Source: an uncultured delta proteobacterium
Lineage (GTDB): Bacteria > Desulfobacterota > RBG-13-43-22
Reading direction: 5' to 3'
NCBI GenBank assembly: GCA_963843145.1
Contig: CAWJJC010000005.1
Coordinates: forward strand, 1-64,000
DNA length: 64,000 bases
Part shown: positions 1-64,000 of the stretch, one piece after another
Layout of the letters: every line of letters begins with the position of its first letter
Position numbering within the stretch: position 1 is the first letter of the stretch
Program-made: the position numbers and the translations under genes
Notes under the pieces: generated by a model
What the model was told of the DNA's origin: nothing
Database searches by the model: none
The model's input: the letters and a program-made list of their open reading frames with translations, nothing else

Positions 1-158
1 CCGCACCATCTCACCAAGCAGTTTTCTTCATAAATTATTCTTTGTTTTTTTAAAAAAGATTTTATCGTTTGACCGTATCTGACAATCCCACCTGGTAAGC
101 TTGGCCTAAATAAAATTTATAAGAATTTTTTCAGAAAAAATTCTTAAAGGAGGGGCTT

Positions 159-946
159 ATGGAAGAATTACTAAATCAATACCTGGATAAGATCAAAATC
201 GGGGGGAAGCAGGTCTATAAGAACCTGACCCTGTTTCCCCTGCTCTCCGGACAGGCCGTTTCCCTGGATTATTTGACGCTCGATGAGGCCCTGAACGAAG
301 GCCTGGTGGAGGTGACCGAGGTCAGCGAGGGTGGGCATGTTCCGGATCTGAAAGTGGTCAACAAGTCCCCCGCATGATCCTGATCCTGGACGGGGAGGAA
401 CTGGTGGGGGCCAAGCAGAACCGAATAGTGAATACCACCATCCTGGTGGTCGCCCTTTCCACCCTGGTTATCCCGGTGAGTTGCGTGGAGCAGGGCCGCT
501 GGTCCTACCGAGAGCGTGGAAGAATACACCCGTCATTTCCGGCCCATCGAGGGCCAGGTGGGCGCGGTCTTCCTGATCAACGGCCGGGTGGTCGGGCTGG
601 ACAGCTTCGGCAGCCGGACACCCTGGCCAGGGTCTTCAGGAAACTGGTCCAGAGCTATGCCCTGGAAGCCATCGACTTCCTGGAACCGGACAAAGAAATC
701 AAGGTTTCCAGAACCGGCGCCTCCGACCTGATCCAGTCGGCCCGTCCTGCCTGTGGAATCAAGGACAGACGATACATAGACGAAGTGCTGCGCGAGTTCA
801 TTCATAAAATTTTTTCGAATCGAAAAAATTTTATCTGGATGGCCAGGTGGTCCACCTGTCGGTTTTTGACCGGCCTAAAAATGAGAGGAGGACCAAGGTT
901 TTCCCGGATGGGGAGTTTTTCGAACCGGAGGAGAAACCGGGGGTAG
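159..946 (+). pseudogene. DUF6569/ARPP-1 family protein, frameshifted and internally deleted
   Basis: AAGGAGGGG RBS. Motifs YLTLDEAL, GxVPDLKVVN, LILDGEELVGAKQNRIVNTTI, IPVSCVEQGRW, then EEYTRHF..QVGAVFLING and YLDGQVVHLSVF spread over three frames. The segment expected after WSY appears missing (~510). Confidence 0.75.
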
Positions 947-1283
947 ATTAGCCGCGGATAATACCAAGCCGGGAAAGGGAACCCAATTTACTTAACCAAG
1001 AAAGGTGAACCTGCCGATCACACTTCTAATATACTTAAGGAATGCCCAATTTGTAAGATTATACCTATCCCTATTCGTTCCAATGATTGACAGCCCTGAA
1101 GAATATGTGTTATTTCCGAGCTATCCGTTTAATTTTCCATTTATTTTTCCACCTAACCTTAGCTTTGGGAGGATGATTGAATCTAAAAGGCCCTGCCTCA
1201 TAATCAAGATGCAGAATTTTTTTTGTGGCGAATGCTACAACCTATCCTTCAAGTAGACGAAGCTAACTGGAATTACTCCCTTA

Positions 1284-3296
1284 ATGGAAACACTGCCTGA
1301 AACAGCTTGCGCCTCAGGGGCATCTTCCCGAGCCTGGTATTGGGACCTCATTGCTGAATTCCTGCTAACTGATCCCGATAAAGTTATCGGACGACTTGCA
1401 AGAAACACGGACTTCGCACTCATTCCGACACAGAAGGATGCTTGGCTGGAACAGATTAGCCTGCTGCAAGAATGCCTTGTTGGTTTAACGGGTTCGTTGT
1501 TTATGGAGTTCAACATCCCTCGTATGGGTCGACGGGTTGATGCGGTGCTATTGATCGGCCCTGTGGTGTTCGTGATCGAGTTCAAAGTCGGCGAAAGCGT
1601 GTTTGAGCGTGCAGCGGTGGAACAAGTTTGGGATTATGCTCTGGACCTGAAAAACTTCCACGAAGCCAGTCACTCTGTTTCAATTGTTCCAGTTCTGATC
1701 GCCACGGAAGCCACGGCATCGGAAACGTTAAAACTAATCGTCGACGAAGATCAGGTTTATCGTCCAATTCATGTACACCCCGCCGGTGCACGCGAAGCGA
1801 TCGACTTGGTTTTGCGAACCGTAATGGGCGAGGTGCTTGATGAGCAACGGTGGTCGCGCGCTCCATATCATCCTACCCCCACCATCGTGGAAGCCGCACG
1901 GGCTCTTTATTCTCAGCATTCGGTCGAGGCCATTGCACGTCACGATGCCGGAGCACAGAATCTACGAGTTACTTCGCGGCGAATTGAAGAACTGGTCGAC
2001 GAAGCAAAGGAAAAAGGGTGGAAACTTATCTGCTTTGTCACAGGAGTGCCTGGAGCGGGTAAGACACTCGTTGGATTAAACCTCGCTACTCGGCGACGAG
2101 AAAAAGATCAACCAACTCATGCCGTCTTTCTTTCCGGAAACGGTCCGCTCGTCGCCGTGCTCCGCGAAGCACTCACGCGTGACGAAGTCACCCGTAGGAA
2201 AAATGAAGGCGAAAACGTGCGGAAGGGGAAAGTTGCCGAAAGTGTCAAAGCATTCATCCAAAACATTCACCATTTCCGGGATGAAGCGTTAATCCATCCC
2301 GGCCCACCAATTGATCACGTTGTCATTTTTGACGAGGCGCAACGTGCTTGGAACTTGCGGCAAACCGCGAGTTTCATGCGTCGGAAAAAGAATCGCCCCG
2401 GGTTCTCTCAATCAGAGCCTGAGTTTCTGATTTCATACCTGGATCGCCATAGGGATTGGGCTGTGATCGTTTGCCTGGTCGGTGGCGGGCAAGAGATCAA
2501 CACGGGAGAATCCGGAATCGATGCTTGGCTTGATGCCGTGAACTCAAGATTTCCGCACTGGCACATGTACATTTCATCGCGACTCACCGATAGTGAATAT
2601 GCTGCGGGTAAGGCTCTGGAAGCCGTGCGCAAACGACAGAATACTAACTTTGACAACTGCCTGCATCTGGCCGTCTCCATGAGATCGTTCCGGGCTGAGA
2701 ACGTTTCGGCTTTTGTCAAGGCACTCCTCGATTGCGACAAACACCATGCACGAGAGGCTTTCCTCGGGTTTGCCGACCGGTACCCGATCGCCGTTACCCG
2801 TAACTTGAAACTAGCAAAGCAGTGGATTCGCAATCGTGCTAGAGGGACCGAGCGATTTGGATTGGTGGCTTCCTCGAAAGCCCAGCGCCTTAAACCGCAT
2901 GCAATAGATATCCGCGTGAACGTCGATCCAGTCCATTGGTTTCTCAATGGTAGGGGGGACACGCGTTCGAGCTATTATCTCGAAGACGCCGCTACGGAGT
3001 TTCAGGTGCAGGGTTTGGAGCTTGACTGGGCGTGTGTGACGTGGGATGGGGATCTGCGTTTCACCGATTCAGGGTGGAGTTTCCACGATTTCCGAGGCGA
3101 CCGGTGGTGCAATATCGTAAACTCAGACAACCAGCGTTTCCTCCGGAACTCATACCGAGTCCTACTCACTCGGGCACGGCAAGGAATGGTGATTTTTGTC
3201 CCACCCGGTGACTCGGGTGATCCGACGCGGTCACCCGAGATTTACGATTCAACCTTTGATTATCTTACCGATCTTGGCATCACTGCACTGCCCTGA
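1284..3296 (+). CDS. DUF2075 / Schlafen group 3-like SF1 DNA/RNA helicase with N-terminal PD-(D/E)xK-like nuclease region
   Basis: 670 aa. EFNIPRMGRRVDAVLL..VIEFK; Walker A GVPGAGKT; Walker B VVIFDEAQR; QVQGLELD; YRVLLTRAR. Confidence 0.85.
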   Translation: METLPETACASGASSRAWYWDLIAEFLLTDPDKVIGRLARNTDFALIPTQKDAWLEQISLLQECLVGLTGSLFMEFNIPRMGRRVDAVLLIGPVVFVIEFKVGESVFERAAVEQVWDYALDLKNFHEASHSVSIVPVLIATEATASETLKLIVDEDQVYRPIHVHPAGAREAIDLVLRTVMGEVLDEQRWSRAPYHPTPTIVEAARALYSQHSVEAIARHDAGAQNLRVTSRRIEELVDEAKEKGWKLICFVTGVPGAGKTLVGLNLATRRREKDQPTHAVFLSGNGPLVAVLREALTRDEVTRRKNEGENVRKGKVAESVKAFIQNIHHFRDEALIHPGPPIDHVVIFDEAQRAWNLRQTASFMRRKKNRPGFSQSEPEFLISYLDRHRDWAVIVCLVGGGQEINTGESGIDAWLDAVNSRFPHWHMYISSRLTDSEYAAGKALEAVRKRQNTNFDNCLHLAVSMRSFRAENVSAFVKALLDCDKHHAREAFLGFADRYPIAVTRNLKLAKQWIRNRARGTERFGLVASSKAQRLKPHAIDIRVNVDPVHWFLNGRGDTRSSYYLEDAATEFQVQGLELDWACVTWDGDLRFTDSGWSFHDFRGDRWCNIVNSDNQRFLRNSYRVLLTRARQGMVIFVPPGDSGDPTRSPEIYDSTFDYLTDLGITALP

Positions 3297-3412
3297 ACCA
3301 TGCTAACCGACTTTATTTCGATCGAGCGTGAACGTTTTGGAGACAAGGAATTCGGCCCCCCCTATTCCTTCCTCCTTGTGATTTACCTATATTATCACTG
3401 GCCCGGTTTAAA

Positions 3413-4135
3413 TTGGACAGATCTGCCTACCGACGCCTGGTCAAAAAGGTGGCCCCGGTGGTTAAGAATATGCCCCTTTTTAAGCTTCAGACCCTTGGCC
3501 GGGAACAGGTTGAGTTTTTATACTCGAATAAAATCATCAGTAAGGGAATAGAACTCCTCCCCGGTATTTGTTTCTGCCTTCGTCAATTCCATTTGATCAT
3601 CAAGGATCTGCTTCAAAGCGCCTGGGTTCGTTTTATTCATAAGATTCGGGCCAACCAGGACATCCTGGGGCAGGTTAAAGACTTGGCCGATTTCTTGTTC
3701 GGGTCCGAGAGGACCGTCTTGTCCGCCTTTAGTAGGATCTTGGTGGAACAACAAAACGGGGAATGCTTCTACTGCCAAAGACCGCTTAAAAACAGCCTTG
3801 CAATTGATCACTTTATCCCCTGGTCCCGTTACCCGGTTGATCTCGGTCATAATTTCGTTCTGGCCCATCAAACCTGCAATTCGGCCAAATCGGACAACCT
3901 CGCATCGATAAAACACTTCGGGAGATTGTGGGATCGTAATGAAAAATTTGGAGAGGAATTGGGAACCTTATTCGATCTGAGGAATTTGATCCATAATATC
4001 GATGCCACCAGAGAGATAGGACGCTGGGCTTATGGGATGGCCGAAAATAGCGGTGCCCAGGTCTGAGTAAGCCGGAATCAATATGAAAAACTGAGCCCTG
4101 ACTGGAAGACCATAACAGGAATAACCTCTCTTTAA
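3413..4135 (+). pseudogene. HNH endonuclease, 5'-truncated, with internal TGA (probably from TGG) at 4064-4066
   Basis: CFYC..IDHFIPWSRYP.DLGHNFVLAH..CNSAKSD. No RBS or ATG start. The frame continues past the TGA as VSRNQYEKLSPDW..* to TAA at 4135. Confidence 0.75.
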
Positions 4136-4148
4136 ATAAGTGGACAAC

Positions 4149-4935
4149 ATGGCCCGAATGCACCCCGAGGAAATCGAAGTCCTGGAAGACACCACGGTCG
4201 GTGAAAAAAAGGTCTTTCGGTTTCTCCATGACGCGGCCCGGCCCGACAAGGACTTCATCGCCTGGTATGAGCCGACCATAGGGAGTTCGGGTGCAGAACC
4301 GGATTTCATTCTTTATGGAAATTCCCTCGGGCTCCTGGTCCTGGAGATCAAGGACTGGGAGATAGACCAGATCGGGGAAGTCAACCCCCACACCTTCAAA
4401 TTCTGGACAGGCGACAAAGAAGAAACCCGGACCAACCCGGACCGGCAGGCCAAGGGATACGTAAACGAGCTCCTGGCTCTGCTTCGGGAACATCAGGAAT
4501 TCCACCAAAGCACCGGACCGCATGGAGGACAGTTGAAAATCCCGGTGGGCCGGATGGTGGTGTTCCCCCACATAAATCGCAAAGATTACCTGGACCGGGG
4601 ATTGAATCGGGTTATCACTCTAGATAGGACCCTGCTGGCCGAGGATCTGGAACCGGCCGGCGAACTCCGGGCCGATCCCTCCGGGGAGAAGTTCCAGGCC
4701 CGGATCGCCCAGGCCTTCCCTTTCCCCTTCAACGGCCTCTCAGGCAAAGAAATTCACCAGCTGATCGCCCTGATCTATCCCATCCTGAAGTTTGAGCCCC
4801 CGAAGCGCCTGGGTTCCTGCAATGAGCGGTTTCAACGGGAAGTGGAGGCCCTGGAAGAGGACCAGAGTCGGGCCGCCCTATCGCTTAAGGCTGGCCACCA
4901 GTTGCTTAAAGGGCCGCCGGGCAGCGGGAAGACCC
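4149..4935 (+). pseudogene. NERD nuclease / UvrD-like helicase, truncated immediately after Walker A
   Basis: GEKKVF..WYEP..EPDFILY..GLLVLEIKDW (NERD), TNPDRQA, then EDQ..HQLLKGPPGSGKTL. Homology stops at TAATAGGGGAC (4936). Confidence 0.8.
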
Positions 4936-4999
4936 TAATAGGGGACATAGTTTCTGAATATACTTGACAGGAGCCGGTTAACGCGTTACTGAGAGAATT

Positions 5000-5605
5000 A
5001 TGCCCAGACAACCGCGGCTGGATGCCCCCGGGACCCTGCATCACGTCATGGGCCGGGGGATCGAAACCAGCAAGACATTCAGAACCAGGAAAGACCGGGA
5101 GGACTTCATCGATCGGCTGGCGGAATTGTCCCGGTCGGGTAGATTGTCCGTATACGCCTGGGCATTGATGCCCAACCATTTTCACCTGCTGGTCCGAACC
5201 GAAAAAGAGCCTCTGGCCCGGAGCATGCGACGCCTGATGACCGGGTAAGCGATCAACTTCAACCTGCGGCACAAAAGACGGGGACACCTCTTTCAGAACC
5301 GCTATAAGTCGATCGTCTGCCAGGAAGATCTCTATCTGCTGGAACTGACCCGTTATATCCATTTGAATCCCCTCCGGGCCGGGCTGGTCCCGGACCTGGA
5401 GGCCTTAGGGCGTTATCCCTTTTCCGGCCATTCGGCCCTGACGGGCCAGGTGGAGCGGGACTGGCAGGATACCGGCACGATCCGAGGTTATTTTGCCGGG
5501 AGGCCCAAGGAGGCGATGCGGAGGTATAAAAACTTTGTAGCCGAGGGAGTCGGCCTGGGCCGGCGGCCGGAGCTGGTCGGCGGCGGATTGATCCGCGCCC
5601 TGGGC
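5000..5605 (+). mobile_element. REP-associated tyrosine transposase (RAYT-like, Y1 HUH), inactivated by in-frame TAA at 5246-5248 and 3'-truncated
   Basis: MPRQPRLDAPG.LHHVMGRG; YAWALMPNHFHLL (HUH); after the stop, in frame INFNLRHKRRGHLFQNRYKS..RYIHLNPLRAG..YPFSGH. Confidence 0.85.
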
Positions 5606-5754
5606 AACGACGCCGACACTAGCGGCGCGGTTTACGGCCAGATCGCCGGGGCCTGCTATGGGTACGAAGCCATTCCCCGAACTGGAAAACAAAAATCACC
5701 CATCGGGATCTTATCGAGTCCTATGCCGACCAGCTATACCGGTTGTTAGGATAA
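5600..5754 (+). pseudogene. C-terminal fragment of an ADP-ribosylglycohydrolase (DraG/ARH family)
   Basis: LGNDADTSGAVYGQIAGACYGYEAIP, then (frameshift) WKQKITHRDLIESYADQLY*, matching the family's GxDxDTxxAxxGxxAGAxYG..IP..W C-terminus. Confidence 0.75.
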
Positions 5755-5881
5755 CGGGAGATAACCCTGTCCTTGGTATCCCCGATTTTGTCTGATTATC
5801 CGGGGGCCGGACAAAAAGAGCCAGACAAAACAATTTAACCAGCCTTCAAAGAGCTGGGGCTACAAATAGAGGAGGATCACC

Positions 5882-6052
5882 ATGAAAAACGTAGAAATTA
5901 AAATCGAGGGTAACACCATGACGATTAAGGTAGACCTGGACAAGACCTTTGGCCCGAGCAAAAGTGGTAAAACCACTACTATCGCCAGCACCGAAGGCAA
6001 CCAGGCCGTGGCTCCCGGCGTTTTCGTCGGGCTCAACGTCTACAAGAAATAA
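5882..6052 (+). CDS. 56-aa hypothetical protein (absent from the ORF track)
   Basis: GAGGAGG RBS. MKNVEIKIEGNTMTIKVDLDKTFGPSKSGKTTTIASTEGNQAVAPGVFVGLNVYKK*. Confidence 0.8.
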   Translation: MKNVEIKIEGNTMTIKVDLDKTFGPSKSGKTTTIASTEGNQAVAPGVFVGLNVYKK

Positions 6053-6165
6053 AGAAAGAACAATTACATCGTAATAGGCGACAAGGATAAAATTTTATGG
6101 CCGTCCCTATTTTTAATTGTCAACTTTGGAAATTTAGCTTATAAAATAGCATCGTTTATTCTATT

Positions 6166-7329
6166 ATGGGACGCAAAATGGAATCAATACCACGATATTT
6201 CATACCTCCTGCTGATCACTTCTTCCTGCTGGGTCCGCGCGGCACGGGCAAGACCTGGTTGACCCAGAGGCTTTTTCCACAGGCGCTTCGGGTAGATCTG
6301 CTGGAGCCGGAAACCTTACGTTCGCTATCTGCGCGACCCGAGCGTCTGCGGGAGTTGATAGGGGCCAGGCCTGGAGTCCTGCAGGTGGTCATCGACGAAG
6401 TACAAAAGCTGCCGGAGTTGCTGGAAGTCGTCCATCTGCTGATCGAGGATAAGCAGGGGGTACAGTTTATATTCACTGGCTCAAGCGCCCGCAAGCTTCG
6501 GCGCGGCGGTGTGAATCTTTTAGGCGGACGGGCGATACAAAAGTCGTTGTATCCCTTCATGGCCGCCGAACTCGGCCCACAATTCAACCTGGAGGAGGCA
6601 TTGCGCCTCGGCATGCTGCCCATCGTGCGGGCGGGCAAGGTGCCCGAGGAAATCCTGCGCGCTTACAACGGCCTCTATTTGCGGGAAGAAGTGCAGATGG
6701 AAGGGTTGGTGCGCAATATCGGAAACTTTTCCCGCTTCCTCGAAGCCATCAGCTTTTCGCAGGCGGCCGTTCTCAACCTGGCCAATGTTGCCCGGGAGTG
6801 CCACGTAAACCGCAAGACGGTGGAGGGCTATCTGGAAATATTGGAGGATCTTTTGCTGGCTTTTCGAGTGCCGGTTTTCACCCGGCGGGCGCAGCGCGAA
6901 CTGGCGGCACATCCGAAGTTTTTCTTTTTTGATGCCGGCGTCTTCCGCGCCAACCGGCCGTCCGGTCCCCTGGATGCTCCATCGGAGATCGATGGCGCTG
7001 CGTTGGAGAGTCTCGTTGCCCAACATCTTCGGGCGTGGTGTGACTATTCGGGCGGCAATCACCAATTGCATTACTGGCAGACGCGGTCGAAAGTGGAGGT
7101 GGATTTCGTGGTCTATGGCGAGGGCGGCTTGTACGCGCTGGAAGTGAAGAACTCCGCCCAGGTGCGGCCGGAGGATCTGCGCGGACTTAAAAACTTCGGT
7201 GAAGACTTTCCGGAAAGCCGCCGCTGGCTGCTGTATCGTGGGAGGGAGCGACTTTTGCGTGACGGTATCCTGTGTGTGCCCTGCGAGGAGTTCCTGCTTC
7301 AACTGAAACCGAGCGAGTTCCCAGCATGA
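6166..7329 (+). CDS. AAA_14 / DUF4143 ATP-binding protein
   Basis: GPRGTGKT, VVIDEVQK, FTGSSAR, HPKFFFFDAG, C-terminal EVDFVV..ALEVK nuclease-like motif. Confidence 0.9.
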   Translation: MGRKMESIPRYFIPPADHFFLLGPRGTGKTWLTQRLFPQALRVDLLEPETLRSLSARPERLRELIGARPGVLQVVIDEVQKLPELLEVVHLLIEDKQGVQFIFTGSSARKLRRGGVNLLGGRAIQKSLYPFMAAELGPQFNLEEALRLGMLPIVRAGKVPEEILRAYNGLYLREEVQMEGLVRNIGNFSRFLEAISFSQAAVLNLANVARECHVNRKTVEGYLEILEDLLLAFRVPVFTRRAQRELAAHPKFFFFDAGVFRANRPSGPLDAPSEIDGAALESLVAQHLRAWCDYSGGNHQLHYWQTRSKVEVDFVVYGEGGLYALEVKNSAQVRPEDLRGLKNFGEDFPESRRWLLYRGRERLLRDGILCVPCEEFLLQLKPSEFPA

Positions 7330-7520
7330 CCATCCTCAAATCCATCATCCAATCCATTCGTAATGCGGCCTCCTACAACAAGCACGAACTGGCTGCACCA
7401 CGGGTCATCCTTTGGCCTGACGAGGAGCGGCTGTGGACGCAATGTATCGAGCCGTTGCGGGCGAGCTGTCCTGCCCTGTGGTCTCTTGGGGATTATTCTC
7501 CCGAGCAGGCGACCGGCCCG
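7326..7520 (+). pseudogene. pglZ: 5' stub of BREX-1 phosphatase PglZ type B
   Basis: ATGA overlap with the ATPase. MTILKSIIQSIRNAASYN..APRVILWPDEERLW..LGDYSPEQATGP resembles the PglZ-B N-terminus (recalled pattern AP..ILWPD..RQW..LGDY.PE.RTGPAIWLR). Cut at TAATAGGGGAC. Confidence 0.7.
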
Positions 7521-7559
7521 TAATAGGGGACCGTTTTTGCCTGGGACTTTCTACCCACC

Positions 7560-7679
7560 TCAATCCAACTTTTTGGATCGCGCCTCTACCCATTCGATGA
7601 GGTCGGCCACGCTGTAACATACTTTTCTCCCAACCCGGATACGGCCCTTCGGACCCTGGCCAAGACTGTCCAAATTCGC
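7560..7679 (-). pseudogene. C-terminal fragment of an excisionase/AlpA-like winged HTH protein
   Basis: Translates as ANLDSLGQGPKGRIRVGRKVCYSVADLIEWVEARSKKLD*. No start codon. Confidence 0.6.
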
Positions 7680-7711
7680 ACGGAAAAATTCGGTAATCCA
7701 CTTGCGGGGAG

Positions 7712-8081
7712 TTACCCCGTCACCTGTTTCTTGCCCAAACCAATTGTCCTTTTGACTGAGCGGGCGTTTGGGATCAGCTTAATTTCCAATTGACAACCGA
7801 CCGCCTGCGCATATTTTTTAAGGGTGGTAAGGGAAGGGGTATGCTTCCCGGTGGCTTCCAGGCGAGAAACGGCGCTTTTGGTGGTTCCCATTAAGTCCGC
7901 TACCTCTTCTTGAGTGAGGCCAATTCGGGAACGTGCGGTCAACATCTCGCGGGCCAGTCGGTACTCTTCTCCTAAATCCTCGTATGATTTCCGGAATCCT
8001 TTCCGTTTTAAGGCTTTTTTTAGAAAAGCCTCGGATCATGGGAAACCGGTTTATAAGGTAAATCGTCTTCCAAGGGTTCAT
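7712..8081 (-). pseudogene. XRE/HigA-like HTH antitoxin, frameshifted
   Basis: ARSRIGLTQEEVADLMGTTKSAVSRLE..PSLTTLKKYAQAVG. The N-terminal part YKPVSHD/FLKKALKRKGF is split by a frameshift near 8035. Confidence 0.7.
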
Positions 8082-8117
8082 CTCTCTTGATTTTCCCGGC
8101 TCGCTTTATGCTTTTCA

Positions 8118-8471
8118 CTATAAAAAAATTTTGTAGCTGATATTAAGCACCTTTCCAAGACGCTTTGCCATTTCTTTACCAATTGGGCGTTTTCCATTTT
8201 CCATTTCGCTGATATGTCGCTGAGGTATTCCGGTCATTCCCGAAAGCTGAATTTGCGTCAGCCCTTCCCGGTATCGCGCACCGGCAAGGGCTTTGCCGAT
8301 AAGCTGCCCTTCCGAATATTCGGGGTAGGCCTCGCGCCAAGGTGCAGAACCCAAGGTGTCCACAAATCCCAGAGGTTTCAAACTTTCAATGGCTTTTGCC
8401 ATGTTCACAATGGGACCCAAGAACCGCAGTTCAACGGATTCAATAGGGTGCTTTTTCGTGCGTTCCTGCAT
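8118..8471 (-). CDS. XRE-family HTH antitoxin (HigA-like)
   Basis: GARYREGLTQIQLSGMTGIPQRHISEMENGKRPIG. Overlaps the upstream toxin gene. Confidence 0.8.
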   Translation of the reverse strand: MQERTKKHPIESVELRFLGPIVNMAKAIESLKPLGFVDTLGSAPWREAYPEYSEGQLIGKALAGARYREGLTQIQLSGMTGIPQRHISEMENGKRPIGKEMAKRLGKVLNISYKIFL

Positions 8472-8718
8472 ATATCACCTCAATCAATTTGATTTCCTTA
8501 GCCATAACCTCCCATATAGCCACAAAGGTAGGACGGCCTTTCTTCAAGTGACAATGGTATCGGTTATCAGATAAGGCGCTAAAGTTTGGCCAATTTCCCC
8601 GAATAGGTCCGTTCACTTCCATATCCTTTTTCAGGGCGATGAGAAGATTTTGGACATTTTCAGGCAATTTCCTGACCCGTTTGCTCAGAGACCGTCTTTC
8701 TTTAACCGTCCATGTCAT
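8440..8718 (-). CDS. RelE/HigB-like toxin
   Basis: 92 aa, basic. WTV..KLPENVQ..GP...NWPNFSAL...YHCHLKKG..EVIYAGTHEKAPY. Toxin-first order. Confidence 0.7.
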   Translation of the reverse strand: MTWTVKERRSLSKRVRKLPENVQNLLIALKKDMEVNGPIRGNWPNFSALSDNRYHCHLKKGRPTFVAIWEVMAKEIKLIEVIYAGTHEKAPY

Positions 8719-8781
8719 AAATCAATCCTATACTAATTATTAGTATAATACAAGTCGTTTTTATTCTTGGTTTGTAATTGT

Positions 8782-9055
8782 CTATTTCTTCAGATTGACA
8801 ACCTTCCCGGACTGGTCCCTGGTGGTCAGGCTCGGCAACCGTTTGACGGCCTCTTGCATGGCCCCGGACCCCAGGTGCGCATAACGTGCGCTCATTTGAA
8901 CGGTGGAATGTCCCAACAATTTTCCGATTGTGAATATGCCCGTCCCGGCCTCTACCAGCCAAGAAGCGTAGGTATGGCGTAAGGAATGGACAACAACCTT
9001 TTGCCTCGGGTCGGTTATTCCCTTATTAAGGTTCAATTCCTTTACCGCGTCCCTT
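8782..9055 (-). pseudogene. C-terminal fragment of a tyrosine recombinase/integrase
   Basis: HSLRHTYASWL..GKLLGHST..MSARYAH (H-x-x-R, H and Y catalytic residues). N-terminal two thirds absent. Confidence 0.85.
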
Positions 9056-9227
9056 AAGTCGGTCGGCGTGTCGGCGTATTCCCGGCCGTCAGAGGGGTTT
9101 CCTTCCTGCCTGATTCGGCCTGGTTCCACCAAACCAAAAGGTCGGTCAGGTCTCCCCAACCGGCCTTAATAAGCCAGCGTTCAAGAATGCAATGCCCAAA
9201 TTTTTGAACGTTAAAATGAATTTTTCC

Positions 9228-9255
9228 TTGACACCCTTTTTTTTCTTGTTAATCT
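9228..9255 (+). promoter_or_regulatory. Putative sigma70 promoter of the lipoprotein gene
   Basis: TTGACA (9228-9233), 16 bp, extended -10 TGnTAATCT. Confidence 0.5.
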
Positions 9256-9290
9256 TACTCGGAGTATTACTATTTAGAGGAGATTATTCT

Positions 9291-9542
9291 ATGCAATCAA
9301 TTCGTCTTCTCGTGATTGTTTTCTTTGGAACGGTGATCCTTTGCGGTGCCCTCCTGCTGATTGGCTGCAACAGTTCCACCTCGGGAGGTAGCAGCACTCT
9401 TAAGTGCACATATCCCAATGTTCCGAGCTCAACTCAGTGCAATAATATTTCCCTCGGAAACTCTTGTCAAAGCCCTTTCACTTATGATTCAAATTCTAAA
9501 ACCTGCGATATTAATGACTGCTCTGCCTGCGCGCAATACTAA
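9291..9542 (+). CDS. Small Cys-rich lipoprotein
   Basis: GAGGAG RBS; hydrophobic signal with LLIG/C lipobox; Ser/Gly linker; six further Cys. Confidence 0.65.
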   Translation: MQSIRLLVIVFFGTVILCGALLLIGCNSSTSGGSSTLKCTYPNVPSSTQCNNISLGNSCQSPFTYDSNSKTCDINDCSACAQY

Positions 9543-9616
9543 GAAAAAGCCTCACCCTTACCCTTAGCAGCCAAAACCGGACCCGCCGGGTCAGATTAAC
9601 CCCTTACAATGGTTCC

Positions 9617-9644
9617 CGTGGCGCCTAGTGGCGCCACGTTCTAC
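9617..9644 (-). repeat. GTAG-type REP-like hairpin
   Basis: Minus strand GTAG-AA-CGTGGCGCC-ACTA-GGCGCCACG, a perfect 9-bp stem. Confidence 0.55.
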
Positions 9645-9962
9645 CCGGTGGCCTGAGCTCTCTACCTTCCCAATCATCTTCCTGTCAGACAGTGACCTGG
9701 AGAAGATGCTGGATTTCCTGAACGCTATGTCCCCCAGCGCCCTGAAGATCACCAGGGGCTATGTTAAGGGCGACCGGGCTGTCCTGTATGCTGAGGGAGT
9801 TCTTGCAGAAGAACGCCGCTCCTTTGAGCGGCCTTTAAGCTTCTAAGGCGGCGTTACGCCCGGTGTCCCGGACTTCCTTTGTGCGGCCGGAAGCCTGGAT
9901 CCGGCTTAGGCCGGTTCCCGTGGGAAAAATTTATGATTTTTTTTAATGGGGGAAAGAGAAGC

Positions 9963-10466
9963 TCAGGAAGTCTTTGGCGACAGGGCGACTTTCCGGCGGC
10001 CTGGGGGCCGGCGGTAATGTCGGTAATACTCGGAGAGGAAACGCTTGATATCCGGGCGCCCTTTGAGCGGCCGGTCCAATTTTTCAACGGATCGGATCAC
10101 GTCCCCGGCCGAGGCCCCTGTCGGAAACAGGTTGGCCAGCACCACCAGGCTCAACCCCAGGGTCTCATCGTCGGTGTAGAGGATAAAAGGGTATTGATCG
10201 CTGCCGCGAATAAACCGGGCAAACTTGACCACCCAGGGTTCATCAATTTGACAGGAAGCGAGATCGCAGGATTCCACCGGGATGGTGGTGTACTTCATGC
10301 CGGCCGCCTTCACCCGTCTGGCCAGTCCCTTGTCCCGCAGTTCCGAAGGCAGGATATCCAGCACCATCCGGTAGCCCTGGCCGGCCAGGACGGTCCATTC
10401 CTCCTCCTTGGGCCGACCGATGAGAATCGAATCTTTATCCAGTTTGATATGTTTCAGGAGATACAT
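9963..10466 (-). CDS. Hypothetical protein, possible DUF442/PTP-like fold lacking CX5R
   Basis: GRP..EEWTVLAGQGYRMVLDI..AAGMKYTTIPV; P-loop position reads ILYTDD. Downstream of lon. Confidence 0.5.
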   Translation of the reverse strand: MYLLKHIKLDKDSILIGRPKEEEWTVLAGQGYRMVLDILPSELRDKGLARRVKAAGMKYTTIPVESCDLASCQIDEPWVVKFARFIRGSDQYPFILYTDDETLGLSLVVLANLFPTGASAGDVIRSVEKLDRPLKGRPDIKRFLSEYYRHYRRPPGRRKVALSPKTS

Positions 10467-10477
10467 ACAGGAAACCT

Positions 10478-10577
10478 CAAATTCGAAATTCGAAACACGA
10501 AATCCGAAACAAATTCAAAGGACAAAAAATCAAAGGTTAAATTCCCGTTTTTCGCTCTGCGCTCAGCGCCCGGCGTC
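10478..10577. repeat. 7-bp periodic intergenic repeat (AAATTCG/AAATCCG plus GCGCTCW type)
   Basis: aaattcg aaattcg aaacacg aaatccg aaacaaattc..; related copies at 23814, 34644, 34812, 38586. Confidence 0.75.
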
Positions 10578-10582
10578 GGTTC

Positions 10583-13028
10583 CTAATGCGCCACCAACTC
10601 GGGGAGAACCGGGACCTCTTCCAGATAAAAAGGCCGGGTCTCTCCTTCCGGCATTTCCTTAAAGAGCTTTTCCGGATCAGTCAGCACCAGGGCCTGACGA
10701 AGCACCTCATCCATGCTTTCCACTGGAAAAATTTCCAGGGACTTTAACACCTTGGCGGGAATGTCCCTCAGGTCTTTTTCATTGTCCTTGGGGATGATCA
10801 CCGTCTTCACTTTGCCGCGCTGAGCGGCAATCAATTTTTCCTTCAACCCGCCTATGGGCAGGACCCGACCACGCAACGTGATCTCGCCGGTCATGGCCAC
10901 TTTCCGTTTGACCGGAATTTTGAGCAGGGCCGAGACAATGGAAGTGGCGATGGTAATCCCCGCCGAAGGTCCGTCCTTGGGAATGGCCCCCTCGGGAATA
11001 TGGATATGGATATCCATTTTCTGATAGAAATTGATGGGCAGACCCAGGCGTTCCGCCCGGGAACGGACGTAACTCAAGGCCGCCTGGGCCGACTCCTGCA
11101 TGACCTCCCCCAGTTTTCCGGTGATGATCAGCTTGCCTTTACCCGGCATCAGCACTACCTCGGTCAAGAGCAGTTCTCCGCCGAATTCCGTCCAGGCCAG
11201 CCCGGTGGTAATACCGATCTCGTCCTTTTCTTCGGTTTCCCCATAACGGAACTTGGAGACCCCCAGGTATTTGGAAATGGAGGAGGCGTTGATCTCCACC
11301 CGGGTATCCATCCCCTTCTTAACCACTTCCTTGGCCACCTTCCGGCAAAGCGAGGCAATTTCCCGCTCCAGGTTGCGCACCCCGGCCTCCCGGGTGAAAT
11401 GGCGAATAATCGCCAAAATGGCGTTATCGGAAATCTCGATATGCGCGGGTGCCAGGCCATTGGCCTCCACCTGTTTTTTCACTAAGAATTGTCGGGCGAT
11501 TTGAAGTTTTTCCTGTTCCGTATATCCCGGCAAGCGGATGATTTCCATCCGGTCCTGCAGGGGCAGGGGGATGGAATAGAGGGTGTTGGCCGTGGTAATA
11601 AAAAAGACCTCCGACAGGTCATAATCGATATCCAGATAATGGTCATTGAAGGCGAAGTTCTGTTCCGGGTCCAGGACTTCCAGCAGGGCCGCCGAAGGAT
11701 CTCCCCGGAAATCCGTGCTCATCTTGTCCACTTCATCGAGGCAGAAAACCGGATTGTTGGACTTGGCCTTGCGCAACGATTGGACGATCTTTCCCGGAAG
11801 CGCCCCGATATACGTCCGCCGGTGGCCCCGAATTTCCGCTTCATCGCGAACCCCGCCCAGAGACAGACGGATGAAATTGCGCCCCGTGGACCGGGCAATC
11901 GATTTGGCCAGGGAGGTTTTCCCCACGCCCGGGGGGCCCACAAAACAAAGAATCGGACCGCGGATCTTCTTATTCAAGCTCTGAACCGCCAGGTATTCCA
12001 GGATCCGCTCCTTCGGCTTTTCCAGGCCGTAGTGGTCTTCATGGAGAATTTTTTCCGCTTCGTCGATATCCAGTTTCACCCGGCTTTTGTTGTACCAAGG
12101 GCAGCGCGAGCAGCCAGTCGATGTAATTGCGCACCACCGTCGCCTCCGCCGACATGGGGGACATCATTTTCAATTTTTTCAATTCATGGCGGACCTTGGT
12201 GCCGGCCTCCTTGGACATGCGTTTGCGTTTAATCTGTTTTTCCAGTTCCTGGATCTCATTCTTAAAGTCGTCCTGCTCCCCCATCTCTTTCTGAATAGCC
12301 CGCATCTGCTCGTTCAGGTAGTAATCCCGCTGGGTCTTCTCCATTTGTTTCTTGACCCGGCCTTTAATGCGCTGTTCGATCTCTAAGATATCAATTTCGC
12401 CCCGCATGAATTCGTAAAGCTTTTCCAGTCGCTGGCTGACCTGAATGATCTCCAGGACCTCCTGCTTCTGCTCCAACTTGATTCCTAAATGGGGGACCAG
12501 GGCATCGACCAGGCGGGTGGGATCATCGAGGCCGTTGATGGTATGGACCAGCTCCTGGGGGATTTTCTTGTTGAATTTCTGATAATTCTCAAAGGTGTTC
12601 TTGACCGTCCGGACCAGCGCTTCCCTCTCGGATTCCGTGGCCGGAAGATCCGTCAGTTCCTCCACTTCCACCAGAAAAAAGGTCTTATTGGGCAAATAGC
12701 GCCGGGCCCGGGCCCGATACCGGCCCTCGATCAAGACCTTGACCGTCCCGTCAGGCAGACGAAGCATTTGCAGAATCGTGCTCACGGTTCCTACCTGATA
12801 AAGCTCCCTTTCCGAAGGATCGTCTATTTTGGCCTGACGCTGGGCCAGGAGAAAAACATCCTTTTCCAGGGACATGCTGTACTCCAGCGCCTGGATGGAT
12901 TTTTCGCGCCCCACAAACAAAGGGGCCACCATTCCGGGAAAAACAACAATGTCTCTGAGCGGCAGCACGGGGATGATTTGTTTAAGACCCCGAGATTGAT
13001 GCTGGTCTTTAGATATAATTTCCGACAT
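10583..13028 (-). CDS. lon: ATP-dependent protease Lon (single extra base near 12097 splits the ORF; probable sequence error)
   Basis: [13 protein letters not shown]-domain; GPPGVGKTS; PKDGPSAG catalytic Ser. Removing one T restores [13 protein letters not shown]. Confidence 0.95.
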
Positions 13029-13039
13029 AAGGACTTCCT

Positions 13040-14299
13040 TTAGGCTGATTCGGCCTGATTTTCATAAAGGAGTATGGGCGCCTCCTTGGTTAACACCACT
13101 TCCTCACTGATGATGCATTCCCTCACATTGCTCAACGAGGGAATCTCAAACATGATATCCAACATGGAATTCTCCAGGATGGAACGCAGTCCCCGGGCCC
13201 CGGATTTGCGTTTCAGCGCCTCCCGGGCAACGGCCTTAATGGCCCCCTCGGTGAACTTCAAATCCACGCCCTGCAACTGGAAAAGCTTTTGATACTGACG
13301 AACGATGGCATTCTTGGGTTCCCGGAGGATCCGAATCAAGGCCTCTTCGCTCAGTTCATCCAAGGTGGCAATGACCGGCAGGCGGCCGATAAATTCCGGG
13401 ATTAATCCGAATTTAAGCAGGTCTTCCGGCCGGACCCCCTCCAAAATCTCTCCCAGGCGTTTTTTCTCGGAACGTTTTTGGATATTGGCCCCGAAGCCCA
13501 TGGCCTTGGCTCCCAGCCGGCCCTGGATTATTTTATCCAGTCCGTTAAAGGCCCCCCCGCAGATGAAAAGGATATTGGAGGTGTCCACCCGGACGAATTC
13601 CTGCTGGGGGTGCTTGCGCCCTCCCTTGGGGGGAACACTGGCCATGGTCCCCTCGATAATCTTAAGCAGTGCCTGCTGAACTCCTTCACCGGATACATCC
13701 CGGGTGATGGAGGTGTTCTCCGACTTGCGGGCAATTTTATCGATTTCGTCAATATAGACGATCCCGCGACTGGCCCGTTCCACATCATATTCAGCGGCCT
13801 GCAACAAATTCAAAATGATATTTTCCACGTCCTCGCCCACGTAACCGGCTTCCGTCAGCGCGGTAGCGTCGGCAATGGTAAAAGGCACTTTTAAGATTTT
13901 GGCCAGGGTCTGGGCTAAAAGGGTCTTGCCGGACCCGGTGGGACCGATTAACAAAATGTTACTTTTTTGCAGATCCACCCCGTCCATGTCGATCTTGGTG
14001 TCGATCCGTTGGTAGTGGTTATGGACGGCCACCGACAATATCTTCTTGGCTTTTTCCTGTTCGATGACGTATTGATCGAGGGTGGCCTTGATATCCGCCG
14101 GTTTGGGAACTTTATCACCGACCTGGGCTTCCTCCTTCTCATACTCTTCGGCGATGATTTCATTGCAGAGACCGATGCATTCATCGCAAATATAGACCGA
14201 AGGCCCGGCGATCAACTTTTTGACTTCCTCCTGGTTTTTCCCGCAAAAGGAGCAGACCAGTTCGTTCCCCTTGCCCTTGTCATTGCCTCTCTTGTTCAT
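13040..14299 (-). CDS. clpX: Clp protease ATP-binding subunit ClpX
   Basis: CSFCGK..ICDEC zinc finger, [26 protein letters not shown]. Confidence 0.98.
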
Positions 14300-14331
14300 G
14301 CTGCCTTCCTCTTTTCTGCCTTGACTTGACC

Positions 14332-14937
14332 TTAACTCGCCGCGGCGGGTGCCGGTTCTCGTTGAGAAATCACCTTGTCCACGATGCCATACTCCTTAGC
14401 CTGTTCCCCGGTCATGAAAAAGTCCCGATCCGTGTCTTTTTGAATTTTTTCATAGGGCTGCCCGGTATGCCGGACCAGAATATTGTTCAGCTCTTCCCGC
14501 ATGCGCAAAATCTCCCGAGCCTGGATATCCACATCGGTGGCCTGTCCCTGAAACCCCCCCAAGGGTTGATGGATTAGAATTCGGGAGTGGGGCAAGGCAT
14601 AACGCAGTCCCGGAGCGCCGGCCGCCAGCAACAAAGCGCCCATACTCGAAGCCTGTCCGAGGCACAAGGTGGAAATATTCGGTTTAATGTACTGCATGGT
14701 GTCGTAAATCGCCAGCCCGGAAGTGACAACTCCACCCGGCGAATTGATATACATGTGGATATCCTTATCCGGATCATCGGCCTCCAGGAAAAGGAGTTGG
14801 GCGATAATCAGATTGGCGACATGGTCTTCAATGGGGGAACCCAAAAAAAGGATTCGGTCCTTGAGCAGACGGGAATAGATATCATAGGCCCTCTCCCCCC
14901 GGCTGTCCTGTTCGACTACAATAGGTATTAACGTCAT
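14332..14937 (-). CDS. clpP: Clp protease proteolytic subunit
   Basis: [35 protein letters not shown]. Confidence 0.98.
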
Positions 14938-14955
14938 AAATATTCCTCAACGATT

Positions 14956-16245
14956 CTATGAATGAGTGATTTGGGCCTGATCTTTCAAAAAGGTCAAAGT
15001 TTTTTCTTCGAGCAATTGGGCGCTCAACTGGGGCAGCATATTGTTTTTCTGGTACACTTCCCGAACAAAACCAGCCGATTGGTTGACTCCCTGAGCAATC
15101 TTGGCGAATTCGGCCTCCAGTTCCTCTTGATGCACCTCCAGTGACTCCAAGCTTGCTATTTTTTCCAGAATCAACTGCCGGCGCACCCTTTTTTGAGCTA
15201 CCGGTTTCATATTTTCCCGGATTCGATTGTGGTCCGCCTCGTTTTGGGGCCAGGTCATACCTCGTCGGGTCATGTCCTGCTCCAAACGGGCCATCATGGC
15301 CTCCATTTCCTGATCGACCAACGCTTCGGGAACCTCAAACTCCGTTTTGGCCATTAACTGCTCCAGGAGTTCTTCGTTTACTTTAGCCTCAGCCCGCTGT
15401 TTTTCCATATTTTCCAGATCTTCCCGAATCTTAGCCTTGAGGTCCTCCAGGGAATTGAATAACCCCTCTTGCAGGCTTTTAGCAAATTCATCGTTTAATT
15501 CCGGAAGGTTCCGTTCCTTGATCTCTTTCAGGTTGACCCTATATTTTATCCTTTTACCGGCCAGCAAGGCATTTCCATGGGTTTCCGGGAATTGAATCTC
15601 AAATTCCCTGGTTTCACCCTTTCTCTGACCCAACAGTTCTTTTTCGAAATCCGCGTTAAAATACCCGCCTCCTACCTCCAAATCAAAATTGGCGGCCGAA
15701 CCATCGGGTAATGGCTGATCGTCCAGCCAGGAATTATAATCAATGACCGCAAAATCCCCCTCTTGAAGCGGTCGCTCGGTCTCCAGGGAGGATAACACGC
15801 CATGGGATCGCTGGATGAGCGTCAGCCGGTGCTCCACGTCCTCTTCTTTTACGGCCGCCTCCTGCCGGTTTAATGATAATCCCTTATAATCCGAGACGAT
15901 AATTTCCGGTTTCAATTCGATCGTGGCTTGAAAGGTAAAGGGCCCCTCGGGATTAAGGGTCGGTTGGTCCAGCAAGGGCATAGCTATCGGAATCAATTGG
16001 GATTCTTTCAAGGCCTCCGGGTAACTTTTGGAAACCAGGTTTCGGACCACCTCATCCTCAATCTGAGGACCATAATACTTTTCTACCATACTTCGGGGGA
16101 CTTTCCCCGGCCGGAACCCCTTCATTTTGACTTTCTTGTTGACACCCCGGTAAACCGTCTGCCATTCTTCTTTTACCTTTTCCGGTTCGACCTCGATAAT
16201 CAATTTTTTTCGAATCGGGGATAAATCTTCCACCTGTATTTTCAT
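14956..16245 (-). CDS. tig: Trigger factor
   Basis: GFRPGKVP motif, FKBP domain, tRNA-Leu-tig-clpP-clpX-lon synteny. Confidence 0.96.
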   Translation of the reverse strand: MKIQVEDLSPIRKKLIIEVEPEKVKEEWQTVYRGVNKKVKMKGFRPGKVPRSMVEKYYGPQIEDEVVRNLVSKSYPEALKESQLIPIAMPLLDQPTLNPEGPFTFQATIELKPEIIVSDYKGLSLNRQEAAVKEEDVEHRLTLIQRSHGVLSSLETERPLQEGDFAVIDYNSWLDDQPLPDGSAANFDLEVGGGYFNADFEKELLGQRKGETREFEIQFPETHGNALLAGKRIKYRVNLKEIKERNLPELNDEFAKSLQEGLFNSLEDLKAKIREDLENMEKQRAEAKVNEELLEQLMAKTEFEVPEALVDQEMEAMMARLEQDMTRRGMTWPQNEADHNRIRENMKPVAQKRVRRQLILEKIASLESLEVHQEELEAEFAKIAQGVNQSAGFVREVYQKNNMLPQLSAQLLEEKTLTFLKDQAQITHS

Positions 16246-16270
16246 AGCCTTGTCCTTGTTGCGCCGGTAT

Positions 16271-16357
16271 TGGTGCGAGAGGGGGGATTTGAACCCCCAC
16301 CCTGTCGCCAGGGCTGGATCCTAAGTCCAGTGCGTCTACCAACTCCGCCACTCTCGC
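16271..16357 (-). tRNA. tRNA-Leu (anticodon TAG)
   Basis: GCGAGAG acceptor stem, CTGGA-CTTAGGA-TCCAG anticodon arm, long variable arm, GTTCAAAT T-loop, encoded CCA. Confidence 0.97.
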
Positions 16358-16423
16358 CCTGTACTATCGCCTCTTTATAGGGTTATCTTTAATTTTTTAA
16401 TATACTTATTCCGCAACCAAAAG

Positions 16424-17092
16424 TCAAGGTTCCTGACCTGGGGCGGGCAGGGTCAAAAGGTCCGGCAATCCGGCAATGATCCAATCCGGGTTGGCTTCCA
16501 GGATCTCTGTCAGTCGATTCTGCCCCCCCCGGACGACCGCCACCAGGACCCCGGCGTTCCGGGCGGCCTTAATATCATCCAGGCTGTCTCCCACGTACCA
16601 GACCTCCTTAGCCCGAAACCCCAAACGCCGGCAAACCAATTGGAGCCCGGCGGGGTGAGGCTTGAGCCACCGGGCATCGTTACGACTGACCGCGGCGTCC
16701 AGGTAGGGCCCCAAGCCCAACCTCTCTAAGGCTTCTGACAGGCTGGCGCTCCCCACATTGCTGACCAGACCGGTGCTGATCCCCCGACCTTTGATTTCCC
16801 TTAACGTCTCCTGAACCCCTGCCCTGACCTGCCAGCGAGTCAAGGCATCGGCATCGTAGCGATCATAAATGCCGGAAAGGGCCGCCACCCCTTCTGAGCG
16901 TCCAAAATTTTCCTGGTATCGCCAAGCAATGTTCATCAGGTCGGCGTAACTGCCCCCTTGCCCTTCCGGGATCATCCCCAAATTCGCCAAAGTCGCGGCG
17001 CCTTCGGCCTCGGCTTCCACCAAACGCCATTGGAAATCCACCAGGGTTCCCTCAAAATCAAAAATCAGGGCCTTCGGATAGACGGCTGTCAT
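16424..17092 (-). CDS. HAD-family hydrolase (phosphoglycolate-phosphatase-like)
   Basis: IFDFEGTLVD, LVSN, KPHP, YVGDSLDDI. Start moved to MTAVYP. Confidence 0.85.
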   Translation of the reverse strand: MTAVYPKALIFDFEGTLVDFQWRLVEAEAEGAATLANLGMIPEGQGGSYADLMNIAWRYQENFGRSEGVAALSGIYDRYDADALTRWQVRAGVQETLREIKGRGISTGLVSNVGSASLSEALERLGLGPYLDAAVSRNDARWLKPHPAGLQLVCRRLGFRAKEVWYVGDSLDDIKAARNAGVLVAVVRGGQNRLTEILEANPDWIIAGLPDLLTLPAPGQEP

Positions 17093-17136
17093 GGGGCCCC
17101 CCCTGAGTTTACGACTTATTGGAAGTCCGTCATTTC

Positions 17137-17286
17137 TGATATGTTCGCAAAAAGTCCCCAGCGCTGTCATTGCGAGGAGTGAAGCGACGAAGCAATCCCA
17201 CCATGAACCAGCTAGTTACTGTGGTAGGGATTGCTTCGTCGTTCGCTCGCAATGACAGGTTTGTGGACTTTTTGCGAGGTTTCATT
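17137..17286. repeat. MITE-like palindrome: TTCGCAAAAAGTC ends enclosing a GTCATTGCGAG..CTCGCAATGAC hairpin
   Basis: Nested inverted repeats; second copy at 29323-29481; lone end at ~22964-22983. Confidence 0.75.
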
Positions 17287-17356
17287 TTTTACAATCCTTT
17301 ATTAAAGGGGAAGATTTTCACGATTCGCGAGTATCGACGTGGAGATGGCGTTTGAT

Positions 17357-18661
<1,305 letters not shown>

Positions 18662-18832
18662 TTAGTTACGACCTTTAATTGTAGTTACTAAGGTACCCTA
18701 TTTTCAAATCTGTTGCATCAGGGTTTTTATGCCAAGGGGAGGGAAAAGTCAACTTCCTTATGCCGACCAAGAATACCGATATCCAATATCGAACTCCGGG
18801 GGAAGAATTATGAAAGAGGAGGGGCGACCTCT

Positions 18833-18975
18833 ATGAACATCGAACATCGAACGTCCAACATCGAATATTGAATTAATAAAGACAAAGAACCGGAAAGGGC
18901 TGGTGGGTGTTCGGCCTTTGCTTTTTACGTTTTCATTGAATGTTGGACGTTCGATGTTCGATGTTCGACGTTCAT
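18833..18975. repeat. Inverted pair of 7-bp periodic arms (GAACATC)n ... (GATGTTC)n
   Basis: gaacatc gaacatc gaacgtc caacatc ... gttggac gttcgat gttcgat gttcgac, abutting the htpX stop. Confidence 0.75.
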
Positions 18976-18979
18976 CTTT

Positions 18980-19837
18980 TTAGTATTTCATGCCTCGCAG
19001 CCGGGCAATCCGCTCTTCGATTGGGGGGTGGGTACTGAAAAGATTCATCAGACTCCGGCCCGATAAGGGGTTGACAATAAACATATGCGCCGTGGACGGT
19101 TTGGCATCCGTCATAGGAATCTGTTGGGAGGCCCGCTGCAATTTTTCCAGGGCCGAGGCCAGACTCAGGGGGTTATGAGACAACTGGGCCCCGGAGGCGT
19201 CGGCCAGATATTCCCGGGAACGGGAAATGGCCATCTGGATCAGCATGGCGGCCAGGGGCGCCACAATGGTCAAAACCAGCAGGCCGATGATCCCCCCGCC
19301 TCCGCCTTCCTCGTCACTGCTGCGCCCGCCGCCGAATATAGCGGCGAAGCGGGCCATATTGGCAATCATCATAATCGCCCCGGCCATGGTGGCGGCAATG
19401 GACCCGATCAGGATGTCCCGGTTTTTTACGTGGCTTAATTCATGGGCCAGAACCCCGCGCAGTTCATCCCGGGAGAGGATGCGCATGATCCCCGTGGTCA
19501 CCGCCACCACCGCGTGCTGAGGATTCCTGCCGGTGGCAAAGGCGTTGGGCGAATCATCCTCGATCATATAGATCCTGGGCTTGGGAATACCGCCGCTCTG
19601 CGCCAGTTCGGCCACAATTTGATGGATCCCCGGGTTTTCCTGGGGTGAAACCTCCTGGGCCCGGTACATGGCCAGGACGATCTTATCGGAAAACCAGTAA
19701 CTGCCCAGATTCATGACCCCGGCCAGGAAAAAAGCCAGGATCATCCCCTGCCGGCCGCCGAGGGCCCGGCCGATCAGGATGATCAAGACCGTCATCAAGG
19801 CCAATAGAAATGTGGTTTTCATGGTGTTCGAAAACAT
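18980..19837 (-). CDS. htpX: Zinc metalloprotease HtpX
   Basis: [31 protein letters not shown]; GAAGGAG RBS before MFSNT. Confidence 0.95.
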
Positions 19838-19888
19838 AGGGGTTACTCCTTCATTAGTACGCAAATAACCTTTTTGACTTGCAAATGG

Positions 19889-20085
19889 CCAATAATCAAT
19901 AGTCAATTGACAATTACCAATTGATTATTGATTATTATAGAAAATTTGGTGGTTATACCAGTTCCCTTGAAATCCCCATAAATCCCCCTTTGCTAAAGGG
20001 GGACTTTAACTCCCCCCTTAGAAAAAGGGGAGTTGGGGGGGATTTTCATGCTTCGGGGTGCCCGCCCCGAGCATGGGGGCTTAGT
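19889..20085. repeat. Composite intergenic repeat (AATAATCAAT..ATTGATTATT palindrome, CCCCC/GGGGG hairpins, TTCATGCTTCG..GCATGGGGG)
   Basis: The first and last modules recur at 27319-27445. Confidence 0.65.
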
Positions 20086-20119
20086 ATGTAAATAAGAAAC
20101 GAATTTAAAATATCCCCCC

Positions 20120-20143
20120 GGCCGGCGGGGTCGCCGGCCCTAC
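20120..20143 (-). repeat. GTAG-type REP hairpin
   Basis: GTAG-GGCCGGCG-ACCC-CGCCGGCC; sister copy at 38040-38063. Confidence 0.7.
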
Positions 20144-20216
20144 GAAAAACGAAAACGTGAAATATTTTCACTCAGCGGCTTATCCCTGTCAAGGAAAACC
20201 GGAACAGGAGTCCGCC

Positions 20217-22808
20217 CTACCCTTTTTTGAACAGCACCTCGCCATTCGGGGTGGCGTCCACGAGAATCTTGTCTTTTTCTCCGAATTCTCCTTCCAGCAG
20301 TTTCAGGGCCAGGGCATCCTGGATCCGGTGTTGAATAACCCGCTTCAGGGGCCGGGCCCCATAGACGGGATCAAAACCCTCTTTGGCCATCAGTTCCCGG
20401 GTGGCGTCCGACAGTTCGATCTCCAAATGACGTTCGGCCAGCCTTTTCTGAAGGATTCCCACCTGAATATCAATAATGGCCTTGATCTGATCGCGGTTCA
20501 GGCTGTGGAAGATGACGATGTCATCGATCCGGTTAAGGAATTCAGGCTTGAAATGGGCCCGCAGGGCCTCCATGACCCGTCGGACCATCTCCTCCCGGTC
20601 CCGCTCGGTCAACTCCACGATATACTGGCTGCCGATGTTGGAGGTCATGATCACCAGGGTGTTCTTGAAATCCACGGTTCGGCCCTGCCCGTCGGTCATC
20701 CGGCCGTCATCGAGGATCTGCAGCAGGGCATTAAAGACCTCCGGGTGGGCCTTTTCAATCTCATCAAAGAGGATCACCGAGTAGGGATGGCGGCGCACCG
20801 CCTCGGTCAGAAATCCCCCTTCCTCATAGCCCACATAACCCGGGGGCGCTCCGATCAATCGAGAAACCGAATGCTTCTCCATGTATTCGGACATATCCAC
20901 CCGCACCATGGCCTGCTCGTCGTCGAACAGAAACTCGGCCAGGGCCTTGGCCAGTTCGGTTTTACCAACCCCGGTGGGCCCCATAAAGATAAACGAGCCG
21001 ATGGGCCGGTTGGGATCCTGCAGGCCGGAACGGGCCCGCCGCACGGCGTTGGCCACCACCCGGAGGGCCTCGTCCTGACCGATGACCCGCTCCCGGATCC
21101 GCTCCTCCATGCGAATAAGCTTTTGTTTTTCGCCTTCCATCATCCGGGCTACCGGGATGCCGGTCCATTTGGCCACCACCTCCGCCACGTCCTCATCGTC
21201 CACTTCCTCTTTGAGCATTTTCTGGCTGCTCTGCAACTCGCTTAACTTCTTATTCTCCTCCTCCAGTTCCCGGTTCAACTCCAAGAGCTTGCCGTAGCGC
21301 AGTTCGGCCGCCCGGGTCAGGTCCCCCTGCCGTTCGGCATTCTGGGACTCGACTTTCATCTGCTCAATCCGCTCCTTGGTTTCCCTGATTTTTTGGATGG
21401 CGGTCTTTTCGAGACCCCAGTGGACCTTCATGATCCGGCTTTTTTCCTGTAAATCGGCCAGTTCCTTCTCAATTTTAGAAAGCCGCTCCCGGGAAGCGGG
21501 ATCCACTTCTTTTTTGAGGGCCTCTTTTTCGATCTCCAACTGGACGATCTTCCGCTCCAGCTCGTCAATCTCCTGGGGCAGGCTGTCGATCTCGATCCGC
21601 AGCTTGGAGGCCGACTCATCGATCAAATCGATGGCCTTGTCCGGAAGGAACCGGTCGGTGATGTAGCGATTGGACAAAGTGGCCGCGGCCACGATGGCCG
21701 AGTCTTTGATCCGCACCCCATGGTGAATCTCATACTTTTCTTTAAGTCCCCGCAAAATACCGATGGTGTCTTCCACCGAAGGTTCGGTTACCAACACGGG
21801 CTGAAAGCGCCTTTCCAGGGCGGCGTCCTTTTCCACGTACTTCCGGTACTCGGTGATGGTGGTGGCGCCCACGCAGCGCAATTCTCCCCGGGCCAGAGCC
21901 GGCTTCAGCATGTTGGAGGCATCCATAGCCCCCTCGGCCTTGCCGGCGCCCACCAGGGTGTGCAACTCATCGATGAAGAGGATGATCTCCCCCTGGGCCT
22001 CGGTCACTTCCTTGAGTACGGCCTTGAGGCGGTCCTCAAATTCACCCCGGTACTTGGCCCCGGCAATCAGGGCCCCCATGTCCAGGGCCACCACCCGCTT
22101 GTTTTTCAGCCCTTCGGGGACATCCCCGCTCACGATCCGCTGAGCCAAACCCTCAACGATGGCCGTTTTCCCCACGCCCGGTTCCCCGATCAGGACCGGA
22201 TTATTTTTGGTCCGCCGGGAAAGGACCTGAATGATCCGCCGCACCTCGTCGTCCCGCCCGATCACCGGGTCCAACTTGCCGCTCCGAGCCAGTTCGGTCA
22301 GATCCCGGGCGTATTTTTCCAAAGGCTGGTATTTTTCCTCCGGGTTGGGATCGGTTACCCGCTGGCTCCCGCGGATGTCCACCAGGGCCTTGAGCAGGGC
22401 TTCCCGGGTGATTCCCAGGGATCCCAGGGCCTGCGCCAGGGGGTCCCCCTTCTGATCGGCCATGAGGATCAAGAGGTGCTCCATGCTCACAAAGTCATCC
22501 CGCATCTGGGAAGCCTCCTTGAAGGAGGCATCCAGGATAGCCTTGAGTCGCGGGGAGAGATAACTTTGTCCGCTGCCGCCTCCGGAAATCGAAGGGATTT
22601 TATCCAGCAGACCCTTCACTGTACTTTTTACTTGATTAGGATTAACCCCCAGTTTCTGCAAAAGGGGGGTGATGATATTATCGGGCTGGTTGAGAAAAGT
22701 AGTCAGCAGATGCTCCGGCTCGATCTGCTGATGTCCCATTCCTTCAGCCAGCGACTGGGCCGACTGGATCGCTTCCTGAACTTTTATGGTAAATTTGTCA
22801 AAACGCAT
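20217..22808 (-). CDS. clpB: Chaperone ClpB
   Basis: Two AAA+ modules ([16 protein letters not shown]), coiled-coil M-domain, [11 protein letters not shown]; GGAGGAG RBS before MRFDKF. Confidence 0.98.
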
Positions 22809-22837
22809 GGTCTCCTCCAACTAGTTATTTTTACAAA

Positions 22838-22870
22838 AAAATAACCATTACTGCTGATCTTGTCAAGATC
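22838..22870 (-). promoter_or_regulatory. Putative clpB promoter with a palindrome over the -35
   Basis: TTGACA-17 bp-TATTTT on the minus strand; GATCTTG-T-CAAGATC at 22856-22870. Confidence 0.5.
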
Positions 22871-23018
22871 GGCTAATCTAATAAGTAATCATTATCATTA
22901 AATTATTAGAGATACGGAAACGTGTTTCTCAGCTTTCCCACTTCTCACACCTACGGCCTGAAGGACTTATTGCGAAACCATCATTGTTTTCTCTGAATAA
23001 GCTATTATAATTAAAAAG

Positions 23019-23681
23019 ATGAATCGGCGAACTTTTTGCAAACAGGCCGTTTGTCTTTTAACCGGGGTTTCCGGACTAATCGGCCAGGGTTTGGGGGGGA
23101 TTCAGGCAGTCTGGGGAAAGACCATCAACAAAATCCTTCCCCGGGGCACCCCACTGGAAACCCTGATCAACGAAAACCCGGCGCTGGTGGATGCCCGGGA
23201 ACTGGAAATCCAGCCCACGGAAAAATTCGGCACCATGGGTCTCTCCGATCAGGTCACGGATTTAAAAACCTGGAGGCTCACCGTATCCGGCGAGGTCAAA
23301 AAAAGCTTGAGCCTGACCTACGATCAGATCCGGGACCTGCCGGAGATTGAGAAACCGGTTTTATTGATCTGCCCCGGTTTTTTTGCCAATTACGGCCGCT
23401 GGAAGGGGATTTCCATGACGGCCTTAGCCAAAAAAGCAGGTCTAAAAAAAGGCACCAACTATGTCACCGTCGCCGGCCCGGAAGGACCCTATGAAAAGAC
23501 CGCCCGGTTCCCCTGGAAGGATTTCGAGTCGGGCAAGGTCTTTCTAGCCTATCAGGTAAACGGGGAAAACCTCCCGAAAAAGCACGGCTTTCCCCTCCGC
23601 CTGGTGGCCGAGGGGGTCTACGGAACGGACTGGGTCAAGTACGTCTATAAAGTGCAGTTTGATAAAATCGACAACGCTTGA
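23019..23681 (+). CDS. Tat-exported molybdopterin-binding oxidoreductase (sulfite oxidase/MsrP-like)
   Basis: NRRTF Tat motif; WRLTVSGEV; LLICPG; LAYQVNGE.LP.KHGFPLRLV..GTDWVKYV. Confidence 0.85.
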   Translation: MNRRTFCKQAVCLLTGVSGLIGQGLGGIQAVWGKTINKILPRGTPLETLINENPALVDARELEIQPTEKFGTMGLSDQVTDLKTWRLTVSGEVKKSLSLTYDQIRDLPEIEKPVLLICPGFFANYGRWKGISMTALAKKAGLKKGTNYVTVAGPEGPYEKTARFPWKDFESGKVFLAYQVNGENLPKKHGFPLRLVAEGVYGTDWVKYVYKVQFDKIDNA

Positions 23682-23751
23682 CAGGGAACGGCTTTTTCTA
23701 TACTTTGCCAAAGCAGTTGTGGAAAGATCCGGCTGGTTGAAGTCGCGAGTT

Positions 23752-23868
23752 TCACCCACCCCCCTACCCCCGGAGCCTGTCCCGCCGCAGGCCGGGATCA
23801 AGGGAGGGGGAGCTGTTTCGGTCATTTGAATTTTGGTCATTTCTATTTGTTTCGAATTTCGGATTTGA
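23752..23868. repeat. Composite repeat: purine-rich hairpin plus 7-bp periodic arm
   Basis: Reverse complement aligns with 34644-34753. Confidence 0.7.
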
Positions 23869-23871
23869 ACC

Positions 23872-24771
23872 ATGAACACTTACGTCCAAGCCTTACGGCT
23901 GCCATTCCTGACCGGTTCCCTGGTTCCCGTACTTCAGGCCGGGGCCCTGGCCTATCTCAACGGAAGGTCAAACGGTCTGAGTCTCTTCCTGGTTCTGATC
24001 GGAGTCGGCGCCCTGCACACCGCCGGCAACCTGATCAACGATTATTTCGATACGCCGGCCAGCGATAAGGCCAACCGTTACCCCACTCCCTTCAGCGGCG
24101 GCAGTCGGGTGATTCTGGACAATTTGCTCTCGGCCCGCTGGGTCTGGTGGGCCTCGATGGCTTCCTTCGCCCTGGCCGTGGTCATCGGATTGGTTTTCGT
24201 ATTTTCCGGTCGCCCCTACGTGGCCGTAGTGGGACTGCTGGGTCTCCTGGCCGGGCTGCTCTATTCCGCCAATCCCACCCAGTTTATGTCCCGGGGCCTG
24301 GGGGAGATTACCATCTTTTTTGCCTTCGGCCCCCTGATCACCTGGGGAACGGTATATGTCTTGACCGACCAATTTACCGCCCCGGCCTTCTTCCTCGGCT
24401 TTCCCCTGGGGTTTCTGATCACAGCCATCATCTGGATCAACGAGTTTCCGGACTACGAGGCCGACCAAGGGGCAGGCAAACGCAACCTGGTGGTCCGGTT
24501 GGGGCTGGCACCCTCGCGCTGGATTTACGCCGCCCTCATGTTGGCTCCTTTTCCTTTCCTCCTGTTCCTGGTGTTCGGTCAAAAAATGTCCTCCTGGATG
24601 CTTCTGGCCTGGCTGACGCTCCCCCTGGCCCTCAAGGGGATCGGTATCTGCTGGCGGCATTACGAGGAACCCGAGCGAATCGTTGCCGCCCAAGCCCTGA
24701 CCATTCAGACCCACCTGGCCCTCGGACTGCTGATGGTCCTCGGATTGCTTCTCAGCCACTGGGTCAGATGA
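23872..24771 (+). CDS. menA: UbiA-family prenyltransferase (MenA-like)
   Basis: NLINDYFD, FSGGSRV, INEFPDYEAD.GAGKRNLVVRLG; multiple TM helices. Confidence 0.75.
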   Translation: MNTYVQALRLPFLTGSLVPVLQAGALAYLNGRSNGLSLFLVLIGVGALHTAGNLINDYFDTPASDKANRYPTPFSGGSRVILDNLLSARWVWWASMASFALAVVIGLVFVFSGRPYVAVVGLLGLLAGLLYSANPTQFMSRGLGEITIFFAFGPLITWGTVYVLTDQFTAPAFFLGFPLGFLITAIIWINEFPDYEADQGAGKRNLVVRLGLAPSRWIYAALMLAPFPFLLFLVFGQKMSSWMLLAWLTLPLALKGIGICWRHYEEPERIVAAQALTIQTHLALGLLMVLGLLLSHWVR

Positions 24772-24781
24772 AGGCCGATTG

Positions 24782-25204
24782 ATGCGTATCATGGGTTTAG
24801 ATCTGGGCAGCAAAACCATCGGCGTCGCCCTGAGCGACCCGCTGACGATTACCGCCCAGATCCTGACTTCCATCCACCGAACCACATTGGCGAAGGACCT
24901 GGAGACCATCTGGCAACTGGTGGAAGACCATCAAGTCGAGGAACTGGTTATCGGGCTGCCGATCAACATGGACGGCTCACGGGGAGGAGCCGTGGATAAG
25001 GTCGAAACGTTTATCGAGCACCTGAGCGCCCGGCTGACCATCAAGATTATCCCCTGGGACGAACGTCTCTCCACCGTGGCGGCCGAAAGGATCCTTTTGG
25101 AAGGCGATTTGAGCCGGGCCAAAAGGAGAAAGGTCATCGACCGCCTTTCAGCGGCCATCATCCTTCAAGGCTACCTCGACAGCCGCCCCCGAACCCGGGC
25201 CTAA
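24782..25204 (+). CDS. ruvX: YqgF/RuvX pre-16S rRNA nuclease
   Basis: MGLDLGSKTIGVALSD, VIGLP..MDGS, WDERLST, ID..SAAIILQGYLD. Confidence 0.95.
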   Translation: MRIMGLDLGSKTIGVALSDPLTITAQILTSIHRTTLAKDLETIWQLVEDHQVEELVIGLPINMDGSRGGAVDKVETFIEHLSARLTIKIIPWDERLSTVAAERILLEGDLSRAKRRKVIDRLSAAIILQGYLDSRPRTRA

Positions 25205-25210
25205 ACCTTC

Positions 25211-26248
25211 ATGAAACGTTTTCTGGCCGTCCTCGTCTTTGCCTTATTTGTCGCCGGCACCCTGACGTTTAATGCTTTTTATCTTTTTCTGTCTCCTCCG
25301 CCCCCGGATAAACCGGAGGCCAAGATCGTTCGCATTCAGCCGGGGATGGGACTTCGCCCGATCGCCCGGGTCCTGACCGAGGAAGGCCTTATCCAGGACC
25401 CTTATAAATTTATGCTGCTGGCCTGGTGGAGAGGCCTAGGCAAAAAAATCCAATGGGGTGATTTTGAAATTCGCACCGGAGAACCTCCCCTGACCATACT
25501 GGATTATCTGACCTCCGGCAAAACCCTGTTGAAACGAGTGACGATTCCCGAAGGGTTCACCCTCAAACAAATCGCCGAGCGTTTGGCCCGTGAAAATTTA
25601 ACCGCTGCCGACGACTTTCTGGCCTGGAGTCGCGATCGGGTCTGGCTAAGCGAATTGGGCGTGCCGGGAAACTCATTGGAGGGATTTTTGTTTCCGGATA
25701 CTTACATCTTCCACCGAGGGATGCCGGTCCGGATCATGCAGAAGCGGATGGTCAACCGATTCCGGGAGGTCTATCAACGCTGCCGATCAATTGAGGCAGG
25801 GGATCCGCCCCAAGGTCTCAATTTGAATCAATTGGTCACCCTGGCCTCCATTGTCGAAAAAGAAACCGGACAGCCTGCTGAACGTCCCCTGATCGCCTCT
25901 GTCTTCTATAACCGGCTCAGACAAGGCATGGCCCTGCAAAGCGACCCTACGGTGATCTATGGGCTAAAGGACTTCAACGGGGACCTCACCAAAAAGGATC
26001 TCCAACGACCGACCCCCTACAATACTTACGTAAACCCGGGTCTGCCTCCCGGGCCCATCGCCAATCCCGGCGAAGACGCCCTGCGGGCCGTCCTCTACCC
26101 GGCCAAGACCGATTACCTGTATTTCGTCTCCAAAAACAATGGCAGCCATCACTTTTCCAAGAATATCCAGGAACACAACCGGGCCGTGGTTCGATACCAG
26201 CTTTCCGGGAAGTCCGATTCCGCGACTCCAAAAAAAAATAAATTATGA
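25211..26248 (+). CDS. mltG: Endolytic transglycosylase MltG
   Basis: VTIPEG, LEGFLFPDTY, LASIVEKET, LQSDPTVIYG, PYNTY..GLPPGPIANPG. Confidence 0.95.
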   Translation: MKRFLAVLVFALFVAGTLTFNAFYLFLSPPPPDKPEAKIVRIQPGMGLRPIARVLTEEGLIQDPYKFMLLAWWRGLGKKIQWGDFEIRTGEPPLTILDYLTSGKTLLKRVTIPEGFTLKQIAERLARENLTAADDFLAWSRDRVWLSELGVPGNSLEGFLFPDTYIFHRGMPVRIMQKRMVNRFREVYQRCRSIEAGDPPQGLNLNQLVTLASIVEKETGQPAERPLIASVFYNRLRQGMALQSDPTVIYGLKDFNGDLTKKDLQRPTPYNTYVNPGLPPGPIANPGEDALRAVLYPAKTDYLYFVSKNNGSHHFSKNIQEHNRAVVRYQLSGKSDSATPKKNKL

Positions 26249-26290
26249 CCGCTGCGGGATAAGATCTTCATTAAACAGGGGGCATTCCAG

Positions 26291-26551
26291 ATGAATCAGA
26301 AAATTCACGGCCATACGTTTGTGGAACACTATGACGGGATGGTGGGATTCGGGTTTGACCGGGAGACCGACGAAAAATCCCTGATGGTCTACCTGCAAAA
26401 ATTTTCCGACGATGCGCTCCTGGCCGCACTGGTACCTCGATTGAGCGACATCGAAATCCAGGACCTCTTTGAACGGATTTCCCTCCTTCTCAAGAAGCAC
26501 CTGAAAGAAACCGAGTATCACCGTTTATTTCTTAAAGACGAAAACGCCTGA
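26291..26551 (+). CDS. Small cytoplasmic hypothetical protein
   Basis: 86 aa, RBS-like AGGGGG, host-like codons, co-oriented with mltG. Confidence 0.7.
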   Translation: MNQKIHGHTFVEHYDGMVGFGFDRETDEKSLMVYLQKFSDDALLAALVPRLSDIEIQDLFERISLLLKKHLKETEYHRLFLKDENA

Positions 26552-26562
26552 TAGATCGGCCT

Positions 26563-27279
26563 CTATATTTGGCCTTTTAAGTAAGCTTGCCGCCGTTCTT
26601 CCGGAAATCGTTCAATGGCGTAGCGAAGCATGGTCCGGGGCATCTTTTGGTAATGGGTCCGGAGGAACCCTTCCGCGGCAATGAGATCCCGTTTGCCCAC
26701 TTCCCGCAACATCCAGCCCACGGCCTTGTGGATGAGGTCCTGCGGATCCCCGAGCAGCATCTCGGCCATCTGAAATGTTTCCGTGAAAATATTCCGGCGA
26801 ATAAAATAAAGGCTGGCCAAGACGGCCAGACGCCGTTCCCAGAGGTCTTTCGATCGGACCAGACGGCGGGGAATTCTTTTATCCTGGTCGTACAGGTAGG
26901 CCCCCAGGATATGGGGCGCCGACAGATCCACCAGGTCCCAATTATTGATTCGGTGCGTCTGCTTCAGAAAAAAAAGAAAAATATCCCGTCGACGGTCTTC
27001 TTCCCCTTTTTGGAATTGGTGGACCAGAATCAGCAGGGCCAGCAACCGCTCCTCATGGAGCGGTGATGCCAGCAGGGATTCAAGGTCCCTGAAAGACAAA
27101 TCCCGGGCTTCCCGGGCCAGACGTCGGGTAACAGGGACTTTGATACCCAGAAAGATATCCCCTTCTCCGTATTCTCCCGGTCCGGCTTTAAAAAAGCGGG
27201 AAAGGATTTCGGCCTGTTTTTTATCCGCCAGAAGGCGCACTTTATCCCGAAGGGCGGTAAGAGTAAGCGATGTGGTCAT
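26563..27279 (-). CDS. DNA alkylation repair protein (AlkD-like)
   Basis: FFKAGPGEYGEGD.FLGIKVP, INNWDLVD, DLIHKAVGWMLREVGKR, MPRTMLRYAIE. Confidence 0.9.
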   Translation of the reverse strand: MTTSLTLTALRDKVRLLADKKQAEILSRFFKAGPGEYGEGDIFLGIKVPVTRRLAREARDLSFRDLESLLASPLHEERLLALLILVHQFQKGEEDRRRDIFLFFLKQTHRINNWDLVDLSAPHILGAYLYDQDKRIPRRLVRSKDLWERRLAVLASLYFIRRNIFTETFQMAEMLLGDPQDLIHKAVGWMLREVGKRDLIAAEGFLRTHYQKMPRTMLRYAIERFPEERRQAYLKGQI

Positions 27280-27318
27280 ACCTTAGTACGAAAATAGACT
27301 CTATGACCTGCAAGAAGG

Positions 27319-27445
27319 CCAATAATCAATATTCAATTGACAATTAACAATTGATTATTAATTATTAAAGTCAACCGGTTAGGCTTATGCCTGCCCCTTT
27401 GTCTTCATCCTTCGCGGGTGCCCCCCCCCGGGCATGGGGGTTTAA
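27319..27445. repeat. Second copy of the composite intergenic repeat
   Basis: caataatcaat.tcaattgacaatt..caattgattatt and ttcatccttcg..gcatggggg, as at 19889-20085. Confidence 0.65.
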
Positions 27446-27479
27446 GTTTGGACGCCTACCAAAACAACCGAAGAACCTA

Positions 27480-28301
27480 TTAGCCTAATCTACTCAGGGT
27501 ATTGGCCAAATCCGCAAACTGGGCTATCGACAATGTTTCCCCCCGGCTTTGAGAATCTATCTGATTGACATCCAAAGCCTCCCGGATCAATTCCAGCGGA
27601 TAGCGTCCATCGGCGGTCAGCGCGTTTTTCAACTGTTTCCGGCGCTGCCCGAAGGCCGAGCGGACCGTCCACTGAAAAACCTCCTCATTTTCCAAGGGCG
27701 GGGTCAAGCGCTCGCGGAGGCGTATTTGGACAAAGGTGGAGGCTACCTTAGGTTTGGGGAAAAAGGAGCCGGGGCCTAAAGTCAGCAGCGGTTTTACTTC
27801 GGCATAGTAGCCGATCAAAACCGTCAGCAGTCCGTATGTTTTCTGGCCCGGTTTCCCGCTCAAACGATCAGCCACTTCTTTCTGAAGCATCACGTAAGCG
27901 CCCGCCACTATTTCCCGGTGATCAATGATTTTGAACAAAACCGGGGTGGATATATGATACGGCAGGTTGCCGACAAGAAAAAAAGGCCCCCCCAGCAGGT
28001 CAAACCAATTCCGCCAATCGATTTTCAACAGGTCCTCGTGGATCACCTGAATGTTATTCCGACCCGATTGACGAACTTTTTCTTGAAGCTGGGCCGCCAG
28101 GCCGGTATCGATTTCCAGGGCCAGAACAGTGGCTGCTTTTTCAGCCAGCAAAAAGGTTATGGCCCCCTGCCCGGCCCCTAATTCCACTACGGGTTTATCC
28201 GCTGTTAAGGGAATCTGTTCCACAATTCTCCGGGCGGTGGCCGGGTTTCGGAGAAAATTCTGCCCCAGGGATTTCAGGGGCGGCAAGATTTTGAATTCCA
28301 T
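27480..28301 (-). CDS. rsmA: 16S rRNA m6,2A dimethyltransferase
   Basis: KSLGQNFL, ELGAGQG, GNLPYHIST, MLQKEVA, F.PKPKV.S, FGQRRKQL. Confidence 0.95.
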   Translation of the reverse strand: MEFKILPPLKSLGQNFLRNPATARRIVEQIPLTADKPVVELGAGQGAITFLLAEKAATVLALEIDTGLAAQLQEKVRQSGRNNIQVIHEDLLKIDWRNWFDLLGGPFFLVGNLPYHISTPVLFKIIDHREIVAGAYVMLQKEVADRLSGKPGQKTYGLLTVLIGYYAEVKPLLTLGPGSFFPKPKVASTFVQIRLRERLTPPLENEEVFQWTVRSAFGQRRKQLKNALTADGRYPLELIREALDVNQIDSQSRGETLSIAQFADLANTLSRLG

Positions 28302-28305
28302 GATT

Positions 28306-29253
28306 TCAGGCCCCTTGGAGGCCGGATTCTCTGATCCTCTCCGAAATCTTCAGCCGGCCATCCGGGTCCTGGCTGATGGTATACCCGAAAGAAGCGACCA
28401 CTTCCGGAAGCGAGCGGCCCAATAGAAACACCAGATGCTCCGGTCTAAATCCATATTTTTCGCCAAGGAATTCCCGGGTGTGTCGATCAAAGCCCAGTCC
28501 TTCGATCACCCGGTCCTGACTGTCCTTTTTTTGTTCGCCGGCCCGCTTCAACTCCCTCTCCAGATTCAACAGATCACACTTTTCCTCGTGCACCTTGATC
28601 ACTGGAAGAACAGGATCGTCCGGGGCAAAGAGATCCAGGCGGTTTAATGGTCTACCGCTTTCTAACCTCCGAAAACCCTCCGGATTCCAGCACTCCAGGG
28701 TCCGGCACTGAAGCGGACGGTTTTCATAAATCCCGCAGACGCCGGATTCGTTCTGGAAGAAAAGACATTCCCGGGTTCCGGATTTCTCCTGAATCTTAAC
28801 CTGCTCCCGGGAGATTTGAATCAAGTCGTTTCGTTCATTCGAAAAGCCTATTTCGCCCTTTCGGAGCGTCATTAAGTCGGTCCGCTTGATGACCCCCCGG
28901 AGTATCAGCGGCAAATCCTCTTGATAAAGAGAAGGGCTGCCCTTCCGGCAGCAGGTCCCGCATTGGATACAGTACGGCCGGGTGGCGTAGGCCGCCTTTT
29001 CCACCATCCGGGCCAGGCCTTCCCAACCATCCAGCCGTTGCTTTCGGTTCCAGTTTTCCCAAAGCGTAAGCAGCTCCCGATAGGCCCTGGAGCCGGACAC
29101 CTCGATCCAGACGGATTCGACGTCGGCTGGGGATTGGATCTCCAAAAGGATTTCCCGGAGGGCCTGGCGCGTGTGGGTTTCCAATTCGGTCGATAACCCT
29201 TTAAGGAAATCGGTAAATTCGGAAGGGGTTTCTATTTCTTGGAATGTCGACAT
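28306..29253 (-). CDS. YkgJ-family CxxCxxCC cysteine-cluster protein
   Basis: CIQCGTCC..CLFF..CGIYENRPLQCR. Confidence 0.8.
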   Translation of the reverse strand: MSTFQEIETPSEFTDFLKGLSTELETHTRQALREILLEIQSPADVESVWIEVSGSRAYRELLTLWENWNRKQRLDGWEGLARMVEKAAYATRPYCIQCGTCCRKGSPSLYQEDLPLILRGVIKRTDLMTLRKGEIGFSNERNDLIQISREQVKIQEKSGTRECLFFQNESGVCGIYENRPLQCRTLECWNPEGFRRLESGRPLNRLDLFAPDDPVLPVIKVHEEKCDLLNLERELKRAGEQKKDSQDRVIEGLGFDRHTREFLGEKYGFRPEHLVFLLGRSLPEVVASFGYTISQDPDGRLKISERIRESGLQGA

Positions 29254-29322
29254 ACAAATACAGATTCTCTTGTTTAAAGGTTAGAGATAAATTCTTAGAA
29301 TAAAAGGCTTAGAATTTAAAAA

Positions 29323-29481
29323 TTGACGGATTCGCAAAAAGTGTCCCGGTCTGTCATTGCGAGGAGCGAAACGACGAAGCAATCCCCAAGAATCAGCTAG
29401 TTGCCAAGGTGGGGATTGCTTCCCCCGGATCGAGTCCGGGGTCGCAATGACGGCTTTTTCGACTTTTTGCGAAACCATCAA
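29323..29481. repeat. MITE-like palindrome, second copy, with an extra nested hairpin
   Basis: TTGACGGATTCGCAAAAAGT..ACTTTTTGCGAAACCATCAA ends; inner GTCATTGCGA..TCGCAATGAC; CCCCGGA-TCGAG-TCCGGGG insert. Confidence 0.75.
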
Positions 29482-29527
29482 AATTAATATCTTGATAAAA
29501 ACCGGAGGGTAATTTAGAGGAAGAACA

Positions 29528-29773
29528 TTAGTGCAACGGGTAATGCTTTTCAATAATCCGGCGAAAGCGCGGTCGGTAGATAATTTCAAAGGCTTCTTCT
29601 TTGCCCGGAAATAGTACCAGGGCCCATTGTTTGACCCCTTCGACCAGTTTCCAGGAGTCCTCCCGGTTTAAATTTCCTCGGGCCAGGAGGGCGCAAGCCA
29701 AGTCGGTCATCAGGCGCAAGCGTCTGATTTTTCGATTTTCTTCTAAAACTTCAGGATCACAAGAGGTGGCCAA
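29528..29773 (-). CDS. Small hypothetical protein
   Basis: 81 aa, EENRKIRRLR..LFPGKEEAFEIIYRPRFRRII; natural-looking composition; follows another small gene. Confidence 0.65.
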   Translation of the reverse strand: MATSCDPEVLEENRKIRRLRLMTDLACALLARGNLNREDSWKLVEGVKQWALVLFPGKEEAFEIIYRPRFRRIIEKHYPLH

Positions 29774-29797
29774 GGGTCACTTACCAGGGCCCCTATC

Positions 29798-29968
29798 CTA
29801 CTCGAGCAATTTTTTTAGGGGATTGATCACGCTGATAGGCACCGGGGGGGAAACCAGGTATAAGTTCAACAGACGCACATCAAACTTGATTTTCTCCGCC
29901 GCCTCTTCCCAGGAGACTCCTTTCCCTTCCAATTGCTCTTTCAGTTGATGTAATTCATCTTTTTCCAT
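29798..29968 (-). CDS. 56-aa protein, possible XRE-like HTH (absent from the ORF track)
   Basis: AGGAGG RBS. MEKDELHQLKEQLEGKGVSWEEAAEKIKFDVRLLNLYLVSPPVPISVINPLKKLLE*. Confidence 0.65.
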   Translation of the reverse strand: MEKDELHQLKEQLEGKGVSWEEAAEKIKFDVRLLNLYLVSPPVPISVINPLKKLLE

Positions 29969-30154
29969 TTTATTCCTCCTGAAAACTTTCAGACACCTTA
30001 ACGAAAAAAACTATTAACACATCACGGACAATATTTCAACCGGGTATTTGCTGTCCCGTCTCTTGATTCGCGCTCGGGCTGCCGGCGACCTTCTGGTAAA
30101 ACCGTCCGCTATCCTTTTCCACGCCTTGCGCTCGGCGCTCCGCACTCTGCGTTT

Positions 30155-31168
30155 TTATTGGCTTCCCACTTTCCAGCGCGACAAGGCGTCCAAATCCAAG
30201 GAATCCTGCGCCCCCTGTTCCAGATAATGATTCCCCAGCCAGGCGATCATGGCTGCGTTATCGGTACAGAATCGAGGAGAAGGGATATACAGGTCCCAGC
30301 CTTCTTCTCGGGCCAGGGACTGAAACCGTTGGCGGAGATACCCGTTGGCCACCACCCCCCCGGAAAGGACCAGCCGCTGAATATCATTTTGTTGCCGGGC
30401 CTGAGTGACTTTATTGATCAGCATATCCACCACCGCTTCTTGAAACGAGGCGGCGATGTCGGCCAGGGGCAATTCCAGGCAGTCGGCGTCGTCCCCGGAA
30501 TAACGTTTGACGAAATTGACCACCGCGGTTTTGATCCCGCTGAAGCTGAAATCCAGGGATTCCCGACCGGGAATGGCCCGGGGAAATCGGATGGAGGTCC
30601 GTCCCCGAAGGGCCAGGTCCTCAATGACCTTTCCCCCGGGGTAGCCCAGGTTCAGCATTTTGGCTACTTTGTCAAAGGCCTCCCCGGCAGCATCATCCCG
30701 GGTTTGTCCCAACACCCGATAAGAACCGATTCCGGAAACCAGGTACAGACTGGTATGCCCCCCGGAAACAGTCAATGAAAGAAAAGGAAACGGCACCGCT
30801 CTCTCTAAAAATATGGAGCAGATGTGCCCCTCCAAGTGGTTGACCCCGACCAGGGGAACCTCTAAGGCGGCGCTCACGGACTTGGCAAAACTCAAACCGA
30901 TCAGCAGCGCCCCGACCAGTCCGGGACCCCGGGTGACGGCCACGCCTCCAATTTCCTTAATCGAGATCCCAGCCCGGGAAAGAGCCTCTTCGGTTACCGG
31001 TACGATCTTGTCCAGGTGCCTCCGGGAGGCCAGTTCCGGAACCACTCCTCCGTAGGGATGATGGAGGGCCACCTGAGAATAGATCACATCGGACAGGATT
31101 TCCCGCCCGTCGCGCAGTATGGCCGCCGCCGTTTCATCACAAGAAGTTTCAAGGCCCAGGACTATCAT
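30155..31168 (-). CDS. tsaD: tRNA t6A threonylcarbamoyltransferase TsaD
   Basis: LGLETSCDET, GGVVPELASRRH, NHLEGH, VSGGHT, DDAAGEAFDK, CTDNAAMI. Confidence 0.97.
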   Translation of the reverse strand: MIVLGLETSCDETAAAILRDGREILSDVIYSQVALHHPYGGVVPELASRRHLDKIVPVTEEALSRAGISIKEIGGVAVTRGPGLVGALLIGLSFAKSVSAALEVPLVGVNHLEGHICSIFLERAVPFPFLSLTVSGGHTSLYLVSGIGSYRVLGQTRDDAAGEAFDKVAKMLNLGYPGGKVIEDLALRGRTSIRFPRAIPGRESLDFSFSGIKTAVVNFVKRYSGDDADCLELPLADIAASFQEAVVDMLINKVTQARQQNDIQRLVLSGGVVANGYLRQRFQSLAREEGWDLYIPSPRFCTDNAAMIAWLGNHYLEQGAQDSLDLDALSRWKVGSQ

Positions 31169-31249
31169 ATCCCTCACCCAGCCGGCCAGCGGAGATCGCC
31201 GACTTTTCTTTTTTTGGCGGCAGCAGAACAGGACGGCCGCCAAAAAAAG

Positions 31250-32464
31250 TCAGACATGCCTTCTTTTCGGTTCCCTGGTTTCGACCAGGGTATAGTGATA
31301 TTTTTGGGGCGGTCGGCCAAAGCAGGTGCCCAAACTCTCAAAGAGGGCGACTTCCTCGAGGTCCACTTCCTTGCGTTTGATGGCCTCGGCGGTGGGCATA
31401 TAATAGACCTTGTCTCCCACCACATTGACCACGGTGTGCCCGGTCTTGCCTGCCAGCAATAGAAAAACCGCCACGGCGCCGGCCCGGTGGCCGAAAACCA
31501 CGTCGAAGGCCGAGGAATGACCGGACCGGACCAGATGGCCCGGGGTGACCTCCCTTACCTCCGGGATCACATAAATCCCCGGGGCGTACATCCCCACCCG
31601 CTTCATGAAGGCCAATACGGAGGGATCATTCTTCAGTCGTTTCTCCAACTGCTGGCGCACATACCGGCCGGCCCCGGCCAGTTTCTTATGGCCGAAGGCG
31701 TCCACCCCGGCCGATTCGTCGTAGAGCATCTCCCCGCTGGCATCCCTCATCCCCTCGGCCACGACGATGATATAGGTGCCGGCCTTGACGTCGCTCCGAT
31801 CGATTCGGGCAAAATAGGTGGTCTTCATATGCTCATAGACCACATCGAAATCCACCGGGATCTCCGGGATAAGGATGCAATCCACTTCGGCCCCGACGCC
31901 TCCGCGGAAGGCCGTGTGGCCCACATACCGGCCGAAGACCTCGATAACCATGATCCGGTTGTGGCTCAGACCGGTGGTTTTCAGGTCCCGAGCAAACAAG
32001 GCGATCCGGTTGATCGAGGAATCCCCGCCCACGCTATAGGGTTGGAGGTCCAGATCCATGGTCTTGGGGACGTGGACGCAGGGGATGCCCTGTTCACTCA
32101 AGTCCACCACCACGCTGCCGGTATCGTCCCCGCCGCTGATAATCAGGGCGTCGATGCCGAATTTTTTCAACCCCTCCTTGATTCGCTCGTATTTCCGGGG
32201 ATCGTCGATCTTGCTGATTTTGACCCGGGAATGACCGGCCTCGGAACCGGACAAGGAGGCCTCGATACGGCTGACCCGCTCGGCGTTGAGCAGCACCACC
32301 TCGGGCAAATCAACCAAATTATAAAGCCCGGCATACCCGTTGGGGATGACCACGGATTCGATCCCCAGGGCATAAGCCTCCCGGGCAATCCCCTTGATGA
32401 CGGCGTTCAACCCGCCGCAGTCGCCGCCGCTGGTAATGACCCCGATACGTTTGATGTCCGACAT
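31250..32464 (-). CDS. pfkA: 6-phosphofructokinase (PPi-type signature)
   Basis: TSGGDCGGLNAVI, GGDDT, PKTMD, EVFGR, VVAEG, DAFGH. Confidence 0.88.
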   Translation of the reverse strand: MSDIKRIGVITSGGDCGGLNAVIKGIAREAYALGIESVVIPNGYAGLYNLVDLPEVVLLNAERVSRIEASLSGSEAGHSRVKISKIDDPRKYERIKEGLKKFGIDALIISGGDDTGSVVVDLSEQGIPCVHVPKTMDLDLQPYSVGGDSSINRIALFARDLKTTGLSHNRIMVIEVFGRYVGHTAFRGGVGAEVDCILIPEIPVDFDVVYEHMKTTYFARIDRSDVKAGTYIIVVAEGMRDASGEMLYDESAGVDAFGHKKLAGAGRYVRQQLEKRLKNDPSVLAFMKRVGMYAPGIYVIPEVREVTPGHLVRSGHSSAFDVVFGHRAGAVAVFLLLAGKTGHTVVNVVGDKVYYMPTAEAIKRKEVDLEEVALFESLGTCFGRPPQKYHYTLVETREPKRRHV

Positions 32465-32725
32465 AGATCATCTCCTCCATGCTATAGTGATTCCGAAATA
32501 TAACTAAAAGACGATTAAAGCGCAACCATAGAGAGTCAATCCTTAATGCTGACTGGCCTGCGGCTTGAATCTCTTATGGTTAGGGCTGGAGAATAGGTCA
32601 ATAAAAGAAGCGTACCTGGATATATGTTAGCTCGCTACCGGTCCGTTCGAAATACCGGAATCCCGGTTTCCCCCGGATGGCGTTCTCCTCTCCGCCCGAA
32701 CCGCCTTTTTTATTGTTTCCCCCCC

Positions 32726-33304
32726 TCAGGGCACCGTCAAATAGGGTCGGATTTTTTCAAGAGTTTTTTCTTTTATTCCCTTAACTTCCTTCAAGCTTTC
32801 CAGATCCGGGAACGGCCCCTGTTGTTCCCGGTAAGCCACAATCCGTTGGGCCAGGCCGGGGCCGATGCCCGGGAGGCGGTCGAAATCTTCGGCCGTGGCC
32901 TGATTCACCGGAATGGGTCGGCCAAGGATCCACAGGGACCTGATCGAAAGAGGACCGGGGTCAATGGTCAGCCGCTGGGCATCATCCACCGAAATAACCA
33001 ATCGGGTATCCCTGGTCAGAACTTCCTGCCTCCGCTGAACGGGAATCTCCGATTTTCCGGTCAATCCCCCCCCGTCCCCGATCACCCGCAAAAGAGTGGG
33101 GGTTTGCTGATAGGTAAAAAGTCCCGGCCTTTGAATGGCTCCTTCCAATTCAATATGAACCTCCTGCCTGGCGGTGATCCCGGCGGGGGTCGAGGGCGGA
33201 GTTTGATTGAGGCTAGCCCAATGGGAAATAAATAAATAGGGCAAAACCAGGGCGCTCAAAACCAGCAGCCCTTTTTGTTGCGCCCGATCAAGGTTGGGGA
33301 GCAC
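32726..33304 (-). CDS. comEA: ComEA-like helix-hairpin-helix DNA-binding protein
   Basis: N-terminal TM, SLBB-like region, VNQAT..LPGIGP.LAQRIV.YR..GPF..L.EVKGI. Confidence 0.8.
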   Translation of the reverse strand: MLPNLDRAQQKGLLVLSALVLPYLFISHWASLNQTPPSTPAGITARQEVHIELEGAIQRPGLFTYQQTPTLLRVIGDGGGLTGKSEIPVQRRQEVLTRDTRLVISVDDAQRLTIDPGPLSIRSLWILGRPIPVNQATAEDFDRLPGIGPGLAQRIVAYREQQGPFPDLESLKEVKGIKEKTLEKIRPYLTVP

Positions 33305-33547
33305 TTATTCCTCCCAGAGGAGGCAATGGACCGGGCAGAGGTCCATGGCCTCCTGGATTCGTTCCTCGGGGCAGCCCTGAGGATTCAGGACCAGGACCTT
33401 GCCGATCGCTTCGTTCAAAGAAAAAACCTCAGGGCAGATATCCACGCAGGCCCCGCAGCCGATGCATTCGTCGAAATTGATTTCCGGGTTTCGGGACGTT
33501 GGCGGTTTCACCGCGTCATTTGCCGTTTTGCGGCGGTCATTGGCCAC
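33305..33547 (-). CDS. Single-cluster ferredoxin (true start possibly GTG at 33511)
   Basis: CIGCGACVDICPEVF..CPVHC. Confidence 0.85.
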   Translation of the reverse strand: MANDRRKTANDAVKPPTSRNPEINFDECIGCGACVDICPEVFSLNEAIGKVLVLNPQGCPEERIQEAMDLCPVHCLLWEE

Positions 33548-33555
33548 TGGCCTTT

Positions 33556-34626
33556 TTATATTAATCGGTATTTCTCCCGCAGCCGCTTCGATATCTCCCT
33601 TATCCAGTCGAAAGCCGCTTCCACGGTTTTTTCAAAATCAGGGTTGACCAGGCAGCAGGTGGCCGGAGACAGCAGGCTCTGCGCCAGGAGTTGTTCCCGA
33701 TCAAATCCCATCCGGTAGAGACCCTCCCAGAATCCCTCCAGACGCTCGATCAGGGCCGGGACGGATTCCTGGGAAAAGAATTCGGTCTGAGTAGGCACCA
33801 GACCCCAGGACAAAATCCCTCCCCGGTCCAAAAATTTCTGAATATTTTTTTGATATTGGGTGAAGATGGGACCGTTGCGGTAGGCGTCGAAAGAGAGAAT
33901 TTCCATATCCTGTTTGAGCAGGAAATCCCAGTCCGGGTTGCCGCAGAGATGAATTCCCCGGGGCCGTTCGATCTGGCCGAAAAAAATCTTAAAGTCCTCC
34001 CGGGCCATACTATCGGTGTAGCCGGAAACGCTGCTGAAGATGAACTGTAGACCCGGTTCATCGATGAACATGAAGGCCCGAGGGTTTTTTTCTTTAAGCC
34101 GCTTCAACTGGGCATTGACCCGTCGGGCCATGAAGTCGATCAGGACCGGCCGGATCTCGTCGTTAAAAATGATTGGGCGCTCGTTTTCATCCAGGAGCTT
34201 CAGGCCGAAGCTGACCGGCCCCTCCAGTTGCCCCCGGATGGCCGCATAACCCGACAAGTCCATCTCCAGAAACTTATGGTAGACCACGGAAAAGCGGGGG
34301 GAGATATCGAAATATTCGGTTTCCTCGAAATGGCCCAGCAGGGTTTCCAGACCTTCGTAGAACAGTGGCGTGTTGAAATGGAGGGTATTCCCTACCGGGT
34401 CCAGCACCATCCCGGGAAAGTGTTCCGAGGCCTGCACGTACATGTCCTCGTAGTACCCCGCGTGCGGAAGCTGGGGCCAGAAAGGAATGTCCAGCGAAAG
34501 AGCCAGGTCCAGGGCCCGGTCAACCTCCCGGTGGGGCAGGATGGCCATAGCCGTGGTGCGCAATCCCCCGGGGATCATAGACCTCGGACGGTTGTCTGGT
34601 TCGTGATGAAAATCAGTCTCTCCCAT
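33556..34626 (-). CDS. Short cobalamin-independent methionine synthase-like (MetE catalytic domain/URO-D fold) protein
   Basis: PFWPQLP, GQLEGPVS, FIDEPGL, GIHLCGNPDW, WGLVPT, SPATCC (H-x-C..C zinc ligands). Confidence 0.65.
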   Translation of the reverse strand: MGETDFHHEPDNRPRSMIPGGLRTTAMAILPHREVDRALDLALSLDIPFWPQLPHAGYYEDMYVQASEHFPGMVLDPVGNTLHFNTPLFYEGLETLLGHFEETEYFDISPRFSVVYHKFLEMDLSGYAAIRGQLEGPVSFGLKLLDENERPIIFNDEIRPVLIDFMARRVNAQLKRLKEKNPRAFMFIDEPGLQFIFSSVSGYTDSMAREDFKIFFGQIERPRGIHLCGNPDWDFLLKQDMEILSFDAYRNGPIFTQYQKNIQKFLDRGGILSWGLVPTQTEFFSQESVPALIERLEGFWEGLYRMGFDREQLLAQSLLSPATCCLVNPDFEKTVEAAFDWIREISKRLREKYRLI

Positions 34627-34643
34627 TAAACGATAAAACCGTT

Positions 34644-34880
34644 AAATCCGAAATTCGAAGCACGAAATCCGAAACAAATTCAAAAGTTCAAAATCCAAAT
34701 GACCAAAACAACTCCCCCACCCTCGACGGGAGGGGGCAGGGGGGGGTGGGTGAATCCCGGGTTATCACTCAACCTTATGCCTTATCCCTACCCTACACCT
34801 TCCGGGGAAGAATGTTTCGAATTTTGAATTTCGGTCATTTGAATTTGTTTCGAATTTCGAGTTTCGAGTTTCGAATTTTT
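34644..34880. repeat. Inverted 7-bp periodic arms enclosing purine-rich hairpins
   Basis: aaatccg aaattcg aagcacg aaatccg.. and ..tttcgaa tttcgag tttcgag tttcgaa; the right arm abuts the cimA stop. Confidence 0.75.
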
Positions 34881-36471
34881 AGCCTTTCCTCTGTTGCCTT
34901 TTCTGTTCCTCTTTATAAAGCTTATAAGAGATACTATCCACCAGGGCCTGCCAGGAAGCCTCCAAAATATCCGTGGATACCCCCACGGTCCCCCATTTGC
35001 TTTCCAAATCCGCGGACTCGATCAGCACCCGTACCCGGGCTCCCGTCCCGTCCACGCTGGAAAGCACCCGGACCTTGTAATCCTCCAGCCGCATTTCTTT
35101 CAGTTCCGGATAAAACCGTTCCAGGGCCTTGCGCAGGGCGTTGTCCAGGGCATTGACCGGTCCGTTGCCCACCGCCGCCGTATGTTCCACCTTGCCCCCG
35201 ACTTTAACCATAATGGTGGCCTCCGCTAAAGGAGGCTGGTCTTCGACCGCCTTATGGGCCATGACCCGGAAGCCTAATAGTTGGAAATACCGCTTCTGCC
35301 GTCCCAGGGCCCGGTTCATCAACAGTTCGAAAGAACCCTCGGCCCCTTCAAACTGGAAACCCTGTTTTTCCAGTTCCTTCAACTGGGATAATATCTCCAG
35401 GACCACCGGGTCTTTACTGGACAGGTCCAGCCCATACCCCTGGGCCTTGGAAAGGATGTTGCTTCGACCGGCCAGGTCGGAAACTAAAATCCGCTGGATA
35501 TTGCCGACTCTTTCCGGATTAATGTGCTCATAGGTTTCCGGGTTCTTCATGACCGCGCTGACGTGGATCCCGCCTTTATGCGAGAAGGCACTGGCTCCCA
35601 CGTAGGGCTGGTATTTGTTGTGACGAATGTTGGCCAGTTCGTTGACAAAACGAGAGATCTCGCTGATCCGGGCGAGTTGTTCGTCGGTCAGGATTTCGAA
35701 TTTCAATTTGAGCTGCAGGTTGGGAATGATGGAGCAGAGGTTGGCGTTGCCGCAGCGGTCCCCGAAGCCATTAATGGTCCCCTGCACCTGAGTAATGCCG
35801 TTTTCCACGGCGGCCACTACATTGGCCACCGAACACTCACAGTCGTTATGCGCGTGGATTCCTAAAGGGACCCCCGGGATTTCTTTTTTGACCCGCTGGA
35901 TGATTTGCACCAGTTGGCCGGGGAGGGTCCCGCCGTTGGTGTCGCAAAGGACGAGGCAATCGGCCTTGGCCTTCTTGGCGGCCTTCAGGGTAGACAGAGC
36001 GTACTCCGGGTTGGCTTTGAAGCCGTCGAAAAAATGTTCGGCATCGTAAAAAAGCCGGGAAACCCTAGGTCGAAGCCAGGACAGGGAATCGGCCACGATT
36101 TCCAGGTTGCGATCCAGGGAAACCCTCAGGGCATCCCGCACATGGACATCCCAGCTCTTGCCAAAAATGGTGATGACCGGCGTTTGGGCTTGGACCAGGG
36201 CCTTGAGGTTGGCGTCTCTCTCCGCTGTATTCTTGGGGTTATGGGTGCTCCCAAAGGAGGCCAATTGCGCTTGCTTCAAGGACTGTTGTTTCATTTCCTT
36301 GAAAAATTCCACGTCCTTGGGGTTGGAGCCCGGCCAGCCCCCTTCAATATAATCGATCCCCAAATCGTCCAGCTTTTTGGAAATGCGGATCTTGTCCACC
36401 ACCGAGAGATTGAAATCCTCGGCCTGGGTCCCGTCCCGGAGGGTGGTATCGTAGATTTCTATCGTTTTCAA
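34879..36471 (-). CDS. cimA: Citramalate synthase (start uncertain)
   Basis: YDTTLRDGTQAE, EGGWPGSNPKD, YDAEHFFDG, LCDTNGG, HAHND, HKGGIHVSAV, GNGPVNALD; follows lysC. Confidence 0.9.
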   Translation of the reverse strand: MKTIEIYDTTLRDGTQAEDFNLSVVDKIRISKKLDDLGIDYIEGGWPGSNPKDVEFFKEMKQQSLKQAQLASFGSTHNPKNTAERDANLKALVQAQTPVITIFGKSWDVHVRDALRVSLDRNLEIVADSLSWLRPRVSRLFYDAEHFFDGFKANPEYALSTLKAAKKAKADCLVLCDTNGGTLPGQLVQIIQRVKKEIPGVPLGIHAHNDCECSVANVVAAVENGITQVQGTINGFGDRCGNANLCSIIPNLQLKLKFEILTDEQLARISEISRFVNELANIRHNKYQPYVGASAFSHKGGIHVSAVMKNPETYEHINPERVGNIQRILVSDLAGRSNILSKAQGYGLDLSSKDPVVLEILSQLKELEKQGFQFEGAEGSFELLMNRALGRQKRYFQLLGFRVMAHKAVEDQPPLAEATIMVKVGGKVEHTAAVGNGPVNALDNALRKALERFYPELKEMRLEDYKVRVLSSVDGTGARVRVLIESADLESKWGTVGVSTDILEASWQALVDSISYKLYKEEQKRQQRKG

Positions 36472-36660
36472 GTTTCTTCTTTCCAGACGTCTCCATTTCA
36501 AATTGCAGACGCAGAATGGGCCTGATCCACAATCAATGGCTTAACCTGCAATTCCCGCCGGTGTTTCTCCGCCGGCCAAAGATCATACGGTAGCCGGTTT
36601 GGTGTTGCCCCTCGAACGCTTCGCGCCCGGGCTCTGCGCTCAGCGTTTAGCGCCCAACGC

Positions 36661-37890
36661 TCAACGTCCGTGCGACTCCTCGTCCAGATGAAAGGCATCG
36701 TGCAGGGCCCGCACGGCCAGTTCGGTGTACTTCTCGTCAATGACGCAGGAGATCTTGATCTCGGAAGTGGTAATCATCATGATGTTGATGCCTTCATCGG
36801 CCAGGGTGGAAAACATGGTGGTGGCCACCCCGGCGTGATTGCGCATGCCCAGTCCGATAATCGAAACCTTGGCGATATTTTCATCTCCCAGAACCCGCTC
36901 GGCCTTGATCTCCTTGGCGATTTTTTTCACTATGCCGAGGGTTTTTTTGAAATCCACTTTGGGGACGGTGAAGGTTAGGTCCGTCAGACCGTCGGCGCTG
37001 GTATTCTGGACAATCATGTCCACCACCACTCCGGCTTCGGAGATGGGCGTAAATATTTTGTGGGCGGTACCCGGCCGATCCGGCACTTTCGTTATGGTAA
37101 CCCGGGCCTCGTTTTTGTTGTAGGTGACGCTGGAAACCAGAATCTTTTCCATGCTCTTGTCTTCTTGGAGCACCATCGTTCCCTCCTTGTCGGTAAAAGT
37201 CGAACGCACATGTATGGGGACCCTGTATTTCTTGGCAAACTCCACCGAACGGATCTCCAGGACCTTGGCCCCCAGGCTGGCCATTTCCAGCATTTCCTCA
37301 TAGGAAATCTTTTTCAGTTTTCGGGCCTTGGAGCAGACTCGGGGGTCGGTGGTATAGACTCCTTCCACATCGGTAAAAATTTCGCAAACGTCGGCCTTCA
37401 GGGCAGCAGCGATGGCTACGGCGGTCGTGTCCGACCCCCCCCGTCCCAAGGTGGTGATATTTCCCCGTTCGTCCAGTCCCTGGAAACCGGCTACGGCCAC
37501 AATCTTATCTCTGCGGATCTCTTCCATGATGCGTCGGGTATCCACCTCATTAATCCGGGCCCGTCCGTAGGACTGATCGGTGTGAATCGTGGCCTGGAAA
37601 CCCAGCAGGGAAGTGGCCTTAAAACCCAGACTCTGGACAGCCATGCTGAACAGGGCGATGGAGACCTGTTCCCCGGTGGAAATCAGTACATCCAGCTCCC
37701 GGGGATTGGGAGTTTCGGTCACCTCTTGGGCCAGCCGAATCAGTCGATCCGTTTCGCCGGACATGGCCGAAAGGACCACCACCATATCGTTTCCCTCTTT
37801 TTTCCGTTCAATGACCCGTTGCGCCACCTGCCGAATTTTTTCAATGGAACCTACCGAAGTGCCGCCGTATTTGTGCACCACTAACGACAT
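36661..37890 (-). CDS. lysC: Aspartate kinase
   Basis: KYGGTSVG, VAGFQG, TLGRGGSDTTA, two ACT domains. Confidence 0.96.
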   Translation of the reverse strand: MSLVVHKYGGTSVGSIEKIRQVAQRVIERKKEGNDMVVVLSAMSGETDRLIRLAQEVTETPNPRELDVLISTGEQVSIALFSMAVQSLGFKATSLLGFQATIHTDQSYGRARINEVDTRRIMEEIRRDKIVAVAGFQGLDERGNITTLGRGGSDTTAVAIAAALKADVCEIFTDVEGVYTTDPRVCSKARKLKKISYEEMLEMASLGAKVLEIRSVEFAKKYRVPIHVRSTFTDKEGTMVLQEDKSMEKILVSSVTYNKNEARVTITKVPDRPGTAHKIFTPISEAGVVVDMIVQNTSADGLTDLTFTVPKVDFKKTLGIVKKIAKEIKAERVLGDENIAKVSIIGLGMRNHAGVATTMFSTLADEGINIMMITTSEIKISCVIDEKYTELAVRALHDAFHLDEESHGR

Positions 37891-38039
37891 AAAACCTCCC
37901 TTTATATTTTTTTCAGGTAAAACCCCGTCTTGGAAAGGGTTTTACCTGAAAAAAATATAGCCCAAACCGAAGCCGGATTTGACCACCGTCGCCTTATCCT
38001 TACCTTGGATGCGAAGCGAACCATATCCCTCGCCCAGCC

Positions 38040-38063
38040 GGCAGGCGGGGTCGCCTGCCCTAC
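38040..38063 (-). repeat. GTAG-type REP hairpin
   Basis: GTAG-GGCAGGCG-ACCC-CGCCTGCC. Confidence 0.7.
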
Positions 38064-38098
38064 GAAAAACGAAAGCTTGGAAAATTTTCATGCTTCGC

Positions 38099-38578
38099 TC
38101 AGACGGGCGAAGGGGTTAGATCCGATGCCTGCAACCGCTCCGCCGCTTCGCCCCGAGCGCTGATCCGGAAAAGCCTCCGCTTCTCATCTACCCAGAGAAT
38201 CACGATATCGATCCGTTCTTCCGGGAGGTCCGGGACCTTCTCCGCCCATTCAATAGCCAGGATCCCGTTTCCTTCAAAATAATCCTCCAGCCCTAATTCC
38301 TCAAAGGCTTCGGCTGAATCGAGCCGGTAGCCATCCAGGTGAAACAGGGGAACGCGTCCCGGATATTCATTGATCAGAGTAAAGGACGGGCTGGCCACGC
38401 CGCTCCCGTCAATACCCAGCCCGCGAGCAATCCCCCGCACCAGACAGGTCTTGCCGGCCCCCAGTTCCCCGTGAAGGGCCAGAATATCGCCCGACTTCAG
38501 GCAGGAGGCCAATCGTTCTCCCAGGGCTTCGGTCTCATTTTCGTTTTCCGTTTCTATAACCCGGGAAAAGACGCCCAT
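38099..38578 (-). CDS. tsaE: tRNA t6A ATPase TsaE
   Basis: GELGAGKT, SPSFTLINEY, HLDGYRL, IEWAE. Confidence 0.95.
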   Translation of the reverse strand: MGVFSRVIETENENETEALGERLASCLKSGDILALHGELGAGKTCLVRGIARGLGIDGSGVASPSFTLINEYPGRVPLFHLDGYRLDSAEAFEELGLEDYFEGNGILAIEWAEKVPDLPEERIDIVILWVDEKRRLFRISARGEAAERLQASDLTPSPV

Positions 38579-38585
38579 AAAAGTT

Positions 38586-38689
38586 AAATTCGAAATCCGA
38601 AATCCGAAATCCGAAACAAACTCGAATGGCCAAAATTCAAATGACCAAGACAAAAACGTTTCGAATTTCTTGCTTCGAATTTCGGATTT
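38586..38689. repeat. 7-bp periodic inverted repeat
   Basis: aaattcg aaatccg aaatccg aaatccg aaacaaa .. ttcgaatttcggattt. Confidence 0.75.
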
Positions 38690-38716
38690 AGCCTGGTCAC
38701 TTGGAATCGTTCCCTC

Positions 38717-39166
38717 TTACCTGGCCAGGGCGCGAACCAGATCCTTTTTGCCGATGATCCCCTTCAGGGTCTTGCCCTCCACCACCGGTATGGAGTGCAC
38801 GTGTTGTTCGGCCATCAGGGTGGCGATCTGTTCCATGGGGGCCTGGGGAGTGACCGTCTGCACCGGGGCGGACATGATGTCCCGGCAAAGCAGGCCGGCC
38901 ATTTTTTTTAATTCTTTTTCCAATTTATGGCTGCTTTCCAGGAAGACGATATTGCCCATCAGATTGAAGACGGTCGGCAAATGCAGTTGTTTACTCTGAT
39001 CGATAATATCGCTTTCGCAGACGATCCCCACCAGTTCCTGTTGACGGTTTAAAACCGGAAGCCCGCTGATATGTTTTTCGGTCATCAACCGGGCCGCCTC
39101 GCTCACCGGCGTATCCTCGGAAACGGTAATCACTTCTGAAGTCATGAGTTCTTTGGCTAAGACCAT
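38717..39166 (-). CDS. CBS-domain protein
   Basis: Tandem CBS motifs (ISGLPV..LVGIV; SIPVV..LKGIIG); GAGGAG RBS. Confidence 0.9.
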   Translation of the reverse strand: MVLAKELMTSEVITVSEDTPVSEAARLMTEKHISGLPVLNRQQELVGIVCESDIIDQSKQLHLPTVFNLMGNIVFLESSHKLEKELKKMAGLLCRDIMSAPVQTVTPQAPMEQIATLMAEQHVHSIPVVEGKTLKGIIGKKDLVRALAR

Positions 39167-39186
39167 CCGGCAATACTCCTCTTTGG

Positions 39187-40785
39187 CTAAAGATAAATTT
39201 CTTGAATAAGGGGCAGAAAAGGGGCGACGGCGACCGGCCACTGCTCGCTATGGGAAATTAGCTCGGGAAGGACGTCGGCCAGCTCCGAAGCCAGGATCCC
39301 CTGCTTCCCTTTTTTTGCGGCCACCCGGACCCCGGCCCCGGAGTGAAAATAAACGCCTAAACAAGCGGCCGGCAAAGGGGCAACGCCCTGGGCCAGCCAA
39401 CCGGTGATCATCCCGGTCAGGACGTCCCCCATACCCCCGCTGGCCATAACGGGATGGGCTATGGGATTTAAAAAAATGGCTCCCGCGGGATCAGCCACCA
39501 CCGTGCGAGCACCCTTTAGTACTAATACGACGCCGTATTGTTCGGCGAAATCCCGGGCTGTCCCGATTCGATCGGCCTGAATTTCCTGAACCGTCTTCCC
39601 GGTCAACCGGGCCATCTCACCGGGGTGAGGGGTCAGAATGGCCCTCCCGGAAAGAAGGGTTAGAGACTCCGGATGATCGGCCAGGGCCGTCAGTCCGTCG
39701 GCATCGACCACCAGCGGAAGGGAAAAATCTTCTTTCAGCAATGACCGGATCAAGGCCTGGGTGCCGTCGGAAGTTGACAAACCCGGACCCAGGGCTAAAA
39801 CCCTCTTCCCGGCCAGTAAGGTTCGAATCCTTTCCAGGGCCGGCCTTCCCAAGCAACCGGTCTTCCCCTCGGGCAGGGGCTCGGTCATGGCCTCGGTCAG
39901 TTTCATCTCCAGGATGGGATTCAGACTGGCGGGGATGCCGAGAGTCACCATCCCGGCGCCGACCCGGAGGGCCCCCATCGCCGCCAGGGCCGCGGCGCCG
40001 GTCTTGCCCGTCGAGCCGGCCAGGATCAAGGCGTGCCCATAGGTACCCTTATGGCCGTCGGGTCGCCGTTCCGGCAGCCAGGGAAGCAGCTCGTCTCCGG
40101 ATAGCAATTCCACCCGGTCAGCCCCTTCCGGACGAAGCGCAGGAGGAATTCCAATATCCACCAGCAGCAGGCGGCCCACGTATTGGGAACCGGGGAAAAG
40201 CAGATGCCCGCGCTTGGGCCAACCGAAGGTTACCGTGGCGGAGGCCTGTACGCACAGGCCGAGGGGTTGCCCGGAATCAGAGGAGAGCCCGGAAGGGATA
40301 TCCACGGCCAACCTGGGCCGGGCGATTTCGTTCACCAGGGCAATCAATTCCTTAAAAAGCCCTTGAACTTCTTTTTCCAGACCGGTCCCCAGCAGAGCGT
40401 CTAGAATCAAATCCGCGTCCGCCAAATCCTTCTTCAGGCAGACCGAATCAAATCCTTCCGGGATTTCCTGCAGCGGAACGCCGCAGGCTTCCGCCAGTCG
40501 GGCATTATGGGCGGCATCCCCTTTCAGGGAAGCCTTCGACCCGGCCAGAAAAACCTTGACCTTAATTCCCAGATGAAGGAGGTAGCGGGCAATGACGAAG
40601 CCGTCTCCTCCGTTGTTTCCCTTCCCGACCAGAACAGCCGCCGAGCGGATGTGCGGATAAAGCTTCCCAATGACCTGAACCACGCCGCGCCCGGCATTCT
40701 CCATCAAAACCAGCCCCGGGACCCCAAGGTCCTCGATGGTCGCTCGGTCCAGCTCTTTCATCTGTTGAGCAGTGGTCAGAATCAT
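39187..40785 (-). CDS. nnr: Bifunctional NAD(P)H-hydrate epimerase/dehydratase
   Basis: LMENAG, GKGNNGGDG, AVDIPSG, HKGTYG, VVDADG, LTPHPGEM, GGMGDVL. Confidence 0.95.
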   Translation of the reverse strand: MILTTAQQMKELDRATIEDLGVPGLVLMENAGRGVVQVIGKLYPHIRSAAVLVGKGNNGGDGFVIARYLLHLGIKVKVFLAGSKASLKGDAAHNARLAEACGVPLQEIPEGFDSVCLKKDLADADLILDALLGTGLEKEVQGLFKELIALVNEIARPRLAVDIPSGLSSDSGQPLGLCVQASATVTFGWPKRGHLLFPGSQYVGRLLLVDIGIPPALRPEGADRVELLSGDELLPWLPERRPDGHKGTYGHALILAGSTGKTGAAALAAMGALRVGAGMVTLGIPASLNPILEMKLTEAMTEPLPEGKTGCLGRPALERIRTLLAGKRVLALGPGLSTSDGTQALIRSLLKEDFSLPLVVDADGLTALADHPESLTLLSGRAILTPHPGEMARLTGKTVQEIQADRIGTARDFAEQYGVVLVLKGARTVVADPAGAIFLNPIAHPVMASGGMGDVLTGMITGWLAQGVAPLPAACLGVYFHSGAGVRVAAKKGKQGILASELADVLPELISHSEQWPVAVAPFLPLIQEIYL

Positions 40786-40819
40786 AGCAATAATAAATTG
40801 GACGGCTTTTGTCGTCTGG

Positions 40820-41197
40820 TCAGCACTCCAGCACTACGACCGCCACGGCGTAATCGGCCTCATCCGTTAGGGTCAAAAAACTGCCTTTAATACCGGCCTG
40901 ATCGGCAATCTCCCGGGCTCGGCCGTACAGCCGGATTTCAGGACGCCCCAGGGCATTGGCCGTCACTTCGATATCCCGCCAGCGCAGCCCCTGGCGCATC
41001 CCCAGGCCGACAGCTTTGGAAAAAGCCTCTTTGGCGGCAAAACGCATGGCCCAATAGCGGGTGGCATTGGCTTTGCTGAGACAGAAATCTCTTTCCAACC
41101 CGGTATAAACCCGCTCCTGAAACCGTTCACCAAAATTCTCCAGGGCCTGCCGGATGCGGGACATTTTCACCAAATCCACTCCAATTCCGTAGATCAT
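40820..41197 (-). CDS. acpS: Holo-ACP synthase
   Basis: IYGIGVDLV, RFAAKEAFSKA.G.G, GRP. Confidence 0.95.
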   Translation of the reverse strand: MIYGIGVDLVKMSRIRQALENFGERFQERVYTGLERDFCLSKANATRYWAMRFAAKEAFSKAVGLGMRQGLRWRDIEVTANALGRPEIRLYGRAREIADQAGIKGSFLTLTDEADYAVAVVVLEC

Positions 41198-41510
41198 GAG
41201 CCTCGTATAAACCTCATTCCTTAATTTTTATATATATCAAATGATTAGACTGGTCAAGGAGAATATGGTCCTTGCACTTCGTAATGAATTAAATCGTCAA
41301 CCTATATGCTGAAGAAATTTAAGGAATCTGACCTGAACGCAAAAAGGACGGCCCTGCCCGTCATTGCCTTGAGACCAATCCGTTAGACCGCTCCATAAAG
41401 GAAGCCTTCTCTCATAAGTTCTGGCTGGATTTTAACCATCGACTTCTTATAGTAAGGTATGCGAAAATCAACTTAAATTCAGGTAGAAAGTATGCGGAGA
41501 TATTTCCCGA

Positions 41511-43480
41511 ATGAACACTGAAACCAAACCGCTGTTATCCCCTGGGGCCATACTGAGTGACAAGTGGTTGATCATGGAGATGATAGGTAAGGGGGCCATG
41601 GGTGAAGTCTATCGGGCCCATCAAATGAACTTAAAGCGCGACGTGGCCATCAAGGTCATATCTGAAGAATGGCTGAAGACGGTTGAGGAGGAAACAGGCG
41701 GGAAGGAAAACCTCCTGCAACGTTTCCAGCGGGAATTTCAAGCCATGGCCCAGGTGCGTCACCCCAACATTCTCCAAATCTATGACTATGGTTCCGAATC
41801 CATCCTCAAAGATGGAAAAGAGGTCCCCCTCGATTACATCGTCATGGAATATATCCCCGGGGCAACGCTCCGTTTCACCCTGTCCGATGAAGGCTTTGAA
41901 CCCGACGAACAACTGATTAAAGACTGGCTGAAAGATTATTTTTCTCCGGTATTGGATGGAGTCCAGGCTATGCATGCGCTGGGGATCATCCACCGGGATC
42001 TCAAACCTGAAAATATCCTTTTAGATGGCCTAATTCCAAAAATTGCCGATTTTGGACTGGCCCGTTCGAACCGCCTGAGCCCTCTTTCTCAAACCGCCGA
42101 TGCCCAAGGTACTTTGACCTACATGCCCCCCGAACAATTTATCGACTTTAAACGGGTGGATCAACGGGGTGATATCTATTCCCTGGGGCGGATCTTGTAT
42201 GAGGCCATTTCCGGGAGGATTTCCCAGGGAACCGTCCCCTTTAAACAGGTCAAGCTGACAAATCCCGGCTCCCCGTTTCTCCAGGAGTTGGACCGGATCA
42301 TCCAGTGGGCTACGGCCGAGGATCGGGACCAGCGACTGGAAACGGTTGAAAAAATGCGGTCCTTGCTTTGGGAAGCGATTCGGATTTTGGAGGCAGAAAA
42401 TAAGCCGAATTCCCAGCTCGCCTCCCCACTTTCCAGGTGGAACCGGCCTAAATGGATTTGGACGGGTATTTCCGCGGCCGTTTTCAGCGTACTCTTCATG
42501 ACCCTCTGGCACTTCTGGGGAGACCCTGGCCAGTCGCTGGTTTTTTGGAAAAAGGGGCCACAGACCGGGCACGAACTATCCCAGCCAAGCACCAGTAGGC
42601 CGGCTTCATCCTCAGCGAGGACCTTAAAAGACCTGCCGCCCTCCATGATGGGGGAGGACGGCTCAAACATGCTTTTACTTCCGGGGGGAGACTTTCAGGT
42701 AACCCCGGTGGACGGGAACAATCCCGGCAGAAAAGTTCACCTAGCTCCCTTTTATATGGACAAAAACAAGGTAAGCACTGAAAAATATGCCGATTTTTTA
42801 AATGAGGTCAAGGATAGCCTGGTAGTCGACCAGGGCGTGGTAAAAAATAATGGTCAGATCTGGTTTCTCATGGGTGAAGGCACGGAACCCTATGAACACA
42901 TCATCCATCGACACGGCCGTTTCCATTTAAAAGATCCGCAAGCGGCCGGGCAACCCGTCGTTCGAGTGACCTGGTATGGGGCTTTGGCCTATGCCCGTCA
43001 TTTTCATAAGCAACTCCCGACCGAGGACCAATGGATATTTGCGGCTTATCATGGACGATTTTTAGCGGAAGGTGCTGGGGAAGGCCAGAAGGCCGGTCCC
43101 AACCCTGCTAACCCGGGGACCGCAGCAGGTTTTAGCGGGCACATGTCCCACATGGACTATTCCGTGGAAGAACCCCCCGAAGGAAAATTCTGGATAAGTC
43201 AAAAACCGCCGAAACGCCTATCCTAAAAAATCCGGTCTTCCCCCAAGATATGGGCGGGGAGATAAAAGAATGGGCCGTGCGGAGTAACCCTCTTAACGCT
43301 TTGTCCACCAATACAAAGGGGACCGCCAATCAAGTCTCTTATGAAAGTATCATTCTTGGAAAACCGTCCCTTCTTGGAAAGTCAAAAATACGTTCCGAGT
43401 TAATCAGTAACCGTTATCCCTGGGAGGGATTTCCGAAGGTAGGTTTCCGTTGTCTCATTGAAGTCCGAGGTATCAACTAG
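41511..43480 (+). CDS. Hanks-type Ser/Thr kinase - TM - FGE/SUMF1-like domain (frameshift near 43180)
   Basis: GKGAMGEVY, VAIK, HRDLKPEN, DFG, GTLTYMPPEQ; TM helix; PFYMD..PVVRVTWYGALAY..LPTE.QW; next frame MGGEIKEW..VGFRC. Confidence 0.85.
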
Positions 43481-43489
43481 GAGCCCCCG

Positions 43490-45884
43490 ATGATATTGCC
43501 TACAGAGCGCACCCCCATGGCCGTTCTAGTCATCATTCTTATTCTCTTTGCCTCTTTGCCCGCCCGGGCAGCCACGGTTGAATACCAACTCACCATCGCC
43601 CGGGAGGAGGTCCAACTCACCGGCAAGCCGGTCCGGGCCATGACCATCAACGGGGTCATTCCCGGTCCGACCCTGCGTTTCCAGGAGGGTGATATCGCCC
43701 GCATTCACGTTCATAACCGGATGAACGTGGATACCTCCGTCCACTGGCATGGGATCCTCGTGCCCCCCGATATGGACGGCGTACCCTACATCAGCTTTCC
43801 GCCCATCCAGCCCGGCGCCACCTTTACCTATGAATTTCCTATTCGCCAGAGCGGGACCTATTGGTACCACTCCCACACCAACCTGCAGGAGCAAAGCGGC
43901 GTGTACGGCCCCATCGTCATCGAGCCCCGTTCGAAAGGTCCCCGGGCTGACCGTGACCATGTGGTCCTGTTCTCCGATTGGACCGATGAAGATCCCCACC
44001 AAGTGAATCGAACCCTCAAGCGCGGCAGTGAATGGTACGCGATCCAAAAAGGCAGCGGCCAGAGCATCCTGGGCGCCGCCCGCCTGGGTCTGCTCGGAGA
44101 CTACTTCCGGCGGGAACTCCAGCGTATGCCGGCCATGGACCTTGCCGACGTGGCCTACGACCGTTTCCTGGCCAACGGCCGGCCGGAGACCTTCCTTTCG
44201 GCCAAACCCGGCGAAACCGTGCGGCTGCGCGTTATAGACGGCTCGGCCACCACCTATTTCCACCTGGAATTCGCCGGCGGCCCGATGACCATCATCGCCG
44301 CGGACGGCCAGGACGTGGAACCGGTTCACCAGAACCGTTTTCTCATTGGCGTGGCTGAAGTCTACGATCTACTCGTCAAGGTCCCTACATCCGGGGCCTA
44401 TGAATTCCGGGCCACGGCCCACGACGGCTCGGGCTACGCCTCGGTCTGGATAGGTGACGGGGATCGCCACCCGGCCCCCGCCGTCCCCAAACCGAACCTC
44501 TACCACACCATGGGCGATATCAGCCTGAAACAGATCTTCGCCCTGACCCCCTCCGGCACGATGGGCATGCCCGATAATCGGGTGCAAGCCGGCCATTTCG
44601 ACCGGCCCGGGATGATGGGGATGGGCTCCATGGCTGGGGGCGCCGGGGCCGGGATGGAAAGTCAGGGCCAGGGGTCAGGCCCTCCCCGATGAAGATGGAG
44701 GCGGGGATCATCCAGCGGATGCGGGTGGGATCCCCTCCGAGGGTAATAAACCGATGAGCCATCCTGCCTCTCCCGTCGGCGGGATGGGACCCGGCGGCCC
44801 CGCCCAACCGATGACTCCCCCGGCTTCACGGATTGGAAATCAATACGGTACTGACTTTGGCTTCCTGGCCGCCGACGTTTCCTCTTCCCCCAACCTCGCC
44901 GTTGACGGAACGGATCCCCGGCGCCCCTGGCCGCCCTACGCCAGACTGCGGGCCACCCGGCCTACCGCTTTTACCAAGGATCACCCCGTCCGTGACATCC
45001 GCCTTACCCTGGACGGAGACATGGAGCGCTATGTCTGGTTTCTCAATAACCGGGCTCTTTCAGAAAGCGACTCGATCCGCATTCGCCAGGGCGAGGTCGT
45101 CCGGTTCATCATGATCAACCGGACCATGATGCACCACCCGATGCACCTCCACGGACACTTCTTCCGGGTCGTCAACGGTCAGGGCGACTACGCCCCGCTT
45201 AAACATACCGTCGACGTGGCCCCCATGTCCACCACGGTCATCGAATTCCTGGCCGACGAGGTCGGCGACTGGTTCTTCCACTGCCACCTGCTCTACCATA
45301 TGAAAAACGGGATGGCCCGGCTTGTGCATTACGAGGATTTCACCCTCTCACCGCTGCTCAACGCCATCCGACCCAACCTCTATCAGGATACCTGGTATTT
45401 CCAGGGTCAGGCTGATGCCCTCAGCAATATGACGGAGGGCTTCTTGATGCTTTCCAATACCCGCAACCTCCTGACGGCCGGCTGGAAGGTGGGCTGGCCC
45501 CACCGAAAAGAAACCGACTGGGAAGGCCTTTTTACCTGGGATCGCTACCTGAATCGCTTTCTCACCGTTTTTGTCGGCGCTGATTTGTTGGGGACCGGCC
45601 ATGAATCCACGGATACCCGGGCTGTGTTGGGCCTTCGCTACCTGCTGCCGCTCAATCTGGAATCCCGCGCCTGGCTGGATTCCGAGGGCGGAGTACGGAT
45701 CAATTTGGGAAAATCCTTTAGACTGACGCCTCGACTGAATCTATTCGGCGAGGCCCAGTACGACACCCATGACCTCTGGGAAGGCCGCGTGAGTCTGTCT
45801 TACCTGCTCAACCGGGACATTTCCCTCGTCGCCCAATGGCACTCCGATTATGGCTTCGGCGGCGGGTTGCGATTCCGATTTTAA
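43490..45884 (+). CDS. CopA/PcoA-type multicopper oxidase fused to a C-terminal beta-barrel (frameshift in the Met-rich linker)
   Basis: HWHG, WYHSH, HPMHLHGH, HCHLLYHM copper motifs; signal peptide; amphipathic beta-strand C-terminus ending GLRFRF. Confidence 0.88.
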
Positions 45885-46078
45885 GTAACGCCCTTTAATT
45901 GGTGCAAATCGTGAAAGAGCTCTGGGGGAAAATAGGGTGAATACTCCCCCATTTTTCCAAAGATAGTGCGCTTTTCATCCAAAAATACAGTCTATACCTT
46001 ATTGACTTTTTATGTTGCGGATCTTAACTTTTGGAAGTTAAAAGGGAAAATTTTTCTTGAAAGGCTGGGCGGGGTATA

Positions 46079-46699
46079 ATGATGATGACAAAGGTGCGAT
46101 TCCTGATGGTATTGGTCATACTGGCCGTAGTTTCCTCAACGAATGCTCAACAGAATCCTGTCACGTCCAAAGGTCTGATCGTGGGGGGTCACCCTAACGC
46201 TCCCATACGAATGGAGGTCTTCTCCTGCTATCAGTGTCCCCCTTGTCGCGAATTTTATCTGGAGACTATTCGGCCATTATTGAAAGAGTATGCCCGAACC
46301 AATAAGGTCTGCGTCATCTATTATGAATTCCCTTTAAAGATCCACCATTACGCCCGCGACAGTGCTCGGTATGCTGTTGCGGCTTCCCGTCTAGGTCAGG
46401 ATTATTGGCAACGGGTAAGTGAAGCGTTGTACACTAAGCAATCCCAGTGGGCGACAGATGGGAAAGTGGAGGCGGTAGTGGCCGAGGTCCTCACGCCGGA
46501 GGAGATGGCCAAGGTCAAAGAATTCTTAAAAGACCCCTCGATAGAACAAAGCATTGATCAGGATATTGCCGTTGGATATGAGCGGAAGATTCAAGGCACC
46601 CCGACGTTTTTTCTTTATGCCAAAGGGCGGGAGGAGAAGGTTTTTGGGAGAGTTTCCTACCCCGTTTTGAAAGATCGTCTGGACCAACTATTAAAGTAA
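46079..46699 (+). CDS. DsbA/BdbD-like thioredoxin-fold protein
   Basis: Signal peptide; YQCPPC; YEFPL..H; GTPTFF. Confidence 0.85.
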   Translation: MMMTKVRFLMVLVILAVVSSTNAQQNPVTSKGLIVGGHPNAPIRMEVFSCYQCPPCREFYLETIRPLLKEYARTNKVCVIYYEFPLKIHHYARDSARYAVAASRLGQDYWQRVSEALYTKQSQWATDGKVEAVVAEVLTPEEMAKVKEFLKDPSIEQSIDQDIAVGYERKIQGTPTFFLYAKGREEKVFGRVSYPVLKDRLDQLLK

Positions 46700-46704
46700 G
46701 GACG

Positions 46705-47214
46705 ATGCTCCCGCGCCTCCTGCATTGGGCCTGCCGGATTTTCTTGGCGGTGATCTTTATCTATGCCGGCTACACGAAATTAGAAAATCCCCTCCAGTTT
46801 GCAGCCGCTGCCGAAGGGTATCAATTGTTATCTCCCGGTTCAGTGGTCTGGGTGGTGAAGATCCTTCCCTGGGTGGAGATCCTTTTGGGAGCAACCCTGC
46901 TATCAGGCCTCTGGATTCGGTACACCGCCGGCTTTGCCGCCATTTTTCTGGCCTTTTTCATCGGGGTCATGTTCGTGACCTTTCTCCGCGGCATTGAAGC
47001 CGATTGCGGCTGCTTCGGCGTAGGAGAACGGATTTCACCTTTCACCTTAGCCCGGGACACACTTTTCATTCTACCGGCCCTTTTCCTGGTTATCCAACCC
47101 TGGCTGGAATCGCGAGGATGGTTTCCTAAATCGGGCCAGGTAAATGAACTGGTTGCTCTCAGGGCGCCAATTGACACTCCTTCATTGATGGTCTTTCAAT
47201 TGAAAATCTGCTAA
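46705..47214 (+). CDS. MauE/DoxX-family membrane protein
   Basis: RIFLA.IFIYAG..K, LPWVEI, RGIEADCGCFG. Confidence 0.85.
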   Translation: MLPRLLHWACRIFLAVIFIYAGYTKLENPLQFAAAAEGYQLLSPGSVVWVVKILPWVEILLGATLLSGLWIRYTAGFAAIFLAFFIGVMFVTFLRGIEADCGCFGVGERISPFTLARDTLFILPALFLVIQPWLESRGWFPKSGQVNELVALRAPIDTPSLMVFQLKIC

Positions 47215-47346
47215 AGCTCGCCGACCTCTTTTAAAGAGACCAGATAATCCGCTTCAGTAATGCTCCACGGATCCGAGCTAAATCTCAAAGGTGGAGTCTG
47301 AAGAAAAGAAAAAGGATTTAGGTTGAGAAGAATCTTGCAAAGGTTA

Positions 47347-47376
47347 AACGACAGCCACATCTCCGCGGCTGTCGTT
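47347..47376. terminator. Hairpin between convergent genes
   Basis: AACGACAGCC-N10-GGCTGTCGTT. Confidence 0.5.
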
Positions 47377-47402
47377 AACGTCACTTTGATTAAAGAGAAC
47401 TA

Positions 47403-47948
47403 TTATCGACAATTAGCCGGGGCCTTGGAATAAATCTTCTGCTGCAGGTCCCATATTTCCTTTTCAAGTTTAGCCCCTGCCTCGGGGGTGGTCTTGGGAT
47501 TGCGCATGGCTTCAAAATATTCAAATCGTTTGGTGTGCAGTTCTTTTCTCAAGCCGGCCGACTCATCAAAATATTTTTGGCATTCCGCATTAGGCTGATA
47601 GCCTTGTTGCCCTCCCCAGCCCGGACCCATCATGCCGTAACCGTGGCCCCTCCAGCCGGGCCCCATCATGCCGTAACCACCGCCATAACCCGGTCCCATC
47701 ATGCCAGGACCCATGCCGTAACCACCGCCATAGCCGGGCCCCATCATTCCGGGACCCATGCCATAACCACCGCCATAACCCGGTCCCATCATGCCAGGAC
47801 CCATGCCATAACCACCGCCATAACCCGGCCCCATCATTCCGGGACCCATGCCATAATAGCCCCCACCCCCTATACCCGGTTGGGCATAGGCAAAGGCGGC
47901 AAAAACCAGTAAAGAAGCCAGGGAAATTCCTAAAAATAATTTTTTCAT
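47403..47948 (-). CDS. Periplasmic ZraP/Spy-like protein with Gly-Tyr-Met repeats
   Basis: AGGAGG RBS; signal peptide; (GYGMGPGMMGPGYGG)x4; helical C-terminus LRKELHTKRFEY..P..LEKEI..LQQK. Confidence 0.8.
   Translation of the reverse strand: MKKLFLGISLASLLVFAAFAYAQPGIGGGGYYGMGPGMMGPGYGGGYGMGPGMMGPGYGGGYGMGPGMMGPGYGGGYGMGPGMMGPGYGGGYGMMGPGWRGHGYGMMGPGWGGQQGYQPNAECQKYFDESAGLRKELHTKRFEYFEAMRNPKTTPEAGAKLEKEIWDLQQKIYSKAPANCR
47620..47860 (-). repeat. 45-bp coding tandem repeat
   Basis: Four units plus partial copies, with alternating synonymous codons. Confidence 0.9.
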
Positions 47949-48163
47949 AAAGACGCCTCCTAAAAATTTATTTTGATAGAACAATAATAAACATAATAAC
48001 CCCTGGAATCAATACTAGGAAACTTGTATTTTTAACAAAAAAATTAATTACTTTATAACTACCGCAAGTTTATTCCCATCCGAACCGGAAGGCGGGCGAT
48101 TTATTTGTCTCAACTCGTTTCCTTTATTGTTAACTGTCCCTTTATTATATTTACACGAAATTT

Positions 48164-48250
48164 CTCGCCATCCCCGAATGTCTTTATCGGGGATCCAGAG
48201 TTTCCTGAGAAAAACCTGTATTCCCGCTCAGAAGCACTGCGGGAATGACG
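48164..48250. repeat. Palindromic intergenic element
   Basis: CCCCGA..TCGGGG and TTCCCGC..GCGGGAA hairpins ending in ATGAC. Confidence 0.6.
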
Positions 48251-48278
48251 CTCTACGATGTTGCTACTAATTTTAGAC

Positions 48279-48441
48279 TGTATAAAAATTATTCACCAAT
48301 TATTTCTTTTGAAGGATTAGGTGTAAAAAAAATATGCAGCCACCTCCTTCTCTAGGAATATCTGCTTCTCGAATTAGATACATAAATACAATAATATTAA
48401 TAAGTTATTAATTATTGGGCCTCCACTGGACCAGATGTTGC
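48279..48441 (+). promoter_or_regulatory. sigma54 promoter with tandem 17-bp upstream sites
   Basis: TGTATAAAAATTATTCA (48279) and TGTAAAAAAAATATGCA (48322); AT-rich spacer; TGG-ACCAGATG-TTGC (GG-N10-GC) at 48427-48441. Confidence 0.6.
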
Positions 48442-48486
48442 AGTAGACAGCAGATAGGAGTAAAACAAATTTTAAGGAGGCTGGTT

Positions 48487-48951
48487 ATGAAAAAACTATT
48501 GTTGCTTATGATTTTGGCGTTGGGAGTCGGTGTGGCTGGTTTTGTCTCGGCAGGATCTTGGGGAAACGGGATGGGCTCTGGTGGTTATGGTTATGGTATG
48601 GGCCCTGGCATGATGGGATCAGGCTTTGGGGGCAATATGATGGGTTCCGGGTACGGAAATAACCGGGGCTATATGATGGGATCCGATTATGGAAACAACG
48701 GGAATCGTGGATATGGAATGCCCTATGACAATGGCAATAATTACGGAGCCCATGAAAGTGGAAACCCAATAACCCAACAGGAGGCCAAGGCCTTTGTAGC
48801 AAACTACATCGGCGGAAACCCCAATCTGAAATCAGGAAAGATTAAGGACAGAACCACTTATTTTGAAACAGAGATCTTAACCAAGGATAATTCTTTGGTC
48901 TCCAAACTGGCTATCGACAAAAGAACCGGTGCCGTTCGCCAACTGCAGTAA
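48487..48951 (+). CDS. Secreted Gly/Met/Asn-rich protein with PepSY-like C-terminus
   Basis: AAGGAGG RBS; signal peptide; GMGPGMMG repeats; ITQQEAK..NPNLKSGKI..YFE.EI..LAIDKRTG. Confidence 0.75.
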   Translation: MKKLLLLMILALGVGVAGFVSAGSWGNGMGSGGYGYGMGPGMMGSGFGGNMMGSGYGNNRGYMMGSDYGNNGNRGYGMPYDNGNNYGAHESGNPITQQEAKAFVANYIGGNPNLKSGKIKDRTTYFETEILTKDNSLVSKLAIDKRTGAVRQLQ

Positions 48952-48975
48952 GGTTACCAATACCAAACCCTACCT

Positions 48976-49003
48976 TGAGGCCGGGAGGACCCGGCCTCAT
49001 TTT
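48976..49003 (+). terminator. Rho-independent terminator
   Basis: TGAGGCCGGG-AGGA-CCCGGCCTCA followed by TTTT. Confidence 0.75.
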
Positions 49004-49180
49004 ATTATGCTGCCCGAAAGAGAATGGTATGGCTTTATTTTTAATTTAAACGGCTTAAACTGATTTAATGAACAGTTTCCGAGAAAAAAAACTGAACGCT
49101 GATAGGAATTGTTTCTTGTTCTTCCCTTAATTTCCTCTCCAACTGTCCGAACGACTTCAAAAAGTCAAAGGAGGACTTCG

Positions 49181-51538
49181 ATGCCAAATCAAAACCCGAG
49201 CCGGGATCCGGTTTGCGGGATGGATGTTTCCAGCGACACGTCATTTCGGACCCGCTATAAAAACCGCGAGTTCCTGTTCTGCTCGGCCGGCTGTCTGGAA
49301 GCCTTCAGAAACGAACCGGAAAAATATTTCGGCGCGGCGGAAGAACCGACCGACCCTAAAGCCTGCCCGTCCTGTGAAGTGCCCGGCCCCCTGCCCCTGG
49401 TTTCGGGGACCGGTACACCGACGGAATGGACCTGTCCCATGCATCCGGAAATCATCCAGGATCATCCGGGGGCCTGCCCCAAGTGCGGCATGGCGCTGGA
49501 GCCTCGGGTAGCGACCCTGGGGGAGGAGGAAAATCAGGAACTGAAGAACATGACCCGGCGGTTCTGGATCGGCCTGGCCCTGACCATTCCGGTTTTTCTG
49601 GCGGCGATGGGGCATATTATCCCGGGCCGGCCCCTGGAGAGGTTGGCCTCCCGGCCCGCCTGGGCCTGGGTGGAACTGATTTTTTCCACACCCGTGGTCC
49701 TCTGGGCCGGATGGCCGCTTTTGGTCAGGGGCTACCGCTCCCTCATCCAACGCAGCTTGAATATGTTCACCCTGATCGGATTGGGAGTATCCGTGTCCTA
49801 TCTCTATAGCCTGGTCGCCAAGCTGTTTCCCGTCCTTTTTCCTCCCTCCTTTCACGGCGAGCACGGAGAGGTGGCCGTATATTTCGAGGCGGCAGCGGTC
49901 ATTGTCACCCTGGTGCTCCTCGGTCAGGTATTGGAGTTGAAGGCCCGGGGGCAAACCAGCGCCGCCATCAAGGCCCTGCTGGGCCTGGCGCCTAAGACGG
50001 CCCGGCGCCTCCAGGAAGACGGCAACGAGGAGGATGTACCTCTGGATCAGGTTCAAGTGGGTGACCGTCTCCGGGTGCGGCCCGGGGAAAAAATTCCGGT
50101 CGACGGAATGGTCCTGGAAGGAAAAACCTCCGTCGATGAATCCATGGTGACCGGCGAACCCATCCCGGTGGAGAAGGAATCCGGCGGCCGTCTGATCGGG
50201 GCTACGATCAACGGCACCGGCGCACTGATCATGAAAGCCGAACGGGTCGGTTCCGAAACCATGTTGGCCCGGATCATCCAAATGGTATCGCGGAGGCCCA
50301 ACGCAGCCGGGCGCCCATCCAAAAACTGGCCGATCGCCTCAGCTCCTATTTCGTTCCCGGCGTAATTCTGGCCGCGATCATTACCTTTGTTGTTTGGGCG
50401 ATGGTTTGGACCCAGTCCCCCCATGGCCTATGCCTTGATCAACGCTGTGGCCGTGCTGATGATCGCCTGTCCCTGCGCCCTGGGTCTGGCCACCCCGATC
50501 TCCATCATGGTCGCCACCGGCCGGGGGGCGACCGGCGGGGTACTCTTTAGAAACGCCGAGGCCATCGAAGTAATGCGCCAGGTGGACACCCTGGTGGTTG
50601 ACAAGACCGGAACCCTGACGGAGGGAAAACCCCGATTGATTTCCGTGACGGCCGTCGAAGGTACGGAAGAGAACGACCTCCTCCGTCTGGCGGCCACCCT
50701 GGAAAAGGGGAGCGAACATCCCCTGGCCGCAGCCATCACGGAAGGTGCCGAGAAACGGGGAATCCATCTTTCGGAAGCCGGTTCCTTTGAATACCACACC
50801 GGCAAGGGGATCACCGGCCGGGTGGAAGGCCGGCTGGTGGCCCTGGGCAACCGAAAATTAATGGAGGACCTAAAAATAGACCTCAGCGATTGGGGCACCC
50901 GGGCCGAATCCCTGCGCCGGGAAGGGCAGACGGTCATGTTCGTGGCGGCCGAGGGGAAAGCGGCCGGCCTTTTGGGCGTAGCCGATCCCATCAAAGAATC
51001 CACCGCCGAAGCGCTCCAGAGCTTGCATGCCGAAGGGCTGAGGGTGGTCATGCTGACCGGGGACAGTAAAACCACCGCCGAAGCCGTGGCCGGAAAATTG
51101 AAACTCGACGAGGTCATTCCGGAGGTCCTCCCCCAGGAAAAGGCCGAAACGATTAAAAAACTTCAGGGCCAGGGTCGAATTGTGGCCATGGCCGGTGACG
51201 GGATCAATGACGCGCCGGCCCTGGCTCAGGCCCAGGTGGGAATTGCCATGGGCACGGGAACGGACGTGGCCATGGAAAGCGCCGGCGTCACCCTGGTCAA
51301 GGGTGACCTCCGGGGTATTGTCAAGGCCCGCCGCCTCAGCCGGGCGACCATGAAAAACATCAAACAAAATCTGTTCTTTGCTTTGGTTTATAATGCCGTG
51401 GGAATTCCCCTGGCCGCCGGGCTCCTTTACCCTTATTTCGGCTTGCTGCTGAGCCCCATGCTCGCGGCAGCGGCCATGAGTTTCAGTTCCGTCTCGGTCA
51501 TCAGCAACGCCTTGCGGCTGCGTTCCGTTCGTTTGTGA
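49181..51538 (+). CDS. copA: Cu(I)/Ag P1B-type ATPase with YHS and heavy-metal-binding domains (frameshifts ~50290-50400)
   Basis: [54 protein letters not shown] and M..SS ligands. Confidence 0.92.
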
Positions 51539-51592
51539 TAGGCGGGGTATCGCTAGCAATCGGGAAGTAATCTTACTTAAAAACTGCCGAAA

Positions 51593-52606
51593 ATGTCGGG
51601 CATGAATATGGATACAGAAGCCATTCAATTGAAATTGGTGGTCCCGAACAGAAAATTCAGGCACTATCCGGTGATCGGATTTCTTCTCGGGGGAATGGCC
51701 GGACTGATAGCCTTTCACCCTCTGTCCATGCTGGTCCGGGCCGCCCACGAAACCATCTATTTCGGAAAAGAGCTGGTGATCGGCCGGGCGCTGATCAGCA
51801 GTTTTCAGTTTTTCATGTGGCCCATGCTGCTGTTGAATACACTGCTGGGAATGGGCGTTGGCTTGATTTTAGGATTTATTCTCATGCGCCTCAAGCAAAA
51901 CCGCGCCCGGTTGGACCTTTTGAATCAGGAATTTCAGCTTCAGGTTGCCGCCTTGAGGCACCATTATAAAAGTCTGGTTATCGGCATCAGCGGTTTCAGC
52001 AGCCGCATCAAACAGCGGATCGAAAGGCTGGAAAAAAAATTCAGGGAGGCATCTCCCCAAGGGACGACAAATGAAGATCTGGTCATGGAAATACAAGGAT
52101 TGGCTTCCAATGTGGACATCCTCGAAAGGACTTCCCTTCGCCTGGCTTCCACCTTGCATCAGGAATTGTCTTTCTTAAAGGCCTTGTCCTCCGACTTCCA
52201 AAATCTCGAAAAGCATGACCTTCAACCCCTGCTGCTTCATTCCATCCGGGAACTGCTCGATATCCGTTACCCCGAGAAGCCCATTGAGATAGAAGTGAAC
52301 GGGCAAAGCCCAGACCACTGCTCGGGATCCTGGGTCTTTCCTTTTGAACCCTATGCGGTTGAGGTCATCCTGCAAAATATTTTGAACAATGCCCTGAAGC
52401 TCTCCGACCAAATCCGAGTGACTATCCGGGAGGAAGACCCCTGGTTCCAGGTCACTGTCCAGGATTCCGGACCGGGCCTGGATATTGGAAAGCTCCAAAA
52501 CGCCCTCATGTCCCCCCTGGAGAAAAAAGATTCCGCCAGTACCCATCTGGGTTTAAAGGTTTCTCTGCATCTGCTGGACAGGATGGGGGGAGACTCTGGG
52601 TTTTAA
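51593..52606 (+). CDS. Membrane sensor histidine-kinase-like protein (3' end frameshifted)
   Basis: Two TM helices; LRHHYK H-box-like; QNILNNALK (N box); DSGPG (G1); HLGL (G2). Confidence 0.65.
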   Translation: MSGMNMDTEAIQLKLVVPNRKFRHYPVIGFLLGGMAGLIAFHPLSMLVRAAHETIYFGKELVIGRALISSFQFFMWPMLLLNTLLGMGVGLILGFILMRLKQNRARLDLLNQEFQLQVAALRHHYKSLVIGISGFSSRIKQRIERLEKKFREASPQGTTNEDLVMEIQGLASNVDILERTSLRLASTLHQELSFLKALSSDFQNLEKHDLQPLLLHSIRELLDIRYPEKPIEIEVNGQSPDHCSGSWVFPFEPYAVEVILQNILNNALKLSDQIRVTIREEDPWFQVTVQDSGPGLDIGKLQNALMSPLEKKDSASTHLGLKVSLHLLDRMGGDSGF

Positions 52607-52683
52607 GCCAACCCGGCCGGGGGGCCTCATTCCAAATCGATTTTCCCAAAACCCCTCGTTTGGCAAAGGGATAGCCGGATAAT

Positions 52684-52855
52684 AGAATAATATTTTTACA
52701 CCTCCTTTAATACTCAATCGAATATATGGATATTTTTTATGCACTAACTGGGCTTTTCAACTCGATTATATTTCATTTTGTTAGGATAATTTACAATATT
52801 TATTATAATATTATATGGTTATCAATATATACTACATTGTGGCACACCTCTTGCT
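52684..52855 (+). promoter_or_regulatory. sigma54 promoter with tandem 17-bp upstream sites
   Basis: AGAATAATATTTTTACA (52684) and TGGATATTTTTTATGCA (52727); AT-rich spacer; TGGCAC-ACCTC-TTGCT at 52840-52855. Confidence 0.7.
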
Positions 52856-52919
52856 TATTAAATGAAATACCAGCTTTTATTTCTTATAAATTTTCTGATC
52901 GTCTGACCAGGAGGCGGAT

Positions 52920-53744
52920 ATGGATTTGATCAATAAACGAAATGGGAACGCGATCTCTCTCCAGGGCTCCGAAAAGGTAAACGGTGCTGAAAATCGAACC
53001 GCTAACGAGATGACTACCCATTTTTCCCTGGAAGGGATGACTTGTCCGGCCTGCGCGAAGAAGATTGAGCGGACGCTATCCGAACAGGCCGGGGTCAAGA
53101 ACGCGCAAGTGGACTTTTCACGGTCGTGAAAGCCCTGGTCAGCTTATAACCCGGAAGAGGTATCGGGCTGATGACTTGAAAGCGGCAGTGGAGGCAATCG
53201 GTTACCGGCTTACCTCCGGGGAGGCTGACGACCGGGAAGACACCGAAGGTTCCAATTCACCGAACACCGGAGCATACGTCCTTATCTGACCGGATTGGCG
53301 GCTGCCGGCGGTGTGGTGGGATTCTACCTGACGCTCATCACCTTGACCTCAGATTGGTACAACGCCCGGCTCGAGTTTAAAGAGTACTGGCCCTGGATTC
53401 TCGCCCTGGCGGCCGGACTGGGGCTGCAGGTCGCGTTGTTCTCCATGGCTCGGGCCTGGCAGCGCGGTCAGTCCCTGAAAACGGCTCGGTACAGCCTGGC
53501 CGCCTCCGGAGGCCTTTCAACCACAGCCATGGCGGCCTGCTGCGCCCATTACCTCGCGGCTGTCCTGCCGCTTTTGGGTCTGCCTTTTCTTTCGGCCACA
53601 GTCGCCGGTCTGGCCGAATACCAGACGTATTTTTTCTTCGTGGGTGTGCTTTCAAACCTGCTGGGTATCGGGTTCATGCTCCGAATGATGAACCGGAGCG
53701 GAATGATCGCGCTTCGCGTGTTCCGAGGCCCTGAGAACACTTAG
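52920..53744 (+). CDS. HMA (CxxC) domain fused to a membrane domain with a CCAH motif (frameshifted)
   Basis: AGGAGG RBS; GMTCPAC..IE..L..GV..AQVDF; AVEAIGY; TM region with AACCAHY. Confidence 0.7.
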
Positions 53745-53779
53745 ACAATTCCAATCCTAAAAGGAAGGAGAAAGTTATC

Positions 53780-54199
53780 ATGAAAACGTTAAAGCCTATT
53801 GAGCGGAATACCGGATTGACCCTGATTCTCTTATTGACCCTATTGGCCTGGGCAGGGGGAGCTATCGCCTACGACTCCGTCACCAACCGCGGTAACAGCG
53901 TAACCGTGGATGTGAAGCCGGTGCAACTGGCGGCCGGCCAGCCGGCGACTTTCGAGATCCGGATGAATACCCATTCCGTGGCGCTCGATCAGGACCTGGT
54001 GACCGTTTCCACGCTCCAGGACGACCAGGGGAAAACCTACCAACCGGTCAACTGGCAAGGTTCGGCACCCGGCGGGCACCATCGCCTGGGAGTGCTTTCG
54101 TTCCCGGCATTGGGCAGCGGCGTCAAATCCGTCAAGTTGATTATCAGAAAAGTCGCCGGCATCCCGGAACGGGCCTTTGAGTGGCGTATCGGGCGCTAA
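53780..54199 (+). CDS. Secreted hypothetical protein (MNTHS motif)
   Basis: AAGGAG RBS; signal peptide; MNTHSV, W.G..PGGHH; putative metal binding. Confidence 0.7.
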   Translation: MKTLKPIERNTGLTLILLLTLLAWAGGAIAYDSVTNRGNSVTVDVKPVQLAAGQPATFEIRMNTHSVALDQDLVTVSTLQDDQGKTYQPVNWQGSAPGGHHRLGVLSFPALGSGVKSVKLIIRKVAGIPERAFEWRIGR

Positions 54200-54242
54200 A
54201 GGGATACCCGGTGATTTCTGGAAAGGAACCGAAGTGATTTTT

Positions 54243-54431
54243 ATGATTATTATCTGGGTCGCGTTACTGATCGGACTTTTTCTCTTTGTCCCTTGGCTCT
54301 CGAAAGGCAGAGGAACGGACAGGGGGAACCCGCTCCTCACGGATTCCCCGCTTGACATCCTTAAGCGCCGTTACGCCCGTGGAGAGATCAACCGGGAAGA
54401 ATATTTGGAAAAACAAAAGGACCTGAACTAA
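54243..54431 (+). CDS. SHOCT-domain membrane protein
   Basis: TM helix then PLDILKRRYARGEINREEY. Confidence 0.8.
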   Translation: MIIIWVALLIGLFLFVPWLSKGRGTDRGNPLLTDSPLDILKRRYARGEINREEYLEKQKDLN

Positions 54432-54475
54432 CCGTTTTTGTTGCCGCCCATCGCAAAGAATCAAGGTGAGGTGAG

Positions 54476-54829
54476 ATGGACTTTATGATGCTTCTCATGT
54501 TTTCCCCCTTATTGGGCCTGGCCCTGTTTCTGGTATTGCCCTTCGGGGCAGCCCTTCAACTTTATATTCCGGTTTTTATCCTGGGAGGTTTCATCAATTT
54601 CAAGATGATGCGGTCGATGCATTTGCCGGTAAAAACCGGACCGCAGGAGATGATCGGAGAAGAGGCCGTGGTTCTGGAAGAGATCGATCCCGACGGCAAA
54701 GTCCGGACCCGGGGGGAAATCTGGAATGCCCGGGCCTTCGGTCACAAGTTCCAAAAAGGTGATAAAGCAAGAATTATCGGGGTTCAGGGACTGGTGTTGT
54801 TAGTGGAGGATCCGGGAAAGGGAAACTAG
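54476..54829 (+). CDS. NfeD-like OB-fold membrane protein
   Basis: TM helices then TG..EMIG..AVV..GKV..GEIWNA..G....L.V. Confidence 0.8.
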   Translation: MDFMMLLMFSPLLGLALFLVLPFGAALQLYIPVFILGGFINFKMMRSMHLPVKTGPQEMIGEEAVVLEEIDPDGKVRTRGEIWNARAFGHKFQKGDKARIIGVQGLVLLVEDPGKGN

Positions 54830-55074
54830 CCCAGGACAGGGCAAGGTCTTCTTCCCGGCCCCTACTCGATGGAGGGGGAACCCAATGTACCTGACAGCAG
54901 AAATTGGAGCATCATCGCCAAGGAAAGGTCCGAGAGACCCCCATTAGCAGAAAGGAGGGGATAGCCTCTAAAACCCCTTAACCGCCACTTTTCACCTTGA
55001 CCGCTTTTCCATTCTATTTATAATATTCCATATAAAAATTCTAAAAAAATATACGCAAACCAGAGGTAAAGAAA

Positions 55075-56112
55075 ATGAATGATAAAATGAAATCTTTAGG
55101 GGCCTTCATCGTAACGGGAATGGTTCTTGTTCTTGCGTTTTTCGTTTTTATCAATGGGGGGAAAGCCGCGGAAGCTAAGCCGGGCGATCAGACCAAGACA
55201 AAATCCCCTAACCCAACCACCGGTTCTACTTTCGTCGTGACTCCCGTTCATGGACCTAGCTGGATCAGACACCTCGGACTTTTCGATATCCGCTATACGG
55301 CTATGGGACAACAGGGAGGTTCTCAACCCGCCCCTAAATCCTCACGGATTGAACCGGGATTCCAGATTGAAGTTCCACCACCGCGCGGCCGCAGGGGCAT
55401 GGGTATGATGATGGGACGCATTTATTCCAACTATCAAACCAGTCCGGAGCAAGTGGCCAAACTTATGGATGAGAAATTTTTTCTTACCGGAACGGACCTT
55501 TACCGTCTGGATTGTCAGTCCTGCCACGGTCCGAAAGGGGAAGGGGCTTTGCCGGAGATCAAATCACTCATCGGTCCGGTCAAAGGATCTTCACCTGCGC
55601 TGGTCGAGGAACGGATGAAGAAAATGGGCAGGCCCATCGGGAAGGAGCTGGCCAAGGAATTGGCCTCGCAAGCCGAGGCCAGCATCCGTCAACGGCTTCA
55701 GGAGGGCGGCAAAAAAATGCCCCCGTTCAAACATCTGGACCAAGAAGAAGTGGGCGCCTTGCTCCAATACCTGCAAGAGCACTTTGGTGAATTAAAGTCT
55801 AACCAAAAAGAAATTCTGGTCACCCAGTCCGTGGCCCGCGTGGGCCAGCATCTGGTTCAGGGGACCTGCCAAATCTGTCATGATGCCACAGGTCCGGGAA
55901 GAAGCCGTATGGGGATGATGCAGGGGAATATTCCCTCCCTGGCCAGCTTTCCCTATGAACAGTCGATACAAAGCGTGATCCGACAGGTTGAACTGGGAAC
56001 TATGCGCATGATGATGATGATGGGCGGCCAGAAAATGCCCGCCTTTCCGTATATCACCGAAGACGAAGCCGCGGCAGCCTACTTGTATTTGGTGAGGTAC
56101 CCGCCGGAATAA
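55075..56112 (+). CDS. Diheme c-type cytochrome
   Basis: N-terminal anchor; CQSCH and CQICH; KMPPF and KMPAF Met ligands; TTGACC-16-TATAAT upstream. Confidence 0.85.
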   Translation: MNDKMKSLGAFIVTGMVLVLAFFVFINGGKAAEAKPGDQTKTKSPNPTTGSTFVVTPVHGPSWIRHLGLFDIRYTAMGQQGGSQPAPKSSRIEPGFQIEVPPPRGRRGMGMMMGRIYSNYQTSPEQVAKLMDEKFFLTGTDLYRLDCQSCHGPKGEGALPEIKSLIGPVKGSSPALVEERMKKMGRPIGKELAKELASQAEASIRQRLQEGGKKMPPFKHLDQEEVGALLQYLQEHFGELKSNQKEILVTQSVARVGQHLVQGTCQICHDATGPGRSRMGMMQGNIPSLASFPYEQSIQSVIRQVELGTMRMMMMMGGQKMPAFPYITEDEAAAAYLYLVRYPPE

Positions 56113-56350
56113 CGGGCATAATCCAGCAGTTATCCCGCCCCCCTGGGAACGGTACCAAGGCGTTGTTTGTTTTCAGGTTATTCTCCAAGATAGTTGAAAG
56201 CAACGGGGGGGGGGGATATCGATCTTTAATCCTTGACCCCTTCGACCTGTCAACTCTTTCCAGATAAACCAAAGAGGTATACTGCAAGAGCCAAGCAAGA
56301 GAAACATAGGAGCATGGGCAGATCAAAAAACAAGGCCGTAGCAAAAATAA

Positions 56351-59300
56351 TTATTTGCCTTTGAACTCCCTCCCCTTCCAGATCATATAAATGGTGGGGT
56401 AAAGGACCAGTTCCAGAATAAGAGAGCTGACCACCCCGCCGACCATAGGGGCGGCGATCCGTTTCATGACATCGGAGCCGGCCCCTTGGCTGAACAAGAT
56501 GGGAATCAATCCGGCTAGGATGACGCTGACCGTCATCACCTTGGGACGAATCCGTTTGACTGCCCCGTAGAGGATGGCCTCCTTCAAAGCCGGAAGCCCT
56601 GAGAGCCGGCCTTCTTGCTTCCACTTTTCATAGGCCAATTCCAGGTAAAGGAGCATGACCACCCCGGTTTCGGCATCCAGACCGGCCAAGGCAATGATCC
56701 CCACCCAGACGGCAATACTCAGATTGTAATTGAGGAAATAGAGCAGCCAGAAGGAACCGACCAGGGAGAAAGGAACGGCCAGCAAAACAATCATGGTTTT
56801 AGTCACCGACCGGGTATTCAAGAAAATCAGGACGAAAATAATCAACAGGGTCAGCGGTATGACCAGCTTGAGCCGCTCCTCGGTCTGGACCAGATATTCA
56901 TATTCACCACTCCAACCAGGCGGTATCCGTCGGGGATCTTCAGGGAGGCCACCATTTCTTGGCCTCCTGCACATAGCCGCCCACATCCCGGCCGCTGAAG
57001 TCCACGTAGACATCAGCGGTCAAGTCCATCATCGCTCTTGATGGCCTTGCGACATTGGACGAAGCGGATCTCCGCCACATGACCCAGAGGGATCTGGCCT
57101 TTACTCCGACCTCCACCGGTCCCCTTCCGCCTCCCGCAGAGGCGGCCGCGGGTCGATCTGCGGGATCGGAATCAGCACCCGATTCAAATGGTCCAGGCTG
57201 TCGCGCAGTTCCCGGGGATAACGTATATTGACCGGATAGCGTTCCCGTCCCTCCACGGTGGTGGTAACATTCATCCCGCCGATGGCCGTTTCGACGACTT
57301 CCTGAATATCCTCCACATTCAATCCGTAGCGGGCCGCTTCCTGCCGGTTGATCGACCACATCCAGAAAATAACCGGTGGTCACCCGTTCGGCATAGACGC
57401 TGCGGGTGCCGGGCACTTCCTTCACCTTTTTCTCGATCTCCAAACCGATTCGCTCCAGCTCCTCGATCTCGGGGGCCCAGGATCTTGATCCCCACCGGGG
57501 TACGGATCCCGGTGGCCAGCATATCGATGCGGGCTTTGATGGGCATAGTAAAGGAATTAGATACCCCGGGAATGGTCAACAGGTCATTCATCTCGTCTTT
57601 CAGTTTTTCCACGGTCATCCCCGGCCGCCACTTCAGCTTTCGGTTTGAGGTTGATGACCGTTTCAAACATCTCCAGCGGGGCCGGGTCGGTGGCGGTCTC
57701 CGCCCGCCCGGCCTTGCCGAAAACCTGAGCCACTTCCGGGATGCTTTTCAGCAGCTGGTCCTGTAAACGGAGCAAATCGGAAACTACCGAAACTGAGGCC
57801 GCCGGCACGGTCACCGGCATGTAAAAGAGGGTCCCCTCATAGAGGGGCGGCATGAACTCCGTGCCGAACTTTTTAAAGGGGTAATAGGTCAGCACAAGGA
57901 TGATCAGCCCTAAAACGAGGACCGTCTTTCGGAACCGCAGCGCCAGATGGACCACCGGCTCATAGAGTTTGTGGAGCAGCGAACTGATGGGGTTTTTTTC
58001 CTCGGGGCGGATTTTACCCCGGATGAACAACGTCATCAAGACCGGGGTGAGCGTCACGGCCAGGAAGGAGGCGAAGAGCATGGCAAAGGTCTTGGTATAG
58101 GCCAGGGGCTTGAAGAGCCGGCCGGCCTGGGACTGGAGGGTAAAAACCGGCAGAAAGCCGACGGTGATGACCAGGAGCGAGAAAAAAAGGGAAGGCCCCA
58201 CTTCTTGGGCGGCCTCAATGATGACATCCTCCAGGGCGAGGATTCGGACGACCGCTGCGGCCTTCCCACTCTTCCAGTTTTTTGTGGGCGTTTTCCACCA
58301 TGATAATCGAGGCATCCACCATGCGCCGATGGCAATGGCGATGCCGCTCAAACTCATGATGTTGGAGGTTACCTGGAGATAGTACATGAGGATGAAGGAT
58401 ATAATGATGGCCAATGGGAGGGTCAGGATGACCACCAGGGCGCTGGGCAGATGGAACAAAAAGATAATGCAGACCGCACTGACGGCGATGGAAAGTTTGA
58501 GGATCTCATCTTTCAAGGTAGCTATGGAGCGATGGATCAGATCGGACCGGTCGTAGGTGGTGACGATCTTGACCCCTTGGGGCAGGCTGGGTTCGATGTC
58601 TTTCTTGATTTTTTCTTTAACCCGGTCGATTACGTTCAGGACATTTTCCCCAAAGCGGACAACGACGATCCCGCCGGCCACCTCTCCCCGGCCATCCAGG
58701 TCGGCAAGGCCTCGGCGGATCTCCGGCCCCAATTGGATCCGGGCCACATCCTTCAGATAGATCGGTGTCCCGGCCCCATTGGTCCCCACGGCGACGATCT
58801 CCAGATCCTCCAGGCTCTTGAGATAGCCCCGGCCCCGAACCATGTATTCCACACCGGAGAAATCGATGACCCGCCCTTCCACATCCAGGTTGCTCCGGCG
58901 TACGGCCGTTATGACCTGGTTGAAAGGGATGCCGTAAGCGCTCAAGCGGTTGGGATCCACTGTAATCTGGTATTGTTTCACGAAGCCGCCGAGGCTGGCC
59001 ACCTGGGCAACTCCGGGGACGCTTTCCAGGGCCAGCTTAAGGTTCCAGTCCTGCAAAGAGCGCAACTGGGCCTGGTCCAGTTTATTTCCCGTATCCACCA
59101 CGGCATAAGAAAAACCCCAACCCAAACTGGTGGCATCGGGGCCGAGGATCGGGTTGACATTGGCGGGCAGCTTGTTTTTCACTGCCTGGAGGTATTCCAG
59201 GATACGGCTCCGGGCCCAGTAGATATCCGTCCCGTCTTCGAAGATCACATAGATGAAGGAACTTCCCAGGTAGGAAAAACCGCGGACGGCCCGGACTTTG

Positions 59301-59530
59301 GGGGCGGCCAGCAAAGTCGAGGTGATCGGATAGGTGACCTGGTCCTCCACCAGGTCCGGACTTCGGCCCACCCATTCCGTGAAAATAATGACCTGGGTAT
59401 CGCTTAAATCGGGGATGGCATCCAGCGGGGTTTGGGTCATGGCCCAATAGCCCCAGATCCCCGCAAAGAAGACTAAGAGGACGACGATGAATTTGTTGCG
59501 GGCGCTGGCTTCAATGATTTTGGCAATCAT
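56351..59530 (-). CDS. cusA: CusA/SilA heavy-metal RND permease (several frameshifts)
   Basis: [76 protein letters not shown]. Confidence 0.92.
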
Positions 59531-59608
59531 ACTTATTCCGTCAGGCGTCAGAAGCAAGGAGTGAGGAGTAAAAAGAACAGGGACCCGATTCCAAGGGAAG
59601 GGCTCTCT

Positions 59609-60868
59609 TTAGTGTCAGAGCTCCCTTCGGTTGTGGGGGATCGTTAGGGTTTGCTGGGAGCGATCCCCTTCAGATTCGCTTCGGAACAATCCGGAAATTG
59701 CGAAGGCGGCAGACTTGTTCCCCGGGCTGCAACCCTTTGAGGATCTCGAACCATTGTACGGCGCGGAGACCGGAACGGTAACCTTCAGCGGTTCGGAAGT
59801 TGCCTTCTCCCTTATCGACATAGACGATCTGCCGCGTCCCCGTGTCGATCACCGCATCCCCCGGAACCGACAATCGCCGGCCCAAATTGATTTTCAACTC
59901 CACCTGGCCGAACATCTGCGGCTTCAGGATTCCCTGGGGATTGGGCAGGGTGAACCGCGCCTTGGCGGTGCGGGCCTCCGCGGACATAGTGGGATAAATA
60001 AAATCAATGACCGCCGAAAATTCCCGGCCGGGGAAGTAACTCAAACGGATCTGGGCCTGCTCACCGACCTTGATTAAGGGGAGTTCGCTCTCATAAATAT
60101 CCGCCACCACCCAGACCGAGGATAGATCAACCACCTCAAACAACTTCTCCCCCGGCATGACCTTCATTCCCTGGACGGCCATTTTTTGCATAATCTGGCC
60201 GCTGACCGGGCTATAGAGGGTCAGGGCTCTGATCGGCTGGCCGGTCTCTTCGATCCGCCGGATCTGGGCCTCGGAGATGTCCCAGAGACGGAGCCGTTGT
60301 CGGGCCGCCCCCAGGATAGCCTCGGCGTCCTGGCCCAGAAGATCCCCGAATTCTCCTCCTTTAAGGGACTTCTTCCAGCGCAATACATTCAGAAATTCCT
60401 GCTGGGTGGCCAGCAACTCGGGGCTGTAGATCTCCGCGACCGGCTGACCCTGTTTGACCGTTTCCCCGGTGGCATTGATATAGAGTTTTTCAATCCAGCC
60501 TTCCACCTTGGTATTGATGTAGGCCTGTCTACGCTCATCGCTTTCAATCCGGACCCACGGTGCGAATGGTTTTGGTCAGGGACGCAGCCCCACGGCGGCG
60601 CTTTTCAGCCCGATGAGTTTTTGTTTATCCAGTGGGATCTCCACAGTGGGGGCCGGCGGCGAGGCCGGTTCCGGTTTAGCCGCCTGGGGGGTGGGCGGGG
60701 GCTGGCCCTTTCCCGCCGCGGGCGAATGCTGGTGGCCCTGGGCCCAGACGGCTTTTAGACCGAGAAGGCCATTATGATCAGGTGAAGCACGCCCCTCCCA
60801 CCTATGGCTGAGATCGAAGGCCACCGGCGAAGAATTGATCCAGAGAGGGAGGATTTACTTTTTCTCAT
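59609..60868 (-). CDS. cusB: CusB-like RND periplasmic adaptor (frameshifted)
   Basis: EGWIEKL..G..V..GQP..EIYSPEL..TQQE; DLSSVWV.ADIYE; IYPT; LKP.MF. Confidence 0.85.
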
Positions 60869-62202
60869 TTTTTTCGTCCTGGCTTGAAACCTCCTTCGAC
60901 CCGTCAAGGGCTCCAGGCGAGCAATGGCTTTTTCCCTTTCCACCAACTGACTCCAGTACAATAACTCAATATCCAGCAGGGCCTTCCAGCGGCTGATGAC
61001 CGTGATGGCTTCCACCTTCCCGGTGATGTAACCCGATAAGGAAAGTTGAATATCCTGACGGGCCTTGGGGAGCAGCCCCTCCTGGTAGAGTTTCATCAGG
61101 TTGCCCGCCGACCGGATCATGGAATCATTTTCCCGGAGGCTGGAGGCCTGCATGATTTCCGTGGCCAGCAACTCTTTCCGGGCCTGCCGTTTGGCGGCTT
61201 CAGCCTCCAAAACTCCCTGCCGCTGCTTTTCCCTATAGAAGAGGGGGATATTGACCGTGGCCGTCAGGCTCCACATATCCTCAAACACCCCGGTCCGTTT
61301 GAAAAGATTGGCCCCCAGGGTAAAATCCGGGTAGTATTCCTTTTGGGCCATTTTGACCTTGGCTTCCGTTCCCTCCAGCATCTCGGCCTTGGCTTTCAAT
61401 TCCGGGGAATGGTCCTGGGCCTGAGGCAACAGATCATCTAGGAAAGGAGGTAAGGAGTGGGGACGGGCTCGAGGGCGGACCAGGGGGCTGCGCACCTCCC
61501 GGCCATAGGGCGGCGATTGAGCATCCCCTCCGTGGCCTGGATTTTCTGGTTGGCCATCTCTTCCCGCTCCAGAAGCAGGTACTTTTCCGTCTGGGCCATG
61601 ACCACTTCCTGCTGGGAAGCCATTCCGCTCGCGTAGCGGGACAGGGCCGCTTCCTCCACCTGCTTGAGCAGGTCACCTCTATCCCGCAACAGGTCCCGAG
61701 TCTTATAGGCCAGGAACAGGTCGTAATAGAATTCTTTGACTTTGCTGATCGTTTTCAAGCGCAGGGTCTGATGCCTGTGTTTCAGACTCTCAGCCTCCCG
61801 GGCGGCCATCTCAGACTTCAAGCCCCGCTTGCCGTAAAAAGGAACCATCTGAGATACAGAAAACATCCACTGGGCACCCAGCGCCTCCCCGAACGTATAG
61901 CTGCCGTATCCCTCGTTCTGATAGCCCGTCATAAACATGGGATCCGGCAGGCTGCCGGCTTGGGGGACTTTATGGTTCGCGGCCTCGACTCCGGCCTGGG
62001 AAGCGCTCAGATCCGGATTATTCCGGAGCGCCTCGTCGATTAAGGCCTTTAAGAAAAGCCCCTCCGCCCCGGCCCCTGTACTTCCCAAAGCGAGGAGAAG
62101 GCCAACCACGGCCCCGCAAGTCCAGCGGACCCTCTTTCTCGGGGATAATGCCTTTTTCGCCCTGAGCTTCGCGCTCCGCGCTCCGCGCTTTTTAATTCGC
62201 AT
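60865..62202 (-). CDS. TolC-family outer membrane factor (CusC-like; frameshifted, start uncertain)
   Basis: EAL..NPDL, AGSLPDP, SQ..PF.GKR.L, YYPDF, NIPL; upstream of cusB/cusA. Confidence 0.8.
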
Positions 62203-62581
62203 CCACATTAAACTTCACTCTTCTCACTTTATCGCCCTGGGTGATCTGGATGGTGGTATTCCAGCTTCCGGCCATGGATGGAGTCATCTTGACCTTGTAG
62301 ACGGTGCCTTTCAACTCCGCGTCGGCCTTGTAAAACATGGCCGGCATCCCCGGCATGGCCGGCATCCCATAGTCCAGTTTGACCTTGGCCGCGGTCACGT
62401 TCTTGCCGGCCGCATCCTTGATCTCGATGGTCACATTGTTCTCCCCCACCACCGGAGGGTTCTTGTCGATTTTAACCAGAACGGTATAGTCCTCGGCCTT
62501 CTTGGCAATCTCATAGTCTTTGGCAAAGGCCAACCCAGTGGTCAGCAACAGGGTAATAAACAAGTAAACTAATTTATTCAT
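62192..62581 (-). CDS. YtkA/FixH-like periplasmic metal chaperone
   Basis: Signal peptide; PPVVG.N..I.I.D..G..VT.A.V..DY.MPAMPGMPAM..M.GSW. Confidence 0.8.
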   Translation of the reverse strand: MNKLVYLFITLLLTTGLAFAKDYEIAKKAEDYTVLVKIDKNPPVVGENNVTIEIKDAAGKNVTAAKVKLDYGMPAMPGMPAMFYKADAELKGTVYKVKMTPSMAGSWNTTIQITQGDKVRRVKFNVDAN

Positions 62582-62758
62582 TAGGTATCCCCCTTTTCAT
62601 AATTTTTACATTTTAAGTACTCCCAGGACCGCAACAAGAAATTTTATTTTCTTACCAAGAAAACAAGCTATAGTACAAAGAGGTTCGTAGTCTGGCCTTT
62701 TGCTCCAGAAGAAAGAAATGAGGACTTTTGAATTTCGGAGGATCCGAGGGATTTTCTG

Positions 62759-63160
62759 GTGAAGATAAAATTCTGGTTGTGGGCCGCTTTTTTGGTTTTT
62801 TGGGTTGGCCTGGGATTATCCTCGCAGGTTCAACTGGTAAAAAAACTAATTCCCCGGGAAGGCTTTTCGGCCTTTACCGACCCGGTATCCGTTCGGGAGA
62901 ATCAATTGCGGGCAATAAAACCGTTTCTGCCCGCCCGCGGAACAATCGGTTTCGTCTCCGACCGGGATGAAGTGGCTGATTTCTATCAAACCCAGTACGC
63001 CCTCTCTCCCCTGCTGATCTCCAGAGATCCCGCGATTTCCCCGGCCATCGGGATCCTCTATGATCCTTCCACCCTTAAGAAGATAGCAACGCAACATAGA
63101 ATGCAAGTCGTCCGGGTTTTTGAAAACGGCCTGGTTCTCCTGGAACGTGCGCCTCGTTGA
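62759..63160 (+). CDS. Hypothetical membrane-anchored protein
   Basis: GGAGG upstream; N-terminal TM; IGFVSD..YQTQYALSP. Confidence 0.6.
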   Translation: MKIKFWLWAAFLVFWVGLGLSSQVQLVKKLIPREGFSAFTDPVSVRENQLRAIKPFLPARGTIGFVSDRDEVADFYQTQYALSPLLISRDPAISPAIGILYDPSTLKKIATQHRMQVVRVFENGLVLLERAPR

Positions 63161-64000
63161 TGGCCTTCTTTTTTTCCCTAGTGATTTCTTTCCTTACGGG
63201 GTCGGCCTTGGTCGATCGATTGCTTTCCGGCCAGGGAGAAAAATATCCTTTCGTCTTTCGCCTCTTCCTCGGCCTGGGATTGGGCTTGGGGTTATCTTCC
63301 GCCCTCCTTTTTCTTTGGCTTTTAACGATTGGCCGATTTCAGAAAAGCTATATACTTTTGGAATTACTGCTCTGCTTCTTCTTGATGATGCACTCGGCAT
63401 TTAGCAGAAGGCGGCGACCGAAAAACCCGGAACCGCGGGGTCCCCGACCGTCTCCCAGCGGGATCAGCCGTCTGGCCGCTTCGGGTTTTTACCTGCTTTT
63501 AATCAGCGGTATTTTGGTCTTGGTTCTAATCTCCTTTTTGTATCCCCATGGAAATTGGGACGCCTGGGCCATTTGGAATAACCGGGCCCGATTTATTTTT
63601 AGGGGTGCAGAAAATTGGCGAGTTGGCTTCAGCCCCCTTCTGGGCTGGTCTCATCCGGATTATCCCTTGTTGCTGCCTTTAGCTATAGCGCGCGGCTGGT
63701 TTTACCTGGGGGAGGAAGCGCTTTGGGTACCATCGGCGCTGGCTTTACTATTTACCCTCAGCACTACCGGGATACTGGTTTCTTCCTTACGCCTGATAAA
63801 AAGCAGCAGTCAGGGAACCCTGGCGGGGATACTCCTTTTGGGGACCCCTTTCTTCTTGATCCATGGGGCCTCCCAATATGCGGATATCCCTTTAGCCTTT
63901 TACTTTCTTTCGGGAATTGCCCTTTTATCCTTATCCGACCACAAGCCCTCGAAGAGCTACGGAGGCCCTGTTTTGGCCGGCCTATTCATCGGGTTCTCCG
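63160..64000 (+). CDS. Polytopic membrane protein, GT-C/glycosyltransferase-like (frameshifted, runs off the window)
   Basis: PHGNWDAWAIWN.RARF..SHPDYPLLLP..SQYADIP plus many TM segments. Confidence 0.6.
   Translation, partial: MAFFFSLVISFLTGSALVDRLLSGQGEKYPFVFRLFLGLGLGLGLSSALLFLWLLTIGRFQKSYILLELLLCFFLMMHSAFSRRRRPKNPEPRGPRPSPSGISRLAASGFYLLLISGILVLVLISFLYPHGNWDAWAIWNNRARFIFRGAENWRVGFSPLLGWSHPDYPLLLPLAIARGWFYLGEEALWVPSALALLFTLSTTGILVSSLRLIKSSSQGTLAGILLLGTPFFLIHGASQYADIPLAFYFLSGIALLSLSDHKPSKSYGGPVLAGLFIGFS

Follow-up and report, generated by a model that had tools for sequence, protein, structure and literature searches.

The 64-kb window, by which the whole stretch of DNA that was analysed is meant, raises the question of why the same 11 nt stand exactly where two defence genes are broken. 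The sequence-only reading took them for one inverted-repeat site family, tied to a RAYT-like transposase gene and marking gene-fragment junctions in an integron-like capture system. It is found here that the left end of a lineage-specific TIRtron terminates in these 11 nt, TAATAGGGGAC, and the island is, with a probability of about 0.65, a decaying mosaic derived from ordinary mobile elements, with no dedicated machine for cassette capture.

Occurrence of the Motif

A pattern scan of the window finds exact copies of TAATAGGGGAC at 4936-4946 and 7521-7531, both on the plus strand, and TAATAGGCGAC, with one mismatch, at 6072-6082. The three tips lie in direct orientation with spacings of 1,136 and 1,449 nt, and the first begins 64 nt before the ATG at 5000, confirming the close upstream position that had been claimed for it. 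Neither in the window nor in the genomes is the motif enriched. With up to one mismatch allowed, three occurrences are observed in the window versus 1.12 expected, a number reached by 10 of 100 shuffles, and copy counts of the exact 11-mer reveal no genome-wide enrichment over the reversed control (G001, 10 versus 9; G002, 3 versus 6; G003, 0 versus 5). Genome G000 has six exact copies and, with position 6 left free, 11 copies, only four of which are unattached to an element or to the IS110-family guest described below. The weight of the motif is its identity with a transposon terminus, not its frequency.

The Element That Carries the Motif

The features around the first tip are as follows.

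4149..4935, plus strand: NERD-UvrD helicase 5' fragment of 262 codons (Pfam NERD), cut just past Walker A
4936..4946, plus strand: 11-nt tip, the outermost nucleotides of the TIRtron left end; same-genus homology begins at 4936
4936..4999, plus strand: left end, comprising a ~30-nt terminal repeat that includes a TTGACA box, and the leader that extends to the ATG
5000..5604, plus strand: TIRYT (RAYT-like Y1 HUH) pseudogene (Pfam Y1_Tnp), with TAA in frame at 5246-5248
5599..5749, plus strand: ADP-ribosylglycohydrolase C-terminal tail fragment (Pfam ADP_ribosyl_GH, profile positions 260-286 of 287)
5882..6052, plus strand: 56-codon ORF, with a 95% identical copy in G001:C19

The TIRtron is a multi-copy, IS-like unit of about 1.1 kb encoding a RAYT-like Y1 HUH protein, and is made up of a terminal repeat some 30 nt long, a promoter box TTGACA and the gene for a TIRYT-type Y1 HUH tyrosine transposase of 330-345 aa. 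Window positions 4900-5590 are matched in 24 of 41 related genomes; among same-genus copies, 11 alignments begin at query position 37, which is window 4936, and none begins to the left of query position 26. TAATAGGGGAC followed by GTAGTTTCTGAAT is read in 5 of the 15 ends of the left-end table, the consensus is the tip followed by GTAGTTTCTGAATAAACTTGACAGG, and an A-rich stretch with GGGGACGT..CTTGACA..ATGCC is kept across genera. The 4936 end scores 52.3 bits with a 32-nt left-end matrix, the sole match of at least 12 bits in the window, while G000 (about 5.3 Mb) holds 15 matrix matches, only seven of them at 30 bits or more, and 11 Pfam matches to Y1_Tnp. The claimed tie between the motif and the RAYT-like gene is therefore borne out in that the motif forms the end of the mobile unit to which this gene belongs.

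Copies C12, C15a and C15b are units of about 1.08 kb whose gene is flanked by terminal inverted repeats of 28-29 bp; the right end of the window copy is lost. In the genus subfamily the inverted core is present at the right end but the inverted tip is missing, and the ends are thus not fully symmetrical. Tandem tips are present in G000, as TAATACGGGACG joined to TAAGCCGGGACGCAG.. in C4 and as ATAATAGAGGACG joined to TAATAGGGGAC in C12. By our count, CG stands before 11 of the 27 left ends, hinting at a short target of the IS200/IS605 kind. Intact TIRYT paralogues exist in G000 and belong to other subfamilies with different ends.

Both the window fragment and the intact L014 copy match Pfam Y1_Tnp, and the window translation contains HFH and YIHLNP, the Y---NP context of the catalytic tyrosine being given as the class 2 signature in the available literature text. 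The window gene is 89% identical to L013/L014 up to 5604, and position 5248 is C in metagenome contigs, giving TAC rather than TAA. The window copy is dead, having an in-frame TAA and having lost its 3' third.

As had been claimed, the NERD helicase is cut right after Walker A at 4936: three intact NERD-UvrD helicases (622-625 aa) lack the tip and read AAGACCCTGGTA.. where the window reads AAGACCCTAATAGGGGAC, and the C-terminal part of the helicase is not found in G000. These comparisons show that one TIRtron copy entered the helicase gene at 4936, just past Walker A, and was later inactivated by a TAC-to-TAA change; its 3' third and right end have also been deleted, along with the remaining helicase. 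The ADP-ribosylglycohydrolase tail is now fused in frame with the truncated TIRYT, and homologues of this fragment occur on contigs that also carry TIRtron copies (G001:C9, G002:C30 and G004:C171). The 56-codon ORF that follows has no Pfam, PADLOC or NCBIfam match.

Class Assignment

The TIRYT, or TIR-associated tyrosine transposase, of the TIRtron (Di Nocera 2013, PMC3733652) was placed in subclass 2.1 (Quentin 2018, PMC6006769), and the portions of these papers that are available describe TIR-flanked RAYT-like genes with a GGGGWSAS motif. The element shares with them a RAYT-like Y1 HUH gene coding for over 300 aa, flanking inverted repeats of about 30 bp in place of REP hairpins, a GGGG-core repeat at a fixed distance upstream of the gene and a low to moderate repeat copy number. 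The fit to GGGGWSAS itself is incomplete, at 7 of 8 positions for window GGGGACAT and at 6 of 8 for the genus consensus GGGGACGT. The motif is thus the end of an already described family, an outcome that the sequence-only reading had named as counting against it. Unlike the published elements, recent mobility is clear here from the 99.7% identity of C15a and C15b across 1,074 bp from a nested copy and a MITE-like deletion derivative in G001, and from many copies with 85-89% identity in sister genomes. Pfam (E <=0.01) gives Y1_Tnp only, without the Bac_DnaA_C/HTH tail of subclass 2.1, though the length of 330-345 aa indicates that an extension exists. Neither solitary 11-nt tips nor IS110 occupancy is mentioned in the available portions of PMC3733652 and PMC6006769.

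A REPtron is similar in having a class 2 Y1 HUH gene with Y---NP between inverted copies of a short repeat, and in the genus subfamily the tip is followed by GTAG. However, the repeat here is not a palindromic hairpin, about seven strong copies are present in 5.3 Mb instead of hundreds, and the gene is multi-copy. A classical RAYT/REPtron is ruled out by a score of 63.2 bits against the 80-bit cut-off of NCBIfam REP_Tyr_transpos (NF047646), by the 7 of 15 matrix matches that reach 30 bits and by an end repeat without a notable hairpin. IS200/IS605 and IS91/ISCR share HUH chemistry and possibly a short 5' target (CG) beside the left end, and by analogy their use of surrogate ends could explain adjacent deletions or capture. 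Membership of IS200/IS605, which has subterminal hairpins, is ruled out by the inverted-repeat ends and the absence of a tnpB-sized ORF from the 1.08-kb unit, and the TIRYT differs from IS91/ISCR in not being a Y2 enzyme. Contig C28 carries a separate, classical IS200-like gene (128.7 bits).

The Two Solitary Tips

The second and third tips border an ATPase-pglZ block.

6072..6082, plus strand: solitary tip TAATAGGCGAC, left over from a second left end
6083..6111, plus strand: AAGGATAAAATTTTATGGCCGTCCCTATT, right arm of the earlier two-armed reading, native upstream DNA of the ATPase block
6083..7520, plus strand: PDC-S01/DUF4143 AAA ATPase gene (6166-7329; Pfam AAA_14 and DUF4143, PADLOC PDC-S01) and the first 65 pglZ codons (7326-7520)
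7521..7531, plus strand: solitary tip TAATAGGGGAC, at the pglZ break
7532..8117, minus strand: unique segment with a 72-codon frame without family and an HTH_3 gene at 7712-7945 (Pfam)

A contig of metagenome run X1 shows that the tip at 6072 is the remnant of a left end: it reads as the window through the small ORF and tip to 6082 and then continues into GTAGTTTCTCAAGAAACTTAACAGGAGCCG, which is left-end interior. In the window, a block in common with G002 begins instead at 6083 and is 98% identical as far as position 7384, compared with 84-92% for its neighbours. A different left flank, ..ACGCGCTTTC(T/A)ACGAGATCG, precedes AAGGATAAAATTTTATGGCCGTCCCTATT in G002 and X1 contigs. Tip-like sequence lies before the ATPase block in both G000 and G002 at offsets differing by 18 nt; the G002 joint, TAAGGCGGGAC followed by GCGCTTTC.., is again one of tip with non-element DNA, and the native flank without the tip is seen in X1.

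The claimed cut of pglZ after about 65 codons is likewise confirmed. Homology of the PglZ fragment (PADLOC profile positions 3-67 of 774) with a 787-codon G017 frame stops at window 7520 (..GP), past which G017 continues AIWLRC, and metagenome locus L100, an ATPase gene followed by an uninterrupted pglZ, reads GGCCCG and then GCAGTGTGGCTGCG past the site; the tip is missing from intact pglZ. The identical 11-mer at two gene cuts thus rests on exact matches together with exact homology breaks. The sequence behind the 7521 tip is not left-end-like (shuffle p 0.08-0.96), and 7532..8117 has no match in G001, G002, G003 or G005. On a contig of run X2, pglZ runs to 7441 and is followed by G, TAATAGGGGAC and ATCCTATAG; the gene has been cut elsewhere by a tip with an IS110-family end. 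X1 further contains a joint linking 7364 to 4991. At both solitary tips unrelated DNA begins exactly after nucleotide 11, suggesting that DNA is broken or joined specifically there. Among the contig pieces listed from four metagenome runs, none bridges the joints of the tip with 6083 or of 7520, tip and 7532, and in the runs listed the share of sampled words recovered is at most 0.30.

An IS110-Family Guest at the Tip

In other TIRtron copies, an IS110-family element is inserted exactly between tip and interior. It occupies three copies in G000 (C15:60473, C15:65058 and C12:249882), L056 in G001 and L052:9572 in G002, and the C12 guest (L200:465-1742) matches Pfam DEDD_Tnp_IS110 and Transposase_20. 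The joint TAATAKGGGAC followed by ATCCTATA.. is common to the three G000 copies and G001, a similar joint occurs in G002 and X2, and AC is repeated at both joints. The available accounts of IS110/IS1111 elements (ISPpu9 in REPs; targeting guided by bridge or seek RNA) likewise place a DEDD-transposase IS at a fixed phosphodiester of another mobile repeat; here, by contrast, the target is a TIRtron end, at its tip. No copy of this guest lies in the window's first 10 kb, nor any remnant of it beside 6082 or 7531, and guide-like matches between the IS110 non-coding region and the target are only 8-mers, at about the level of chance.

Two more TIRtron copies in the same orientation would have inserted downstream of the 56-codon ORF (6072) and at pglZ codon 65/66 (7521), and both would have lost their interiors from exactly the tip/interior boundary, leaving an 11-nt scar. 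Breakage is probably favoured at this boundary because an element with an IS110-family RNA-guided recombinase inserts exactly there. If the guest were lost along with adjacent DNA, or if its target recombined, the tip would be left against foreign DNA; the step from an occupied end to such a joint is inferred. Solitary tips in other islands are no commoner than background, with eight unattached degenerate tips in 147,064 nt versus 3.0 per 100 kb genome-wide.

Competing Explanations

The TIRYT may itself make solitary tips: after a top-strand nick at the tip/interior boundary, it would employ a surrogate right site downstream and reseal the donor as tip against distal DNA. Such aberrant excision anchored at the left end, or one-ended transposition of the IS91/ISCR type, would give adjacent deletions and occasional capture of neighbouring genes. 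Three independent joints of tip with non-element DNA at or near the same phosphodiester (6082/6083, 7531/7532 and that of G002), the tandem tips of C4 and C12, the CG before left ends and the intact G000 paralogues are consistent with it. We nevertheless regard it as unlikely: the resident gene is dead, the intact paralogues have different ends, and the accessible parts of PMC3733652 and PMC6006769 contain no TIRYT biochemistry. The tip also belongs to the element and not to the flanking target, and normal cleavage should therefore fall 5' of it.

The integron-like array, in which the tip is a recombination site bounding pieces captured by the RAYT clade or another recombinase, would read tip, truncated TIRYT with ADP-ribosylglycohydrolase fragment and small ORF, tip, ATPase with pglZ fragment, tip. 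Each of the three direct tips is at a homology break, the 98% identity of the ATPase block makes it look recently exchanged, tip-like sequence precedes it in two genomes, and related genomes have true arrays of small toxin-antitoxin and defence cassettes. As in integrons, a variable locus carries small genes of these kinds that all face one way. Yet those arrays are bounded by 240-bp NERD 5' fragments, not tips, and about six island junctions have no tip (3399/3400, 5604, ~6052, 7384 in G002, 8117/8118 and 9095). The site family accordingly marks the two defence-gene cuts without marking junctions in general, being found at 3 of about 9 mapped. The ATPase cassette could not be linked to tips either, with no tip and no left end at 80 metagenome ATPase loci (380,004 nt). 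Integron membership is ruled out by the lack of IntI, attI and attC and by heterogeneous junction sequences: positions 1-10000 have no Rfam match at E <=0.1, and the sole Phage_integrase match is a 125-aa C-terminal tyrosine recombinase fragment (8782-9159, Pfam). With the resident transposase gene dead as well, a capture system of this kind is quite improbable.

The two-armed sites fail too, being unrelated to the tip or products of junctions, and a single inverted-repeat family is not supported.

3339..3366, plus strand: hairpin (fold -13.7 kcal/mol, z -1.98) that follows the PDC-S41 (Schlafen-type) helicase gene, not of the tip family

This site is a conserved hairpin within a 92% identical syntenic block shared with G002, the break lying at 3399/3400, and its best fold is formed by GGAG..AAGGAAU and AUUCCUU.CUCC instead of by the arms proposed earlier; hairpins at the sites examined are modest (z -1.7 to -2.0). 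At 6072-6111 the right arm is DNA of the ATPase block and occurs without the left arm in G002 and X1 contigs. Only a few letters are in common with the tip at 5752-5787 and 1066-1075, the latter within a repeat of about 180 bp with copies on C20 and C21.

Chance matching at breaks of unrelated, illegitimate origin is a hardly credible account of the 6072 and 7521 tips: hundreds of repeated 11-mers are expected per 64-kb window (our estimate), the pattern is unenriched and the sequence behind each tip is not left-end-like, but X1 runs from the 6072 tip into left-end interior, X2 has pglZ cut by a tip at another position, both copies sit exactly at homology breaks, and the chance that an unattached exact copy would fall so close to the real end at 4936, within 3 kb, is by our estimate about 0.005.

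Implications

It is doubtful that the 11-nt tip serves as an active joining site, at which the TIRYT or the RNA-guided IS110 recombinase would cut the phosphodiester behind GGGGAC and religate it to foreign DNA. If true, TIRtron ends would be mobile breakpoints at which defence genes are deleted, brought side by side and now and then captured as tip-segment-tip arrays and, together with the NERD 5' fragment arrays in sister genomes, would represent a recombination-driven building of defence islands without integrases.

Exact cuts in two defence genes

The source genome amounts to 5.35 Mb in 32 contigs, the first 64 kb of contig C5 being the window. Over its first 9.2 kb the window is a mosaic of defence-type genes, some whole and some in pieces, as assigned with Pfam and PADLOC:

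1284-3296: Schlafen-type helicase, complete, PADLOC PDC-S41
3413-4066: HNH protein
4149-4935: NERD-UvrD helicase, first 262 codons
5000-5604: RAYT-like Y1_Tnp gene, in-frame TAA at 5246-5248
5599-5749: ADP-ribosylglycohydrolase, last ~30 residues, fused to the Y1_Tnp gene
5882-6052: 56-codon ORF
6166-7329: AAA_14/DUF4143 ATPase, PDC-S01
7326-7520: pglZ, first 65 codons
7712-9159, minus strand: HTH genes and a 125-aa integrase tail

No known RNA family was matched by Rfam in 1-10000, and the idea that the frame to the right of 7531 is excisionase-like was dropped for want of a Pfam match.

Positions 4936 and 7521 carry the 11-nt motif TAATAGGGGAC and position 6072 carries TAATAGGCGAC, in each case on the plus strand. 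The sequence-only reading had reported an exact repeat at two gene breaks, and this is borne out at 4936 and 7521, as both cuts are exact against intact relatives. In place of the window's GGGAAGACCCTAATAGGGGAC, three intact helicases (622-625 aa) have GGCAAGACCCTGGTA..; a full-length PglZ relative continues from ..KIGP into AIWLRC where the window ends in ..ATGP and a stop. In L100, a metagenome locus, an unbroken pglZ comes after the same ATPase, with GGCCCG running directly into GCAGTGTGGCTGCG, and the motif is thus absent from both intact genes.

Motif frequency alone is no signal: the window has three matches versus 1.12 expected, and three were also reached in 10 of 100 shuffles. The exact 11-mer occurs six times in the source genome and 10, 3 and 0 times in three sister genomes, compared to 9, 6 and 5 in the reversed control. 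A genome-wide repeat family was rejected because the exact 11-mer stays at background and strong full-length left ends (motif, interior and leader up to the ATG) number only ~7 in the source genome.

The motif as the terminus of a TIRtron

The source genome contains 11 Y1_Tnp matches; four of them are paralogues of the window gene, 330-336 aa long, and have upstream DNA that can be aligned to window 4936-4999. Pairwise BLAST of the paralogue loci delimits units of ~1.08 kb with terminal inverted repeats of 28-29 bp, two of which (C15a and C15b) share 99.7% identity across 1,074 bp. A DNA search with window 4900-5590 matched 24 of 41 related genomes and returned many copies at 83-89% identity within the same genus; in 11 match rows the homology begins at query position 37 (window 4936), and no row extends left of position 26. 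The consensus of 15 left ends is TAATAGGGGAC GTAGTTTCTGAATAAACTTGACAGG, then a ~25-nt leader and ATGCCC, with the exact 11-mer in 5 of the 15 left ends read. In other genera the plan is an A-rich stretch, GGGGACGT.., CTTGACA, ~35 nt and ATGCC, and it recurs in one genome placed in the same phylum only. A 32-nt matrix built from 19 left ends found only 4936 in the whole window and gave 15 matches of at least 14 bits in the source genome, seven of these at least 30 bits. A 22-nt matrix at 16 bits gave 12 real matches versus 11 in the reversed genome, and resemblances noted by eye, such as those upstream of the repeat units in the related genome G018, cannot be scored with it.

The motif, hereafter the tip, forms the end of a mobile TIRtron, and so turned out to be what the sequence-only reading had named as the counter-case to its own model, the end of a described IS family. 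A TIRYT is a RAYT-like gene flanked by terminal inverted repeats, many with GGGGWSAS (Di Nocera 2013, PMC3733652), and within the Y1 HUH superfamily most TIRYTs belong to subclass 2.1 (Quentin 2018, PMC6006769); the window element is the same entity. The sections of this literature that deal with TIRtrons catalogue them as low-copy, possibly inactive RAYT relatives and describe no cleavage site, target or activity. An intact TIRYT copy scores 63.2 bits on NCBIfam REP_Tyr_transpos, below the 80-bit cut-off, and is therefore not a classical RAYT.

A clean empty site of a full copy did not emerge at either of two places: the DNA flanking the C12 copy is itself repetitive, and the copy on C30 of the related genome G002 has a left flank matching contig C28 of the source genome up to ..ttttccgt, with no continuation there into the right flank. 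By the author's count, with loci not all independent, CG directly precedes 11 of 27 left ends, several of these preceded by ACG or a partial tip (for instance TAATACG or GGGACG). Either a short insertion target or a true terminus 1-2 nt further out is suggested by this. Miniature and nested derivatives are seen in the related genome G001 on C9 (L035 16373-16640, 18390-18540) and C19 (L032 6752-6849). One miniature of ~260 bp consists of a left end, the first 134 nt, an internal 88 nt and the right-end-like GAATTATTAGGAAA; in the nested case a full copy is inserted in codon ~10 of a second copy.

Junctions of the island

The sequence-only reading had further proposed two-armed sites between modules and an integron-like capture of cassettes by this RAYT clade or another recombinase. 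The site at 3339-3366 lies inside a block of 92% identity to G002 that ends at 3399, and its fold pairs different arms from the ones suggested. The right arm at 6099-6111 belongs to the ATPase block, and in G002 and metagenome run X1 it occurs without the tip. No support was found for 5752-5787 or 1066-1075 as sites, the latter lying within a ~180-bp repeat. Breaks were placed by synteny with relatives, and tips stand at 3 of ~9 mapped breaks.

Mapped breaks and presence of the tip
3399/3400: no
4935/4936: yes
5604: no
~6052-6071: no
6082/6083: yes
7384 (in G002): no
7520/7521 and 7531/7532: yes
8117/8118: no
~9095: no

Speaking against integron-like capture are these junctions without a tip, a transposase that is dead, the absence of integron parts and the loss of the two-armed sites. 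Across 80 metagenomic loci of the ATPase gene (380,004 nt), zero tips and zero left ends were found.

Several further features of the island were observed. The ARPP-1 family gene (159-946) is broken into two overlapping frames, 159-377 and 374-946, and pieces of the 24-147 and 843-939 region recur on C4 (59353-59635) and C17 (4245-5186) beside solo left-end copies and another NERD fragment, indicating that contigs C4 and C17 end in sister islands. At 1038-1223 lies a repeat of ~165-185 bp that has three more copies in the source genome (two on C21, one on C20) at 83-87% identity, is present in G002 where the syntenic block begins, and has no Rfam match. The ADP-ribosylglycohydrolase tail recurs at 74-82% identity ~1.3-3.6 kb from TIRtron copies or fragments (G001:C9, G002:C30, G004:C171). 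The ATPase block 6083-7384 has 98% identity to G002, compared to 84-92% for neighbouring syntenic blocks, and many metagenome contigs carry homologues of 84-99% protein identity between differing flanks; from these comparisons the ATPase looks like a recently and widely exchanged gene.

In relatives, about 10 or more diverged copies of ~240 bp with 75-92% identity reproduce the initial ~60-117 codons of the NERD-UvrD helicase gene (G018:C31, L092/L093; G019:C32, L094; G012:C77, L096; also G001:C9 and, in the source genome, C17:5323-5535). The fragments lie in one orientation upstream of a single full-length gene, with three more copies downstream in G018, and are spaced by 1-3 kb encoding Fic, NTP_transf_8, ParE, HTH, PIN, ATPase_2/DUF234, DUF433 with DUF5615, and an IS110. 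C-terminal fragments do not repeat in these arrays, which look like repeated Campbell-type cassette integration through the 5' part of the gene.

The solitary tips and an IS110-family guest

One TIRtron copy cut the NERD-UvrD helicase and subsequently decayed; no C-terminal part of the helicase is present in the source genome, and the in-frame TAA reads TAC in three of four metagenome runs (X1, X5, X9), X2 having no depth there. At 6072 and 7521 the tip stands alone. Local alignment with six left ends and 2,000 shuffles revealed no hidden left end in 7532-7581 (p 0.08-0.96), and the lone low value, 0.004 in 6083-6132, reflects common ATPase-flank sequence rather than left-end similarity.

Contigs of the four runs were compared with 4400-8000, of whose words no listed run covers more than 0.30. 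One X1 contig matches the window up to 6082, small ORF and tip included, and then reads GTAGTTTCTCAAGAAACTTAACAGGAGCCG, a normal left-end interior, and two others join 6083 from ..ACGCGCTTTCAACGAGATCG, a flank near-identical in G002. An X2 contig follows pglZ to 7441, then G TAATAGGGGAC ATCCTATAG, and an X1 joint links 7364 to 4991. Both solitary tips are thereby tied to the TIRtron by independent data: relatives have the small ORF followed by a whole left end, and tips or left ends cut the 5' region of pglZ at other positions. A left end is the source of the 6072 tip, and probably of the 7521 tip as well. A third case in G002, TAAGGCGGGAC joined to GCGCTTTCTACGAGATCG AAGG.., lies 18 nt upstream of the window's joint. 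Among the contig pieces listed for the four runs (273 further pieces lie outside that list), none bridges the window's own tip junctions.

With tip position 6 left free, the source genome has 11 copies, of which three run on as left ends, one is in tandem with another left end, three run on as ATCCTATAAC... and four are unattached (7521 and three others). ATCCTATAAC.. is the end of a ~1.75-kb element encoding a 426-aa protein with DEDD_Tnp_IS110 and Transposase_20, and this guest sits exactly after the 11-nt tip of TIRtron ends. Set side by side, occupied and free ends show the guest to be inserted between GGGAC and GTTGG, where AC stands at either joint, and the same joint is seen in G001, G002 and X2.

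Copies of the IS110-family guest
Source genome: C12:248100-249882; C15:60473-62250; C15:63114-65061
Relatives: G001 L056; G002 L052:9572

The C15b TIRtron copy carries the guest in both ends, in inverted orientation. IS110/IS1111 elements choose targets by guide RNA and some sit in REPs, according to the portions of the literature covering them; here the address is instead the TIRtron tip. Guide-like complementarity between the guest's non-coding region and the target was limited to 7-9-mers, near chance.

In the window, the interiors of the 6072 and 7521 insertions are replaced from nucleotide 12 on, and would both have been lost in events anchored at the tip/interior bond. This bond may be special because the IS110 guest recombines there, and loss by this route is given a probability of roughly 0.45. 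Unspecific causes take up the remaining odds once the TIRYT itself, an unlikely agent of the loss, is also counted. The breakpoint after the tip is reproducible.

Implications

What was found is a known type of element, represented by new and well-defined members, within a defence island in decay; the exact short repeat at two gene breaks is a transposon terminus, not a new recombination system. As the lineage offers precise ends, recent duplicates, nested and miniature derivatives and empty sites, the TIRtron family becomes experimentally approachable, and an IS110-family element using the TIRtron tip as its address is a natural target-and-guide pair to seek. The NERD-UvrD helicase and the BREX gene pglZ, both inactivated by the TIRtron, are an example of small ISs eroding defence islands.
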